NCBI RefSeq assembly: GCF_009914755.1
Contig: NC_060938.1
Reading direction: 5' to 3' (one strand)
From: the human T2T-CHM13v2.0 reference genome, Homo sapiens
DNA: 64,000 nt
In this document: positions 1 through 64,000 of the stretch, piece by piece
Layout of the letters: the number at the start of each line of letters is the position of its first letter
Position numbering within the stretch: position 1 is the stretch's first letter
The notes under the pieces: generated by a model
What the model was told of the DNA's origin: nothing
The model's input: the letters and a program-made list of their open reading frames with translations, nothing else
Databases searched by the model: none
Program-made: the position numbers and the translations under genes

Positions 1-350
1 CCATGCAATTGTTCATGCTTTTCCTCTTGCCCACAATGCCCTTCCTCTTTCTGTGCCCTAGAAATCCTGCCATTCTTCAGTGCTTATCTCAACTGGTCTC
101 CTCCTTTGGGAGGTTGTCCCATTCTGTGACCTGATACCGTACTTGCTCCAGACCCTACTCCCTGCAGCAGAAAGAATTTCTTCCTTCTCTCTACTTCCAA
201 GGCACACTACATATACTTTTATTCTAACACTTATCACAGGGTATGGTTTTTCTTGAGTATCCATTTCATCTACCAGACAATAGTTCCTTGAAAGTTCTCT
301 TAGTTCAGAAAATGAAATCTGGCCTGTGCTAGGCACAACTGCTGTAAACA
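1..350 (+). mobile_element. L2 3' fragment
   Basis: Typical L2 3' sequence (aatgcccttcctc...tgctaggcaca...aaatg). Confidence 0.5.
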
Positions 351-1723
351 AATGACCTGGTCCTTCAAGGAAAGGGAAGACCCTTTCCTTGCCCTCCGAT
401 GGTGGTCAGCCTGGGATAAATGGGAGCACCACTGGCCTCTCCTTACCCTTTCCCCTGCATTTCCTTTTTCCTGCCCATCTCTCTTAACACTTTCCAAACG
501 TCCTTCCCCAACTCATCACTTAATTTTATCCCACTCCAGTGATTATGATTTTAGGTAAAGCAGAGTAACTCTTTTACACTCTAAAACCTTGGCTTTTCTG
601 AGTCAGCATAAAGTCAGCAGATCACCAAATGTCAGCCTGGACTAGGGGCTGCCCTCATACTGCTCACCTAGGAGCTCCTTGAGGGCAGCATCCTCATGTT
701 AATTATATTTATATCCCTCAGAGTCTAGCAAAAGGCTCTGAGCATGACATCACTTACAAAACTCCTAAATTCATTATGAAAGTAAGTCCGTAAAGACAAA
801 AGCTGGAGATATCCAATTCAAAGTATTTACAGTAGATGGAGCTATCTATTTCACTGTGGTCCACTCTGTATTTCATGTATCATGTGAAATTATTAACATT
901 CTGGCAATTAATCAGTTCATACTTTTTGAAGAAGCATATTAAAAACCATGAGACTTGCCCTGTTTATTCTTGTAAGCTATAAGTTGCTAGAAAATATTAG
1001 TTTCCCTAAATATTGTATTGTTATTAAAAGCAATTGATATAAGTAATTGAAGACATTAGAAGCCAGAGATACAATGAAATCTTCAAGACTTCAATAGATG
1101 AAATGTGCAAAGGACATTTACATTTCCTGTAAGGGCAGCCAACTTATACATGGAGAGTTCAACCCTCCCACTTGTCATCTTTAAAAAGGCAAGAAAATTA
1201 TTATTTTACAAATATATTTCTAAGATATGTTTTCTAAGTTGACCAAAAGTGTAAGTGCCCAAATCTGATAAAGTTCTGTTGAAACTGTTACATTCGTAGT
1301 AATGATAATTGCTAGTCTTTTGGAAATCAACTTGGTAGGAAAAATAAAAATAATCCTTCTTTTGAACTGCTGTGCTTTTGTTAAGAAATAATCTAAAAGG
1401 AAAAAGTCAAATTCATGAGGTCATTTGTTACAGCATTTTTTATCGTAAAATATTCAAACAACCGAAATAATAAAATATTAAGTGACTAAGTAAAATATGA
1501 TATTAGAATTATTTGTCATCCTGTAGCCATTAGAATATGTATGCAATCAATTTAGAGGTAGGGAAAAATGCTCATGAGTGAGGGGGGGCTGGACCAAACT
1601 CAGAATATAATCTTGTATGTATTCTCTGTTAGGCTTTCTAAAAATTATACATAGATAAAACAAGGATTGAATTAAATGGAAAAATTAAAATTGTATATAT
1701 ATGTTAAGTGATTACTAGTGAAA

Positions 1724-3416
1724 TTTTTTTTTATTATACTTTAAGTTTTAGGGTACATGTGCACAACGTGCGGGTTTGTTACATGTGTATACATGTGCCA
1801 TGTTGGTGTGATGCACCCATTAACTCGTCATTTACATTAGGTATTTCTCCTAATGCTATCCCTCCCCACTCCCCCAACCCCACAACAGGCCCCAGTGTGT
1901 GATGTTCCCCACCCTGTGTCCAAGTGTTCTCATTGTTCAATTCCCACCTATGAGTGAAAACATGTGGTGTTTGGTTTTCTGTCCTTGCGATAGTTTGCTG
2001 AGAATGATGATTTCTAGTTTCATCCATGTCCCTACAAAGGACATGAACGCATCCTTTTTTATGGCTGCATAGTATTCCATGGTGTATATGTGCCACATTT
2101 TCTTAATCCAGTCTATCATTGATGGACATTTGGGTTGGTTCCAAGTCTTTGCTATTGTGAATAGTGCTGCAATAAACATACGTGTGCATGTGTCTTTATA
2201 GCTGTATGATTTATAATCCTTTGGGTATATACCCAGTAATGGGATGGCTGGGTCAAATGGTATTTCTAGTTCCAGATCCTTGAGGAATCGCCACACTGTC
2301 TTCCACAATGGTTGAACTAGTTTACAGTCCCACCAACAGTGTAAAAGTGTTCCTATTTCTCCACATCCTCTCCAGCACCTGTTGTTTCCTGACTTTTTAG
2401 TGATTGCCATTCTAAATGGTGTGATATGGTATCACATTGTGGTTTGATTTGCATATCTCTGATGGCCAGTGATGATGAGCATTTTTTCATGTGTCTGTTG
2501 GCTGCATAAATGTCTTCTTTTGAGAAGTTGTCTGTTCATATCCTTTGCCCACTTTTTGATGGGGTTGTTTGTTTTTTTCTTGTAAATTTGTTTGAGTTCT
2601 TTGTAGATTCTGGATATTAGCCCTTTGTCAGATGAGTAGATTGCAAAAATTTTCTCCCATTCTGTAGGTTGCCTATTCACTCTGATGGTAGTTTCTCTTG
2701 CTGTGCAGAAGCTCTTTAGTTTAATTAGATCCCATTTGTCAATTTTGGCTTTTGTTGCCATTGCTTTTGGTGTTTTAGACATGAAGTCCTTGCCCATGCC
2801 TATGTCCTGAAAGGTATTGCCTAGGTTTTCTTCTAGTAGGGTTTTTATGGTTGTAGGTCTAAGATTTAAGTCTTTAATCCATCTTGAATTGATTTTTGTA
2901 TAAGGTGTAAGGAAGGGATCCAGTTTCAGCTTTCTACATATGGCTAGCCAGTTTTCCCAGCACCATTTATTAAATAGGGAATCCTTTCCCCATTTCTTGT
3001 TTTTGTCAGGTTTGTCAAAGATCATATGGTTGTAGATGTGTGCTATTATTTCTGAGGGCTCTGTTCTGTTCCATTGGTCTATATCTCTGTTTTGGTACCA
3101 GTACAATGCTGTTTTGGTTACTGCAGCCTTGTAGTATAGTTTGAAGTCAGGTAGCATGATGCCTCCAGCTTTGTTCTTTTGGCTCAGGATTGTCTTGGCA
3201 ATGCGGGCTCTTTTTTGGTTCCATATGAACTTTAAAGGAGTTTTTTCCAATTCTGTGAAGAAAGTCATTGGTAGCTTAATGGGGATGGCATTGAATCTAT
3301 AAATTACCTTGGGCAGTATGGCCATTTTCATGATATTGATTCTGCCTATCCATGGGCATGGAATGTTCTTCCATTTGTTTGTGTCCTCTTTTATTTTCCT
3401 GAGCAGTGGTTTGTAG
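1724..3416 (-). mobile_element. 5'-truncated primate L1 (L1PA4/5-like); ORF2p C-terminal remnant with frameshift
   Basis: ORFs 2432..3331 and 1937..2410 translate to L1 ORF2p ([26 protein letters not shown]); poly(A) tail appears as the T run from 1724. Confidence 0.97.
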
Positions 3417-3569
3417 AAAGAAAGGATGATGCTGCTGCAATTCCATGAACATTAGTGCTTGCTTTATTTATTGGGTATTTTTACAGACGGTAGCTCATTT
3501 CAGTTCTCGCAGGGGGACTATTTCTTTTAAGCTTTAATCTCTAGAGGTTTAATTTGGTTACTTAAATTT

Positions 3570-4830
<1,261 letters not shown>

Positions 4831-5327
4831 TTCTTTTTCCTATGGGGACTGTTATGATTTGCATTCACAGTTGAGGGAACTGAGGGCTGGGAATGTTGAG
4901 ACTTTTCAGAGGTCCTAAAAGAATGGACCCCTGAGTCAATGGCACACGAAGCTCCCTGTCCAGCTTTCTTCCACATGGCAGGACGTAGGCCTCAGACTGG
5001 AACCCTGGCAGTCATTTTTGCCCTGTGGGTCTCTCTGAGCCCTGCCCACCAGAAGCAGCTGCAGATCCCATGGCCCAGGTCACATTCTCTTGGGGGCCAC
5101 TTCTGGGGACACACAAGGAAGACTGATGTGCCAGAAACATTCCAGTGGCCCCGGGTTCCTATTCCAACTCTGCCTGCACTATCTTCATTCAATCATTCCT
5201 TCCAGCCTCAACCTTCTCATGGGAAGGACGCAACCACCCACCACAAAACTCACTGTGAGAGTCTTGTGATAGTATAGTATGTTCATAGCCTAGCGCCTGG
5301 GAGAGTGCTCAAGAATGGGTAGCTGTG

Positions 5328-5500
5328 AGCCTGGCAGGTAGTGCACACCTGTAGTCCCAGCTACTCAGGAGGCTGAGGCAGGAGGCTCCCTTGAGCTAAG
5401 GAGTTCAAAGCTGCAGTGAGCTATGATCGTGCCATTACACTCCAGCGTGAGCAACAGGGTGAGACACTGTCTCAAAAAAAAAAAAAAAAAAAAAAAAGAA
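5328..5500 (+). mobile_element. Alu right monomer (FRAM/AluJ)
   Basis: Right-arm sequence and long A tail; flanked by aagaatgggtagctg / aagaaatggtagttg TSD-like copies. Confidence 0.9.
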
Positions 5501-5719
5501 AGAAATGGTAGTTGCTCTGGGTGAACTCCTTCAGAGGATGGATTTGATTTCATTACCATCTCTAAGCCCCAGACACCCTGCAGGCCTTCCATACAGGTAT
5601 GTATAAGGAACAAGCTGCCCACATCACCCGACAACCAGGACTTAGACAAATGTCACCAAGGCTGCTAGATGCCTGCTGCCAACCAACAGCCCTTCTAACT
5701 TGTAATTCATTTAGCACAG

Positions 5720-6150
5720 GTTGGAGCTGAAGGAGTGCCCAGGCTGCGGATGGAGGAAGGACGTGCTCGGGAGAAGGTGAAGATGGGAGAGAAGCAAGAT
5801 CTTCTGTGTTTGGACCAAGGACACATTTCCTTACTCCATAGCAGCTGTGGTCAGTGGCTTAGCTCGGACAAGGAGATGAGAGCCCATGTGTTGTGAGGGT
5901 TCTTCTGGGAACTCTGAGAAGGCAGGAGCCGCCCCCGCCCTTCACTGCCTCTCTTCCATTCTGCAGCATGGAATATGGATGTGTGGTCTGGATGTACAGA
6001 CACCATTTTGGACCATAAAGACAAGGACGATTGTCTAAGAATGACACAGCCAGAGCACTGAGAGTGGCGAGAAGGACAGGGGAGCTGCTGTGCCAAGCAG
6101 GACTGTCTCTCTTAAGAGAAAAATAAAATTTATTGGTGTTTAAACCATTG
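5720..6150 (+). ncRNA. DICER1-AS1: Probable terminal exon of a convergent lncRNA (likely DICER1-AS1)
   Basis: ttcatttagcacag| acceptor at 5719 and AATAAA at 6122-6127; recalled locus context (CLMN 3' end is tail-to-tail with DICER1-AS1 on 14q32); not provable from sequence alone. Confidence 0.5.
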
Positions 6151-6190
6151 CTTTTTTGGGCTGTCACGTCACTGGAATTAATCTGAAACG
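5850..6190 (+). mobile_element. Old MaLR LTR remnant (MLT1-like)
   Basis: MLT1-type 3' end aaataaa...tgtttaaaccattg...ttgggct and internal ccattttggacc motif. Confidence 0.45.
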
Positions 6191-6799
6191 CTGCAGCAAT
6201 TAATGGAAAAAATAGAACCCCATCTTCACGCTTTGAGCTTTTTATGGCATAACCACTCTGTCCAAAGTAATATACCACCAAGTTGAAACATGATTATGCT
6301 CAGCTGTTTACAGGCTTTGGAAATTTCAGTACAGGGTTTATCTTCCTGTCATACAGCCTGCCATTCCCCTTTTAATGTGGCCAGATCGTTTGATGTGTTT
6401 TCTCTTTGTCTCCATTCAAGCAGGGAGAAGGCTCTGTGCATCCAGGAAGGTTTGTGAAGGGCCTCCTGGTATCTGTATTCAAAAGATTTAAAATTCAAAT
6501 ACAGCAGGGAGAGTGGTCGGAAGACCCACTTCGGGGTGGCGTGTCAGAATGGGATTGGTGGGGGAGAGATCAGTCTGGGGGCTCCGCAGATGCCATGGGA
6601 ATGGCCTCATGGTACACTGGGGACCTGAGATTCCAAAACTGGTCAGAGATGCCCAAGCCCAGTCAATCACGGCACAGCAGCAGAGCAGCTAAGGGGCCAT
6701 GGGGGCTGCGCCCTACCAGTGCAGACAGAGGCACAGTCACCTCAGGGCACTTCAGTGCCACAGCCCGAGTACCCTTGGACAGGGAGAGGAAAAGGAGAT

Positions 6800-7705
6800 G
6801 AGCAACGGGCGTCTCAAACTTAACATGCTCAGATTCAGGAACTCCGGGTCTTCCCCACCATCTGCTTCAGCCCCATTTCCCCATCAGCCAATGGCATCTT
6901 TATTCTTCCAGATCCTCAGGCCAAAACCTTGGAGCATTTTTCAATCCTTTTTCTCTTACACTGTACACCCAATCCATTTGCAAATCCAGAGGGTCTACTT
7001 TCAAAATACATCCAGAATAAAACCACTGTGGCCCACTTCCGCTGCACCCACCTGTGCCATTGTCATCTCTCCCGGACTGTTGAAATAGACTTCTGGCTGG
7101 CCTCTGCATTCTGCCCTCGTTCCCTGGAGTTTATTCTCATTATGGCAGCTGGGTTTAGCCTGCTAAAATGTAAGCTGACGTGTGCTCAAAATTCTCCAGT
7201 GGATCCCAGTTCACTCTGGGTAAAGGCCAAAGCCCTTAACACATCCTACAAGGCCCTACCTGGCCTCTCTCCTCTCACTCACCATGCATTCACCAAACCA
7301 GGCTCTTTGCTGTTCCGTAAAAACCCCAGCCATGATCCTGCCTCAGTGCCTTTGCACTGGCTGCTCCCTTTGCTTAGAAAACTCTTTCCCCAGGCATTCA
7401 AAGGATCTGTCCCTGCGGCTCTTTTAGGTCTTTAGTCAAATGTCTCTTGCTCAAAGAGGTCTTTCCTGGCTGCTGTATGAACCTGGTGGCACCTCGCTGT
7501 CCACCCCCAATCTACCTTCCTTCCCTGCGTTTTCTTATAGCACTGACGACATACTGTGCATCTTACCATTATTTTGTTTCTGTCTGCCTCTTCTCACTAG
7601 ACGGTCAGCTCTGGGAGGATAAAAACCTTGTTTTGGTTTCCTATTATATTCGCAGCAACCAGAACAGTGCTGATGCCAAGTAGGTGTGTAATAAATATTT
7701 GTTGC
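6800..7705 (+). mobile_element. L2 (L2a-like) 3' portion
   Basis: ctcaaacttaacatg...caggccaaaaccttggag...aataaatatttgttg L2 hallmarks. Confidence 0.8.
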
Positions 7706-8168
7706 ACCACCTTTTATTTGCTCTCCCTCTGTCCCCATCTTACTCCTGCTGCCCTTGGTTGCATCCCCTCTGCCCTCAAATGATGCAATCATCACGTCAG
7801 CTTTGGCTCAGGCTCTGTCTTCTGAGGACCCCTGGCAACTACAGTAACTTCCTGGAGGTCACACAGCTAGTAAAAGACAGATCTAGGATTCAGACCTAGG
7901 CAGTCCCACTCCAGAGCTGCATAGCTACTACTACTATTATTACTACTACTTGGAGCATTACAAAGGCTCTAGGCAAGTTAATGCAGTTTAAAAAAGGGCA
8001 TATTCTCTACAATCTCTACCACTCTAAAGCCAATTGGCTTCGCTTCGGCCCTGGCAAAAGTATTATTTGTTGGGACTATTTGTTGGAAAGATAGTGTAAT
8101 TTCTGGTTGTCAAAACCACAAACACACATGAAAATAAGTATCATCAACGAAATCGTCAGTTCAAGAAA

Positions 8169-8176
8169 TTTATATT
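8169..8176 (-). terminator. Distal variant poly(A) signal (overlapping AATATA/TATAAA)
   Basis: Two UGUA motifs upstream (about 8195-8210) and GU-rich ttttcatgtgtgtttgtggtttt downstream. Confidence 0.5.
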
Positions 8177-11042
8177 CAAAAATTTTCTTAAGAATACACA
8201 TGATTTTACAAGATCATTCATCATAGCACCAAGCCTAATATTCCTTAATAGAAAACAGTCAAATAACAAATACTCCAGTTAATTCCCACAGGTATAAATT
8301 ATTCAAATAGCCATTTATATCTTAATTTACAGTAATCAATAAATAAGACGGCACATTCATATATTGTTTATAAAGATCTTTTTTTTTACAAAGCTACAGC
8401 TATGTATATCCTAAATAGACAAAAATAATCCTTGTACTACAAAATAACATTTCATTTTCCTCAATAGTTTTCTTAGAGCTCTCAGTAAAAACTTTCAGAC
8501 ATAGTCAATTAAGCCCTGCACAATAAGGAAACATTCAATCTGCTCAATAGACCAGACTCCCCCAAAATAAAACAATGATCACCACCCACTACAATATGGT
8601 CTGAACAATCTCCTGTCTCCAAGTTTAGTTAAGTCTGTCCTGAGGATGTACAGTAGGGAACGACCATTTTTCCGTGTTCACAATTTGTCTTTGGCGGATA
8701 GTATCAGCACCACTGTGAGTGACATAGGCAGCATCTTATGGTGCAATTTCAAGGGCAGAGGGCAGGTGTCCCCTGCACCACATTCCCTCCCCACAGCTAC
8801 CGCCCCTACCCCAGGGACATTCTACACAAACACACCAGCATTTGGCTTAAGGGATCCTTGTTGGAATGCAAACGGCTCCGATTCTGAGTAGAATTTCAGA
8901 AGCCTTTTTGAGTCGTTACTCGGGGAAGGGGAAAAGATGAGGGATGGGAAGATCTAGTCCTGTACAGCTATTTATTCCTGCAGTTGAACTTTTGAATTTA
9001 AAAGAAATTCCCTTAGGAAACTGCCTCAGATGCTGACGTAATTTAAGGAGACCAATTTCCTTCTAACAGCCCTAGGAAGCAGATTTCCCAGGTTCTACTT
9101 CAAACATTCATCTGAAACCTTTAAGATTCAGACTACCTTCTGTCTGACCAAACTCTTCCCAAAGGCACCTTTCTCAGATACTAAAGCCAAGAAGCACTGC
9201 CCTAAGCTTTGGGCTGATATACAGAGGTACACTTGCTTTAAGCAAATAGGCCACTTATTGAGATAAATAAAAACTACCTTCGTAACCTTTGGATTTTTAA
9301 ACTTAGAAAGGACTTTTAAAAGAAGTCTTCCCACTTCCAACCCAGAGAGGTAAATTCAAGGCATCTGCAGGTGAGCCACAGCTAGGACGTGGGTTCTCCA
9401 TACCCATACCAGTGTTGGCCTGCTTTGGACAATGTCAACTCTCCAGACAACAGGCACTCCCAGAGTTTCCTTTAAAAAAGTGTCTAAATCCTTGCATGAC
9501 ATTTAGCAATACTGGCATTCTGGCACAGCATGGGCTTGTAGAGAATACACACCTATTGATTTTTGCTGGGGCTAAAGGAAGTGGTAGCTATTGCAAACAG
9601 AATACAAGTATCAAATGATATTTTGCTATTTTGTTTTTTGTAACAATGCAAAAATCACTACTTTTAAGCTTAAAATACAGGAAAAATAATAATCCCTGCC
9701 TCAGAGACCAACCAGTTATGAATTCATCCAAGTAATTCGTGGTCTCTACTTCTCCATTTTAATTACACTGCCCTCAGGCCTTCTCTACTTTTCTTTTTGA
9801 AGGAGAAAGCCCAATTTCCTACTCTGTGAAGTACGTGTTAGAGGTGCAGAGATGAGCAGCTGGGGGCAGGATGTATAGTTAATTGGAGGCCCTGAAGAAC
9901 TGTCTTTGATGTTGGACACTGAGATTTTACTGCAAAAGACCCTTTCAAGGCGGCCATTTTGGTTGCAAATTTGCAACTGCAGTGAAGTTTAGAGTGTTTG
10001 AAAATAACAGTCCTATGTTCCCAGTTCTGCTACTTACTAGTTCACGCTATGACCTTATTTTTCTGTCCTGTGCTTTAGCTTCCTTTCCGAAATAAACACC
10101 TCCCACGATTGTTCTAAGGGTCAAGTGAGTTAATGAGTAAACAATGGCTTAAACTTCCTCTTGCAAAAAGGCCTGAGTTAGATTTGAGACAGGGTAGCTC
10201 AGAAAAAAGTAATGGATTGGAGAGAGGTTGGAAGAAGCTATGGTACACTAAGGGTTAGGGAAAGAGGTATAGTCAACGCTTGCTTCAAGAGGAAGGAAAT
10301 AGAGAAAAGGGGGCTGCTGGGCATCCTACAACTTCATAAACTTTCAAGAAAAGTATTTTTCATCCAACAAATATGTGCTGAATGCCTATAATGCACAGAA
10401 GCTCAGAAGTTAGTTTGCCAAGATCACCCAGAGATCTGGTGACAGAGCTGGGACTCCAATCTAAATCTGGCTGACTCCCAAACCTGACTTCTTTCTCTAG
10501 CCCACAATACCTCCCAGAGAAGAAGGCAGTGATTAAAATGAAAACAAAAAAAAGGGTTCCTTTAAAGAGAACACTGCTAGATGAAGCTATTCTTGACATC
10601 TGAGTGTCAGGGATTTAAACAAATTAGCAGTGCGATTGAGGCCGTGGATTGTTGAGGCATGTGTATATTTAAAAACAACTTGGTCAAACAGTACAAAATA
10701 CTGGTTGTCTTTTTCCCATAGACAAGAATGTTTTTTGGCATGTTGCTCCAGCCCTGGCTGGGAGGAACTGCTTGCTTGATGTGTTCTCATCAAGGTTCTC
10801 AGAACAAGTTCTAAACACAAAGAAGCCAGTATTCCCAGCATTGTGGGGTCTGGCAACTGCAGAACACTCAGCTCAGAAACTCTGATAACTTTTGTGGGCT
10901 CTTGGGGAACCAGCAGCTCTGAGTCTCCAGGCTTTTGACCCACACCTGACCAAGCTCACCCCATGCCCTGTCTCACACACAATGGTAGAGAAGTGACAAG
11001 ACCTGAAGGTCCTGTAGGACTCTTAAGAAAAATCAGAGTGAA

Positions 11043-11333
<291 letters not shown>

Positions 11334-12784
11334 TCAGAGTGAAGAGGGCAGGTGCTCACGTGGAGCCCAAAGATACAGGTGTCTGCACACGATGGAAATG
11401 GAACCTGTGCAAAGTCCATGCAAAGTCTGTGCACCGGGCTCACTTCCATGAGCTGCTGACTGCTGTTTTCCAAGGAAATGCCTGATGAGAGCAAGGCGCA
11501 AGATCTGTGGAGCTCAAGGGGATGCTTGTGTCTCATGTTTGGTTCTCCCACGCTGGCTGTTAGGGGAAAAGAGCCATAGCAATTTTCAGCACAGAAGCAC
11601 AATAATGCCCACTCCAGCTCCCAGCCTTCCACCACCCAACCCAGGTCCTGGACCTTGTCATTAGGGCAGCCCCCTCATCAGTTGGATGGGACAGAACAAC
11701 CTGCTATGTGGTGATGGTTCCAGATGGCAGCTGCTGGCCCAAGACGTTAAATCTTCCCCAAATGCTGTGTCAGCAGTGATTATGCAATGTCGGGGAAGGA
11801 GAAATAACACAGCTGGGCCTCACAGGGCTTTGTGCAGTCTCATTTCCTGGCTGAGAAGGTCCCGAGATACCAGGCTGACTGGAAGCTCCCACACAGCCCA
11901 TTTCTGGGACCTGAGGGCGCAAGGCTCCACAGAGGAATACCGGCGGGGAATGCAGTGGAGACCCCCAGGAAGGTGTCTCCAAGCAGAAGGGAGAGAGAGG
12001 CCGTGTCTCAAAACTCCAGAGGCTTCTGAAGTCCTTCTGGAGAGTTAAGAAAATCGGAGCTCATGTGAAAGCATTCTTGTCATACAACTGCCTTCCAATG
12101 GCATGACCACGGAAGGAGAACAGCTCCTCACCAAAGCAGCCATGATGGATTCTGACATTTTCGTAAGACACATCTGTACTTGCTAATTCTGACTTTTGTT
12201 GGAGAGATGAGCTCCATGGTGTTCTGAGTCCCTAGCGATGGTGGGTAGGGAGGTTAGCTTCAGCAGCTGAGGCTGTGGTTTTGTAGTAAACTTAACTGGG
12301 AATGAAGATGGCTATCTGGAGGTCATCAACTAGCAGGGCGACTAGTCGTTTCCTCTTTCTAATCTTCAGTTTTTCATCTCTTAAATGAGGCACTGAACGC
12401 TTACATAATTCCTGAGGTTTTCGAACAGTCTGTGACTTACAGAGATCAACAACACAGGCTGCCCCCAGTGCCTCTGCCTTCCCTCTGTTCCATCCTGATA
12501 AAGAGCAGGCATGCACTGCATGGGAAGAGGGTGGGGGGAACTATGCTGAACCTCAGAAATGGAGACGCCCATGTTCTGGGTGGCTGCCCGAGGGGCAGCA
12601 AGAGTGTCCTGCTTCTGAGCCTTGGTGGGAGAACATCTCCCCACAAAGGTCAGGTCTGACCAGGAAGCCCCGACCACCTGATCATCAACTATGGCAAGAT
12701 ACAAACTTCGACGAGGCAATGTTGGCCACGTTCAACAGAGAATCCGCGCTGTTTGTTTGCTGGCAAACACCTGTGTGGACTACT

Positions 12785-13079
<295 letters not shown>

Positions 13080-14399
13080 AGTTTTCTGTTTCTTAAGTGA
13101 AGCAAGGGTGGTAAAGAAAACCTAGAACCCAGACCACCACATAGACTATATCTTTGGGGAGGCAGGAGATCTAAGATCATTTACTGACAATAGGCAGCAA
13201 AACCAGGGGGAAGGAAGGAAGGTAATAACTAATCATGGCATTCAAGCAGAGCTTAGCCATGCTATGTATCCCTCTCCTGCACTTGGCACAGCATTACACA
13301 AAATCACTTAGCAGACCACAGCTCAACAGGATGGATGTTGCTGCAGTCCCAGCTGGACTCAGGGCACGTTCACAAACCAGTCAGAGCAGCAAGCCCCCTA
13401 AGCAACCTGTGAGATAACTCAAATGGGGTTTATGGATCAAGATGGTATACTGAACACATGAGCCTGTTTCTTCCCTCATGAAACCCCATGAAAATAGGAG
13501 CAGAGGAATGAAAGTTATATTAATACAACCATGAACACAGAATACAGAAGAGAACAGTAAGCAAGAGCTAGCAACCTATTTATGCAGGAATGGAACTGAT
13601 GGAAAAGTGAGCAGGGAGGGGGATCCTAAAACCACATGCCTGCAGAGGGGAGGCCACAGAGTGGTCAGCAGAGATGCCCTGTGGCCTCCAGGAGAGGCTT
13701 GGGGATTGGAATAGGAGGGATGGGGTGAGACATGGGGCTGAAGACCAGGGCATTTATTGGCTCTGAGGTCCCCTGTCCTTCCCATGCAGCCAGATGACCA
13801 CTGTGCTCCTACTCCATGGAGAAATCAGAGCAGCTCCAACTCAGGGACACCAGGCACAGCAAAGGTTGAAGCAACTTAATGAAAGTCTAAATACTCACGG
13901 GTGATGAGGCTGCCTGCTCAGCGGTCAGGACTCGGGCACACTGAGTATAGACCAGGGTCTCTGGATATGCTCCTACAGTTGTGCATTGCACAGAGGCACT
14001 TGGCTAAAGAGGGCAATTAGGAGTTAAAATCTAGCCTTTTCATTGTTCCTCGAGCATTGTCCAAGCTCAGAGCTGGGTATGTCTGGAGGAAGGGGCAAAA
14101 GGTGTCCTTTGCCAGTCAAGCCAAGTGCTCATGGGGACTTCTGCCCAGATGGGACACCATTTTTGAAACCACATGAGTACTCAGCATAGGCTAAAAGCCC
14201 TGTGTATGCCCGTTTCCCAGGAAGGAGAGTAGTGGGAATATCTCTCAAGAAACAGAATGAGCCCCAGAGAAAACACGTGCAAATACTGACAGGCAGTGTT
14301 CTCCAATGATGAGTCCAGGTGCCCACCTGGTGACCCTAGTGGAAAAGCTCACCAGTTGGCACACACAACTTCCAATCAGCTTTTGGATGCCTCACTCTT

Positions 14400-15560
14400 A
14401 AAACATGAACAGATCCATAGGATCACCATATATTTGAGAAAAATTCACAACGTGAAAGATAGAGACTGAGACCACCAAAATAAAGAGAACTCAGAGAAAA
14501 TGAGGGCAACACAGGGAGCAGAAAAGACTTCCCCTCAGACCACAATCATTAACGTCCACAGAGAGACAAAATCTGCATCCACGCATCAAGAGCAGGACAC
14601 TGTAAAACAAAGACAGGATAATAACCAAAGGTTTTATTAACTTGGAAAATAAAAATTCAATAAAACATTCAGATTGGGAAGATAAAAATGAATAATTCTT
14701 CCTGAAAGCAGATCAGAAACATAGACGAAAAATAGAAAAGATAAAAAATATTAGAGCATCAGCCTGGGTGTAGGGGAGGGTCCAACATTGAAATAATAGG
14801 TGGTCCAGAAAGAAAGAATGTAAATAATCACAAGAAAATTTAAGAAATTTCCCATGAAGGCCCAGCACAAGGTTTAACACCCGGGATACAACACCATCAT
14901 GACAGTTCAGAACACCAAGAATAAAGAGATCTTAAATGTTTCCAGGAAGGGTGGATAAAAAAACCTAAGTCACATATAAAGGTACGGGAATCAGAATGGC
15001 ATCAGAAATCTCAACCAGCACGCTTGGGAGGGGCTAGGGGAGGGTATTATTTTCCACCTGTCATTCTATGCTCAGCCACATTTCTGTTAAGGGCAGAATA
15101 CAGACATCTTAAGTCATGCAAAAATCTCAAAATATTTACAACCATATTTACTTCCCATGTTCTCTTCCTCAGGAAGTTATTAAAGAATGTGCCACACCAA
15201 AAAAAAAAAAAAAGTAAAGAGAGAGAATAGCAAATTAATGGGGACATTTGGAGGAGAAAGGACATGTAACCATAACACACTGCTGGGCTTGGGAGTCAAC
15301 AATCCTTAAGTGCTCCAGGTAATGTCAACACCTAATAGAAATGTACTAAATGATGTGATCTAGCTATACTGGAAAACCAAAGCACGGTATGGTAAGAGTG
15401 AAATCCTCCTCTACTGTGACAGCAAGCCAGTAGATGTTTCTAAATTAAAAAATAAAGTGTAAGCACGTTATGTAGAAATGCAAACATAAGAGAGTTGAAA
15501 GTGGTTACTTCTAAGCAGCGAGACTTAGGGGACTGCTAGTTCTTGTTAAAAGCCTTATTG
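14400..15560 (+). mobile_element. Ancient L1/HAL1-like ORF1 remnant
   Basis: A-rich decayed ORF1-type sequence (gaatcagaatggcatcaga, ctcaggaagttattaaagaatgtgc). Confidence 0.55.
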
Positions 15561-17758
15561 TATTTCTTTTAATTTAAAAAAAATTTACAAGCAATGGGGT
15601 GGTTTGTCCTGCAGACTTCCACATCCATTTTCTATATCCAGCTTCTTCCATAGAAGCCTATACTCAAATGAGATTTTTTTTTCCTTTGCAAAATATCAGT
15701 TGACTGCCAACCTGAACCAAATGACTTTCAGGCATCTTGCCAGTAGATGTTTTAAACAATATTACAAGTTGTAATAGGTGAGAGAAGTATCTTGCAGAGG
15801 TTTTTCTGAACAAGGTCTAGACCCATAAAATGAAATGATTCACATTTGGGTTGGCTCTTCCCAGGCTCTTCGAGCATCTAATTTAGGCAAGGACTGCATG
15901 GTGCCCAGAGTTATAAACTATCACATAATCTTTATTATCTGTACCTTTGAGCTTTCATTGATGCCAGGGAGCTCATTAATTAGCTCATTTTCCATGGGGC
16001 TCTTGGCCTTCCAGATGGAATCACTCCAAGCTCCCAGCAGCTTTCTGGTTGGAAGGCTGAAATTCTTTCAGGAGGGGAGACAGACTATAATCAGACTGGT
16101 TTAGAGGCCAGATTTTGGCTGTCATCGACTCAGATGTGCTATGTAAATTCTTCTGGCCATGCTGGAATTCTGTAAACTTGAAACCCACTGCTTGAAATGA
16201 GCAAGTCCTTGGCTAGCAAAGAAAGAAACGTGATTCCTGGAGTAAGAGCGACGCTGGTATGTCAAATGACAAGCTGTTGCAGCTGTCAAGGGTATTTCAG
16301 AAGGAATTGGGGATGAGCTTGAAGGTGAGTAAGAATTCCTCATGGGAAAAATACAAGAACAAAACAAATGTCGATAGTTGGTCTAAACTTTTTGGTTTTG
16401 CTTGAATGTGGACATTTTAATCTAGTCATTTTATCTTTTTCTCAGGACATTGGTGTGCCCAGTGGAAGTTTCCTACAAGGGGTGACAGCTCTGGACAGGG
16501 CATCAGGTGCCTGTGTGCTCACTGCAAGTCTGCCCCTGGTCGGCTATATGATCTTGGTCAAGCTGCTCTGTCTCTCTGGGTCCAGCTAGACAAGATGCTC
16601 ACTGAGTCCCCTCCTGACTCATTTGTGATTTTATAAGGGTTGCCTGGTACATGCTTTCTGAAGGGGAGAGCAAGGGGAGGAGGAACCAATGCAGAGACTC
16701 ACCACGGACCTGAGTCTTGGCAGGGAGGAGAGAGCAGAGGGAGCCTGGGGCTGAGGAAGACTGGGGGCAGGGGTGCTAGAGATGCCTCTCTTCTTTCACA
16801 AACCTCCTGTGCTGGCCTGCTCCCGGAGTGCTGTCCAGAAAGCCTCTTCAAGAAACCCATTACAAGTGACCACAAAGAATGCCCGTTCCAAGACATGCAT
16901 TCTGAGGGAGGTGTGCACCAAAGCTTTAGTGGGCAGGAAGCTACCCCACCACCCAGCTCCAGCACTGCTGGGAGCTGATTCCAGCCCAGCCACTCCTCAT
17001 GGCTTTTATATGGCCCTGCTGGGCCCTGGCGATCTGGTTTGAAAATCATGGTTCTATCTCAATCCAATCAATGGAAAACTGAATTTCAAGTGTTATCTCC
17101 CCTCAAACAAAAAACAAAACAAAAAAACAACAAAAAAAACAGGGTGAAAAAGAGCACACAGTGGCTCTCAACACAGCTTTCACCTTCCTCCCTGGATTCT
17201 GCCATTCCTGGATGTGCTTACACAGAGCTGGCTGCTCGGATTTCCCCTAGTGAATGCAACCAGTTACCGGACTGCGACAGGTGCATGGACCCCAGCACCT
17301 TCTCTCAAACACCCACGCTTGGAGGAAAACGTGGCAGCTCTCTCCCCAGCTGGGGCTTGGCCTGGGGTGCCCACCCTCTTTCTCATTAAGCAGCCCTTCA
17401 TCTGAGAGGTAAGAAACTCAAGTTCATCCAGCGTGTGAACCTGCAATGTGGGGTGTGCTAAGATCCAGGCGGGCTAATGATCACTAACAATGCTCCCTAT
17501 CCAACCCAGCAAGGCACACAAGGACAAAACCCCACCTACGGATCCAGCTGCATGCCTGAGTTTTGAGTACACAGCCAAAGAAAAAAGCATGCTCAGGTTG
17601 TCCAGAAAAAAAAGGAAACCTGAAAAAAAAAAAAAAACCACAATAGCGAGAAAGGGGGTCTAAGTTTCCTCGGAGGTCCTCAACTGTCTGTAGAAGTGCC
17701 CCACCCAGAACCCAAAATAAAATGAAGTAACCCCGCCCCTGGTCAGGGTCCTGTCTTT

Positions 17759-17764
17759 TTTATT
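17759..17764 (-). terminator. Proximal AATAAA poly(A) signal 15 nt after the CLMN stop codon
   Basis: Sense strand reads TGA-15 nt-AATAAA, with U/GU-rich ttcattttattttgggttctggg about 30-55 nt downstream. Confidence 0.55.
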
Positions 17765-17779
17765 ATCCAGACACACGTA

Positions 17780-17948
17780 TCAGAGCCTGCTAACATCCAG
17801 TTGTGGGAAGAGCAGCAAGCAGTACACCAGGAGCCACAGGAAGAGAATAAAATACATCATATCCGGCTGCTGGACAAGCTGTGTCAGGGAGTCACTCTGC
17901 GGGCTGTGGCTCCCCAGTGACATGGCTTCTCCTGAGCTGTTGGCCTTC
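17780..17948 (-). CDS. CLMN: Calmin exon 13, coding part (169 nt; C-terminal transmembrane anchor, TGA at 17782-17780)
   Basis: ctgtag|GAAG acceptor; KANSSGEA...MMYFILFLWLLVYCLLLFPQLDVSRL*; exons 2-13 total 2927 coding nt, fitting a ~1000-aa protein once exon 1 is added. Confidence 0.96.
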
Positions 17949-18859
17949 CTACAGAAGAAACACAGAGGAAACGCAGTTACCAAGCAGGTTCCCAGGAAAG
18001 TGGACCCCACCCAGTGCTACCCGTCTCTCCCCGGCCCCCACTCCCCGCCTGAAGACCCGAAGGCTCCCCAGCACCATGTCCAGGTAGGCCCCACACTGTG
18101 TGTACTGGCCCAAGGCAGTGCGTCGGGCCATCCAGGCAGCCCCTCGAGCTTTTGCACGTACTCCGTTCATCTCCATAACATCAGGTGAGAGGAGGTGGCA
18201 GCCCCATTCTGCAGATGGACACACTGAGGCTTTCGGGGTGGAGTGACTTGCCCAAGGCCATGCAATTAACTTGGCGACAGAGAGGGCGCCTAGGCCAGGT
18301 CTCCTGGGACACCTTTCTTGATGCCACAGTGCTCTCAGAGAGTGACACGGAGTTAGATACTGATCGCTTGCTGCTGTTTGTTAGTAACGCAGGGGACCCC
18401 ATAGGTCATCTAAGGGATGAAGTGTCCCTAATAGCAGATCATTTTAAATCATCTATCAGAAAGAAACAAAGACCTCTCCCATTCCCCACAGTTTTGTTTT
18501 GGCTTTGGAATATTACCTTTAAAATAATTACTAGATTTGATTTCAGTCAGATTTACCTTCCTGCTTTTATTTTATAGGTGGTAGTGTTAAAATGTCATTT
18601 CAGTTTTGCCTGGCGGATCATAGGGAAGCCCAGAAGGTTTTGCCTGGGGCTGGGGCCTCTGCTTGGAGCTGCATGTAGAGAAGCCTGCAGTGTAAGCCTC
18701 TTAGGGTGGTTTCGTGCGGTGTAATGGAGATTACGAGAGGCTAAAACCACTTGTCCCAGAACTATCTCCTGATAGCAGGAGCGAGGGGCAGGGTGGGATT
18801 AAACATCTGCCACAGTCTACATACTGAATGATAAATACCCACATGATGGTCTTCTTTAA

Positions 18860-19036
<177 letters not shown>

Positions 19037-19538
19037 TAAAGGTAATAAATGCTCAATGTAGACAACTGAAAACACGACTGCATTTCTCAACTTTACAGGT
19101 TCTATTTTCAACGCCTCTATCTCATAAGAGCAAAAAGGATTATTTTCCTATGAGCATATCCAGCCTGGTGGAAAACTTGAATTAGTATTTCCATTTCATG
19201 GCAGGGGAAAGGAGCTGTCTTGCTTCTTTTTTAGCAGCCAGAGGGATGGGGTTCTAATGACCACACTCTTGGGTGTTGGGTAATATTCAGACAGAGGCTT
19301 CCGATTCCAGTAATCTAAATCCTTCCAAGCCAATTCAAATCTGTGGCGAGTAAATAAAATTTTTTAAAAATAAAAACATAATAAAGCAACTCTATGACTT
19401 CAACAGGAATGGGGACGTCTCAGAATTGTAAGAATTTGAGACGTTTTTCTGGTTTCCTATGTTTTAAATGGGCAGGTTTCCAGCAATTCAGCAACATTAG
19501 GCCAGGCCAACAGTTCTCCGACAGCAAGAAATACTTTC

Positions 19539-19631
19539 ATAGACATCCTGGCATGTTTGCTTTCCCTCTTCATGTCTGCTCTGATGCCATAAAACTGTAA
19601 AATCAGCTCAGTAAGCTTCTGAGTATTGTAC
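19539..19631 (-). other. CLMN: Cryptic or fossil in-frame cassette exon 12b (93 nt; YNTQKLTELILQFYGIRADMKRESKHARMS) with GA donor
   Basis: CTGAC branch point, pyrimidine tract and ctgcag| acceptor; stop-free 31 codons in the phase 2-2 slot between exons 12 and 13; followed by gaaagt (gtaagt with one change). Confidence 0.7.
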
Positions 19632-20064
19632 CTGCAGTGGCAACAGGGAATGGACAGGCGTCAGGGGCTACAGCATTCACAGGGGCCACACAGCCTCACA
19701 AGACCACCACCTCTTCTCCTGCCTGGCCGTCCCTTTGCTAACTACCCTATACCACTAAACCACCCTATACTCTATACCACTCATTTAAACACAGCTGCAG
19801 GCTCAGAACCCAGACCCGTCTTTAAACTGACTCATTTTCGGAACCGGGCCCTAACCATCAGTGTTAATTAATATCTACTTTTCCTTTCTACTCATATTCA
19901 ATTTACATCATTTTCTCTGGAATAGTTATTTTCTTGCATTATCCCAAATTATTAATACTGTTATCAACAAAGCAGTGGGAGAATAACCACCCCTGTAAGG
20001 CAGGCTGCAGAATGTAAAAACATTTTATTACTACCCCCACAAAACCTGAAGTAAAGCCACCAAC

Positions 20065-20135
20065 CTGGTTAATATTCGGTTTCTTCTGTCATCCAGATCT
20101 GCTGCGTTCCTCAACTGAACATAGCTAAAATGATC
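20065..20135 (-). CDS. CLMN: Calmin exon 12 (71 nt; DHFSYVQLRNAADLDDRRNRILTR)
   Basis: ctgtag|GAT acceptor, CAG|gttggt donor; phase 0-2. Confidence 0.92.
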
Positions 20136-20751
20136 CTACAGTGAAATTTATAAACAAAAGCCCCCGCAACCCAATTAGTAAAGATGAAATCTCTGAAACA
20201 GAAGATAAAACGATTTTAAACACACAAAGCCGAGCATGCCGGGCATTTCTCAATACCGCCAGCGTCTAGATCCAAAATCAAAGTGCTAAACAATATACAT
20301 TCCTCTACCTCCTCCCCTAAGCCCCTCCCTTGTGAGTGCGAGAGACCCCACCACCCGGAACCCGGATTGGGGTGTGCTGCTCCGGGTTCTAACACATCTG
20401 CTACTGAGCACGTGCCACTGTCCATCGGACCTTGACTCATGTTGCACCTCTGTCTCTGAACGTGATCCTTCTGGGTGCGCGCGGGGTCCAGGTGAGGCGT
20501 TTTGGGTGCGTTTTTATAGCAAGGAGGCCTTTGGGCTTTAAAATCCTCACTTTATTTACATCTCTTATTGCCCAAACCGGATATCCGATCGGACTGTGCT
20601 TAATGATAAGGTTCCAATCTGCTTGTCTTCTATCCAAAAGTATAGCTGTTGCATGCCAGTAATTTCAAAGCTCTGGGCTGGGGAGGAGGAAGGATGGAAA
20701 GGAATTGATTAGCAGGGGCCGTGCGGAAAGAGAAGAAATTCACATACTAAC

Positions 20752-20812
20752 CGATTCCGAAGACCTATGAGTATGTCGTCGAAGGTAAATGCTGGAGTCA
20801 CTGTGACTAGTC
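20752..20812 (-). CDS. CLMN: Calmin exon 11 (61 nt; TSHSDSSIYLRRHTHRSSES)
   Basis: ttttcag|GACT acceptor, TCG|gttagt donor; phase 2-0 fits neighbouring exons. Confidence 0.92.
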
Positions 20813-22711
20813 CTGAAAAACAAACACATGTTTTGAATTGGTACCACCTGGAGCTCTTCATGGCTCAGTTGTACGGTCACCCCCATCCTGGGGTTTCCAC
20901 GTATGGGTTTAGGCAAGCGACAACTTCACAGCCAGGGACAGAAATGACAGATTTTATATCTAACATGCCTACTTTGGTTGGACAGTGCTTACAAATAGGA
21001 TGGATATTAGTGATACACACATTGGGCCCTCATCTACAAGAAAAATCAAAGTCAGGATTTTAAATAGAAAGCAAGGCACATATTCTTAAAAATCAAAGCA
21101 TTTGGAGCAGGAAGTAACCCAAGCATCCTGATGTGCTGGGACTCACCAGAGGTTCTCTGCAATTAGTCAGACCTGGGCCTAGACCAGGCTGCCCTGACTC
21201 TCTCTACCTGCGTCTGAGGTCCAAAATGTACAAGTGGGAATGCTTGCCTCGCACTTTTCACATTCCACCCAGTCCTAGCGGAATGGAGGGTAACGTCCTA
21301 TTTCCTTGAAGGATGGAGCCCCGCCTGAATCACCCCTGTGGCTGACCTCTTTCTCCCTCTCCTGAAGTCCCCAGGCCTAGCAGACTCCATTGCATAGTGG
21401 CTGCTCAAGGACTCTTTGAGAATTAATCTGCTTAGGGAGAAGCTGAGCAGTTGGGCAAATCCCCTGCACTGTTTGTCCAAAGTGCTCACCTGCACTGACA
21501 GCAGAGCCCAGCGACATGAGAAGATCATAGATGACTGCTAGACAGTCACACCCAGGGGCAGGGACAGGCACGCTGGGAGTCAAAGGCCAAGTGGGCAGCA
21601 GCCTTCTGTTGTGCCTTGGCCCTCCTCCCCCTGCCTCTGTTTCCCCAAAGTCCAGGCACAGAAGCAAGGCAGAGGGAGGTGGAAAGCCAGGCACCTGCCA
21701 GCAACTCCTCTGGCTCTGTCTGTATGGGCTTCTCCCTACCCCTCCCCAAATGCATACCTCAATAGTTTTCTGTTGCAGCTTGTATTACATCATCACAGGC
21801 AACAAGGGGGCACAAAAAGAATGTGGAATGTGGAGTGGGACACATCTGAGTCCAAGACTCCCTAAGCTGGGGAAGTTACCTGGCCCCCTGACCTTCTTTG
21901 TCTGCCATATGAGGCACAGTCCCACCAATGTGTCTATAGGTGACGTGAGAATGAATGAGAAAATGAATGTGAAGTTCCTGGGCACAGTAAGGGCTTGATC
22001 AACACTGACTGACTATTGTGACGATGAGAGGGGAGAGACCAGGGTCTTCTGATTTTCAGCAGTTACACATTTTCCCTGGGACAAATCTGGCTCATCTGGT
22101 GGCCTTGGAGTGACAGAGCAGAGGTGTGCTATGAGATTCCTGTAGATCAGTTAAATCTCATTATCCTCCCTGCTCCCTCCTTCTCCCAAGCTAAATCAAG
22201 CATCCCTGCTTCCTTGGAATGGGAATTGTGGAAGAAGCCATAATATTAATGAGATGTCCAGCTTCCATGTGCCAGACATTAATGGTCTCCTTGGTGGAAA
22301 GGTGGATATGCTTGAAGTCATTAAGATGCTTATAAAGTGAAGTCTGGTCAACCTGTAGTTGTCTGGGGGCCAGAAGGCAGCCAGCAGAGGCTCCAAGTCT
22401 ACCGCGTTCACCCCCACGCCTACCTATGGTTCAGCCATCTGCTGCTCACTGCCAGCTTCCACCCAAAGGTTTGAAGACTGAGGAGAGAAGGCAAGCTTCC
22501 CATCCTTCCCTTTTTGCTCCTTATGAGGTCTGGTAATGATGAGGGTGGGTCGGGGAACCCAGGTGTAGAGAATGAGGATTGTGTATGAAGCTGTATTTCC
22601 CTTGCTGTCCAATCCCATGCCTGCACCTCCCACCCCATCAAATCAGAAACTGCAAATAACTCTCTAACTCTCTGGCTCCACCTTACGGGTGAAAAGAGAT
22701 GAATAAAATAC

Positions 22712-22908
22712 CTGGAAGGAATGCTGTAGTCGCTACTGTCTTCTTCTAGGTCATCTGAGGATTGAACACTTCCTGGTGCTACAAATAGTGAACTTTCTAC
22801 GTGGTCCACATGTTTCCTTTTTTCCTTTTTTTTACTACTGATTGATTCTTTCGTTACATTTTCTTCTAGGGGGTTTGCTATGTTTTCCAGGTTTGGGGAT
22901 TCCTGGGA
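22712..22908 (-). CDS. CLMN: Calmin exon 10 (197 nt; SQESPNLEN...DYSIPSR)
   Basis: ctttcag|TCC acceptor, CAG|gtattt donor; continues the frame from exon 9. Confidence 0.93.
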
Positions 22909-23270
22909 CTGAAAGACAGAACAACCAAATCCAAGTCAGTATGTCACGCTGCAGTGTAAAGTAGGTGACATCACCCAGCAGTGCTCTGCCCAGGCCCAGC
23001 CAGGGCGTCCCTTCCAATTCTGCCTGTTCCCTGATCCTCTTCATGAATCCCCTGCAGCACAGCCTGCATGAGAGACAAGTCCACCCCAACTCCGGCCCCT
23101 GGTACAGACTTCAAATGCTACAAATTGATGGAGTTAAAACAATATAGGTTCTAGAGTTGGCAAGATCTGATTTCAAATCCTGGCTGAGTCAGCTCTGTGA
23201 CCTTGAGTGACTGATGTTATCTTTTTGAGCCTCAGTTTATTTGTTGGTGAAATGGGTACAATAATTATTA

Positions 23271-23726
<456 letters not shown>

Positions 23727-24244
23727 CTAGGTGGGCCAAAGGGTGCAAAGGTGGCCTATAGGTTTGGAGAGGCACACGCACAGGCAGGTGTAGAGTTTTC
23801 AGGATGCCATCTTCACTGTGCCTTTGGCCAAAGGTGGATGGTAGTGCAACATGTCTAGCATGTATTGGTAATGAAGATTCTTTGACCTCTGTCTGCACCA
23901 GGCACTCTGAAACCCGTCAGCAAGGCTCCCGAGTGAAATGCAGGAGCACGGTCATTGTTGGAGCCACGTCTCAAGAATTCTTTTAGGGGCTGGAAGAACC
24001 TGTTCAACAGGTGTCAGAATAAGAGCATTAGAGCGGCCAGGCCATTGTGCCCCGGGAGAACAAAGCTCCATGCAGGAATGAAAAGCTGCGCTCAGCAATC
24101 TGAAATGATAGTCTCACAGGCTGCCCTCATCAATGGTCAAATGCTACTGTTTTTGAAAGATGAAACAAGCAGAGGGCTTATTTATTTTTTCAAGATCAGA
24201 AGAAAAACTTGCCATTTTCTAGTCCCTTTGGCTGGGAAAATATC

Positions 24245-24577
<333 letters not shown>

Positions 24578-27195
24578 TAAAGGAAGGCAAGGTATCAGAG
24601 AAATGCCTCATCCCATCTCCTTGTCTGCCAGGACCCAAGACTCCCAGACCTCACCTTGGGCTCCTCATCAAACGGGCTGTACCCTCCCCCTACGCTCACC
24701 CACACGGATTGAGGCAAGGGCTGCACTTGGGAGCAAATTGCAAGGTGGGCTGGGGATCAGTGGGCAGTGCTTGCTGGGCAGGTGAGGCAGCGGACCGGAG
24801 CCAAGTGAGGCAGACGGTGTTGATTTCATTCCCACACTGCACCCAAGGGAGCTCATCTGCCCACGCTCTCACCAAGAGTGAGATCCATGTAAGATGGAGT
24901 TCAAATCTAGATCTCCCGATTCTACCACTGCAACCCAGGGCTCTTTCAGCCACACCGCAAATCACCTGTCCAAGTGCTGGACACATGCACTCTCTGCTTT
25001 TGGCAATTGCTGGAAGGAAAGCATTCGAGAACAAACTGCCACATTTGTATTTTCACAGGCCACATCCAATAGGCCAGGAGGGAGGATGCAAACCACTAAT
25101 TCATCATTTTATTTTATTTATTATTTATTTATTTATTTATTTTGAGACTTCAGAGAAGTCAGCACACAGCAGGCCATGGAAGCAAGTGGAGGACTGGGTT
25201 CCTCTCCCTGGGGGAAGAGGGGGAAGATGGCAGCCGTGGTCCCTGGCACCTGCAGAGCCATCCAGCCCTCTTCCCATCCATTCCACGGTTGGCAAACACG
25301 GAGTGTGCAGCCCTGCCCATGTGGCCCTCGGCCTGAGGATGCTGCTCCTCCTAGGGCTTAGGTAGCCACTCCTCATTGCTCAGATTTGGCAAACTGAATA
25401 AAACCAGCCCCCCACTTCTGGCCTAGCTAAAATCTGCAGTGTCTTTTAGGACGAACCTGATCCCTTATATTAATTTCCCTTATTCTCTTTATTGGCTCAA
25501 CTAATCTTCTAGGTCTTCTACCCCACTCATTCACACCAACTACTCAACTGTCAATAAACTTAAACTTAAAAAAGACTACTCGAACCAGACTTTTTCTGTA
25601 GCTCCCGCAGGGTGCAAGCCTCTCTCAATCCTCCAATCAGCTCCAGTCCTTTGGGCCCCTCACTGGGCTCTGATGAGCCAGGGCTTTGTCATGTATCTCA
25701 GTGTTTCATTTACCTTCCATTTGCTGTATGCCCCCGAAACCATCGTGTAATAAACCTTTGTCCCCTACACTGGCAGGCCCTGTCAGGCACCGTGCTGGTC
25801 TCTAGCATCCAAAGATCAATACACAAATGTCCACACTCTCTCGGGAGAGAAAAACAAAGCCCATGGAAATCAGGTAAGCACTCAAGGAGAGATTGTCAAA
25901 AATGTGATCAGCTATAGGGAGGGAGCAATGGCTCTGCCTGGGGAGGAGGTCGGAGGGCTTCTGGGAGGAGGTGCCATTTGCATTGACTTTGAAGGTTGAA
26001 TAACTGCTTGCCCAGATGGTGGGACCAGCCCAGTCACACCTGGAGGCAGAGGAGAGCCTGGATGTCTGGGGGTGTGGGAGGATGCTGGCTTGGCTAGAGG
26101 GGAGGGAGACAAAGAGGGGTGGGTGGCCAGGTTAGAGCGGGAAGAGTCTTGGAGTTCATGCTAAGACATTTAGACTTTGTCCTGGATGCAGCAGTCAGGA
26201 AGTGATAAGGTGAGACTTGTGCTTTAGGGTCATCCCTCTGCAAGCTGAGCTGGGGAGGAGGGACAGTGACAGACTGGGGAAGGGTCTGAGATAGAGGCAG
26301 AGCCAATGCAATCTGAAATAGCTGGTCACTTTCCCACCTGGCTCCTGCACTTAGGGGACCTCTACCCTTAGTCCCTCTACCCAGAACTTCCTCCCCAGTT
26401 CTAGGCTCCCCAAAACCCCCATGCAGCCTTTCTGGATCTGGGTGGGAGCCTCCTTCTGTTGAACTCCTGAATCCCTTCGCTGGGCCCATCTCTAATGGCT
26501 GAGGCCACATTCTCTCACAGTACAGTTACTGGGGACTCTGTCTCCCGCATTAGACACCGAAGGCAGGATTTTCCTTCTTTTTTTATCTTCCTGGCAGTGC
26601 CAGATGCATCGCTTTCCATGGGGTTGGATGAGTAAGCAGGTGAGCTCATGGAGGGGCTGGAGAGGCCGAGCCCAGGCCCTTCTCCTCCCTGGCTGTCTTG
26701 CCCTGGATGCCCTGTGTGCACTATATCCAGCAGGGCATGGCCAATGTGGTTTCGGACTCACCTCCTGGATCCCCAGTGCCGTAGCAGGACGCAGCACTTA
26801 TTAACGTGGCATCTGCAGGAGGAGCCTCCCCATCAGGCCAGCCGCCCAGGCACCCCCCTTCACTGATCACTCCAGTGGCCCTTTGTGAGCTACTGGGCCA
26901 GATGAAGTGGGAACACAAGTGGCAGATAAGAATGTGACCAGCTGCTCAAGCTCAGAAGAGCGCATGTCCCCTTATGCTATTTACACACCAATTTCAAACC
27001 ACAGAAACCAAAGATTAGTGCCCAACAGGCAAAAGTCCTTTAAAAAAATCAAAACTGGAGTCAAACATGAGGGCTTCTTCTGTTTCTCCTAAGTTACTGC
27101 AGAACAGGCTAGTGTTCACTAAGTGCATGCTAGATGTTAGCTACGATGACTGTTTTTTTCTTTAACTTTCTAATGCCTATGTTAGTGGTAAGTTA

Positions 27196-27390
27196 TGAGA
27201 GAACATCACATACCGGGGCCTGTGGGGGTCGGGGGCTAGGGGAGGGATAGCATTAGGAAAAATACCTAATGTAGATGATGGGTTGATGGGTGCAGCAAAC
27301 CACCATGGCACATGTATACCTATGTAACAAACCTGCACGTTCTGCACATGTACCCCAGAACTTAAAGTATAATAAAAAAATTTAAAAATA
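27196..27390 (+). mobile_element. Short L1PA 3' end
   Basis: ggagggatagcattagga...cagaacttaaagtataataaaa. Confidence 0.93.
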
Positions 27391-27492
27391 TATATATATA
27401 TATTTTTTGTTTTTCAACTTTTATTTTAGATTTGGGGGGTTCATGTGCAAGTTTGTTATGTAGGTATATTGCATGATGCTGAAGCTTGGGGT

Positions 27493-27654
27493 AATTATCT
27501 TCCAACCCCCCAAGCAGCCGTGTCAGCTTGGAGACCCTTGGGAGTCACAGCGAAGAAGGCCTGGATTTCCAGCCCTCCCCACCCCTCTCAAAGGCCTTCC
27601 ATCATTCCCCACGACCCCTTCTATTTCCCACACTATGAGGTTCCCCTGGCTGCA
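27493..27654 (+). repeat. Inverted duplication of CLMN exon 9 segment 29350-29510
   Basis: Manual alignment: 6 substitutions and one 1-nt insertion over 162 nt (~96%); ORF 27445..27669 reproduces IPHD.FYFPHYEVPLAA. Confidence 0.97.
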
Positions 27655-27737
27655 ATACCCAACGGTTAGTACACTATTCTCAGTACCTGGGTGATGGGGT
27701 CATGAAGGCTGACTCCAGCCTTGAGTTTTAAAGGACT

Positions 27738-28560
27738 TTTTATTAGTTTGTTTGTTTCTTCCTTTATTGGCTTTTTTTTCCTTTTTTTTTTTTTTTATTT
27801 TACTTTAAGTTCTGGGATACACGTACAGAGTGTGCAGGTTTGTTACATAGAAATACAAGTGTCATGGTAGTTTGCTGCACCTATCAACCCATCATCTAGG
27901 TTTTAAGGCCCGCATGCATTAGATATTTGTCCTAATGATCTCCCTCCCCTCGCCTCCCACCCCCCAACAATGTGTGTTGTTCCCCTCCCTGTGTCCATGT
28001 GTTCTCATTGTTCAACTCCCATTTATAAGTGAGGACAAGCGGTGTTTGGTTTTCTGTTCCTCTTTTAGTTTGCTGAGAATGATGGCTTCCAGCTTCATCC
28101 ATGTCCCTGCAAAGGGCATGAACTCATTCTTTTTTATGGCTGCATAGTATTCCATGGTATATATGTACCACATTTTCTTTATCCAGTCTATCACTGGGGG
28201 GCATTTGGGTTGGTTCCATGTCTTTGCTATTGTAAATAGTGTTGCAATAAACATATGTGTGCATGTATGTCTTTATAGCAGAATGATTTATATTCCTTTG
28301 GGCATATACCTCGTAATGGGATTGGTGGGTCAAATGGTATTTCTGGTTCTGAAATCAGATGGAGGAATCACCACACTGTCTTCCACAATGGTTGGACTAA
28401 TTTACAATCCCACCAATGGTGTAAAAGCATTCCTACTTCTCCACAGCCTCGCCAGCATCTATTGTTTCCTGACATAATCGCCATTCTTACTGGTGTGAGA
28501 TGGAATCTCATTGTGGTTTTGATTTGCATTTCTCTAATGATCAGTGATGGTGAGCTTTTT
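27738..28560 (-). mobile_element. L1PA (PA8-like) 3' fragment
   Basis: ORF2 tail peptides ([29 protein letters not shown]); TSD-like TTGA(G/T)TTTTAAAGGACTT at about 27721 and 28560. Confidence 0.93.
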
Positions 28561-29052
28561 TGATTTTTAAAGGACTTATTCCTGTTGGGCACTAATATTT
28601 GGTTTCTGTGTTAGAAATGTGTGTGTAACAGGATAAGGGAGATGTGCTTTCCTGATCCCACTGCCCAGGTACTGAGAATAGTATGCAACGGTTAGTTTTT
28701 CAACCCTTGCCCTGTGACAATGACTGCTTTTGAAATCATTTCTGCCCCTCCTCTGCTGGACCCTCAAAGGTGACCTCACTTGATCCTCAGAGCATCCCTG
28801 TGAGTAGGGCCAGGACTGGGGGAAAGCCAGTGAGGTGCCCGTGTGCAGGATTTCAGGAGGTGCTCACTCTCAGGTGCCAACCCTGCATTTGCCCGAGCCT
28901 CACAGTAGGTGCCTCTTTGAATTTTGCACCATAGTAGTCCCAAGGGAAGCCCCCTCATCGCTATTTTATGGAGCAAGAAGCTGAGCTTCAGACAAAGAAC
29001 TATCAAGTTTCCCAGGCAGGACCCAGGGTTCCCAAATCCCACGGTTGAGTAC

Positions 29053-30678
29053 CTGATGGCTGTCCATGGGGTCATTCTCTTTGGTCTCCCTTTGCTGGTG
29101 GTCCTCATGGGGGGCCAGTGGAGCGGGTTCTGAGGCTGGTGTGGTACCCACACCACCCCTGCTGAGATACAGCACCTGGTCGCTGGCACTGGGGAGGCTC
29201 TCTCCTGGCACCGAGGAACTGGAGCTGCTCTGAGAGCCATCGGCCTCCTCCTCCCTGGAGTCCAGGTCTGGCATATAGCCCTCTGGCTCTTCGAGATCCA
29301 TTTCTTCATTTTTTAGATCCTCCGGGTCTTCTACATAAGCCTCCAAAACTGCAGCCAGGGGAACCTCATAGTGTGGGAAATAGAAGAGGTCGTGGGGAAT
29401 GACGGAAACCTTTGAGAGGGGTGGGGAGGGCTTGAAATCCAGGCCTTCTTCGCTGTGACTCCCAAGGGTCTCCAAGCTGACACAGCTGCTTGGGGGGCTG
29501 GAAGATAATTCCTCGCCCACACCCTGGAGGTCATCGTCTTCTCCCTCTTCCTCATAATGAGGACGGGTGGACTTTCTCTTGGCCTTTTCATGCACCTCTG
29601 GCTTTTTATCCACTGGTGTCTCTTCTGGGGCTGAAGGACAGCCTTCAGCTTCTTCTCCGGAGTCCTGATGAGGTTCATGTTTGTCCATCTTAACTTGAGG
29701 CTCTGGCGAATCCTTCTTTTTGTGAGCAGATTTAATACTCCTTTTACCTAGTTTTTCAGCATGATTCTCAAAAGCCTCAGCATCCTCGTCAGGTTTTGTC
29801 TCATGAGGTGAAGGAACTTTGTTGAAAGCCTGGCTGGTAGAAGCAAAATCTATTAGGTCGCTGTTAAATTTTGAGGCTTTTAATGGGATGGCTTCAAAAT
29901 AGTCTCCCTCCTCTAAAGCTTCTACAGTCATCAGGTTAACCTTGATCTGGAAGGAATCGGCCATCACAGTATTTTCTCCTGGGGGTGAAAGAGAGTGACT
30001 TTCTTCATCGTGGCGGGCTGTACTCTCTAAAGCACCATTACAGGAAGAAGACTGAGAATTATTGTTTGTGCCCTCCACCAAAAAAATGTCACCAGCGACC
30101 TTGTCAGAGGAGGATTCTGGAATCTTCGAGGATTCCTGTTTCTGTTCCTTTTCCTCAGCAACCTCAACTGCCAAGACATGTCCATCCTGCCTCAATGATT
30201 CCTTTGCCACTCTTGGGCTCCCTTCAAAGCAAAGGGACAGGTTCTTACTGCAGAAAGGATCCTTGTAGGTGTCAGCCTCAAAGTGAACTGTTTTCTTGAT
30301 CGGCAAAGAGTTGGACCTCCCGTTCTCCTTTCTGGATGATAAAATGGAGGATTCTGGAGATGGCTCACTGATGTCGCTGGTCTTACCTGGGCCCCCTTGC
30401 AGGACCTGGTCAATAATCTGGTGCATGAACTCGGTGGAGCTGTCTGACAGCGCATGGCTGGAAACACCATCCAGGCGGAATTCCTTCATGCTCTCGGGCT
30501 TGTCACAGACAAAGACTTTGGAGGGTGGTGGGTGGCTGGTTTCATGGTTAACAGTGTAGGTACGCTCCCCATTTTCAGTCAGAACGAAGACTTTGCTCTC
30601 CTGTTCAGAAGGAGTTTCTTTGATGCGAACAAAAGTGGATTCGATAGGAACTTCTTTATCTGAATCGAAAATATCTTC
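29053..30678 (-). CDS. CLMN: Calmin exon 9 (1626 nt; acidic, serine-rich central region EDIFDSDKEV...PMDSHQ)
   Basis: Long T/GT tract then gcag|GAA acceptor; CAG|gtactc donor; core of the 625-aa ORF 28966..30843; phase 0-0. Confidence 0.95.
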
Positions 30679-30859
30679 CTGCAAAAAAAAACAAAAACAA
30701 ACAAACAAAAAAAAACAAAAGAACAACAACAAAAAAAAGCACAGAGCAACATGAGTAAGAAGAATATTTAAGTACAACCCATATCCACCTTTCCCAAAAC
30801 ACAAACAAACAAAAATGGAAAAAGCCACTTCAAACCAATGCAAAGTGTTCTAAGATGTA

Positions 30860-32740
30860 AATGGTTAGAGAAGACTCTTGTTCCTGCTGAAATATGAAAA
30901 CATCAGATAAATAAAAATATAAAATACCATGTTTTTTAAAAAGCTATGGATTAACGAATCTCAATGAAACCAAGCTCTAAAGAAGGACAATCCCTTCTAA
31001 AGTGAGCAGAGATTGTCAGCCCCTTCATGCTTGAGGACCATGTTGCCTAGTCTGGGTATGGACTTGGAGAAGAGCTAATCCACCTGAGATAAGGAAAGAT
31101 CAGCCAAATCTTTATTGATTGTGTGGGCTGGTATGAGAGAGTGAATCTGGAAGCCCTCCAAACACAAAAGCAATTTTCTTCATATACTAATTAGCCCACA
31201 CAGGGAATTTTGCTGTGTAAGAGCCAGCTGGGGGCAGGGCTGAAAAGCAGAAAATGACTCTGTGGTACTGCAGTGCTTGACTCCCAATGCACCGATAGTG
31301 TGAATTGACTTCAGCCTCAAATCATTTAAAACCAGAGAGAAGAAATTAAATAAAACTGCAACATAGCTCCTATTGACGCTGATATGATCAAAACGACAGC
31401 TCCTCATCTTACACACTTGTTTGGGAAAGGGCTGTATTTCCTGAGGGAAAAAAATGACATCTGCTTCAACCTCTATTGTTCTTTTATATACCAAGTTTGA
31501 CATAAAATAATTACAAGACATGAAGAGGCAGGAAAACGAAATCCACAATCAAGAGAAGAAATAATCACTAGATATAGACCCATATAGGACCCGGAGTTAG
31601 AATTCACAAGCAAAGGCTCTAGAATAACTAATCTGTGCTACAAGCAATACAAAAGAAATAGTTCTTCAGGCTCAAAGAACACAATCTCAGATATAAAGCC
31701 TAAAGGAGGGAATGAACAGTACTGGAAATGGTAAATATATGGTCAATAGAAAAGACTACTTCAAAGTTTTCTTAAAAAGCCTACTAGCTATTTAAAGCAA
31801 AAATAACAAGGTATTGAGGATTAAAACATATGCAGAAGTAAAGTAAATGACAATATAGTAGCAAAAGTAATGGAGATGAAGTAAAATTATATATGTGATA
31901 TATATAAAATATATACAAATATGTAAAATATGCATTGTACTTGAAGTAGTATATTAATTTAAGGTAAGCTGATGTATGTTAAAGATGAGTATTATAATCA
32001 CTAGAACAGCTACTAAAAAGATAAAACAAGGTGATGTGGTTAAAAAACCAATAAAGGGGATAAATGCACACAAAAGAAATCCTTGAATAATCCCCAAAAA
32101 GTTAAGAAGGAAGGACAATGGAGCATAGAACATATCAGACCAATGGAAAACAATAACCAAGATGGTAGATGAAACCCGTATAAACGTATGAAAAATGTAC
32201 TGATTAAATGACAGAGTTTGTCAGAATAAATACAAGACCCAACTGTATACTGTTTACAAGAGACATACTTTAAATATAAGTGTACATACACTGAAAGGAA
32301 AAAAATGGAAAAAGTTATGACACAAGCACTAATCATAAGAAAGCTGCTATGGCTATGTTCATATCAGACAAAGCACACTTCAAGATGGGGGAAATTTTAT
32401 AAAAATAAAGCAATCAAGTCATCAGGAAAATATAATAAATTGTGTCTGTGCACTTAACAGCATAGCATCAACATATATTAAACAAAAACTGGCAGAACTA
32501 AGAGGAGAAATAAATTCACAATCACAGTTGGAGATTTTTTTTTCAACATTTCTCTCCTGCATTAATGGATCAGGAAAGCAGGAAAAATCAGTATAAATAT
32601 AGAATACTAGAATAGCATATTAACATATTAACAGCATATTAAAGAATACCAGTATTCTTTAACTGTATAAGACCCGTTCTTTTCAAATGCATATGGCACA
32701 TTTACCAAAAGAAACCATGTGCTGGGCCACAAAGCTAGCA
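30860..32740 (+). mobile_element. Ancient L1M fragments (ORF1/ORF2 5' region)
   Basis: Decayed endonuclease-region sequence (acccaactgtatactgtttacaagagacatactt, cagttggagatttt). Confidence 0.65.
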
Positions 32741-33299
32741 ACAATGTGTGGTACATGGTCAGGGCCCAACAAATGTTTACTGAAATGAAATAACTCAGCA
32801 GAATTGTTAAGAACAGTTCACTGCGTGTCTGGATAAGCTGTAAATTCTCATCTGTATTCCCTTGTAGATGTAAATAGACTGTTCTGCAGTGATGCAGCAT
32901 GTTCTGTGAACCAGAATGACTTTCTCCAGGTATTATTTCTGGCTCAATCTTTTCCCATCTGCAGTTTCTGACCTCAGCATTGGGGAGATCTGTGTCAGAT
33001 TTGCTCAATTTTAGCTGTGGCTTTGACTCACACAAATACCGTATGTTTTAGTTGATTTCAAACTCTGCCTACAGATTAAGAGCTCAGGGCTAATGAAAGC
33101 CCCAATGCCTAGTATTTCAAAATACAGTAACAGGCCAGGAAAATTGAATTGCAAAATAATAATCACTACTTTTTTTTTTTTGCTTAAAACAACAAAAATT
33201 TGTTATGTTACACTTCTGGACATCAGAAATCCAAAACAGGCCTCAATGGACTAAAATCAAGATATTGGCAGGGCTGGATCCCTTTCTTTTGATTCTGTT

Positions 33300-33720
33300 T
33301 AAATTTTTAATTGACAAATAATAATTGTATATATTTATGGAGTATAATGTGATATCTTAAAACGTGTATACATTGTAAAATGATCAAATCTGAGAAATCA
33401 ATATATTCGTCACCTCAAATATTTATCATTTCTTTGTAATGAAAACAGTTAAAATCTTCTCTTTTAGACATTTTGAAATACACAGTATATTATTCTTTCT
33501 TTCTTTTTTGTAGAAAAGAAAATGGGGTCTCGCTTTGTTGCCCAGGCTGGTCTTTAACTCCTGGGCTCAAGCAATCCTCCTGCTTCAGCCTCCCAAAGTG
33601 TTGGGATTATAAATGTGAGCCACTGGTTACATTATTATTAACTATAGCCATCTTGCTCTGCAATACAATACCAGAACTGATTCCTCCTATGTAACTGTAA
33701 CTTTATACCCATTGACCAAG
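33300..33720 (-). mobile_element. L1MA 3' end with an embedded Alu monomer (about 33500-33625)
   Basis: ttgtatatatttatgg...ttcctcctat L1MA end; FLAM-like arm inside. Confidence 0.75.
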
Positions 33721-34892
33721 TCACCATTATTCACTAAACATCCACTGTTGTTCCAGGCACAGTACTAGGTACTTCACATAACTGTTTATCCTTCACATAG
33801 CCCTGAAATGTGGGTCAGATTTCCATTTTACAGGTGACACACATTCAATAGATACACATTCAATATAGATGTGTATCAGAGAGGTCAAGTCACCAGCCTG
33901 AGGTCACACAGCTCCAAGTGGAGAACTGGCATTCCAGCCCAGGAATTCCTGCTTCCACAGCGCCCTGTAAGGGGTCCGTATGTGGTGCAGGGACAGGCAG
34001 GAAACACACACACAGGTGGGGGCCAGGATGAAAGTCACGGCATGGAGGATCCTGGGAAGTTCTTCTGTACAAAACAGAGCCCCAGTTTCAGCTGCATGTT
34101 GTAAGGGAAACAAGAGCCTGAACTTTGGAAACACAGAGGGTCCAAACCCCAGCTCTGTGCTTCATAGCTGAGTGACTATGGAGAGGTCTTTAAGCCTCTT
34201 TGAGATCCTTATTTTCGTTTATAAAAGAGGATTATGATACTGAGCCATGCTGGATTGCAGGAATGGCAGGCAGCCCAGAGACACAGGGGCAAGGCAGCCA
34301 GCTAGAAAAGCAGCTCCCCTCTCCTGCAAGCATCCTTTAACTCTTTATGCTTTCCTTTTTTTCTGTCTGGTACTTATAACTACCCCAAGTTACGTTTTTG
34401 CTCACTTATAACTGTTTCCGTTACTAGAACAACGCTCCACAAGGCCAGGGACCTCAGCCATCTAGTTTATTTCTGAGTCCCCTAAGCCAGGGGCAAGGGT
34501 TCAGTCAATTACTAACGGATTCAAGAAAAGGCTGTCATTGCTGTCATTATTATCAGCTCGGGGTTGTGCATGGGTTGGGTGGGAGTTCAACGGGGCCAGG
34601 ACAACTTCTAAAAGGTCTGATTCTGTGCCCAAAAAAACTCTCACCAAGTATAATCTGGAATTCTGAAAATAAAAAGGCAAACTTTTCAATGATCATTGTC
34701 TTTTATGATTTGTAACATTGATAAAAATCTGGTAGATGCTAACATATTCCATCTGACATGTAAAAAATCAAGAAGCAGATCCGTTTTATAAGAAAGCGTC
34801 TTTCATAATCTTAATAAAGTTTGTCATGGGAAGAGGTCTGTGACAGGCGTCAGTTTCCATCCTGCTTTGAAACTTAATGCACGTTACATGTA

Positions 34893-35440
34893 AATAGTTC
34901 CCCCCTTATTTGCGGTTTTTCTTTCTGAGGTTTCAGTCACCCATGGTCAACTGTGGTCTGAAAAGATTAAATGGAAAATTCCAGAAATAAACAATTCCTA
35001 AGTTTCAAATGGAGTGCTGTTCTGAGTAGTGGGATGAAATCTCTCACCATCCTGCTCTGTCCTGCCTGGGACGTGACTCGTTCCTTTGTCTAGCACATCC
35101 ATGCCATCTCTGCCACCCATCTGTCACTCACTCAGTAGCTGTCTGGATGATCAGAGATCAGCCACCACGATATCAAAGTGCTTGTGTTCACATAGCCCTT
35201 ATTTTACTTAAGAATGGCCCCAAACTGCAAAAGTAATGATGTCGGCCCATGGTTATAATTGTTCTATGTAACTATTAGTTGTTGTTAATCTCTTTCTGTG
35301 CCTAATTTATTAATTAAACTTTATCATAGATACATATGTATAGGAAAAAAGTGGTATATATAGGGTTCGGTACTATCCGAAGTTTCAAGCATCGACTGGG
35401 GGTCTTGAACTGTATCCCCCGCATATGAGGGGGACAACTA
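34893..35440. mobile_element. MER44-like (Tigger7-derived) DNA transposon
   Basis: Terminal inverted repeats tagttccccccttatt / atgagggggacaacta; internal aaatggaaaattccagaaataaacaattc. Confidence 0.8.
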
Positions 35441-35609
35441 TCATTCTGAAATTAAAACATGGTAAGGCCGTGCTCAAGGGACTTGGGAGCAACTGGCGAT
35501 TTTGACTGCTAGTTACACAGAGCAACGCTGCCCACGTCCCTGCTTCGTCTGATGGCCAGCGGATGGAAATGTATGGTGTCGGAATTAAAGGTAAGAAAAG
35601 CAAACATAC

Positions 35610-35692
35610 GGCTTCCAACTCCGGAAAACGTTCTAGAAACTGTGCCACGTAAGTCATGATAGACTGCTCGTCTGGTGTGTCAACCATGATGT
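35610..35692 (-). CDS. CLMN: Calmin exon 8 (83 nt; DIMVDTPDEQSIMTYVAQFLERFPELEA)
   Basis: gacag|AC acceptor, GCC|gtatgt donor; CH2 end motif PDEQSIMTYV. Confidence 0.96.
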
Positions 35693-36172
35693 CTGTCGAG
35701 AGAGACACAGGAATTAGCAGGAGATACAAACACACACGCTTTCAATAGTATTCCCGGATGCCTGATGGTGAAGAATCCCACAGATTATTGAAGGTTTTTT
35801 CTCTTTATTTTCCACTTGAGGAACTTTAGGCTCAAAGGTGGTGAATCATTTAACTGAAATCTCACAGCTGGCTGATGAACAGAGAAGCAAGGATATAGAA
35901 TTTAGGGCTTCTTATTCCCAAAATTCTGTCCCTTCTTCCTTGCTGTTTTAGTCCCTTCCACAGTAAGCAGCCAGCTCGCTGCTGGCTCCATGGGCAAGGA
36001 CGGTGAACCAGGCAGCCTACATATGGTATACGGAGTCCTACGTTAGCCTAACCCACGTGGAAGGCAACTTCACAGAGATAGCCAAACCCTTTAAACAGGT
36101 ATGGGCTCTCCCCCTCTGTCATTCTGCTAATGAAACCTGGTCCTTAAGGAAATAATCTGGGATGCACGTTGA

Positions 36173-36579
<407 letters not shown>

Positions 36580-36900
36580 TAGTATGCCCACTAGATGAAT
36601 TATTATGCAGCCAATAAAAATATATAATACATTATAGAAGTATGTAAAATACTTATGATATAATGTTAAATAAAAAGTACAAAATTATATATATACAGTA
36701 AATGATAACAATTATGTAAAAATATAATTAGAGGCATATAAAATATCGGAAAAATATCCATATGATCTGAGTGGTAGAAATATAGGAGAAAAAATCTTCT
36801 TCATTAGATTTTTCTGTATTTTCCAGATTTTCCACATGGGACAGCAAGTGGTACATTTGTAAAAAAAAATTATTAGAAAGAAAGAGAGAACCACTGCTAC

Positions 36901-37094
36901 CTTCTGGCTCCAGGAGCCTGGGGATGTGCAGGGCATCCTGTGCGATGCTGAAAGCCTTCTCTAGATTTTCTCGTGTGGAATTTTCCAGGGCCTGTTTCAT
37001 GTCCACCAGGCTGGGGTCAATGGCCTTGATCACCGCCAGGAAAGCCAGCCCACTCCTCCAACTGCCCGCAAAGTCCTGCACCGCCACGCCATAC
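36901..37094 (-). CDS. CLMN: Calmin exon 7 (194 nt; YGVAVQDFAGSWRSGLAFLAVI...IPRLLEPE)
   Basis: ttcag|GTAT acceptor, AAG|gtagca donor; CH2 motifs DF.SW..GLAF and NLE.AF..A. Confidence 0.96.
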
Positions 37095-38818
37095 CTGAAG
37101 GAAAAACAGCAGCGGCGGCCAGGATGCTGGTTAGTAAACAGACTCAAAGGTGCAAGGTCAGCATGCAGCAGCCGCGTGAGTTTTTGAGTGGGGCAGAGCT
37201 GCCGACCTCGCCAGGTGAAGACGCCTTCATCCCTGAGCATGGGAGAGCTGCCCTGAACCACTCACATTTCCATTTCCAGCCAAATGGAATAGGAGGGTAT
37301 ACACTGAACAAAGAGGCAAAATAGGACCCTGGGTTCCCCAATTCCCAGACACATAAAGGACCAACTGTATAGACCATTCCTTGTATCAGTGACATTGAAA
37401 ACATAACATGGAATGTGCTGTGCCATAAAAATGGAACCAGAAAGACACAAGTTTGTACCTCAGCTGTCCCCTCTATGCTTCTAGTGCCATGGCCTTGGGC
37501 AAGTCACCTACCTCTCTGAGCCTCAAACTCCACACAGTGAACTTGCTGGGGCTTTTGTGGGGAAAGTCGAGCCTGGCCCCAGAAGAACGGCCAAGTCATA
37601 GGGTCAACCTAATATACAACGTTGGGAGCCCAAGAAAGCCACTCACTAATGACAGCTACTATTATCAGTAATAGAAATAAAAGCACCATTGTAAAAGTGA
37701 GGGGCAGAGAGCTTTCACTCTATTTTGTAGAATGGAGGCTACCTCAACTTTTTAAAAGTAAAAGTGAAGGACAAAAGAGGAGAGAATCTTGCCAGGCACT
37801 AATTTCCTGTAGAATCTATCCTGAGACTCCACCAATCTCTCAACCGTGGTCAATAAACGCTCTTAAAAAAAAAAAAAAAAACCAAAAACAACCAAGTACC
37901 TTTTTATTTGGAAATCATTTAAGACCCAAAAGAAGTTGAAACACAGTACAGAGAGTCTCTACTCTTTCCCCAGCTTCCTCCAGTGACAGCATCTTATGCT
38001 ACCAGGGTGCGTTATCCAAACCAGAACACCAATACTGGTCCAAGACAATTATTAATCAAGCTATAGACTGCATTTGAATTTCACATTTTCACAGGTGTTA
38101 CTTTTCATGGCGGTGGTGTACAGATTAATGTAACCACCACAATAGAGAAACAGAACTGTCCTATCACCCCAAGACACTTCCTCTCCCATACATCACACCC
38201 CCCTTCTACCCTAACCCCTGACAATGAACTTTTTTTTGGTTGATATTTATGTAAACAACATTTAATGGTGGTTCACATTTGTCAATTTCAATCTACCACG
38301 CTTGATCTCTCAATCAAAACTCTGAAGATCCAACCTCTCTTCCCTCTTTTATTTCCACACACAGGGGATAAAGGAATCAATATTTGTGAAGTGCTTAATA
38401 TGGGCTGGCACTGTGCAAGGTGCTCTTTCATGGATTTTATTTAATTTCACCTAATTGTCCTGGAAGGCAGTGTGTGATAGGATACTATTTGCAGTTGGGG
38501 CTTGGAAAGGTAAATGATTCACCAGGATCTCAACCAGTCTGTACGCTGAGGAGCTGGGGCGGCCCCGAGTTGGTTTGGTTTCCACCACACTGGTCTGGCA
38601 TTTGTGCCCATGGTCCAGGGGCTGTGGGCCTGCTGCTGGTAAAAAGGCCTGATACAAAACTGCTAAAATCACTCTGCTGCCGGTGTGGGGTGAAACAGGG
38701 CCGGAACTTGGCTCCAGTTCCCGTCTCGATTTTGGAAGGTCCGACCTAACTTTGAGTATGTTACAGCCTTTATTATTACTATTTTTAAAGTAGGTACAGA
38801 CTCTGGAAGATACCCTGA

Positions 38819-39300
<482 letters not shown>

Positions 39301-39433
39301 CCCTGTTCTGATATTCTATATGAAGCAATGGGCACATACATAACTGGCACCTTAATAAATACTAATTCTCCTTTCCTCTGCCTGAAAGCAGCTAGTTAAA
39401 TGAAGTAGTGTGGGGAGAGGGGCTGCGGCTTAC

Positions 39434-39624
39434 TTTCTCGTTTTCCTCTGCACCCACGCCAACAGGGCCTTGATAGCCTTCCTCTGGTCTTTCACCGATA
39501 TTGCCACGCTCCTCTCTGCAGTGGGTGTGGGTGGGAAGGATGAGTCTGAGTCTGTGCCCCCTGAGCCAGGGGACAAGCTGGAAGATGGAGAGTTTCTGCT
39601 GAGGTTGCCTGTGAGCTCCTTAAT
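39434..39624 (-). CDS. CLMN: Calmin exon 6 (191 nt; IKELTGNLS...ALLAWVQRKTRK)
   Basis: ttccag|ATT acceptor, GAA|gtaagc donor; matches ORF 39430..39666; start of CH2. Confidence 0.95.
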
Positions 39625-40560
39625 CTGGAAGGAAAATGGCATTTCAGACCCCAGCAACAGACCCACCCTCTCAGCAAGCCCCTTGTCTGGCGGGTGGCCA
39701 TATGGACCATGGCTGGAGGGACCGGCTCAGGCAGGATTGCTTCTCTGAATGCAGAGAAACCCTTTCTGATGGCTGTGGCAGGGGACAGGCAGTACTTGTG
39801 ATGGCCTGTCCGTTTCTTGTGGCTTGTGGTACACGTAATTACACTCTATAGGGAGGACCGTCTTTTCCTGGAGTCTCTCCAGCTCCAGCCAGCACTTCAC
39901 ACCAGGTCTTCCTGACCCAACTCTGCCGCCCCTTTCCTCTCACCGCCCATCACTCCCAGACTTCACTGAGCTCTTTCAAGCCCCATTGCTTCTGCTCATC
40001 CTGCCCTTGCTGCCTCGATGTCCCTTCCCTCCATCAGTGAACTCCTCTCATGAGGACTTCTGTAAGATATGCAGAACCCTAGGCTCTACCCCAGAGCTAC
40101 TGGAATCAGAATCTGTTTCAATACCACCCTCAGGCAATTCACACACACAGTAGGTTACGTCTAACTTAGTTTGAAAGATGAGTAGGAGGTCTAGCGCACT
40201 CCTACTCATCCTTCAAAACCCAGCTCTGGTGTCACTTCTTCCAGGAAGTTTTCCTTACTGCACTCCCCCATCTGAGCTAGCTGCCCCTGCTTGGAGCTCT
40301 TGCATCACCTTCTACCATATAGGATTGACTTGTCTGTGATCCTAAAGGGTCATGAGGGCAGGGCCTTTTACTTTCAGCACCTGGCATCTTGGAGAAACTC
40401 AATAGACATTTGTTAAATAAATAAATGAAGCCCTACGGTGGTGGATTTAAGGTCTTGACTTTTACCACATCTTCGGGATGTTTCCAGAATCTCTGAGGAA
40501 GTTTAATAACAGGTAGCAGTAATTGAAGCATATGTATAACACATGGTGGCTGCTGCTGCT

Positions 40561-40867
40561 TTTTTTTTTTTTTTTTTTTTTTGAGACAGGATCTCATTCT
40601 GTTGCCCAGGCTGGAGTGCAGTGGCATGATCATGTCTCACTATAGCCTTGAACTCTCAGGTTCAAGTAATCCTCCAAACTCAGCCTTCCAAGTTGCTGGG
40701 ATTACAGGCACACACCACCATGCCTGGCTAATTTTGTTTGTTTTTTGTAGAGATGGGGTCTTGCTCTGTTTCCAGGGCTGATGTTGGAACTCCTGGGCTC
40801 AAGCGACCCTGCCGCCATGGCCTCCCAAAGTTCTGGGATTATATGCGTGAGCCACTGTGCCCAGCCC
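40561..40867 (-). mobile_element. AluJ
   Basis: Diverged full dimer. Confidence 0.93.
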
Positions 40868-41223
40868 ACATGGCTTCTTTTGATGCTCACCACCTATTAT
40901 GACCACTGCTCCCATTTCACAGACATGGAAACTGAGGCTCTGAGAGAGACAGTATTTTTTTTTTTTTTAAGTTCATGGTTCACTCAGAACAGGAACTATT
41001 GTCTCCAGACCTTGTTTGTGCTCATGCTTCTCTGAAATGCAGGCATTGCGCCAAAATCCAAGCAAATCATGCCCGTGTGGATCACTTTCACTCTTGGGAG
41101 GGTAATCGAACAGTGAACCACAAGTTTCTATTCCAAAAGCGGGTGGGCTCTAGAAAATGAGATACCAGCTCTCTCCTTCTGACAGGGAAATGAACTTGAG
41201 CACAATTTAAAATGTCATCTTCT

Positions 41224-41341
41224 GATGGGTTGATGGGTGCGGCAAACCACCATGGCACGTGTATACCTATGTAACAAACCTGCACATTCTGCACATGTGC
41301 CCCAGAACTTAAAGTATAACAATAAAAAATAAAATAAAAAT
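41224..41341 (+). mobile_element. Very short (~120 bp) L1PA 3' end
   Basis: L1 3' UTR plus (TAAAA)n tail; perfect TSD AAAATGTCATCTTCT (41209-41223, 41342-41356). Confidence 0.95.
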
Positions 41342-41856
41342 AAAATGTCATCTTCTTATTCCAATCACAGATCCAGTTCTCCCTCTATCAAATCTGCATT
41401 TCCAGTTAGAGGCTGAAGTTGCAAAGAACAGAACAATAAGGTCTCGCCTGTTATTCTTCTTCCTCAGGCATCTTTAGTGCAAGCTCTTTAATCACCTCTA
41501 AGGAACACTGAGTGATTTCAGGAAAGTAACTCTACCAAGTTCCAGTTTTGGTCAGGAGTATTCCCCGGTTCTTGTGACACTTTAGAACAAAGTTATTTTT
41601 TGAAGTAAATATTTAACTCTTCCAGACCCAAGAGGATAGATATTCTCTTCTAGAGAACTTGCACCGCTTTTAAAATCACAGAGACTCAAACACTTTAGCA
41701 ACCAGATTCTTCTAGTGCTTTTTCAGTGAGTAGAAAAGATAAAATCTGCCATAAACTAAGCCTCACTGCCTCCCTTAATCTGGCCCCACTCTCTTCTGTG
41801 GCTGCTCAGCAGACACAAGATCATGATTGTGTGTTTTGGAAAAGAAATGATCTTAC

Positions 41857-41949
41857 CTGGAAGAAGAGGATTATGTTCCATATCAGCCCAAGAACCAAAG
41901 AAGGGTTGCCATCTGCTATTTCTGCTGCATCAATGCTAACCAGTTTTAC
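41857..41949 (-). CDS. CLMN: Calmin exon 5 (93 nt; [31 protein letters not shown])
   Basis: ccctccag|GTA acceptor, CAG|gtaaga donor; conserved IADGN..LGLIW CH1 motif. Confidence 0.96.
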
Positions 41950-42017
41950 CTGGAGGGAAGCAATTTATGAACTTAAAGCGAGGTGTCCAGGGAGGATAAC
42001 ATATGTTATTTTCTGGT

Positions 42018-42067
<50 letters not shown>
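42018..42067 (+). repeat. (TC)7(TG)18 microsatellite
   Basis: Read directly from the sequence. Confidence 0.97.
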
Positions 42068-42072
<5 letters not shown>

Positions 42073-42234
42073 ATGAGCCTGTTTTTCTTACTTACCCTGC
42101 CATTCTCAGGGACACTCAGCATGCAAAAGTGTATTTAATTAACACATACACAGCACTTACCATATGCAGCCTCTATTCTAAACTTCTTACAAATATTAAC
42201 TCAGTTTATTCTCACAATAAACCTATGATGTAGG

Positions 42235-42598
42235 TGTATTAGTCCGTTCTCATGTTGCTGCAAAGATACTACCTGAGACTGAGTAATTTATAAAAGGAAA
42301 GGGGATTAATGGACACACAGTTCCACATGGTTGGAGAGGCCTCACAATCATGGTGGAGGGCGAAGGGGAAGCAAGACACGTCTCACATGGCGACAGGCAA
42401 GAGAACGTGTGCAGGGGAATTCCCTTTTATAAAACCATCAGCTCTCAGGAGACTTATTCACTATCATGAGAACAGCACATGAAAGACCTGCTCCCCCGAT
42501 TCAATGACCTCCCACCAGGTCCCTCCCACGACACGTGGGAATTATGGGAGCTACAATTCAAGGTGAGATTTGGGTGGGGACACAGCCAAACCATATCA
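42235..42598 (-). mobile_element. THE1 solo LTR (MaLR) inserted in a MIR
   Basis: 364 bp TG...CA; reverse complement starts TGATATGGTTTGGCTGTGTCCCCACCC; 5-bp TSD GTAGG. Confidence 0.93.
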
Positions 42599-43014
42599 GT
42601 AGGTACTTCTATTGTCCCTCCAGTTCAAGTAAGGGAATTTCAGAGAGGTTAAATACAACATGCCCAGTGTCACATAGCTGGTAAGGCTTCAGTCATTCTT
42701 TTCCAAGAGAGATGGAAAATGCCCAGTACATCTGTCTGCTACATAAACACCACCACGCCTGGATTTAGCATGTCCTTGGGACAAACACAGAGCACCGACA
42801 TGAGCAGTCACGGACTGTGGTGGGTGAGTTGACTGCTAATTAGAAATAGTGTACTGGGATAAGGTTTATACCCAGGGTTTCTGCACCATTAGAAAAGATC
42901 CCACTGATTAGTTAAAATGTGCCTCTTGTAGAAACCCTCAGGGTCTTATCTATGTATTTAACTATGTTCTGACCACAGAATGATGCTCCTGGTAAATCCC
43001 TAAGGCCAACCTGA

Positions 43015-43320
43015 CATCTGGACCAGCAGCATCTGTATCACGTGGGACCCCCATGTTAGAAATGCTCATTCTCCCCTATGTCTACAGAATCAAGAACTCT
43101 GTGGGTGGGCCCAGAAATCTGTATTTTAGTAAGTGCGCCAGGTGATTCCAGTGCATGCTCGGGTTTGAGGATCACTGCCCTAAGTCATCAGTTCATTCCA
43201 CAAACAAAATCTAAGCACTGGACACAGATCGGGTCTCTGCAGACCTCTCTGAAAAGGGCCAGAGAGTAAATATTTAAGGCTTTGCAGGCCACACTGGTGT
43301 CTGCCACACATTTTTCTTCT
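43015..43320. mobile_element. hAT MITE remnants (MER5A-like, then MER58-like)
   Basis: ccagcagcatc...ttagaaatgc...ggtttgaggatcactg; aagggccagagagtaaatatttaaggctttgcaggcc. Confidence 0.65.
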
Positions 43321-45989
43321 TTCTTAACAACGCTTAATAAAGCAAAAGTCTAAGTCATTCTTCAGGAGAAAGAGAAAGTCAAGATACACTATCAGGTCCA
43401 CACTGCAAAATTCTGCCTGGTAGACTGGGGAAAGAGAACCTGAAGAGAGCATCTCATACAAAACCTTTTTCTTTTTCCTCTATTTCTTTCCTCTCTCTCT
43501 TCCCTTCATGGCTTTTTAAACTGTCTGACATGGGTCTCTGATCCTATCAGTTCATCATGGGTTTCCGACAACACCAATCATTTAGGCCTGGGCTTGCCTA
43601 ATCGAGGGAGAGTTCTGGGTTCCCAAGCTGCAGTCTGTTTTGAGGACAGATGCCAAGAATATAAGTCAGACAACACAGGCTCATCACTGGCAGGTCAGAG
43701 GCCAGGAAGGAAGTTGTCAATACTGTGAATAACACAGTTGATCGGATTCAGGTTCAGTACTACCTCCGCATTCATCACGAGCGCAAGTCCTGCATGATGG
43801 ATCACCCACGAGAACTCGCCTGCTCGTCTCCTAAGCCTCTGCTCTGACAGCTCCTGTTTCTGTGGCTTACTGAGCACATTCCAGTCCAGGGGAATCAAAG
43901 CCGCTAGTCAACTTGATCACCCTGGCCTTCCCTTTCACCTGGGGGAAGCCCAAATGGCAAGTGACAGCTGTGGCCCTGTAAGCTGAGGTTTCAAAGTGAG
44001 AAGACAGAGCTGCCTTGTAGGGGTGCCGTAAACACCATGGTGCACCATCCCAAGAGGGGAAGGGCAGGGCTGAGCAGGGAATAAAGCACCCTCCTGAGGT
44101 GCCCAGTTCCCTCAGAGAACTGGGATGAGGGAAGGTGGTGACTGCAGGTGGTCCGAGGCCCCAAGGGGCAGATATTTCCAAAAACTGTGGCTTGTGTGCC
44201 CAGCTACCATTTTGTTTTTGGTGGTGAACAAAAAGGTTAACAGCCAGACTTCAGTTCAGAGCTTCAGGGACAATGCTTTCCTCCTCTTGTTCCTCCTAAC
44301 TCAGCTAGTTTTGCCAGATTGAAAACAAGTGGACCAATTGGTTTGTGGAAATATTCCGTCTCCCTCTGCGGCTGGGAGAAGGTGGTATCACACCTAGTTA
44401 TCACATGTAGGGTGATAACTCAGGGGCCTGGTAAGTGATGACAGCCATCCCGAGAATGGAGAGTGCTTTTCACAGGTCAGTTCCTTTAGTGTTTACAATA
44501 TACCCATTTTAGAGATGAGGAAGTTCAGGCTCAGAGAAGTTGAATAACTTGCAAGTCATAGAGCTGGTCCTGTGGGGCAGCCCATCTCTGACACGGGCAT
44601 AAACACTGTGCTCTGTGACGTGTGGTTGCAGGGGAGAGAGGAGAGGACAGGGGCCAGCCACAGCACCTAACGGCATCTGAATCCCTGAGCAAAGAGGACC
44701 TGGCTGCTGCCTGGCATCCACCACCCAGTTCTGGGCACCGCTTTAGCTCAGCAGAGCTGTTATAGCCTGTTGGGGACAGTGGGCTGAAATAATGGGACAA
44801 GAAGTGACCAGCGAGGGCCCACTGAGTATTTTGTGGATTCTGGGAATGGGACAGAGTCTGCATCTGAAACGCTCGTTTCCACCTGGCTCACTCCCCTGGG
44901 CTTGCCTTCCCACCAGGCCATTCACTTGTCCTACCTGCCTGGTAAATGGGGCCCAGTGGGGCACCAAGCTGACATAGTATGCTCGCATTTGGAATATTTA
45001 CAGTTGTTTGAAAAAATAGAGGGGATGGAGGCTTTAATGTTCCTTGACTTTAAGGCAGCTACTGCAGGCAGTTTGGAAAATACTACACAGATGGATGACA
45101 GAAGGCCAGGCCTTCCCAAGCCTCTGCACTGCACTCCCTCATTGCCACACCTGTTCCTAGGCTAGTCCTTCCCCGACTCAGCTGTTTGTTTTTGCCTCTG
45201 CAGGATCATCCCCCATCTTCATGCCCCTGGGGTGACATACAGCACGCTGTCCATGTGAGGTCTCTTCCAGCTGATCCTAAGCATCTTGAAGGCACAGATG
45301 AGTCTCTAATGTAGCTGTCTGTCTCCAATGCTGAGAAGTCTCTCAGGCCCACAAAAGACACTTGGTAAATGTGACCCAAATGGCTGCTGGAAGCAAACCT
45401 AGGACCTACTAGGTAATTCTGATAAATGCAGCAGGAGGGTTTTGCCTGCATTACAGCAGACTCATAAACGTGGGCAGCTGACAGAGCAGGAGAGTATTTA
45501 GAGGTCAATACGGTGGAAGGAAGAGCAGCACGAATCTGAGGAGGCTGTTTGAAGGCCCCACATTATCACAAAAACCATGCCCTTTGCAATTCAGGAGTAG
45601 ACACTGCTAAGAACAGCCATACGCAATGCCTGCTCCAGGGAGCAGGTGGGCATCAGACGTAATCAATCAAGGGGGGTGACGCAGTGAGAGCTGGAGCCCA
45701 CGCAGCTTTCGGTCTGGCTGGTGCATGGCTAACCTGTACCTGGACAAGTCATTTAGCCCCAAAAACTCTCCCAGGTAGGTTTTGTTTTTCTCTCCTCCAT
45801 TTCACAGATGTAGAAACGGAGGCTCAGGGAAGATGCCATTTGCCTACAGTTCCTGGGAGTGGGGAAGCCAGAACTGGAAACAGTCCTCCGTACTCCAGGA
45901 CCTGTGCTGGCCCACGTTTGGCCAGAGGCCAGCAGTGTCATTGACTCAACAGAAAGGGAGGCTTTTAATGAACAGGGGGTAGGCTTTCT

Positions 45990-46780
45990 TTATAAAAAGT
46001 TTTAATGAGCTATAACTCACATCCCATCCTATTCACGCACTCAAAGTATAAAATTCGATGTTTTGTAGTGTATTGAAAGATGTATGCAAGAATCACTACA
46101 ATCAATTTTAGAACATTTTCATCCTCTCTAAAAGAAACCCTGTACCCTCGAGCTACCACCCCTCATCCCCCTGTCTTCCCACAGCCCAAAACAACAACTA
46201 GTCTACTTTCCATTTCCAAAAACTTCCCTGTCCTGGACATTTCATATGAATAGAATCATATAATAAGTGGTCCTTTGCGTCTGGCTTCTCTCACTTAGCA
46301 TGTTGTCAAGGTTCATCCATTATCAGTGCTTCATTTTTTTTAAGGCTGAATAATATTCCACTGTATGGATAGGTCCCTTTTTTTTTTTTTTTTTTTTTTT
46401 TTGAGACAAAGTCTCGCTCTGTTGCTCAGGCTGGAGTGCAGTGGCGAGATCTTAGCTCACTGAAACGTCCGCCTCCAGGGCTCAAGCAATTCTCCTGCCT
46501 CAGCCTCCCTCGTAGCTAGGATTATAGCCCCCCACGACCGTGCCCAGCTAATTTTTGCATTTTTAGTAGAGATGGCGTTTCATCATGTTGGCCAGGCTAG
46601 TCTTGAACTCCTGACCTCAGGTGATCCACCCGCCTCGGCCTCCCAAAGTGCTGGGATTACAGGCGTGAGCCACCGCGCCCAGCCATCTAAGTCACATTTT
46701 GAGAATCCACTTGTCCGTGGGTGGACAGGCGGGTTGTTCCCACCTTTTGGCTGTTGTGAATTGTGCTGCCATGAACTGTA
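45990..46780 (-). mobile_element. L1MB-like 3' end interrupted by an AluS (46378-46684)
   Basis: L1M 3' UTR (ctggcttctctcacttagcatgtt...aggttcatccat) and a full Alu dimer. Confidence 0.85.
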
Positions 46781-47898
46781 ATGCGCTTGCTGGCCGCCAC
46801 CATCTGAACCTCCCCTCTGTGCCTGGGACTTTCTCCTAGAACTACTGGGAGGGGACTATTGGGAAGCAGAGCCTACCCCTGTTCAGACAGTGAAAGTGCT
46901 TTCCCATCCTCCTTTGCCCCTGGAATGTGGGCTGAGGCCCAGGCTGTGCAGCCACACATCCTGTCCGGGCCTTTGAATCTGGACCTGTGATGCTGAGACG
47001 ACCACAAAGCAGAGAGAGCTCCTTCTGCAGGCTGTGGTGGGGCTGCCCAGAGGTTGCAGGGGCAGGGCGGTGAGGGCATGTCCTGCCGTCTCTTCAGGGG
47101 GCTCTGCGGTAGTCCTGGTGCCTGGCATGGGTTCTGTCCCTGATTCGCTGGTCTTTCAAGTCATTCTGTGGCTACTCGGCATATTTCAACAAATTCCTTT
47201 ACTGCTTAAATCAGCTGAGTTCAGCTTCTGTTACTATGAAGAACCCCAGATGAATCCTACTTTATGATAAAATCTCACTGTATGTGCCAATGTGTCAGGC
47301 AAGCTGGGTTTTGTTTTAACCCGGATTGATTGGTGAAACCTAATGAGAGGCGTGATGAAACGTCCTCCCTGCTGAGCCACCCCCTCCCCTCTGTGAAGAA
47401 TGTGGAGCAGGGTTCCAGGCACAGAAAAAGATCATCGGAGTCTAGAAAGTTACATCAAGAATGGGAGAATTTTGTAACTTTTTTCCCCTGGCTCATTTGG
47501 CCCCCCTCTTCCCCTTCTTCTCCCATATTCTAAGTTCCAAGAGAAAGTTCTACACTCGGACATGCTCGCCATACTCTTATTCAAGGGAATGAAGGAGAAA
47601 ACGTGAACTGAATTCTAAATATCTGAGAGCCAGTTAGCTGCTCTGCCTTTCTACGACTGAACGTACATCAGAGTTTTAATCCTGATGGCTGCAAAGTGGG
47701 TGGGCACGGAGTCAGGGACTATGTTCCCAACGGAGGGGTCATCTGAGTGATTTCTGTGAAATTTAAGCTTAGTTTAATTTGACCATTTTAGCTCAGTCCC
47801 CGTCTCACGCTTCTCTTGCGACCAGCACTGAACTTCAAATGACGTCCTTTTCCTAACAGGACAAGCTTGTGTTAGCAGGATGAGCTTCAAACACTTAC

Positions 47899-47982
47899 AT
47901 TGCTATCTTCCAAAAACTTAAGTGCTTTCGCTATGTTGTTCAACCGAAAAATACGATGCGACGAGGATTTGTATTCGTGCAG
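47899..47982 (-). CDS. CLMN: Calmin exon 4 (84 nt; LHEYKSSSHRIFRLNNIAKALKFLEDSN)
   Basis: tttatag|CTG acceptor, AAT|gtaagt donor; CH1 helix; read manually, not in the ORF track. Confidence 0.95.
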
Positions 47983-49225
47983 CTATAAAACAGAACAGAA
48001 CAAAACAAGCACATTAAACCCGCACAGGCACTTCCCAACACCCAGCGGTGCTGCTGGGTGTGCTTTACTTTTTTCACATGAATTTCAAGAAAAAGTTAGG
48101 GGCTCACAGCTAAAACCCACCTGGAATGCATCCAAACCCACACAGGTGCCTCTCAGGACATACAAATGTGACATCAGAGGGCTCTCAAAGGTCGGCCTTA
48201 TTTACAGTACTTGGGATTTAACTCGCTGAAGTTGGTGAGTTGGGGGGAACTGAAGTGGGTCAGCAAGGGACAAATTTGTCAATTTTTTTCTCTGGGACCC
48301 AGCTCCTGGCTTGTTAGATTCCTCCCTTCTCCTGAGACCCTCCATTACGTGTTCCCTTCGCTAAGCGGCTGCTTTTGTTAGGACAGGGAGCACTAGCTGT
48401 CAGCATCACGGCTCAGCTGCTAAATCATCCAGCCGAGGTCCTCCCCAGTGGCGGCAGATGTTTCTGTTTTCTAGCCAAGAGTTTTGTGGACAGTTATCCC
48501 AGGTCGAAAGAGAGAAAGAGAGAGAAAGAGAAAGAAAGAGACGTCTGCAGAAGCTAAAACTCTGACAAGGTTAGCTCTACATACCAGGAATACCATCACA
48601 GCCAACTCACCCTGAACTGAAGCACACTGACGCTCCTCCAGGTTGGGGGAAGATGGCATTACAAGGCAAACCAGTGGGTCAGCTCCACCAGGTGTGAAGT
48701 GCCAGGCCACGCTCATGGGGAAGTGGAGGCCTGTTCTTGGCTGGGCTCCAGAATCAAAGACTCCCCGTGGAGGCCCACCAAGGACACAGCAGCTGGTGAC
48801 CAGGGCTCTGGCAATAAAGTGGGGAGCCTCTGTGCTGGGAGCATAAACAAGGGACTAGAAGGTACTTTTTCAGGAAGTCTTTTGGGGACCGTGCTCATGG
48901 CGAGGCCTCTAAGAAACCAAATACTGTTGAGAGTTCATCACTGAATACTGCGTAGCCCTCTGCGGGTGCCGCTAATAGGTATCTTGTGTTTTGCCATTGG
49001 GAAAGCAAAGGTGGGATGGTTAAGAGGTCTGATAAGATACCAGCTACATTATATCTGAGAAGAGAAGCAGGGACTCTTGACTTTAGACCTACAGTTAAGG
49101 ACAGACCCAGGACGCTCTGTGCTGGCTGAGCTATGGTTTGGTAGAGTTGTGACCCCGTTGCTGCACCTCTGTTTTAGTTAGGCACAATGGGTTGCCAAGG
49201 CCAAATCAAACAGTGGACTCTGGAA

Positions 49226-49446
49226 CAGGCTTTCTCAATCTTGACACTTCTACCATTCTGGGCTGGATCAGTTTGCCCCCTCATGGAACATTTCATCATG
49301 TCTGGGAGATTGTTAGCTGTCACACCTGGAGGTGATACTGTTGTTTAGCAGTTAGATACTAAATGTCCTGCAATGCACAGGACATCTTCCCATAGCAAGA
49401 AACTATGTGACCCAAATGTCAACAGTGCCAAGGCTGAGAAACTCTG
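49226..49446. mobile_element. MER20-like hAT element
   Basis: caatgcacaggac...aaatgtcaacagtgccaaggctgagaaactctg. Confidence 0.7.
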
Positions 49447-49967
49447 CTGTCTGTGAAGAGAACAAGGGCCAATCTGCACACAGCAGAGGGATGCAACATG
49501 GAGAAGTCTGGCTAATGTCCAAAGTGGAATGAACGTCAAGACCAGCTGGCTCAACTTCAGTCATACTTAAAAGAATGTTCTAGAAGCCAGCAGTTCTAGG
49601 GTGCTTAGCCTTAGGGTGGTTGATAAAAGGCCTTTCTCTTCCAATTTTTCCACTTCTCAGCGATGATTCTAGTTTATATAATGGCTGGCTGGCTAAATTT
49701 TAACTGTTTAGTTCTAATCTTAAGCCTTAACAGACTCAAAGAAAACACTGGGCATTTATTCATTTATTTTCTAAAATACATTGGCTTAAAAAAAAAAGTA
49801 CTAGTTCATTCCACATGACTATATGGCTTGTAGGCACTAATAAAAAAAGTCACCGCTTCAGAGTTTCTTATTATAGGATATGTCCAGGTATTTGTGTTGA
49901 AAAGAAAACCTCAGCAGCGTTTTCCTTTGCATTTTCTTTCTTTCTGACCCTTCTGTAACATACGTAC

Positions 49968-50063
49968 CAGATTCCGCCCAGACAGGACTTCTAACAAAGC
50001 CATTAGGATTTTGCCATCTTGTATATCGACGAATAAATCTTTAACTTCTAGAGGTGGGTTGCA
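49968..50063 (-). CDS. CLMN: Calmin exon 3 (96 nt; CNPPLEVKDLFVDIQDGKILMALLEVLSGRNL)
   Basis: caaag|TGC acceptor, CTG|gtacgt donor; CH1 DLxxDxxDG motif; phase 0-0. Confidence 0.96.
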
Positions 50064-50472
50064 CTTTGAAAGAGAAGGGAAGAAAGTAGCCAATTAGCAA
50101 CCTGTGTGATCCACAAAGCTATGTCAGAGATGCAGCTTTCTGCTCAAGAGAAAACTTCCAAACATCCAGCTCTGTTTACAGGTAGAAAAGCCCATCCAAG
50201 GAGGTAGCAGGCCCATCCCCCTGGAAGTGATACCCAGGCAGCGGTGCACAGCCACAACTTGGCAGGAAGGCTGCAGAGAAGATTCACCAAGAGGGGGCTG
50301 ATCGACAAGTGGCCCTTGGGGGCCCTTCAAACCGAAGATCTCAGACCCCACGTTTAGATCACATCCACATGCTTAAGGGCAGAAAGAAATGGCATATCTT
50401 GACTACATCCTTCTGTAGAATAAAACAATTCTATCAGGGCTTAATGTGAAATTACCTAGTGCAAGCCCTTCA

Positions 50473-50815
<343 letters not shown>

Positions 50816-52319
50816 TGAGGCTCAAAGAGGATGAGTGATAGTCGCAGCATTTGGTCAAGCTAGCTGTTTGGTATTGTCCTGTTTCCTGTATCCGGCCACA
50901 AGGGCTGAACGCAAGTGTACCCTAGATCCACACAGCAATGACAAGACCCTGGGCCAGTTACTCTCCAGGATTCAATACGGCATCAGTAGGGCTCCCCCAT
51001 CTCCAAGACTGCTTTAGTCTTCAAGTGTGCCCTCCTGAGGTGCCCGTCATTGCTTCACCAATATTTAGACCAAGTCTGGAGGTGGTGGGACCCTTAGCAG
51101 AGGAAGCCAGGAAAGGGGGCTGGTGTGTGAGACTTGGCTAGGAGAGCAGGTGGCTGGCAGGACACAGCTGGCCTGCTGAATGGCTCAATGGTTGGGTGAA
51201 GGGAAGAAGGCTTTCCTCACCCCACGTGTGTAGACTTACTAGGAACTCAAAGGTTCAGAGGTCGATTTACATGTCCATGTATATGTGTATGTGTATTTAT
51301 ATGTTTAGGTACAAAAGCAATACAAGCTCATTATTACAAATCTAACTCATTAAAGTTGTACCAAAAAAAAAAAAAAGCTGCATGTTACTCCTCTATTCCT
51401 CCACAAAATCCAGCTTCCTGAGATAAATCAACATTGCACCTCACATGAGCCAACGAGAAGCAAGGCCGTTAGACACACCTGAGTTCAAAGCCAGGCTCTA
51501 CCTTGATAGCAACTTGGCCTTGGGAATGTTCTTTAACCTCCCTGGGCCTAACCTGACCTTGCACACTTGCACAAAGATAGTGTACTTGTCTGCAATGTCA
51601 GGTGAGGAATCTGACCCTCGTCAGAGGACTGGGCTGGAATGCAATGAGATCATGCAGGTAGGGAGCCTGGCACAGCCCCCACCTACCCGGCCCATTCCCA
51701 CCTGCTGACTGCTAAGTGGCATCCTGCCTGCAGAGCCTTGGGATGCCCTCCTCAGGAAGACATTTCATTCAGAGGGTGTATGCCTTGTGGCCATCAGTGG
51801 AAGGGAGATGTCCTCAGCTGGCGGCCCCTTTGTAGTGAACGGCTCTTGAAACACCTTCTCTCTGCCCCACTCACTCACTTTCTGGGTTCCCTGGGTCAGT
51901 AACAGAAGCCCCAGCCTCAGTTCCCGTAGACTACTTCCTTCTCCCTGAGGGGAAACGCAATTCCCTAAACAGGATCTAGAGTGTGGAGGGGGGCCTGGGA
52001 AGGAAAAGAGCCAGAAGCCCCCTGGGCTTTCCTCTCTGGGCCTAGACCTGGGAGGGGTCTGCTGTCCAAGTGAACTGACACTGTTTGGTTCCACACGGTA
52101 TCTGCTAGGAGCTTGGCTGGACGTGGCCGGGAGTCTGAAGAACTGGCTGGAACTTGTGGGTTAGATGCTCCAGTGTGAGGATTTGCAAACTCTGTTCCCC
52201 GGAACCTTAGGCTTCAGCAGAGCAGCTTTAGGACACCCTATAGGGGAGAGGGGGATGGTGGAGGCAGCTGATCCCACTGCACCCGCTTTAATCAGAGAGG
52301 CTCAGCTCTTACTGGCCTG

Positions 52320-52660
52320 TACAGTCACCCCTCAGTATCTATATGGGATCGGTTCCAGGACTTCCCTCAGGTACCAACATCTGCAGATGCTCAAGTCCCT
52401 GATATATAATGGCACAGTATTTGTATATAATCTATGCACATCCTCCCATATACTTAAAATCACCTCTAGATTACTTATAATACCTAATTCAGTGTAAATG
52501 CAAAGTAAATAGTTGTTATACTCTATCGTTCAGGGAGTAATGACAAGAAGCAACTCTGTACTTGTTTAGTACAGATGCAGTTTTTTTTTTCTGAATATTT
52601 TTTATCTGCTGTTGGTTGAAGCCACAGATGTGGAACCCACAGAGAAGGAGGGATGACTAC
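52320..52660. mobile_element. MER2 (Tigger-family MITE)
   Basis: cagtcacccctcagtatc...gatgctcaagtccctgatata...gagggatgact. Confidence 0.8.
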
Positions 52661-52781
52661 ATTTACGGTTCTAGGTAATGCTTTGCTTGAAGAAAGGTTT
52701 CTACTGTCTAAACAAGCTTGATAATAACTCCTTTTAATCGCAACAGAATCTCTGGGAGCAGGGTCCAGAAACTTGCATTTT

Positions 52782-53086
52782 TCTTCTTCTTCTTTTTTTT
52801 TTGAGATGAGATCTTGCTCTGTGGCCCAGGCTGGAGTGCAGTGGCATGACCACGGTTCACTGCAGTCTCAAACCCTTAGCTCAAGTGATCCTCCCATCCC
52901 AGCCTCTTAAATAGTTGGAACTACAGGCACGTGCCATCACGTCTGGTTAATTTTTTAAACTTTTTGTAGAGATGGAGTCTCTCTGTGTTGCCCAGGCTGG
53001 TCTCAAATTCCTGGGCTCATGCGATATCCTCCTGCCTTGGCCTCCCAAAGGGCTGGGATTACAGGCGTGAGCCACCATGACCGGCC
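52782..53086 (-). mobile_element. AluJ
   Basis: Diverged full dimer. Confidence 0.93.
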
Positions 53087-53225
53087 GAAACCCGATTCTT
53101 AATAAGCTTCCACCCCGGCATGAATTTCCTGTTTACCTTTTTGTACTGGGGGCTTTGGCAAGGTTAGAGCAGCTGGTCTGGGTGCTGTCTCTGCTCCTGG
53201 GTACAGGGGAAGGCTGGGCATTCAC

Positions 53226-53295
53226 ATGGGAGATAGGATTAATGGGGCATGGAGCTCCTGATGGGAGACAGGATTAATGGGGCATGGAGCTCCTG
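53226..53295 (+). repeat. Tandem duplication, 2 x 35 bp
   Basis: ATGGGAGA(T/C)AGGATTAATGGGGCATGGAGCTCCTG twice with one mismatch. Confidence 0.95.
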
Positions 53296-54858
53296 AGGCC
53301 AACGGGAGGGTGGCAGCCATAACCAGCCAGAGACCCAGGGGCAGGAAACAGTGGAACTGTGGCCCAGCCACCCTTTCCCTGTGGGAAAGCCTCCTTCCCG
53401 TGGCAGCCGTGGAGGGCCTGTGTTTCATTTTTTATGGAGGAAGGTGGCATTTCCTTACCCTTTATACGAGTCCCTTTACCCCCAGTTAGTCAAAATACAG
53501 GGCAATTCCACCCGCAGGTGCACAGAAAAGGGCTTCGCTTCAAGGGCAACAGCGACTTTGAACCAAAAGGCAAATTATTTTCTTTGCAAACTGCCGCAGC
53601 TCCTTGGGCACCTTCCACCCTGAGCATGACGGGATCAGGTTACTGAGGCTCTTACGGAAATGTTATTCCTGTTAATGCGAGGCAGAAAACGCGAGACCCG
53701 AACGGAATACCCCCTGATAAATGGACTAACAACATTTCCAGTTACCAGCCCCGGCCGTGGCCAAGCCTTACTTCTGAGTTAAACCTGAAGAATAATTTCC
53801 ATTGACAGTTCCTATAAGAGCCTCAGCAGCAGCAGCAAACAGGGCCTTGGCCGGAGTCCATCCTGCGAGATGGCAGGGGGAGAAATTGAACCTGCGCCAG
53901 GGAAAACACTCCTTGGGCCCCAAACGCTCTGTGGGCTTCATGAGATTGGTATGGCCGAATAAACAGCACCCCCAGGGCTTTCTTCATGATCTAACTCCTT
54001 CGGTAAATTAAGGAATTTTTCCAGAAGCCAGAGACTCAGTAAATATTTCTGACAGCCTTCAAATTGCAGTTAAGCCCAATTCACCAAGGAGTTCCTGGGT
54101 TTCCTTTACATGCAAGGTTGTTCTTGAAAGTCTCAAGGTTGGAAACGTGGCTGTTAATTTTGCCCTGTTTATTAGACATCAGTTTCAGGTGCTATCTGAT
54201 TTATTTTCAGAGTCGGCGCTACCCACCTGCCCTGAGAAAGGGGCAGGAATTTGACCAGGGAGAAAATCCTTGATATGATAAATGCGAACAGAGGTTCATT
54301 TGGGGTGGTGAGTGGGTGCGGGTATATTCACCACGTGACCCTCTGTACTTTTCTGTATTTATTTATTTTAATTTTTTAAAAAAGAAAGAAAGAAATACTC
54401 CATGGCTCTAGTGTGTCCCCCAGCAGGAATTTCCAGCTACCCTGACACACATCAGGCATTAATTTAAGAGTTCAGTGATCTCAGGTTTGGGGACAAGTTT
54501 TCCTTTTGCTTTTTTCCCCAAAATAACACTTCACTTTAGGAGCATTGCCGAAAATGTGCCAATAATCAAAACAACTGGTTGATGATTTATAAGCTTCATC
54601 TGCGATACAATCTTTCACCCGTAGAGTTCAGGATGCTCCTGGGTGAAGTGGTGGCACTGCGTCACATGTTCTACACGTCAGGAGTGGAGGTGTGGGTGGC
54701 CGAATGCCTGCTCGGGCAATATCCTAGACCTAAAGATAAACTATGTGAATTAGAATTGAGGTCAAGAGCTCCACTTCCTAAAAGCCACATTTATTTTCTC
54801 TGCTTTCTAATCATTTCAGTGATTTCTTCTAAGAACCTTTCTTTTGTGTTAACCATAA

Positions 54859-55246
<388 letters not shown>

Positions 55247-56279
55247 TAGCTTCAAACAGAATTGAGACTACTTGCTGGATATAGATGGAGAACCAGATAG
55301 TGGTGCTTAAGGAGAAAGAGGTGAAGTGAGTAGATAAAAAATCAACTTTCTAAAAAAGAGAAAAATAATCTCTCCTCTCCCAGCCCCAGGCCCACAGTCT
55401 TGAGGTCCATCCAACCTCATGCACCAGGAGGGCTGAGATTTCTGCCTGCTCCCATCCCCCTTCTCACCCAGAGCTGTTCATCCCTTCCCATCACTGCCTC
55501 TCCTCTGTGGCTCTTCCTTTAGTCTGTTTCAAGTGGGGAGCTGATTCAGCTGCTTTTGTTTTATGGTGTGTGCATGAGATGCTTGCAAACAAAATGCAAC
55601 TCAAAACAGCCGGGCCAAAGAATGCAAGAAGAGAAAGAAACAGAGGAATAGAAGGGCCACTAAGTTGAATACAGAGGAGAAGCCATGGAAAGTTCAGGAA
55701 AGCCACATTATGTCTCCGTGCCTCTGTTTCCTCCTTCTGATAGGAGGGGGGTAATTCAAGTCGTCATGAGGATGACAGGAGACATGGCATGTGTGTGTGG
55801 CACTATGCAGGATGCCTGATGCAGAGTGAAGGGGCAGGTAATAATATTATTACTATTATTATTATTAAATAGCAACATTATGTGACTTTAGAAGGAAATC
55901 TAGCTTTGCCCAATACCTACAAATGGCTCTTGGCTCTTCACAGATCCCGGGTCTGGCAATCAAGATGCGCACCTGAGTTTCAGGTGTTGGTGTGTTCAAT
56001 AATGAACGTCTTCCACCATCTGCTCAGATTCCTACTTAAAGACAGACCCTCTCTTTCCTTCCCCTGATAAGAATGATGACCCCAGGAGGGCAGAGCCGTG
56101 TCTCAGTCATCTCTTCCCAATCCTGAGCTTGGTAACCGGCAGGGGGAGGCACTTATAAATGTTTAAATGAATGAACAACAGAAAGAGCACAGGTCACCAG
56201 CTCCCCCTCCACTCTCTGGAACTGTAAATTCAGTTACAGATGAATCTATCACTTAGCAAACACCCAAGTGCGCCATTAC

Positions 56280-56341
56280 CTTTTCTAGATGTAGATTTAT
56301 CCATCGTGTAAAGGTCCTCTTCTGCACATTTTCCCTCTCAA
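56280..56341 (-). CDS. CLMN: Calmin exon 2 (62 nt; VERENVQKRTFTRWINLHLEK, start of CH1 domain)
   Basis: Acceptor ttttcag|TTGAG and donor AAG|gtaatg; QKRTFTRWIN is the actinin-type actin-binding motif. Confidence 0.96.
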
Positions 56342-57258
56342 CTGAAAACAAAGACATACCATCAGCTGGGAGAATAAGAAGTATGTGCAAAATCACACCT
56401 TCCCCTTCCCAAGGGGAGATTCTAGGTGGAGGGCAGACAGAACCCCAGGGTGTCCCATGTAAGAACAGAGGCCTTTCTGGAAGGGGTTGGCAACGCCTTA
56501 CCTGGCACCCACAACCCATGCTCCCCAGCCCAACCCCTGAGCATCTATGTAAACCCACAGATTCAGACACATGGAACAAAATGTTCTCTACAACCCAATT
56601 CAAACATTTAGACATCTGACAGTTCAGGCTAAGAAGCACTGGAGACAAAACTACAAATCAACCCCACAAGAGGCTGTAATGGGACTGCATGGTCACCCAG
56701 TGGCAGTGATGGGCATGAGGAGATGGGAGAGGGCAGTCAGGGTCGGGGTGGAGTGGAGCCGATAATTAGGAATTGGATAGGGGCTCTGGAATGTGCCACA
56801 GTGTGGTGAAAGGGATTGGACAGCCCAAGATCAGACTCTGAGCCCTGTCATCTCCCAGCTTTGTGTGCCCGGGCCAGACCCCCACCCGCATGTCTGATCT
56901 GCACATGGAGGATGAGGAGCTCACTCTCCAAGCTGCTCTAAGGATACCCAGGCTCCTGCAGAGCCAACTCCACACAGTCCCTGGCACAGGGGCTGCCAGT
57001 GGTTTTTCTTTGTAGCTATTATTTCTAGAGCCAGGGCAGACTTTGCACCCTCCAGGAATAAAGAGTTCTGCAGGCGCTTGCTGCTGAGCCAATGTGAACC
57101 GAAGGACATAAACCAGGAATGGACCCCTTCTCCCAGGGGAGAGCATTACCCAAAGAGGCTTCTTAGCAAAGATCTTTCACTGCCAAGGGCGACTGCCATC
57201 CGCCAAGCACTCACTGCGTCCCGGACACTTTGTTTCCATTCATCTTTAAACCTTACAA

Positions 57259-58041
<783 letters not shown>

Positions 58042-58984
58042 TAAAAAAAAGTACCAAGCACTTGCTATATGGCAGGCACTTACCTAGGTAATTTACATGG
58101 ATTAACTAATTTAATCCTTACTACCATCCTCTGTGGCAGGTGCTATTATGACCTTCAGATGGGACAATCGCGCCCAGGGAGATGTTGTAACTTGTCCAAG
58201 GTCACACAATTAATAGTAAGGTTATCATTTCTGTTTTACAGATGAAGAAACGGAGGGGCAAATAGTTAATAAAACAGCCCAGGTGGAACTCCATTCTGTG
58301 CTTTTTCTGCTCTCTCCTGAGTTCTGTGGCCTTAGCTGTCTTGGGCCCTCGAGCACCCGGAGGGTGTTTCTGAGATGGGCCCCAGTGCCAGTGTCTGGGT
58401 GAGGGTGCGTGGTGGCCTGAGGCTGCAGCCTCCTCGGCTGTGAGCTGCCACGCCTCCAGGAAACTTCCTTCAATATCTGAGCCAGACGGCTCCTCAGCTA
58501 CTGGATTTCAACATATTGAAAGACCATATCACATATGCCTAAAACGATTCCAAATTTCTTTAGCAATAAGAAAATGAGAGCCAATTGATCTCCTGCAGGA
58601 GAGCAAAGCTTATGGATTTCTGTAACAACGGGACTTTTTTCCTCTTGGCCTCATTATTTGGCAGAATGTGGCACCCATAAATCACGTTTCAATATTATGC
58701 CTTACAATATTTTTAACTGAAGAACCAGCAGACAGTAATTACGTACATCACTGCTTTTCTCTCAGTTTCCTCCTTTTCTGTAAGGGAGGGTCACTGGCTA
58801 ATAGGCATAAGAATTAAAGAACGAATTCCAGTAAACTGTGTTTCACGGGTGAGAGGGAAGGGAGAAGGAAAAGAAGTTAATAGAAATGAGGTTGGGAGGA
58901 GACATGTGCTGAGACCAGTGAGTACCAGAGTCTTGGAGACTCCCGGAAGCTCAGAGAGTGTCTGTCCCAAGCTCTATCGGAGAT

Positions 58985-59290
58985 CCTTCCACTTTGCAAT
59001 ATGGATCCACTTTATTCTCTCTGATGGCTACAGTGTTTTCCATAGTCTGGTTGTTCCCCCTGTGGATGGACATCAAGACTGCTGCCCATTTTTCACTGTT
59101 TCGAGCAATGCAGAAACAAGCATTGTATGAGCATCCTGGTTCTTTGTGCACAAACATATGAATATATTTCTTACCCGTGACAACTAAAAGTGGAACTGCT
59201 GGGTCTTAGTGGTAGGCACATTAAAAATTTTAATAGCTACTTCCAAATTGCCCTCCCACAAGGCTGTCCCGGTTTATGCTTTTACCCCCA
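58985..59290 (-). mobile_element. Ancient L1ME fragment
   Basis: gatggacat...tgagcatcct...aaagtggaactgctgggtc...ccaaattgccctcc. Confidence 0.6.
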
Positions 59291-59509
59291 CCTGTCTTTA
59301 AACAAGTTTATGGGGACTGTAAAGTATTTACACACACATTCAAACACTCAGGCTGGTTTCTCCATATGGCTTCAGAGAGAGCAAAGTATATCCCCTGAAA
59401 CAGAAGTGCATTTAGTAAAAGCCTCAGAGAACCTGGGTTAGGCTGCTAGTTTAACTACACTCAAGGGTGTAAATGAGGAGGTGGGTATCTGACAGTCTAC
59501 ACATAACTC

Positions 59510-59675
59510 ATCTATCCATCCATCCATCATCCCTCCATCCACCCATCCATCCATCCACCTACCCATCCATCCATCCAGCCATCCATCTATCCAACCATCC
59601 ATTTATCCATCCATTCATCCATCTGTCCATCCATCCATTCATCCATCTGTCCATCCATCCATCCATCCATCCAAT
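59510..59675 (+). repeat. Degenerate (TCCA)n tetranucleotide repeat
   Basis: Read directly from the sequence. Confidence 0.95.
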
Positions 59676-61307
59676 CATCTGTTCATCCTCCCAGCAGATA
59701 TTTATGCAGTAATTACCATATTCTGGAAATTATGATAGGCTCTCTGGGCAAAACCAGAGATGAAGAATTAAGCATTCATGGAATCTGCACTCCAAGAATT
59801 CACAGCCAAATAAGTAAAAGAGAGAAAACATGGCTGCCACAAGGTGTATATGCAAGGAGAAATGGATTAGAATGCTGAAGGCTGACAGGAACTGGAAAAG
59901 GTGACTTCAGACCCCGTGAGGTACTCCTGCAGGGCCCTAAGAGGCTCTGCTGGCAGAATTGGAACAAGGCGGGGGGTGGCCACAGGCAAAGACTCTGTTC
60001 TAACCCTGTCCTGATTCAGAGCCAACCCCTCTGGGTGGTTTCACTTCTGCTCTAGCCAAGGCCAGCAGGCTGGCCTGAGCACAAATCAGCTTCAACAGCA
60101 AAGCTGACCCACAGAGGCAGATGGGGCTGACAGAAGGACCCCAGGGGACCCTGAGAAAACCACAAATAGCAGACAAGTCCCAAACTGAAGCAGAGTGTGG
60201 ACACCATGTTATCTGGACCTAAAACTGGGACGCATTGCTCAATACACAGGAGAGACTGCGAGAACTCAAGCCCGCCCCAGAACATCCACTTCAGCGCCAC
60301 GCACCACTGGCTGGGCGACCTTGGGCACACTTGCAATTTTCAAAACACCTTTGCCTTGGTCTCCCCTCCACAGAATGAGGTTGGCCATGCCTCCCTCACA
60401 GGAATGCTACGGAGATTAAATGATATCAGCCCAGAAAGCACCCCCACAGCTGCTGCCGCAAGCAAGGCCAGTTTCCTCCGTCCCCAGGGTCCCCCAGCAT
60501 TGCTCTGGTCACCGGCGTTTTGACTGGTGTCTCGACACGAAGGTCTGCGGCTCTTTCATGGCCTTCTCCGCTTTGAGACGCCCACCCCCCATCCTGCAGA
60601 CTCTTGCTACTTCTGGCCTGCCAAGACTCCATAAACTTTATACAGTTTCCATAAATCCAACGGCCCCTTTTTTCCTATCACATTGTAAAGGTGTAGGAAA
60701 CCATTTCTCTGGAAGGGCCTGGCCTTCTCACAGAGTGTTTGTGGGGCCCGGTGTGGGTTTAATGGGCAAGGATAGAGTCATAAAAGTGCTGTAAAATCGC
60801 CATCCCTGGCTCTGCCTGGCTGGCCAGGATGCCCAAGTGCCGGGCCGGGTGGAGGAGCAGAAACTGGCCAGGCCTGGACTCCAGGGGCCGAGACAGAAGG
60901 GAGGGAGGCCTGGCCCTGGCTCAGCCGCACCAGCCCAAATTCCTAGGTGTGTCTTTAGCTCTGCTTTGCCAAGAACAGATCACTTGAAAATGGGAGGTGG
61001 GACATTCCTCTCTTCTCCAGGCTGTCCGTGGCTGGCTCAGGAGTTCAGAGTCACAGAGAAAGGGATGCACGCATTAGGAGTTAAAATGTTTATTTACAGT
61101 TGTGGCTTTTTGTCTCTATGTCCACATTTGCCCCAAATCTACTTTCTACATATTGATAATATTTCTGCTCTTTGTTGCCCAGGAGAAAGTCTTCATGGCT
61201 TTATCTGCTCATAAAAAATTATAAGCTCATTGTAAAAAATTAAAATACAGAAAAGCATAGAGAAAAATATCTAAAATTGCTTGACATTTCATTATGCCCA
61301 GAGAAAA

Positions 61308-61318
61308 CTCTCTCTCTT

Positions 61319-61349
<31 letters not shown>
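61308..61349 (+). repeat. (TC)n(AC)n microsatellite
   Basis: Read directly from the sequence. Confidence 0.9.
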
Positions 61350-62624
61350 GAGCAAGCACATGTACTCATGTATACAATTTAAACGTGATCAGTAAATGGC
61401 TCAGAGTTTCTCAACGTGTGGCCCACATGGGTCACTAACGTCATGAGCCTCTGGGATGACAATTAAGATGCCAATTCCTGGACTCCAGACCTACTGCCTC
61501 ACACTGGGGCCGGGGCCTGGGAATCTGCATTTAGCCAGCTCTCCAGTTGATGAGGATGCACAGTTTGGAAACTTAAATCTTAGCCAGAGGAGATGATTAG
61601 CATCATTTTTTGGTCATCTTTGGGTGGGGTAGAGAATGACAATGAGCACCTCAGCCTGGCATAGGACAAAGACCAGGCAGTCTAGAGCCAGACACACAGG
61701 CTCCACCACAGACCCCAGGCTTAACAGTCACTTGAAACAATTAAGTGAGATATTGCAAAGGGAATGACTCGTGGGCACTGGGCCAAAAAATGGTCATTTT
61801 CTGTCCTTCTTTGTCTAAAGGGCTCTTCCTGACAATGGCCATCGGCAAATGGCTTTAGTCACTGAATTCATACAGTTGGACAGAATCTGATTCTCATGAG
61901 AGGTGTTTTGCCTAGGTGGACAGCAGATCAGAATTTCCGCATGGGAGCCGTATTCTTTGACGTCCATCCAGACAGGTCCACCGGGGCCAGTGTTTCCAGC
62001 TTCCGAGACGCTGCTTGGGAGAGGGGAGGGAGACAAAGGGGGTGAGACGTGGCTTCATCTCTACACGCGCTCGCCCAGACGTTCGGGCATGCAGGAGGCG
62101 GAGGGGTACCAGGCTCCCTGAACCTGCCACCAGGATGGGTGAGCTGCAGCACAGCATGGGGGGCAAAAAGCCCACCTTCCCTCTGCCACCAAGCTGCTGT
62201 AGAGAAGGAGACATTTGAATGGGTGAGCCTGCCCTGCCAACCGGGGCAGTGAAGGTCCTCAAGGGAGCTGCTTGACAGCAGCCGCCACTTCCCATGCAAT
62301 AACTTGTCTCTTCTGTAAGCCTCAAACATTCCTGCGCAGCTGCTCTCATGTGGTCCCCGTTTTACAGGTAAGGAGTCTGAGGCACAGAGAGCTTAGGAAC
62401 ATGGCCGCTCAGTGAAACGCCAGGATTTGAACACGTGACGGCTGAGGTGCTGTGTGGTGCACCTCCCACTGTTCTGCAGCGTCCTGGGGGCATGTGCTCT
62501 TCAGCCAGGCGGGGGGTCTCAATGCTCCAAACCCCCCTCCAGGAACTACTCTGGCCTCCCAGCTTTCCTCACCCCATGCCCCCACCCAGAACATCTCGCG
62601 CAGCTTGGAATCCCTCAAGGCCTG

Positions 62625-62835
62625 GCTCTCAACCAGTGGTTCTCAGCCCGGGGTGATGGCTCCCAGGGGACATCCCGCAATGCCTGGAGATGTTTTTGAT
62701 TGCCACGACTGAGGGGGAGGGGCTGCTGGCACCCAGCGGGCAGAGGCCAGGGGCACTGCTCCACATCCTGCCATGCACGGGACAGCCCCAGATCACACAA
62801 TGACCCGGCTCAGAGTGGCAACACTGCCAGGGGCA
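62625..62835. mobile_element. MER20
   Basis: cagtggttctcagccc...caatgcctggagatgtttttgattgccac...gaggccagggg...ggacagcccc. Confidence 0.8.
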
Positions 62836-64000
62836 GAGGCCATTGGGGGGCCTGTGTGACTACCCCACACTGATCCTATCTTGACCTTTCTCCCACAGAA
62901 GACAGAGAAGAGTTTCAGCAACAGGAGGGCTCTGCCAACAAGCCCCTCTGAGTGACCTTGGACAATGTCAGTTCTGTACTTGGGGCCTCAGTTTGCCTAT
63001 CTGTACAACAGGGATCATGGTACCCACTTCATGAGGTTGTGAGGACCAAGTTTATTAGCGCTGTCCTTGCCATACCATGTGGGGTTGTGGGAATGGTGTG
63101 GGGAGGGGCTGCTGTAGTTATTCGTCAGGCACTAGGCAGCCAGGGAGAGCATGCAAGCAGGTGACAGCAAGAAGGAAGAACAGCTATGACGAGGCCTCTA
63201 TGGGATAAAGCATCCAAACACCTTGGCACGGGCCAAAGACCTTGGCACATCGTAAGTGCTCAATAGATGCAGCCGTGGCTATGATTGCTCATTTTGGACA
63301 AGTTACTGGACTACCCTGTAAAATGGAGATAATAACTCCCTCCTGGGGCTGTTGAAGAGACAATGAAGCCTGTGCACGCCAGGTGCAAAAAAGTTGTGTA
63401 GTAAACAGACTAATCTGTTCTTCCAATTTACAGCACATCACGGCCATGCACAGAGGCCCTGCAGATGGGCGGAGTGCCTTTCGCAATCCTCACAAAGCCA
63501 AGCGCCTTTAGACAAGTAGACCCGGCACCTGCAGAGGCTGGGAGGAGGCAGCCGGAGTCAGAGCTTGGGGCAGCAGAGAAGGTGGATCCCACCTGAACCC
63601 CAGGGGTTATGTGTGTGTGTGCCATGGGGTCACACACTAAGCGCTGGGACAGCATGGTCACGTGGCAGAGAGGGACTGGCTACCCTGGGTTCTCTCTGTT
63701 ACCACTGGGAGGATCATTTGAGAGCAAAGGTCCCCATCCACTGTCCGGGAGGCCAGGAGAGGGAGGGTGGCAGGAGGCCTCACACTTTGCAACTTTGCTC
63801 CAGTTTTGTGCAGAGGGAAGAAGACCTTGGCACCCATCTGCTCCCATGCCCCAGGTGTCATTTCCCAAGAAGCCCAGCGTCTCACAGCCGTCTCGGCACC
63901 AGAGGACAGCCGCAGCCCCATGGGTGGCAGGCTCTGGAGGCTTCTCTGATGCTCCCTGGTCTAGAAATCTCTTGCCCAACCTTTTATATAAGTGACCTCC

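What the first reader, a model, noticed from the sequence alone, without database searches (positions are those of the whole stretch)
19530..19670. Hidden 93-nt in-frame CLMN cassette exon whose donor reads GA instead of GT
Seen: on the minus strand intron 12 reads ccCTGACgcctgtccattccctgttgccactgcAG|GTACAATACT...ATGTCTAT|GAAAGT. The 93 nt between the AG and GAAAGT are stop-free and fit the phase 2-2 gap between exons 12 and 13 exactly. They would insert YNTQKLTELILQFYGIRADMKRESKHARMSM just before the transmembrane anchor. GAAAGT differs from the consensus donor GTAAGT only at the invariant +2 position. Recalled and unverified: the longest mouse calmin isoform carries a very similar 31-aa insert at this position. 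Inference: this is either a real mammalian exon switched off in the human or primate lineage by one donor substitution, or a rare GA-AG intron.
Basis: partly seen in the sequence, partly recalled or inferred. Interest (0 to 1): 0.85.

Follow-up and report, generated by a model that had tools for sequence, protein, structure and literature searches.

The report
Annotated alternative calmin exon, misread donor
The stretch is a real alternative coding exon of the calmin gene, conserved across placental mammals and already in RefSeq's predicted human transcripts, and its apparent GA donor has an ordinary GT four bases further on.

Summary
The exon is not hidden. RefSeq models XM_054376718.1 and XM_054376719.1 carry it as 19535-19631, 97 nt. 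They join it to an AG acceptor four bases inside the last exon (17944, not 17948). That gives 97 - 4 = 93 nt, in frame.

The cassette occurs in 44 of 159 retrieved calmin proteins, from ten placental groups including human isoform X1. It is as conserved as the membrane anchor. The lineage-loss reading falls.

The GA-AG reading is unlikely but not excluded. GAAAGTAT is the GA variant of the full U1 consensus. A reporter with such a site was spliced at both +1 and +5 (PMC6280755). A GA-AG intron in ITPR1 was misannotated as GT-AG (PMC4176328). Junction reads would settle it.

The parts
19535..19631 (-). Alternative penultimate coding exon of CLMN, 97 nt as RefSeq draws it. It is G plus 32 codons: YNTQKLTELILQFYGIRADMKRESKHARMSMK.
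   Evidence: XM_054376718.1, XM_054376719.1; sequence and translation. It is identical to human isoform X1 (P0065) except at one residue.
19632..19664 (-). 3' splice region of the cassette: CTGAC branch-point-like motif at 19664-19660, a pyrimidine-rich tract, and AG at 19633-19632.
   Evidence: The acceptor scores 11.5 bits, the 63rd percentile of 311 real acceptors, and ranks first of 153 AG sites in intron 12.
19531..19538 (-). Composite 5' splice element GAAAGTAT. The RefSeq GT donor is at 19534-19533.
   Evidence: The GA register matches 8 of 11 positions of the U1 consensus and the GT register 6 of 11. The GT donor AAA|GTATTT scores 1.1 bits, the 1st percentile of 308 real donors.
19543..19544 (-). 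Another GT (GAT|GTCTAT). It would give an 87-nt exon in frame with the normal acceptor. Some non-NCBI gene models in other species use the equivalent boundary.
   Evidence: -3.8 bits. Class d proteins: P0069 Myotis and P0079 Galemys read ..HARM+KA.., and the voles P0099 and P0101 read ..HARL+TG...
17945..17950 (-). Tandem acceptors of the last exon, tAG|GAAG|GCC. The normal AG is at 17950-17949, so the exon starts at 17948. The second AG is at 17946-17945, so the exon starts at 17944.
   Evidence: The normal acceptor scores 10.5 bits (51st percentile) and the shifted one 3.0 bits (6th percentile).
17780..17948 (-). Coding part of the last exon. The hydrophobic anchor MMYFILFLWLLVYCLLLFPQL lies at about 17860-17798.
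   Evidence: PMC10849733 (passages) reports that the transmembrane segment is needed for ER localisation.
20065..20135 (-). Exon 12, the upstream constitutive partner. It ends in phase 2; its donor is CAG|GTTGGT.

Best explanation
This is the known alternative penultimate coding exon of CLMN (calmin). When it is skipped, as in NM_024734.4, exon 12 joins the last exon at 17948.

When it is included, a 32-residue peptide replaces one lysine, a net gain of 31 residues. The peptide has a hydrophobic LTELILQFYGI core followed by a basic tail. It sits on the cytosolic side, 27 residues before the tail anchor of this ER-actin tether.

The in-frame product is most likely made as RefSeq draws it. Cleavage occurs at the GT at 19534-19533, giving a 97-nt exon. 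The exon is ligated to the second AG of a tandem acceptor at 17944, so the four extra bases are cancelled by four lost bases.

The donor is weak and the shifted acceptor is weak, which fits an exon that is mostly skipped in humans. That would explain why the site looks like a consensus donor with a wrong +2.

Shown: the exon, its annotation, its conservation, the splice-site letters and the products of each junction. Inferred: which junction is used in human RNA, the U1 docking, and what the insert does. My best guess for the insert is a juxtamembrane interaction module that alters partner binding or the geometry of the tether.
For: RefSeq has the exon in 2 of 6 CLMN models, with a GT donor and the acceptor at 17944. 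The translation equals the public 'calmin isoform X1 [Homo sapiens]' at 1004 of 1005 in-window residues.

Of 159 retrieved calmin proteins, 44 carry the cassette. They come from primates, rodents, a lagomorph, carnivores, artiodactyls including a whale, perissodactyls, pangolins, bats, a eulipotyphlan and afrotherians.

Mean column conservation of the insert is 0.90. The CH region scores 0.94, the anchor 0.93 and the large disordered exon 0.71.

Three read-through models continue ..MK+VFL.. (P0070, P0072, P0074). The codon after Lys is therefore GTN, which places a GT right after the Lys codon in those species. Three models continue ..MSMK+EGQ.. (P0006, P0066, P0071). That tail arises only from the 97-nt exon joined to the normal acceptor, as in the human reconstruction.

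All 308 training donors were GT (302) or GC (6); none was GA. The cassette acceptor is the best AG in the intron.

Mouse clmn exon 13 is an RT-PCR-validated alternative exon. [quoted passage not shown]
Against: The GT donor scores only 1.1 bits and ranks 41st of 121 GT sites in the intron. The shifted acceptor scores 3.0 bits against 10.5 for the normal one. By these scores a 97-nt exon should mostly join the normal acceptor and shift the frame.

The RefSeq models are Gnomon predictions. As I recall, Gnomon admits only canonical splice pairs, so it could not have drawn a GA-AG junction even if that is what cells make.

In muroid rodents the residue after ..LSM is T or I. No codon for T or I can supply the AG needed 4 nt inside the last exon.

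I saw no human transcript evidence. The structure model was too poor to support any statement about the insert (mean pLDDT 33.6).
Confidence: 0.6

Rival explanations
1. The in-frame inclusion mRNA is made by a true GA-AG intron. Cleavage is at TAT|GA (a 93-nt exon) with ligation to the strong normal acceptor at 17948. The RefSeq +4/+4 model would then be the 'false canonical' rendering of that junction.
For: The GA register matches the U1 consensus at 8 of 11 positions, against 6 for the GT register. Its intronic 8 bases, GAAAGTAT, are the GA variant of the fully complementary site.

In PMC6280755 (section 5 read) such a GA site was spliced at +1 when an SRSF7 enhancer was present. It was additionally spliced at +5 when both enhancers were present. 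The same paper found three natural GA 5' splice sites at -4 and +6 nt from a primary GT. Here GA lies at -4.

PMC4176328 (passages) shows an ITPR1 GA-AG junction misaligned to a nearby GT-AG and so misannotated in GENCODE. It also cites conserved GA-AG introns in FGFR genes.

This junction uses the 10.5-bit acceptor rather than the 3.0-bit one. Muroid proteins fit cleavage at this same position.
Against: GA donors are extremely rare: 0 of 308 in my training set and three in the survey of PMC6280755. A canonical pair exists that gives the identical protein. Models in lynx, mouse lemur and horse use the downstream GT (P0006, P0066, P0071, P0073).
Confidence: 0.25
2. Inclusion acts mainly as an anchor-removing switch. 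The 97-nt exon joins the normal acceptor and the frame shifts. Calmin then ends ...MSMKEGQQLRRSHVTGEPQPAE without its membrane anchor, giving a soluble protein. This concerns which product dominates and can coexist with either junction model above.
For: The normal acceptor is far stronger than the shifted one, 10.5 against 3.0 bits. The product is computed. The same product is modelled in Lynx (P0006, P0066) and Microcebus (P0071). Calmin lacking the transmembrane segment is soluble (PMC10849733). RefSeq has three further anchor-less human models with alternative terminal exons.
Against: The frameshifted tail is 18 residues in human and about 60 in lynx and mouse lemur, so it is not conserved in length. 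Of the 44 cassette-bearing proteins, 24 are in-frame with the ..K+A.. junction and 7 are in-frame muroid forms. Only 3 are frameshifted. Those counts reflect what annotators preferred, not transcript abundance.
Confidence: 0.3
3. The exon was functional in other mammals and was silenced in the human or primate lineage by a GT to GA change at the donor.
For: The human 'select' transcript skips the exon.
Against: In 31 of 44 cassette-bearing proteins the insert ends in Met-Lys (ATG AAR), so G-A occupies that position from afrotherians to primates. The muroid state is therefore the derived one. Human, marmoset and mouse lemur models all include the exon. The insert is not degraded in human: the frame is open and human differs from the mammalian majority only at Cys to Ser within the insert.
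Confidence: 0.03

Closest known systems
RefSeq predicted CLMN isoform X1 (XM_054376718.1 / XM_054376719.1; protein P0065)
   Same: Same exon, same acceptor and same protein. It is identical at 1004 of 1005 in-window residues.
   Different: It has a GT donor and a 4-nt-shifted acceptor in the last exon. It is a predicted model, not a curated one.
Mouse Clmn alternative exon 13 of NM_053155 (PMC5389685)
   Same: It is an alternative internal exon near the 3' end of the same gene, validated by RT-PCR in mouse kidney. [quoted passage not shown] Rat and other murid proteins carry the homologous peptide.
   Different: That exon 13 is this cassette is my inference from exon counts. The junction residues differ in muroids (..LSMT+GTN.. 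against ..MSMK+AN..), so the splice architecture there is probably different. I had no rodent DNA.
GA 5' splice sites beside a canonical GT (FGFR1-3, ITPR1; PMC4176328, PMC6280755)
   Same: The GA sits within a consensus-like U1 site a few bases from a GT (-4 here). The canonical and non-canonical alignments differ by a 4-nt slide, as described for ITPR1.
   Different: In those genes GA use was shown by sequencing of transcripts. Here nothing shows it, and the canonical alternative costs only one base of difference.
Tandem splice sites a few bases apart (PMC6280755 for donors; NAGNAG-type acceptors recalled)
   Same: Both a second donor and a second acceptor lie 4 nt from the first. PMC6280755 reports secondary GT sites preferentially at -4/-3 and +5/+6 of a primary GT.
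   Different: Here a 4-nt shift at the donor would have to be paired with a 4-nt shift at the acceptor of the same intron to keep the frame. I found no description of such pairing for CLMN.

Membership tests
Annotated CLMN alternative exon (RefSeq isoform X1) | Coordinates and strand coincide with an annotated coding exon | tested here: met
19535-19631 on the minus strand is coding in XM_054376718.1 and XM_054376719.1.
Annotated CLMN alternative exon (RefSeq isoform X1) | The encoded protein equals the deposited isoform | tested here: met
   It is identical to P0065 at 1004 of 1005 in-window residues. The one difference is S in P0065 against N in the window, at residue 949.
Conserved protein-coding cassette exon | Homologous peptide in orthologues, with coding-type conservation | tested here: met
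   44 of 159 retrieved calmins carry it. Insert conservation is 0.90 against 0.71 for the large disordered exon. Only 1 of 3 frames is open. Nucleotide-level tests such as dN/dS were not possible because no other vertebrate DNA was available.
U2-type GT-AG introns flanking the exon | AG before the exon, GT after it, and AG before the downstream exon start used | tested here: met
   AG is at 19633-19632, GT at 19534-19533 and AG at 17946-17945. The donor and the shifted acceptor are weak, at 1.1 and 3.0 bits.
U2-type GT-AG introns flanking the exon | Transcripts show that junction (...ATGAAA-GCCAAC) | not testable with these tools
The only evidence is at the level of gene models.
Non-canonical GA-AG intron | GA at +1/+2 in a U1-complementary context next to a canonical GT | tested here: met
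   TAT|GAAAGTAT matches 8 of 11 consensus positions, with GT at +5/+6. This is the geometry reported in PMC6280755.
Non-canonical GA-AG intron | Transcript sequence that only the GA junction explains (...TCTATGAAG-GCCAAC) | not testable with these tools
   No transcript data. The two readings encode the same protein, so protein databases cannot decide.
Lineage-specific exon loss by donor mutation | Other lineages have GT where human has GA | tested here: not met
   31 of 44 cassette-bearing proteins end the insert in Met-Lys, which is ATG AAR, giving G-A at that site. Only muroids depart from this, and their DNA could not be read.
Lineage-specific exon loss by donor mutation | Human no longer includes the exon | tested here: inconclusive
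   [quoted passage not shown] I saw no human reads.
Exonised repeat | The exon lies in a transposable element or has copies elsewhere in the genome | tested here: not met
   No masked repeat overlaps it; the nearest is at 18889-19044. The peptide finds only its own locus in the whole genome.

The most novel reading that the evidence does not exclude
In most placental mammals the in-frame calmin insert is produced by a conserved GA-AG intron. It rides on a U1 site whose GT at +5/+6 is a second cleavage point. Every annotation pipeline has redrawn the junction as a canonical pair slid by 4 nt, as happened for ITPR1. Muroid rodents later turned the GA into an ordinary donor. That released the last exon's first codon from Lys and made inclusion efficient.
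Probability: 0.22. Interest if true: 0.5.

Novelty: already known. Interest (0 to 1): 0.3.

Why it matters
Calmin tethers ER tubules to actin, and its short tail anchor decides where it sits (PMC10849733, passages). A conserved 31-residue insert next to that anchor is a plausible regulator of the tether. So is a frameshifted variant that loses the anchor. Published functional work appears to use the 1002-residue form only.

For annotation, the locus is a clean test case. Two junction models give the same protein and differ by one base in the mRNA. Read aligners that favour canonical sites could hide a GA-AG intron here. For the genome scan itself, the lesson is that a consensus donor with a wrong +2 carries its own GT at +5/+6.

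Tried and rejected
- **Paralogue or retrocopy search.** The 32-residue peptide matched only its own locus in the whole genome. There is no processed copy that could have recorded the junction.
- **Repeat origin.** No masked repeat overlaps the exon.
- **Regulator motifs.** There is no TGCATG or GCATG within 19100-20064. One ACTAAY lies at 19186. Counts of short degenerate motifs were not evaluated further.
- **Amphipathic helix.** The maximal hydrophobic moment was reached by 632 of 2000 shuffles, so it is not significant.
- **Structure.** AlphaFold2 on a 31-sequence alignment gave mean pLDDT 33.6, with the insert below 50. I did not use the model and ran no fold search.
- **Pfam.** Only CH domains were found. 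There was nothing in the insert or the tail.
- **Original calmin papers.** PubMed ids 11386753 and 12670712 are not held. The FGFR GA-site paper PMC152907 is also not held. I cite them only through other papers' passages and reference lists.
- **Paper searches.** One search returned mostly word-start matches to 'calming'. One search did not force the gene name and gave nothing relevant. Searches found no paper that describes the CLMN junction. mention the gene only in lists or references.
- **Deeper phylogeny.** None of 31 sauropsid calmins (P0019-P0049) shows the insert. All were at most 949 residues because of the length filter on the query. The two marsupial hits are truncated.
- **Mouse itself.** No cluster representative is from Mus, so the mouse statement rests on the paper and on other murids.

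Full report
**What is in the sequence**

On the minus strand the window reads ...ccCTGACgcctgtccattccctgttgccactgcAG|GTACAATACT...ATGTCTATGAAAGTATTTCTT.... The coding sequence up to the end of exon 12 is 2840 nt, which is phase 2, so the frame fits. Only one of the three frames of the exon is open.

**What the annotation says**

RefSeq lists six CLMN transcript models in this window.
- The 'select' transcript NM_024734.4 joins exon 12 (20065-20135) directly to the last exon at 17948.
- Two Gnomon models, XM_054376718.1 and XM_054376719.1, contain a coding exon at 19535-19631. They start the last exon at 17944, four bases inside it.
- The donor these models use is the GT at 19534-19533 (AAA|GTATTT).
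- The last exon begins ctgtAG|GAAG|GCCAAC, which gives two AGs four bases apart.

So 97 - 4 = 93 and the frame is kept. The two mRNAs differ in one base, the third position of the Lys codon: AAA against AAG.

A third combination is the 97-nt exon with the normal acceptor. It shifts the frame and ends the protein at ...MSMKEGQQLRRSHVTGEPQPAE, before the membrane anchor.

**Is the exon real and conserved?**

I ran three protein searches.
- The large exon as query gave 49 calmins of at most 949 residues. Two of them carried the insert.
- A 48-residue window around the insert of the jaguarundi protein P0016 found 32 of 32 candidates. All were placental calmins. One was 'calmin isoform X1 [Homo sapiens]' (P0065, 1033 residues).
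- The C-terminal 129 residues of P0065 found 135 proteins among 160 candidates, of which 120 were listed.

Of the 159 proteins stored, 44 carry the cassette. They come from primates, rodents, a rabbit, carnivores, artiodactyls and a whale, perissodactyls, pangolins, bats, a desman and three afrotherians.

In an alignment of 31 in-frame inclusion forms, the mean fraction of sequences sharing the commonest residue was as follows:

| Region | Conservation |
|---|---|
| Insert | 0.90 |
| CH region | 0.94 |
| Anchor | 0.93 |
| Large disordered exon | 0.71 |

The exon lies in no masked repeat. Its peptide matches nothing else in the human genome. P0065 equals the window's translation at 1004 of 1005 in-window residues.

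A mouse study validated 'clmn (NM_053155, exon 13)' as a JMJD6-dependent alternative exon by RT-PCR in kidney. [quoted passage not shown] That exon 13 is this cassette is my inference: the human skipping form has 13 exons, so an internal exon 13 must be the extra penultimate one.

**The lineage-loss reading**

In 31 of the 44 cassette-bearing proteins the insert ends in Met-Lys. GA is therefore the widespread state, present in afrotherians, laurasiatherians, primates, a rabbit, a marmot and a beaver. It is not a primate lesion.

Three read-through models continue ..MK+VFL.. (alpaca P0070, black bear P0072, horseshoe bat P0074). The next codon is therefore GTN, which puts a GT immediately after the Lys codon in those species too.

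Three models continue ..MSMK+EGQ.. (two lynx entries, P0006 and P0066, and mouse lemur P0071). That is the frameshift product of a 97-nt exon joined to the normal acceptor. A horse model (P0073) also breaks after the Lys codon.

**Splice-site strength**

I trained simple position weight matrices on 308 donors and 311 acceptors of 'select' transcripts. These came from 20 stretches of chromosome 14. The donors were 302 GT, 6 GC and none other.

| Site | Sequence | Score (bits) | Standing |
|---|---|---|---|
| Cassette acceptor, 19631 | ...CACTGCAG\|GTA | 11.5 | 63rd percentile of real acceptors; best of 153 AGs in intron 12 |
| RefSeq donor, 19535 | AAA\|GTATTT | 1.1 | 1st percentile of real donors; rank 41 of 121 GTs in the intron |
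| 87-nt donor, 19545 | GAT\|GTCTAT | -3.8 | below all 308 real donors |
| Last-exon acceptor, 17948 | ...CTGTAG\|GAA | 10.5 | 51st percentile |
| Shifted acceptor, 17944 | ...GGAAG\|GCC | 3.0 | 6th percentile |

Weak scores do not forbid use: the constitutive CLMN exon at 35610 has a donor of -0.5 bits in the same call. They do fit an exon that is mostly skipped. They also imply that a 97-nt exon would tend to join the normal acceptor and shift the frame.

**Why the GA reading cannot be dismissed**

The RefSeq register matches at 6. Its intronic eight bases are the GA variant of the fully complementary site.

PMC6280755 (section 5 read in full) tested such sites in a reporter.
- The GA site needed the strong SRSF7 enhancer and was then spliced at +1.
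- With both enhancers present it was also spliced at +5, that is at the GT at +5/+6.
- In RNA-seq the same paper found three natural GA 5' splice sites lying -4 and +6 nt from a primary GT (passages). In CLMN the GA lies at -4.

PMC4176328 (passages) describes an ITPR1 GA-AG junction that aligners moved to a nearby GT-AG at the cost of three mismatches in a 4-base stretch. That error entered GENCODE. The paper also cites conserved GA-AG introns in FGFR genes. Here the same slide would cost a single mismatch.

Gnomon, as I recall, accepts only canonical pairs. The existence of the RefSeq models therefore does not tell the two junctions apart. CLMN is not named in the main text of either survey, and their supplements were closed.

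**Muroid rodents**

Seven muroid clusters carry the insert as ..ARLSMT+GTNSSGEA. They are rat, Arvicanthis, Peromyscus, Meriones, golden hamster and Phodopus, plus Mastomys, which has I in place of T.

Muroid skipping forms read ..LNR+T+GTNSSGEA in 9 stored proteins from Apodemus, Onychomys, Acomys, Chionomys, Sigmodon, Lemmus and Scotinomys. In Cricetulus and Nannospalax the residue is N instead of T.

No codon for T, I or N ends in AG, so the +4 acceptor cannot exist there. The same T in both forms is most simply explained if that residue comes from the last exon. Since these are Gnomon models, the donor there is presumably canonical.

The muroid state is the derived one. The I in Mastomys and the T-versus-N contrast among hamsters are cross-species comparisons and leave some doubt. 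I had no rodent DNA to check.

**What the insert may do**

Calmin is an ER-actin tether. Its short transmembrane segment is needed for ER localisation and keeps it out of the nuclear envelope. Deleting that segment makes the protein soluble (PMC10849733, passages).

The insert lies 27 residues upstream of the anchor. It has a hydrophobic LTELILQFYGI core followed by a basic stretch (7 K+R, 3 D+E).
- No Pfam family matches it.
- The hydrophobic moment is not unusual: 632 of 2000 shuffles reached it.
- The AlphaFold2 model was unusable, with mean pLDDT 33.6.

My best guess is a juxtamembrane interaction module. This is inference only. RefSeq also has three anchor-less human models with alternative terminal exons. 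Variation around the anchor is therefore a recurring feature of this gene.

**Verdict**

The exon is real, conserved and already annotated. The 'hidden exon' and 'primate loss' claims fall. The annotated GT-AG junction with a paired 4-nt shift is the more likely route to the in-frame protein (about 0.6). A GA-AG junction remains possible (about 0.2 to 0.25). One base in junction reads would decide, and no tool here could supply those reads.

Noticed in passing
window 19625-19627 (minus strand; second codon of the insert): The public human isoform X1 protein (P0065) has Ser at residue 949, where this assembly encodes Asn (AAT). Most other placental sequences also have Asn there. It is the only difference in 1005 compared residues.
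   Followed up: partly
window 20154-20192 and 20209-20677: RefSeq models XM_054376720.1, XM_054376721.1 and XM_054376722.1 end in alternative terminal exons between exons 11 and 12. They encode calmin without the membrane anchor.
   Followed up: no
window 20135 (exon 12 acceptor) and 35610 (donor): Two constitutive CLMN splice sites score at the bottom of the trained range. The acceptor ...TTTCACTGTAG|GAT scores -0.4 bits and the donor GCC|GTATGT scores -0.5 bits.
   Followed up: no
P0073 (horse, UniRef A0A5F5PTQ3): This model carries about 33 extra residues (DLGYWNGKPL...LLKKR) between the cassette and the last exon. That suggests a further exon or a retained piece of the intron in that model.
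   Followed up: no
P0078 (Smutsia gigantea): The model reads ..MSMK+IFLAVGELDDL+ANNSGEA. The codon after Lys is Ile, not Val, so the GT after the Lys codon may be absent in this pangolin. The model then joins the last exon at the shifted position.
   Followed up: no
P0117 and P0119 (Mustela), P0093 (Galeopterus): The skipping forms read ..TR+R+ANNSGEA, with Arg in place of Lys. No Arg codon ends in AG, so the shifted acceptor should be missing in these species. No in-frame inclusion form from them was among the retrieved cluster representatives.
   Followed up: partly
P0069 and P0079 (Myotis myotis, Galemys); P0099 and P0101 (Myodes, Microtus): In these non-NCBI gene models the insert is two residues shorter (..HARM+KA.. 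/ ..HARL+TG..). This corresponds to the GT at window 19544-19543 joined to the normal acceptor. It is a third in-frame way of drawing the same junction.
   Followed up: partly

What the first reader, a model, noticed from the sequence alone, without database searches (positions are those of the whole stretch)
26950..28730. Complex L1 insertion made by repeated template switching, with every captured piece copied from the plus strand
Seen, after removing two younger L1s, reading the plus strand (the cDNA direction): TSD-like acgatgactgtttt (~27143), T tail, old L1 3' end to ...ttggggta (27493), inverted exon 9 piece, short L1 piece tacccaacggttagt, inverted L1 piece (27673-27703), inverted copy of the upstream flank ~26955-27065 (at 27705-27737 and 28560-28655), L1 resuming at tgatccca...caacccttgccc (28712), then TSD-like acaatgactgcttt. 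All three captured segments are inverted, so their template was plus-strand sequence and not CLMN mRNA, which would have given direct repeats. Inference: snap-back and jumping of the nascent strand during target-primed reverse transcription, or polymerase-theta/MMBIR-type repair, preserved as a fossil.
Basis: partly seen in the sequence, partly recalled or inferred. Interest (0 to 1): 0.7.

Follow-up and report, generated by a model that had tools for sequence, protein, structure and literature searches.

The report
Template-switch mosaic inside an intronic L1
A short old L1 fragment in an intron of the human CLMN gene is split at one point by about 320 bases stitched together from nearby DNA, including a backwards copy of part of the neighbouring coding exon. 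It is a well-preserved but not new kind of copying accident.

Summary
A 5'-truncated L1 3' end in minus orientation (27403-27493 plus 28653-28712) lies between 12/14-matching target-site duplications at 27143 and 28717. It is interrupted at one point, and only 4 nt of L1 are missing there.

The interruption, in order:
- an inverted copy of CLMN exon 9 (27494-27654, from 29350-29510);
- a 15-17-nt direct L1 piece;
- a 31-nt inverted L1 piece;
- an inverted copy of the single-copy upstream flank (from 26952-27063/80).

A later L1 (27739-28561, own 16-nt duplication) split the flank copy.

- "Template was the plus strand, not CLMN RNA" holds only if the plus strand was the growing strand.
- The inverted L1 piece needs an antisense-L1 template. 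A first-strand cDNA stopped at that point had not yet made one.
- The three inverted pieces lie in the order a polymerase would meet them on one strand, and three junction ends fall on one ATGAATGA motif.

My best reading is one bout of microhomology-primed serial template switching on double-stranded DNA (FoSTeS/MMBIR type, about 0.5). An event coupled to L1 integration stays possible (about 0.27), and dating cannot separate the two. This is a known kind of event and of modest interest. One by-product is a 161-nt exon-intron inverted repeat in the CLMN pre-mRNA.

The parts
26952..27080 (+). Source F: single-copy intronic flank that was copied. It is certain to 27063; 27064-27080 depends on how junction J4 is aligned.
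27143..27156 (.). Left target-site duplication of the old L1, ACGATGACTGTTTT. The inferred nick is TTTT|G.
   Evidence: (12/14 match; 17 of 2000 shuffles reach it)
27157..27200 (.). 44 nt lying inside the duplications but not L1. It is unique in the genome and unexplained (possibly a 3' transduction).
27201..27380 (+). L1#1: a later L1 3' end with a short A tail. No target-site duplication was recognised.
   Evidence: 39 non-self matches, 92-96% identity, starting at query 69-73
27381..27402 (.). A/T-rich stretch with (AT)n, between L1#1 and the old L1's tail
27403..27493 (-). Old L1: 12-nt T-rich tail plus the last ~79 nt of the 3' UTR (L1 positions 1-91), ending in GGGGTA
   Evidence: 38 genomic L1 matches, 80-89% identity; (ORF2 C-terminus lies just upstream of this 3' end type in 3 of 6 loci)
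27494..27654 (-). E': inverted copy of CLMN exon 9 positions 29350-29510
27655..27672 (.). Short direct L1 piece TACCCAACGGTTAGT (L1 positions ~125-139), with unassigned A/ATA before it and AC after it
27673..27705 (.). Inverted L1 piece (complement of L1 positions ~125 to 95), ending in TCAT(GA)
   Evidence: I6; 31 nt, 97%, to an L1 on C23, 3 nt beyond the end of that copy's first part
27706..27738 (-). F' left part: inverted copy of flank 27031-27063(80). Its last 16 nt are the left duplication of L1#2.
27739..28561 (-). L1#2: a later L1 (T-rich tail 27739-27796, 3' UTR and ORF2 C-terminal coding part) that split F'
28562..28655 (-). Right duplication of L1#2 (28562-28577) plus F' right part, an inverted copy of 26952-27034. 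The last 3 nt (TGA) are shared with the L1.
28653..28712 (-). Old L1 resumed (L1 positions 96-155), from TGATCCC to CCCTTGCCC. This is its 5'-truncated end.
28717..28730 (.). Right target-site duplication ACAATGACTGCTTT, preceded by 4 unassigned nt TGTG (28713-28716)
29350..29510 (-). Source E: the part of CLMN coding exon 9 that was copied
   Evidence: hub annotation for the exon limits

Best explanation
A 5'-truncated L1 3' end of about 155 nt inserted, in the same sense as CLMN, into intron 9 by ordinary target-primed reverse transcription. At one site in it, the tandem ATGAATGA at L1 positions 91-98, a growing DNA strand left its template and made five microhomology-primed switches before returning 4 nt further on. 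This left about 320 nt of locally templated mosaic.

Read on the plus strand, the path is:
- L1 to position 91;
- complement of exon 9, 29510 to 29350;
- L1 positions ~125-139, direct;
- complement of L1 positions ~125 to 95;
- complement of the flank, 27063/80 to 26952;
- L1 from position 96 onward.

The three inverted pieces come from one strand and lie in the order a polymerase travels along it. The one direct piece comes from the original template.

I take this as replication- or repair-type serial template switching between the two strands of an already double-stranded locus. The matching models are fork stalling and template switching, MMBIR, and 'serial replication slippage in trans'. 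The event therefore came after, or at the very end of, L1 integration. Later an L1 (L1#2) inserted into the flank copy and another (L1#1) into the old L1's tail region.

Shown: the pieces, their sources, orientation, order and junction letters. Inferred: a single event, which strand grew, the enzyme, and the timing.
For: - The sources of all pieces lie within 2.6 kb and are otherwise unique in the genome.
- L1 continuity is kept except for 4 nt. Switch-and-return models predict a return next to the point of departure (PMC5453318, passages).
- Both strands of L1 positions 95-139 were used as template, one direct and one inverted piece. That is trivial for duplex DNA.
- The L1 pieces in the insert carry the resident element's rarer variants, so the template was this element and not another L1 (column 129 A 3/26, column 153 C 5/26, column 154 G 1/26).
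- The order and orientation of the three inverted pieces fit a single pass along one strand. That is 2 of 48 possible arrangements (my count, from the coordinates).
- Three junction ends sit on ATGAATGA, and the flank copy begins and ends with letters that match it: TGA at 28653-28655 and (C)ATGA at 27701-27705.
- Junction overlaps are 1, 1-2, 2, 0-5 and 3 nt.
- Insertions templated from nearby DNA, with inverted orientation and microhomology, are what the FoSTeS and MMBIR papers are about (PMC2621351 and PMC2583991, search listing and abstract starts only).
Against: - No outgroup sequence was available, so a single event and a date after integration are not shown.
- Dating is compatible with the mosaic being as old as the L1.
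  - L1#2, which sits inside the mosaic, differs from the majority of 20 relatives at 53/758 sites (7.0%).
  - F-F' divergence per lineage is about 7%.
  - The old L1 differs at 18/139 sites (12.9%), but from a mixed family in which 5 of these sites are common variants.
- No clearly private mutation is shared by the resident and inserted L1 pieces. CAACGG occurs exactly in 5 other genomic L1s, so there is no sign of a long interval before copying.
- The microhomology total (7-13 nt over 5 junctions, about 3.3 expected by chance by my arithmetic) is only weakly above chance.
- E' is less diverged than expected: 6 changes seen against about 11 expected (Poisson p 0.07). This could mean more than one event.
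- De novo L1 insertions do sometimes carry DNA templated from near the integration site (3 cases) or inverted target DNA (3 cases). These were found among the non-canonical insertions in a set of 99 L1 and 235 pseudogene insertions (PMC11702581, passages).
Confidence: 0.5

Rival explanations
1. The mosaic was made during L1 integration, while the second (minus) strand was being synthesised. The strand primed at the right-hand nick copied the cDNA from L1 position 155 down to 96. It then jumped onto sense RNAs at the site:
- nascent CLMN pre-mRNA for the flank piece;
- L1 RNA, or its own strand by snap-back, for the L1 piece;
- pre-mRNA again for the exon piece.
It then returned to the cDNA at position 91.
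For: - All required templates exist in this model.
- The L1 lies in the same sense as CLMN (hub annotation; tail orientation).
- Flank-then-exon is the 3'-to-5' order on the pre-mRNA (coordinates).
- Purified ORF2p copies both RNA and DNA templates and makes template-jumping products (PMC10830420, passages; PMC7617806, passages).
- Dating allows the same age as the L1.
- Complex de novo insertions with local templated DNA are reported (PMC11702581).
Against: - The template jumping described for ORF2p is end-to-end, at the 5' end of a template. All departures here are internal.
- The short direct L1 piece needs one switch back to the cDNA.
- The product would be a heteroduplex with a 320-nt loop, fixed in only one daughter.
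- The reported de novo cases put the extra DNA at the junction with the reciprocal end, not inside the L1 with L1 resuming on the far side.
- Nothing distinguishes RNA from DNA templates here.
Confidence: 0.17
2. During first-strand target-primed reverse transcription, the cDNA (plus strand) left the L1 RNA at position 91. It copied single-stranded plus-strand DNA on both sides of the nick by snap-back and jumping, then rejoined the L1 RNA.
For: - The duplications enclose the whole structure.
- The flank piece lies on the same strand as the primer, 63-204 nt upstream, so an intrastrand snap-back is geometrically possible.
- The RNA-cDNA hybrid would guide the return to the point of departure.
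- Dating allows it.
Against: - The inverted L1 piece (complement of positions 125-95) needs an antisense-L1 template. A cDNA halted at position 91 has not yet made one. At most about 10 nt could come from the freshly made direct piece.
- The model can be rescued only if the cDNA first reached about position 139, snapped back, and the exon piece later replaced positions 92-118. That means two events.
- The exon template lies about 640-800 nt beyond the nick in duplex DNA.
Confidence: 0.1
3. There were two or more separate events. An older one added the inverted L1 piece and flank copy and duplicated L1 positions 96-139. A younger one put the exon copy in place of L1 positions 92-118.
For: - E'-E differ at 6/160 sites against 14/99 for F'-F (Fisher p 0.003).
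- Even with the exon copy frozen by selection, about 11 changes are expected in E' and 6 are seen (p 0.07).
- This model removes the template problem for snap-back models.
Against: - It needs a second rare event to land within 4 nt of the motif used by the first. By my estimate the chance is about 8/140.
- The lower divergence can instead come from exon constraint, from gene conversion between the inverted copies, or from chance.
- p 0.07 is not significant.
Confidence: 0.13

Closest known systems
FoSTeS / MMBIR / serial replication slippage in trans (replication-based template switching)
   Same: - Several templated segments from nearby DNA are joined in one stretch.
- Segments copied from the complementary strand are inverted.
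- Junction homology is short or absent.
- The strand returns to the original template.
   Different: - The described disease cases are mostly kilobase-to-megabase copy-number changes. Here the pieces are 15-161 nt and all lie within 2.6 kb.
- This is an old fixed event, so a single-generation origin cannot be shown.
Short template-switch mutations (four-point model; PMC5453318, passages read)
   Same: A switch-and-return event that writes a reverse-complement copy of nearby sequence and creates an inverted repeat. The return point is next to the point of departure.
   Different: That model covers one short-range switch and return. The authors state that they do not model long-range or repeated switching. 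Here there are five junctions and sources up to 1.9 kb away.
Non-canonical de novo L1 insertions with DNA templated from near the integration site, or with inverted target DNA (PMC11702581, passages read)
   Same: An L1 insertion with target-site duplications that also holds locally templated or inverted genomic DNA. Microhomology at junctions is described.
   Different: In those cases the alterations are attributed to processing of the reciprocal DNA end, that is, at the 5' junction. Here the mosaic lies inside the L1 and 60 nt of L1 resume before the duplication. The figures and supplements of that paper were not seen.
L1 twin priming (5' inversion)
   Same: An inverted L1 segment whose end (position 95) lies 4 nt from where the direct segment stops (position 91).
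   Different: The inverted segment is not next to the 5' duplication, L1 resumes in direct orientation after it, and non-L1 pieces lie between.
Polymerase-theta end joining with snap-back templated inserts (recalled, not checked in a paper here)
   Same: Microhomology-primed copying of flanking sequence in inverted orientation, with repeated attempts.
   Different: As I recall, such inserts are a few to tens of nt and templated close to the break. Here the pieces are 161 and about 107-129 nt, from up to 1.9 kb away, and lie on the strands that resection would remove.

Membership tests
Canonical L1 insertion by target-primed reverse transcription (the host element) | Target-site duplication of about 7-20 nt flanking the element | tested here: met
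   12/14 match at 27143 and 28717; 17 of 2000 shuffles reach it
Canonical L1 insertion by target-primed reverse transcription (the host element) | A-tail (T on this strand) directly between the duplication and the L1 3' end | tested here: inconclusive
   About 7-10 T follow the duplication. Then come 44 unique nt, L1#1, (AT)n and a 12-nt T-rich tract before the L1 end.
Canonical L1 insertion by target-primed reverse transcription (the host element) | The sequence is an L1 3' end | tested here: met
   38 genomic matches at 80-89% identity, out of 1685 candidates of which 40 were scored. In 3 of 6 3-kb loci the ORF2 C-terminus lies about 140 nt upstream in the right orientation. The subfamily was not assigned, because no repeat library is held.
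Twin-priming L1 inversion | The inverted 5' segment abuts the 5' duplication, and there is a single inversion junction | tested here: not met
   The inverted piece 27673-27703 is followed by the flank copy and then by direct L1 28653-28712.
RT template-switch chimaeras (concatenated cDNAs of different RNAs) | The pieces are in the same orientation as the L1 and added at its 5' end | tested here: not met
   The three large pieces are inverted, two are intronic or L1-internal, and L1 resumes after them.
FoSTeS / MMBIR / serial replication slippage in trans | Two or more junctions joining segments templated from nearby sequence | tested here: met
   Five junctions, with all sources within 26952-29510
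FoSTeS / MMBIR / serial replication slippage in trans | Microhomology at junctions | tested here: inconclusive
   Overlaps of 1, 1-2, 2, 0-5 and 3 nt. The sum is only weakly above the chance expectation of about 3.3 nt. About 7% divergence since the event blurs the junctions.
FoSTeS / MMBIR / serial replication slippage in trans | Inverted segments copied from the complementary-strand template, and return to the original template | tested here: met
   Three inverted pieces from one strand in monotonic order; return 4 nt from the point of departure
FoSTeS / MMBIR / serial replication slippage in trans | All junctions arose in one event | not testable with these tools
   This needs other primate genomes. 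The divergence of the pieces differs, which is a caution.
Polymerase-theta templated insertion | Short insert templated within the immediate flanks of the break (recalled criterion) | tested here: not met
   Pieces of 161 and about 107-129 nt come from 0.4-1.9 kb away. Only the 15- and 31-nt L1 pieces would fit.

The most novel reading that the evidence does not exclude
The mosaic was written by a reverse transcriptase (L1 ORF2p) that extended a minus-strand DNA 3' end on sense RNAs present at the locus. The end could belong to the second strand of the integrating L1 or to a later break. In this reading one nascent CLMN pre-mRNA molecule was read 3' to 5' with two skips (flank, then exon), and L1 RNA was read in between. 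The fossil would then record RNA-templated DNA synthesis from a gene's own unspliced transcript. 'All pieces inverted' would mean 'all pieces copied from sense RNA'.
Probability: 0.15. Interest if true: 0.6.

Novelty: new member of a known kind. Interest (0 to 1): 0.35.

Why it matters
The structure is an unusually legible fossil of a multi-step template-switching event. It has five junctions, every source is identified and otherwise unique in the genome, and one 8-nt motif serves as a hub. It can therefore serve as a worked example for methods that so far model only single short switches.

It also shows a trap. The strand of origin of captured pieces cannot be read off without knowing which strand was growing. 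The case for 'DNA, not RNA' therefore fails as stated.

As a by-product, the event placed a 161-nt reverse copy of coding exon 9 in the downstream intron, 1.7 kb away. In CLMN pre-mRNA the two should pair (154 of 160 aligned positions identical, duplex energy -347.5 kcal/mol). That is the geometry of an exon-intron editing duplex. It could affect A-to-I editing or splicing of exon 9. I did not test this, and I found no paper holding CLMN together with RNA editing terms (supplements were not searched).

Tried and rejected
- **Dispersed repeat or transposon terminal repeats as the origin of the flank inverted repeat.** Rejected: the flank has only its two local copies in the genome.
- **Another L1 copy as donor of the L1 pieces.** Rejected on the shared rarer variants.
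- **Shared private mutations as a clock for the time between L1 arrival and copying.**
  - The candidate CAACGG was absent from the first 26 L1 copies.
  - It occurs exactly in 5 other genomic L1s, against 0 for the reversed-pattern control. Those five are diverged L1s.
  - It is therefore probably inherited, and the clock is uninformative.
- **Dating by counts of minority and private sites and by pair divergence.** The estimates overlap, so they give no decision.
- **Source of the 44 nt at 27157-27200.**
  - There was no match in the window (word size 7, E below 0.01).
  - There was no match in the genome (1 match, itself, at E up to 10).
- **Pfam scan of three minus-strand reading frames of L1#2.** It found 0 families. 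The search against solved structures then identified ORF2p.
- **Two-ended break with resection and end joining.** Considered less likely, because the needed templates lie on the strands that resection removes and the pieces are long.
- **A whole inverted duplication of 26952-29510 followed by three deletions.** Rejected as less parsimonious: it needs four events.
- **Earlier findings of this scan.** They were not open.
- **Not possible here.** RepeatMasker-type subfamily naming and any cross-species comparison could not be done, because no repeat library and no primate genomes are held.
Full report
**Setting.** The window is T2T-CHM13 chr14:89,404,001-89,468,000 (hub note; confirmed). The finding lies in CLMN intron 9, between exon 9 (29053-30678) and exon 10 (22712-22908). 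CLMN is on the minus strand.

**Anatomy.** The sequence, a repeat scan, a window self-BLAST and pairwise alignments give the following plus-strand map.
- Single-copy flank F, 26952-27063 (possibly to 27080).
- Left target-site duplication, 27143-27156.
- 44 unexplained nt, 27157-27200.
- L1#1, 27201-27380, plus orientation.
- A/T-rich stretch, 27381-27402.
- Old L1 tail and 3' end, 27403-27493, minus orientation.
- E', 27494-27654: the reverse complement of exon 9 positions 29350-29510.
- A direct L1 piece, 27656-27670, flanked by a few unassigned letters.
- An inverted L1 piece, 27673-27703/5.
- F' left part, 27706-27738.
- L1#2, 27739-28561, minus orientation. Its T-rich tail is 27739-27796, and it has a 15/16-matching duplication at 27723-27738 and 28562-27577+1000 (that is, 28562-28577).
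- F' right part, 28578-28655.
- Old L1 resumed, 28653-28712.
- Four unassigned nt, TGTG.
- Right target-site duplication, 28717-28730.

**Is it more than chance?**
- A whole-genome search with 27400-27760 listed 41 matches (1685 candidates, 40 scored).
  - One is the query itself.
  - One is the exon, at 96% identity over query 94-255 (E 2.4e-66).
  - 38 are L1 3' ends covering only query ~1-94(118), at 80-89% identity.
  - One is a 31-nt, 97% match in the opposite orientation on C23. It starts 3 nt beyond the end of that same L1 copy's match to the first part.
- The flank (26930-27145) has 2 places in the genome out of 2 candidates: itself and the inverted copy.
- The duplications match at 12/14, and 17 of 2000 shuffles reach that.

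**The elements are L1.**
- L1#2's minus-strand frame 28015-28272 matches residues 1191-1274 of human LINE-1 ORF2p (E about 1e-42). A Pfam scan of three frames found nothing.
- For the old element only 3' UTR is left. In 3 of 6 3-kb genomic loci holding the same 3' end type (L004, L006, L007), an ORF2 C-terminus lies about 140 nt upstream in the matching orientation.
- Subfamily names could not be assigned.

**L1 continuity.**
- I aligned 26 genomic copies: 6 loci plus 20 fetched, out of the 38 L1 matches.
- Intact copies such as L018, L022 and L025 read GGGGTA-TGAA-TGATCCC. In L004 and L005 the two window parts map 4 nt apart.
- The window L1 stops at GGGGTA and resumes at TGATCCC, so the mosaic replaces 4 nt.
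- The site is a tandem ATGAATGA (L1 positions 91-98, counted from 27403).
- The inserted direct piece corresponds to positions ~125-139 and the inverted piece to positions ~125 to 95. These two stretches adjoin in an intact L1 but are in opposite orientation here.
- Both inserted pieces share the resident copy's rarer states: column 129 A (3/26), column 153 C (5/26) and column 154 G (1/26).
- They keep the majority state at the five positions where the resident copy has since changed, and they have one change of their own.
- The donor was therefore this element.

**Junctions.**
- J1, L1 to E': 1 nt shared (A).
- J2, E' to direct L1 piece: 1-2 nt.
- J3, direct to inverted L1 piece: about 2 nt, around a GTAC palindrome, with an extra AC.
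- J4, inverted L1 piece to F': 0-5 nt. There are two alignments, either (C)ATGA shared or an 8-nt gap.
- J5, F' to L1: 3 nt (TGA).
- J1, J4 and J5 all sit on the ATGAATGA motif.
- The total overlap is only weakly above the chance expectation (about 3.3 nt for five junctions, my arithmetic).

**Order.** On the plus strand the inverted pieces come from 29510-29350, then L1 positions 125-95, then 27063/80-26952. That is strictly descending, the direction a polymerase moves on that strand. Read on the minus strand the order is the mirror image and ascending. Only 2 of the 48 possible order-and-orientation arrangements fit a single pass along one strand.

The product is symmetric, however. If the minus strand was nascent, the templates are minus-sense: the minus DNA strand, CLMN pre-mRNA, or L1 RNA. 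Excluding CLMN RNA is therefore not justified, and no splice junction is present to decide.
No antisense-L1 strand with those positions exists at that moment.
- The first-strand model survives only as a two-event version. In it the cDNA reaches about position 139, snaps back, copies itself and its own upstream flank, and returns. The exon copy later replaces positions 92-118.

**Dating.**
- E'-E: 6 substitutions in 160 sites plus 1 indel. F'-F: 14 in 99 plus 5 gap columns. The Fisher test gives p 0.003.
- If the exon copy is frozen by selection, about 11 changes are expected in E' and 6 are seen (p 0.07).
- The L1 pieces differ from the resident copy at 6 of about 45 sites.
- L1#2, nested in F', differs from the majority of 20 relatives at 53/758 sites (7.0%).
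- The old L1 differs at 18/139 sites (12.9%) from a mixed set of 26 copies. Five of these sites are common family variants.
- The candidate shared private variant CAACGG occurs exactly in 5 other L1s, against 0 for the control pattern. Those five are diverged copies. It is probably inherited.
- Net result: the mosaic is older than L1#2 and not demonstrably younger than the old L1. The data cannot separate 'at integration' from 'some time after'.

**Mechanism.** All templates needed, including both strands of the L1 segment, exist once the locus is duplex DNA. The path is departure, three stretches on the opposite-strand template in travel order, one brief return to the original template, and a final return 4 nt on. 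This is what fork-stalling/template-switching, MMBIR and 'replication slippage in trans' describe.
- PMC5453318 was read in passages. It cites Chen et al. 2005, which I saw only as references, and states that its four-point model does not cover repeated or long-range switches.
- PMC2621351 and PMC2583991 were seen only as search listing and abstract starts.

I rate this reading at 0.5.

An origin coupled to integration remains open. Purified ORF2p copies DNA and RNA templates and makes template-jumping products, described as continuing on a new template after reaching the end of the first (PMC10830420, passages; PMC7617806, passages). In an inducible-L1 system, three insertions carried inverted genomic DNA at the reciprocal end and three carried DNA templated from near the integration site. 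These were in a set with 99 L1 and 235 pseudogene insertions (PMC11702581, passages; figures and supplements not seen). In those cases the extra DNA is attributed to processing of the reciprocal end. Here L1 resumes on the far side.

**Comparison and novelty.** This is a new, well-resolved example of a known kind of event. I found no paper on this locus. A search for CLMN with 'template switching' returned 1 paper, judged unrelated from its title and abstract start.

**By-product.** The event created a 161-nt exon-intron inverted repeat, 1.7 kb apart, in the CLMN pre-mRNA (duplex energy -347.5 kcal/mol). Searches for CLMN with A-to-I and recoding, and for CLMN with RNA editing and ADAR, returned 0 papers each (main texts only).

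**Verdict.** The interest is modest.

Noticed in passing
27494-27654 and 29350-29510: The intronic copy and the coding exon 9 segment form a 161-nt inverted repeat 1.7 kb apart. In CLMN pre-mRNA they should pair (duplexfold -347.5 kcal/mol). This is the geometry of an exon-intron editing duplex and could influence editing or splicing of exon 9. No paper holding CLMN with RNA-editing terms was found (0 hits twice).
   Followed up: partly
27157-27200: 44 nt lie inside the old L1's target-site duplications, between a short T run and L1#1. They are unique in the genome and have no source in the window. They could be a 3' transduction, an extra piece brought by L1#1, or another captured patch.
   Followed up: partly
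27201-27380: L1#1 (best genomic matches 92-96%) has no recognisable target-site duplication. It is followed by TTTAAAAAT and an (AT)n run.
   Followed up: no
27272-27388 and 27782-27898: The 3' ends of L1#1 and L1#2 form a 117-nt inverted repeat (87% complementary). It brackets the old L1 3' end, the exon copy and the small L1 pieces. This is a second potential hairpin in the pre-mRNA.
   Followed up: no
27494-27654 versus 27706-27738 + 28578-28655: The exon copy is less diverged from its source (6/160) than the flank copy is from its source (14/99). Even allowing for a frozen exon, about 11 changes are expected. Possible causes are later capture, gene conversion between the inverted copies, or chance (p 0.07).
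   Followed up: partly
27664-27665 and 28692-28693: The CpG in CAACGG survives in both the resident L1 and the inserted L1 piece. It is absent from the 26 most similar L1 3' ends but present exactly in 5 other, more diverged genomic L1s.
   Followed up: yes

What the first reader, a model, noticed from the sequence alone, without database searches (positions are those of the whole stretch)
27493..29510. Inverted 161-bp copy of coding exon 9 in the next intron: a built-in exon-intron dsRNA
Seen: 27493-27654 is the reverse complement of exon 9 bases 29350-29510 (codons for LSSSPPSSCVSLE...YEVPLAA) at about 96% identity, only about 1.7 kb away. In the pre-mRNA the two can form a ~160-bp duplex whose loop contains the weak exon 9 donor (CAG|gtactc, 29053). 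Established: intronic editing-complementary sequences pairing with exons direct ADAR recoding (GRIA2 type), and long duplexes affect splicing. Here both arms are unique gene sequence rather than Alu. Inference: possible primate-specific A-to-I recoding or splicing control of calmin created by a local duplication.
Basis: partly seen in the sequence, partly recalled or inferred. Interest (0 to 1): 0.85.

Follow-up and report, generated by a model that had tools for sequence, protein, structure and literature searches.

The report
Inverted exon copy in calmin intron
A 162-base piece of a calmin coding exon was copied backwards into the next intron, so the unspliced RNA could fold into a long double strand, but nothing yet shows that the cell uses it.

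Summary
Window 27493-27654 is the reverse complement of CLMN exon 9 bases 29350-29510: 155 of 162 aligned columns match (6 substitutions, 1 indel). These are the only two copies in the whole genome.

As RNA the arms form 160 base pairs (155 Watson-Crick, 5 G.U), with one A.G mismatch and one bulge, at -347.5 kcal/mol. The duplex survives intact in the minimum-energy fold of 2851 nt of pre-mRNA. The loop is 1695 nt and holds the exon 9 donor.

The intronic arm lies at a breakpoint inside an old LINE-1-like fragment, next to two older local inverted copies. It shows junction microhomology and no poly-A or target-site duplication. I read it as a local templated insertion.

I found no evidence of function. 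No searchable paper links CLMN to RNA editing. The GTEx coding-sequence editing table of Gabay 2022 lists no CLMN site, although my positive controls were found in it. That paper already describes coding exons paired with inverted duplicates.

Verdict: a new member of a known kind, probably a neutral by-product that may be edited promiscuously. One oddity is that the exon pair is about four times less diverged than its inverted neighbours.

The parts
29350..29510 (-). Exon arm (A): 161 nt of CLMN exon 9 coding sequence. It holds 33 adenosines, 24 of which would change the amino acid if read as G.
27493..27654 (-). Intronic arm (A'): 162 nt in intron 9. As transcribed it is antisense to the exon arm (the + strand reads the coding sense). 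It holds 36 adenosines.
27655..29349 (-). 1695-nt loop between the arms. It contains the last 297 nt of exon 9, the donor, and the first 1398 nt of intron 9.
29047..29055 (-). Exon 9 donor CAG|GTACTC, matching the consensus at 6 of 9 positions.
27403..27492 (-). 3' end, with T-run, of an old LINE-1-like element ('L1old-left'). It breaks off exactly where the intronic arm begins.
28653..28720 (-). Piece B: continuation of the same repeat at the next repeat coordinate, so the element was split by everything that now lies between.
27655..27705 (+). Piece B': an inverted copy of B directly after the intronic arm (36 of 44 aligned bases match). It forms a 29-bp helix with B in the minimum-energy fold.
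27700..27738 (+). Left part of segment v, an inverted copy of 26945-27072. It was cut in two by a later repeat insertion.
28578..28660 (+). Right part of segment v (92 of 107 aligned bases match v'). A search with 76 nt of it found only two copies in the genome.
26945..27072 (+). Segment v', the partner of v.
27739..28564 (-). Later LINE-1-like insertion with a T-rich tail. It is flanked by a 13-nt direct repeat at 27726-27738 and 28565-28577. The best genome relatives are 85-88% identical.
27197..27395 (+). Younger LINE-1-like 3' end with an A tail. The best genome relatives are 92-96% identical.

Best explanation
The intronic arm is a local templated insertion. 162 nt of exon 9 were copied in inverted orientation from 1.7 kb away into a pre-existing breakpoint inside an old LINE-1-like fragment of intron 9. 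The likely mechanism is a template switch during replication or break repair. I infer that this happened within primate evolution.

The consequence is that every CLMN pre-mRNA carries two segments able to zip into a 160-bp, almost perfect duplex, closing a 1.7-kb loop that contains the exon 9 donor. The exon arm is transcribed first and the intronic arm about 1.7 kb later. The acceptor lies a further 4.6 kb downstream, so the duplex can form before intron 9 can be removed.

The most likely fate is promiscuous, multi-site deamination of both arms by nuclear ADAR at low to moderate levels. The intronic arm is then discarded with the intron. There is no selected function: this is a neutral or slightly deleterious by-product.

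What is shown: the repeat, its uniqueness, its context and the thermodynamics. What is inferred: formation in vivo, editing, age and neutrality.
For: - Repeat and uniqueness.
- Duplex: 160 pairs at -347.5 kcal/mol, against a mean of -65.5 and a best of -97.9 for 29 random 162-nt windows of intron 9.
- All 160 pairs are kept in the minimum-energy fold of the 2851-nt stretch 26850-29700.
- Context: 27403-27493 and 28653-28712 align to adjacent coordinates of two unrelated genomic copies of the same repeat (L006 145-228 then 233-292; L005 134-224 then 230-284). The resident repeat was therefore split, and the arm begins exactly at the break.
- No A-run or target-site duplication flanks the arm. 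The only flank repeat of 8 nt or more belongs to the later insertion.
- Both junctions show imperfect microhomology of 6-7 nt between the repeat and the exon sequence.
- No other exon 9 or intron sequence was co-copied.
- Known class: Gabay 2022 (passages and section 10 read) reports a 50-bp perfect exon-intron duplex in ASNS, and large coding-sequence editing clusters where an exon pairs with an inverted paralogue (CLDN9/CLDN6, TOR1B/TOR1A, HSPA1L).
- In the dsRNAscan preprint (main-text passages), edited non-repetitive dsRNAs have medians of 144 bp, 30 contiguous bp and -184.8 kcal/mol. This duplex exceeds all three.
- No function is documented.
Against: - No expression, editing or structure-probing data could be consulted, so formation and editing in vivo are untested.
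- The absence of any CLMN site from Gabay's GTEx tables argues against even promiscuous editing reaching mature mRNA. By the methods I read, that pipeline removes only paralogue-type mismatches and mixed-type clusters, so the exon arm should have been assessable.
- The 1695-nt loop is longer than the 509-nt median of edited non-repetitive dsRNAs.
- Against neutrality: the exon pair differs at 6 of 161 sites, while the adjoining inverted pairs differ at 8 of 44 and 15 of 107 (Fisher p = 0.0007). All 5 transitions leave a G.U pair rather than an A.C mismatch. This would fit maintenance of the duplex as well as a younger age.
- DNA and RNA templates cannot be told apart, because the copy holds no splice junction.
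Confidence: 0.55

Rival explanations
1. One reading: the exon-intron duplex is a selected, lineage-specific regulatory device. It directs ADAR recoding of calmin residues in exon 9, or tunes use of the exon 9 donor or nuclear retention of the transcript.
For: - The duplex is extremely stable and forms in the global fold.
- 24 of the 33 exon-arm adenosines would recode.
- The arm pair is about 4 times less diverged than the neighbouring inverted pairs B/B' and v/v' (p = 0.0007).
- 5 of 5 transitions keep pairing as G.U (1/32 if both outcomes were equally likely).
- The donor lies in the loop and mismatches the consensus at +4 to +6.
Against: - No CLMN editing site appears in the GTEx coding-sequence survey.
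- No paper links CLMN or calmin to editing.
- A long, perfect duplex gives unselective hyper-editing, which in a coding exon is more likely harmful than useful.
- There is no favoured A.C mismatch. The single mismatched adenosine faces G, a context I recall as disfavoured.
- The low divergence is equally explained by a later insertion or by arm homogenisation.
- The G.U excess rests on 5 sites, and the known excess of A>G and C>T on the non-template strand (recalled) pushes the same way.
- The donor score is within the range of the gene's other donors.
Confidence: 0.1
2. Inert repeat: the duplex rarely or never forms in cells, because of protein coating, helicases or competing local structure. 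Alternatively it forms but is not edited, so the copy has no molecular consequence at all.
For: - No CLMN sites in Gabay's tables.
- The 1.7-kb loop is long compared with edited non-repetitive dsRNAs.
- Competing inverted repeat pairs cross the A/A' pairing: 27272-27388 with 27782-27898 (117 nt, 87%), and v'/v.
Against: - At -347.5 kcal/mol, with 77 uninterrupted pairs, this far exceeds typical edited substrates.
- The exon arm, and then the intronic arm, are transcribed before the left-hand arms of both competing inverted pairs, which lie at lower coordinates (read from the coordinates).
- A gene-level table of Cuddleston 2022 (PMC9704047) has a CLMN row. From the main text I take it to be the hyper-editing table, so CLMN pre-mRNA may be reached by ADAR in brain, but the sites' positions are unknown.
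Confidence: 0.3
3. A rival for the origin only: the arm is a reverse-transcribed piece of CLMN pre-mRNA, captured by LINE-1 reverse transcriptase. This could have happened at the inversion junction of a twin-primed insertion, or by target-primed copying of the nascent host RNA at a nick.
For: - The arm is flanked by two pieces of the same repeat in opposite orientation that meet at the same repeat coordinate: 27403-27493 versus 27703-27654 on L006 (145-228 and 232-280). I recall this as the layout of a twin-primed element.
- Read on the + strand, the three inserted pieces A', B' and v are in the order and sense of the CLMN pre-mRNA (A, B, v'), with two skips. One polymerase moving 3' to 5' along one RNA would produce this.
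Against: - Piece B (28653-28720) carries the missing continuation of the repeat in the original orientation. The repeat therefore looks split, not twin-primed.
- No target-site duplication was found for such an element.
- B' matches the genomic copies at only about 74-82%, against 88% for the 3' piece.
- The three pieces differ strongly in divergence from their sources, which argues against one event.
Confidence: 0.2

Closest known systems
ASNS exon-intron duplex (Gabay et al. 2022, PMC8897444; passages seen)
   Same: A coding exon pairs with a complementary sequence in its own intron to form a long, perfectly paired dsRNA that is restricted to primates.
   Different: The ASNS duplex is 50 bp and is shown to be edited in Homininae after an A.C mismatch arose. 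The CLMN duplex is 160 bp, has no A.C mismatch, and no editing is reported.
Coding-sequence editing clusters from inverted paralogues: CLDN9/CLDN6, TOR1B/TOR1A, HSPA1L (Gabay et al. 2022, section 10 read)
   Same: Coding sequence is paired with an inverted duplicate 1-2 kb away (1741 bp for CLDN9). Long duplexes give many-site clusters.
   Different: There the partner is a neighbouring gene's exon reached through an extended 3'UTR, so the duplex persists in mRNA. Here the partner is intronic and is lost on splicing.
GRIA2-type editing complementary sequences (recalled, no call)
   Same: An intronic sequence pairs with an upstream exon in the pre-mRNA, so editing must precede splicing.
   Different: Those duplexes are short, imperfect, site-selective and deeply conserved. 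This one is long, near perfect and young, and is a straight copy of the exon.
Inverted duplicated sequences in pre-mRNA (Barak et al. 2020, PMC7006430; passages seen)
   Same: An inverted near-identical pair lies inside one pre-mRNA. Such pairs are tolerated in introns but depleted from mRNA.
   Different: Their listed human set is over 300 bp and over 96% identity, so the CLMN pair (162 bp, 95.7%) falls below it. CLMN is absent from their supplements. Most of their pairs are intron-intron.
Template-switch mutations that create hairpins (Loytynoja and Goldman 2017, PMC5453318; Monttinen and Loytynoja 2022, PMC8794818; search listing and abstract starts only)
   Same: An inverted copy of nearby sequence is inserted locally, producing a perfect stem. 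The 2022 title says such switching can also maintain stems.
   Different: As I recall, the events described there are short (tens of bases) and close together. Here the copy is 162 nt and 1.7 kb away.
LINE-1 twin priming and chimeric retrocopies (recalled, no call)
   Same: Opposed repeat pieces meet at one repeat coordinate, with foreign sequence at the junction.
   Different: No target-site duplication was found, and the original-orientation continuation of the repeat is present 1 kb away.

Membership tests
ADAR editing-complementary-sequence (ECS) exon-intron duplex | The exon pairs with a complementary intronic sequence of the same pre-mRNA. | tested here: met
   160 pairs at -347.5 kcal/mol, retained in the 2851-nt minimum-energy fold. 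This is in silico only.
ADAR editing-complementary-sequence (ECS) exon-intron duplex | A-to-I editing is observed at exon adenosines. | tested here: inconclusive
   No CLMN row in Gabay 2022's coding-sequence tables, while ASNS (30) and TOR1B (97) occurrences were found. No CLMN in the supplements of PMC5844249 or PMC12695637. REDIportal and raw reads could not be reached.
ADAR editing-complementary-sequence (ECS) exon-intron duplex | Site selectivity from an imperfect duplex (mismatches, bulges, an A.C at the target). | tested here: not met
   There is one A.G mismatch, one bulge and no A.C pair. 77 pairs are uninterrupted.
ADAR editing-complementary-sequence (ECS) exon-intron duplex | The ECS is conserved across species. 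| not testable with these tools
   No other primate or mammalian genome is held.
Inverted duplicated sequence forming long dsRNA in a pre-mRNA | Two high-identity copies in opposite orientation within one transcription unit. | tested here: met
   95.7% identity over 162 columns, with both copies inside CLMN exon 9 / intron 9.
Inverted duplicated sequence forming long dsRNA in a pre-mRNA | Clustered A>G changes on both arms. | not testable with these tools
   No read data. The only pointer is a CLMN row in a gene-level table of PMC9704047, with no positions.
Replication or repair template-switch / templated insertion | The inserted stretch is an inverted copy of nearby sequence. | tested here: met
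   The source lies 1695 nt away, and there are only two copies genome-wide.
Replication or repair template-switch / templated insertion | Microhomology at the junctions, with no retrotransposition hallmarks. | tested here: inconclusive
   Imperfect 6-7-nt similarities between the repeat and the exon at both junctions. No A-run or target-site duplication. The pre-insertion sequence is unknown.
Replication or repair template-switch / templated insertion | An ancestral empty site in an outgroup. | not testable with these tools
   No outgroup genomes are held.
LINE-1 twin-primed insertion with captured host RNA | A 3' segment plus an inverted upstream segment meeting at one element coordinate. | tested here: met
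   L006 coordinates 145-228 (27410-27493) and 232-280 (27703-27654).
LINE-1 twin-primed insertion with captured host RNA | A target-site duplication bracketing the whole insertion, with no second copy of the inverted part in original orientation. | tested here: not met
   No flank repeat of 8 nt or more was found for it. Piece B at 28653-28712 carries the same coordinates in the original orientation.

The most novel reading that the evidence does not exclude
The duplex is being kept intact, either by selection on pairing or by repeated arm-to-arm homogenisation through template switching or gene conversion. Three inverted pieces (A', B', v) lie side by side in the order and sense of the CLMN pre-mRNA, as if laid down together. 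Yet the exon-derived pair has 3.7% substitutions against 14-18% for the other two, and every transition between the arms preserves pairing as G.U. If the three arrived in one event, the intronic arm has been held close to the exon for tens of millions of years. That would make it a lineage-specific, structure-dependent control of calmin pre-mRNA, acting through hyper-editing and recoding of a disordered region, nuclear retention, or masking of the exon 9 donor region.
Probability: 0.1. Interest if true: 0.7.

Novelty: new member of a known kind. Interest (0 to 1): 0.35.

Why it matters
If the duplex forms and is edited, calmin would carry a lineage-specific cluster of up to 24 possible amino-acid changes in exon 9, created in one mutational step by a local inverted insertion. 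That would be a clean natural example of how an editing-complementary sequence is born. (Calmin was recently described as an ER-actin tether; I saw only the title and abstract start of PMC12416146 in the listing.)

If it is not edited despite 160 near-perfect pairs, it becomes a useful negative case for what protects nascent transcripts from ADAR.

It is also a practical warning. Reads from the two arms can cross-map and mimic G>A, T>C or A>C variants or 'editing' at six fixed positions of CLMN exon 9.

Tried and rejected
- **Chance or low-complexity match:** rejected (E = 1e-66 genome-wide; 1 of 12 exon parts has any second match).
- **Processed pseudogene or dispersed family:** rejected, since there are only 2 copies.
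- **Larger simple inverted duplication including the rest of exon 9 or the donor:** rejected. No further exon 9 or intron matches at word size 9-11.
- **v plus B as one diverged repeat end:** considered, then dropped. Genome copies that match B at 85-94% do not cover v, and 76 nt of v have only the local partner.
- **B' searched alone against the genome:** found only itself (1 candidate), so this was uninformative.
- **Target-site duplications for the split repeat and for the 27197-27395 insertion:** none of 8 nt or more.
- **Known RNA families in 26500-30000:** two hits far below threshold (27.9 bits against a gathering score of 211, and 20 against 200; plant miRNA families over the AT-rich tails). 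I treat them as chance.
- **Literature:**
  - 'CLMN' + 'RNA editing' + 'ADAR' gave 1 paper, on mouse methylation.
  - The six-term search was dominated by unrelated editing papers.
  - 'CLMN' + 'edit' gave 245 papers; the 30 listed were irrelevant.
  - 'calmin' + 'editing' matched 'calming' and was useless.
  - Whole-word 'calmin' + 'RNA editing' gave 0 papers.
- **Coordinate-prefix searches in supplements:** these used hg38 positions that I derived from recalled gene coordinates. They found nothing and are weak evidence.
- **Earlier findings of this scan:** not open.
- **Supplements of the dsRNAscan preprint:** That genome-wide catalogue of 5.1 million predicted dsRNAs probably lists this duplex.
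- **Supplements I could not see:** two PDF supplements and a truncated zip of Gabay 2022, and truncated files of PMC9704047.
Full report
**1. The observation**

The repeat finder reports two abutting inverted pairs: 27493-27594 with 29409-29510 (102 nt, 97%) and 27597-27654 with 29350-29407 (58 nt, 97%). A gapped alignment joins them into 162 columns with 155 matches, 6 substitutions (5 of them transitions) and one single-base indel.

BLAST gives E = 5e-56 within the window. A search of the whole 3.1-Gb assembly finds exactly two places, the intronic copy and exon 9 (E = 1e-66; 2 candidates, 2 scored). Of the 12 coding exon parts of CLMN in the window, only this part of exon 9 has any second match in the 64 kb.

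The donor is CAG|GTACTC.

**2. The RNA**

CLMN is on the minus strand. The exon arm is therefore transcribed first, and the intronic arm, read antisense to it, 1695 nt later.

The two arms co-fold into 160 pairs: 155 Watson-Crick and 5 G.U. There is one A.G mismatch (A29433 opposite G27570) and one bulged G (27596), at -347.5 kcal/mol. The same exon arm against 29 random 162-nt windows of intron 9 gives a mean of -65.5 and at best -97.9.

In the minimum-energy fold of 2851 nt of pre-mRNA (26850-29700) all 160 pairs are present. They are extended by a 29-pair helix between 27671-27702 and 28653-28684.

The exon arm has 33 adenosines, and 24 would change the amino acid if read as G. The intronic arm has 36. 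No adenosine faces a C. The one mismatched adenosine faces G.

The donor matches the consensus at 6 of 9 positions. The 11 donors in the window range from 5 to 8, and five of the other ten score 6 or less. 'Weak' is fair, but this donor is not unusual for the gene.

**3. What surrounds the intronic arm**

No tool named the repeats. I call them LINE-1-like from their A/T tails and copy numbers, and the name is my own reading.

- 27396-27492 has 1668 first-look candidates in the genome. The 39 scored hits other than the query itself are 82-89% identical.
- 27801-28560 has 14550 candidates; the 39 other scored hits are 85-88% identical.
- 27197-27385 has 2214 candidates; the 39 other scored hits are 92-96% identical.

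I aligned the region to four fetched genomic copies (L003-L006).

- 27403-27493 is the tail end of one such element on the minus strand.
- 28653-28712 continues that element at the very next coordinates (L006 145-228 then 233-292; L005 134-224 then 230-284).

The resident element was therefore split, and the intronic arm starts exactly at the break. The break now contains four things:

- the arm A';
- B' (27655-27705), an inverted copy of the element's own continuation B;
- v (27700-27738 plus 28578-28660), an inverted copy of 26945-27072, for which a 76-nt probe finds only these two copies in the genome;
- a later repeat insertion, 27739-28564, bracketed by a 13-nt direct repeat.

Both ends of A' show imperfect 6-7-nt similarity between the repeat and the exon sequence. 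No A-run or target-site duplication flanks it.

**4. Origin**

These features fit a templated insertion copied from nearby sequence, through a template switch in replication or break repair. This locus had already suffered such an event.

A reverse-transcriptase route is not excluded. The two opposed repeat pieces meet at one coordinate, as I recall for twin-primed elements. Also, A', B' and v stand in the order and sense of the CLMN pre-mRNA. Three things weigh against it: piece B is present in its original orientation, there is no target-site duplication, and the pieces differ in divergence.

**5. Age**

Substitution differences are 6 of 161 for A/A' (JC 0.038), 8 of 44 for B/B' (0.21) and 15 of 107 for v/v' (0.155). 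A differs from B and v combined with Fisher p = 0.0007, while B and v do not differ from each other (p = 0.62).

Using substitution rates recalled from the primate literature, not from any call, 3.8% suggests roughly 10-30 million years. That would place the arm within catarrhine or ape evolution. It is similar to the young neighbouring insertion at 27197-27395, and much younger than the 27739-28564 insertion that cuts v.

So there are two possibilities. Either A' is a second, later insertion at the same fragile junction, or all three pieces came together and A' has since been kept close to the exon. No other species could be examined, so 'primate-specific' remains an inference.

**6. Is it used?**

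I found no evidence that it is.

- *Papers.* No searchable paper holds CLMN together with 'RNA editing' and 'ADAR', except one unrelated mouse methylation study. The whole-word search 'calmin' with 'RNA editing' gives none.
- *Gabay et al. 2022* surveyed coding-sequence editing in 9125 GTEx samples. The three supplementary files I could read contain no 'CLMN' and no site at my estimated coordinates. ASNS (30 occurrences) and TOR1B (97 occurrences) are found in the same file. Their methods, as read, discard only paralogue-type mismatches and clusters of mixed mismatch types. The exon arm should therefore have been assessable. Two PDFs and part of a zip could not be read.
- *Other supplements.* CLMN is also absent from the supplements of PMC5844249, PMC12695637 and Barak 2020. 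Barak's human list covers only pairs over 300 bp and over 96% identity.
- *The only positive pointer* is a CLMN row in a gene-level table of Cuddleston 2022. I take it to be the hyper-editing table described in the main text. It gives no positions, and the sites may well lie in other repeats.

**7. Comparison with what is known**

The kind is established. Gabay 2022 describes a 50-bp perfect exon-intron duplex in ASNS that became edited in Homininae. It also describes large coding-sequence clusters where an exon pairs with an inverted paralogue 1-2 kb away. Barak 2020 notes that most exon editing comes from exon-intron pairing.

The dsRNAscan preprint predicts about 497,000 non-repetitive dsRNAs, of which 4,597 are edited. 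The edited ones have medians of 144 bp, 30 contiguous pairs, -184.8 kcal/mol and a 509-nt loop. The CLMN duplex exceeds the first three but has a longer loop.

The CLMN duplex is unlike GRIA2-type sites in being long, nearly perfect, young and a direct copy of the exon.

**8. Verdict**

It is best explained as a recent local templated insertion that gives CLMN pre-mRNA a built-in 160-bp duplex.

The most likely consequence is promiscuous, low-level editing before splicing, or none at all. A selected recoding or splicing role is unsupported, and I put it at about 0.1. The unexpectedly low divergence of the arms and the all-G.U pattern are the only hints in that direction. Primate alignments would settle them quickly.

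It is a new member of a known kind, of moderate interest.

Noticed in passing
26945-27072 versus 27700-27738 + 28578-28660: This is a second, older local inverted pair (92 of 107 aligned bases match, with 4 gap events). A 76-nt probe finds only these two copies in the genome, so the locus had an earlier inverted templated event.
   Followed up: partly
27655-27705 versus 28645-28705: These are inverted copies of the same stretch of the split LINE-1-like element (36 of 44 bases match). In the fold they stack under the exon-intron duplex as a 29-pair helix.
   Followed up: partly
27272-27388 versus 27782-27898 (extended: 27224-27388 versus 27782-27964): Two LINE-1-like 3' ends in opposite orientation (117 nt at 87%; 183 nt at 78%) bracket the intronic arm. 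Their pairing would cross the exon-intron duplex like a pseudoknot, but their left arm is transcribed last.
   Followed up: no
27726-27738 and 28565-28577: An exact 13-nt direct repeat brackets the 27739-28564 repeat insertion, which has a long degenerate T-rich tail at 27739-27800. This is a textbook target-site duplication.
   Followed up: yes
27650-27672, minus strand: On the transcribed strand a perfect TACTAAC lies 17 nt upstream of a TTGCAG at the very start of the intronic arm. This has the geometry of a cryptic acceptor, but the pyrimidine tract is poor. No annotated exon uses it, and the duplex would bury it.
   Followed up: no
29387, 29403, 29408, 29433, 29484, 29498 (exon 9): These are the six positions where the two arms differ. 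Cross-mapped intronic reads would mimic variants or non-A>G 'editing' here, including the apparent codon changes S394N, C399R, K416Q and L431P (numbering within the exon 9 translation).
   Followed up: no
27386-27402: The A tail of the 27197-27395 insertion and the T tail of the split older element abut through a short (AT)n run. I found no target-site duplication for either element.
   Followed up: partly
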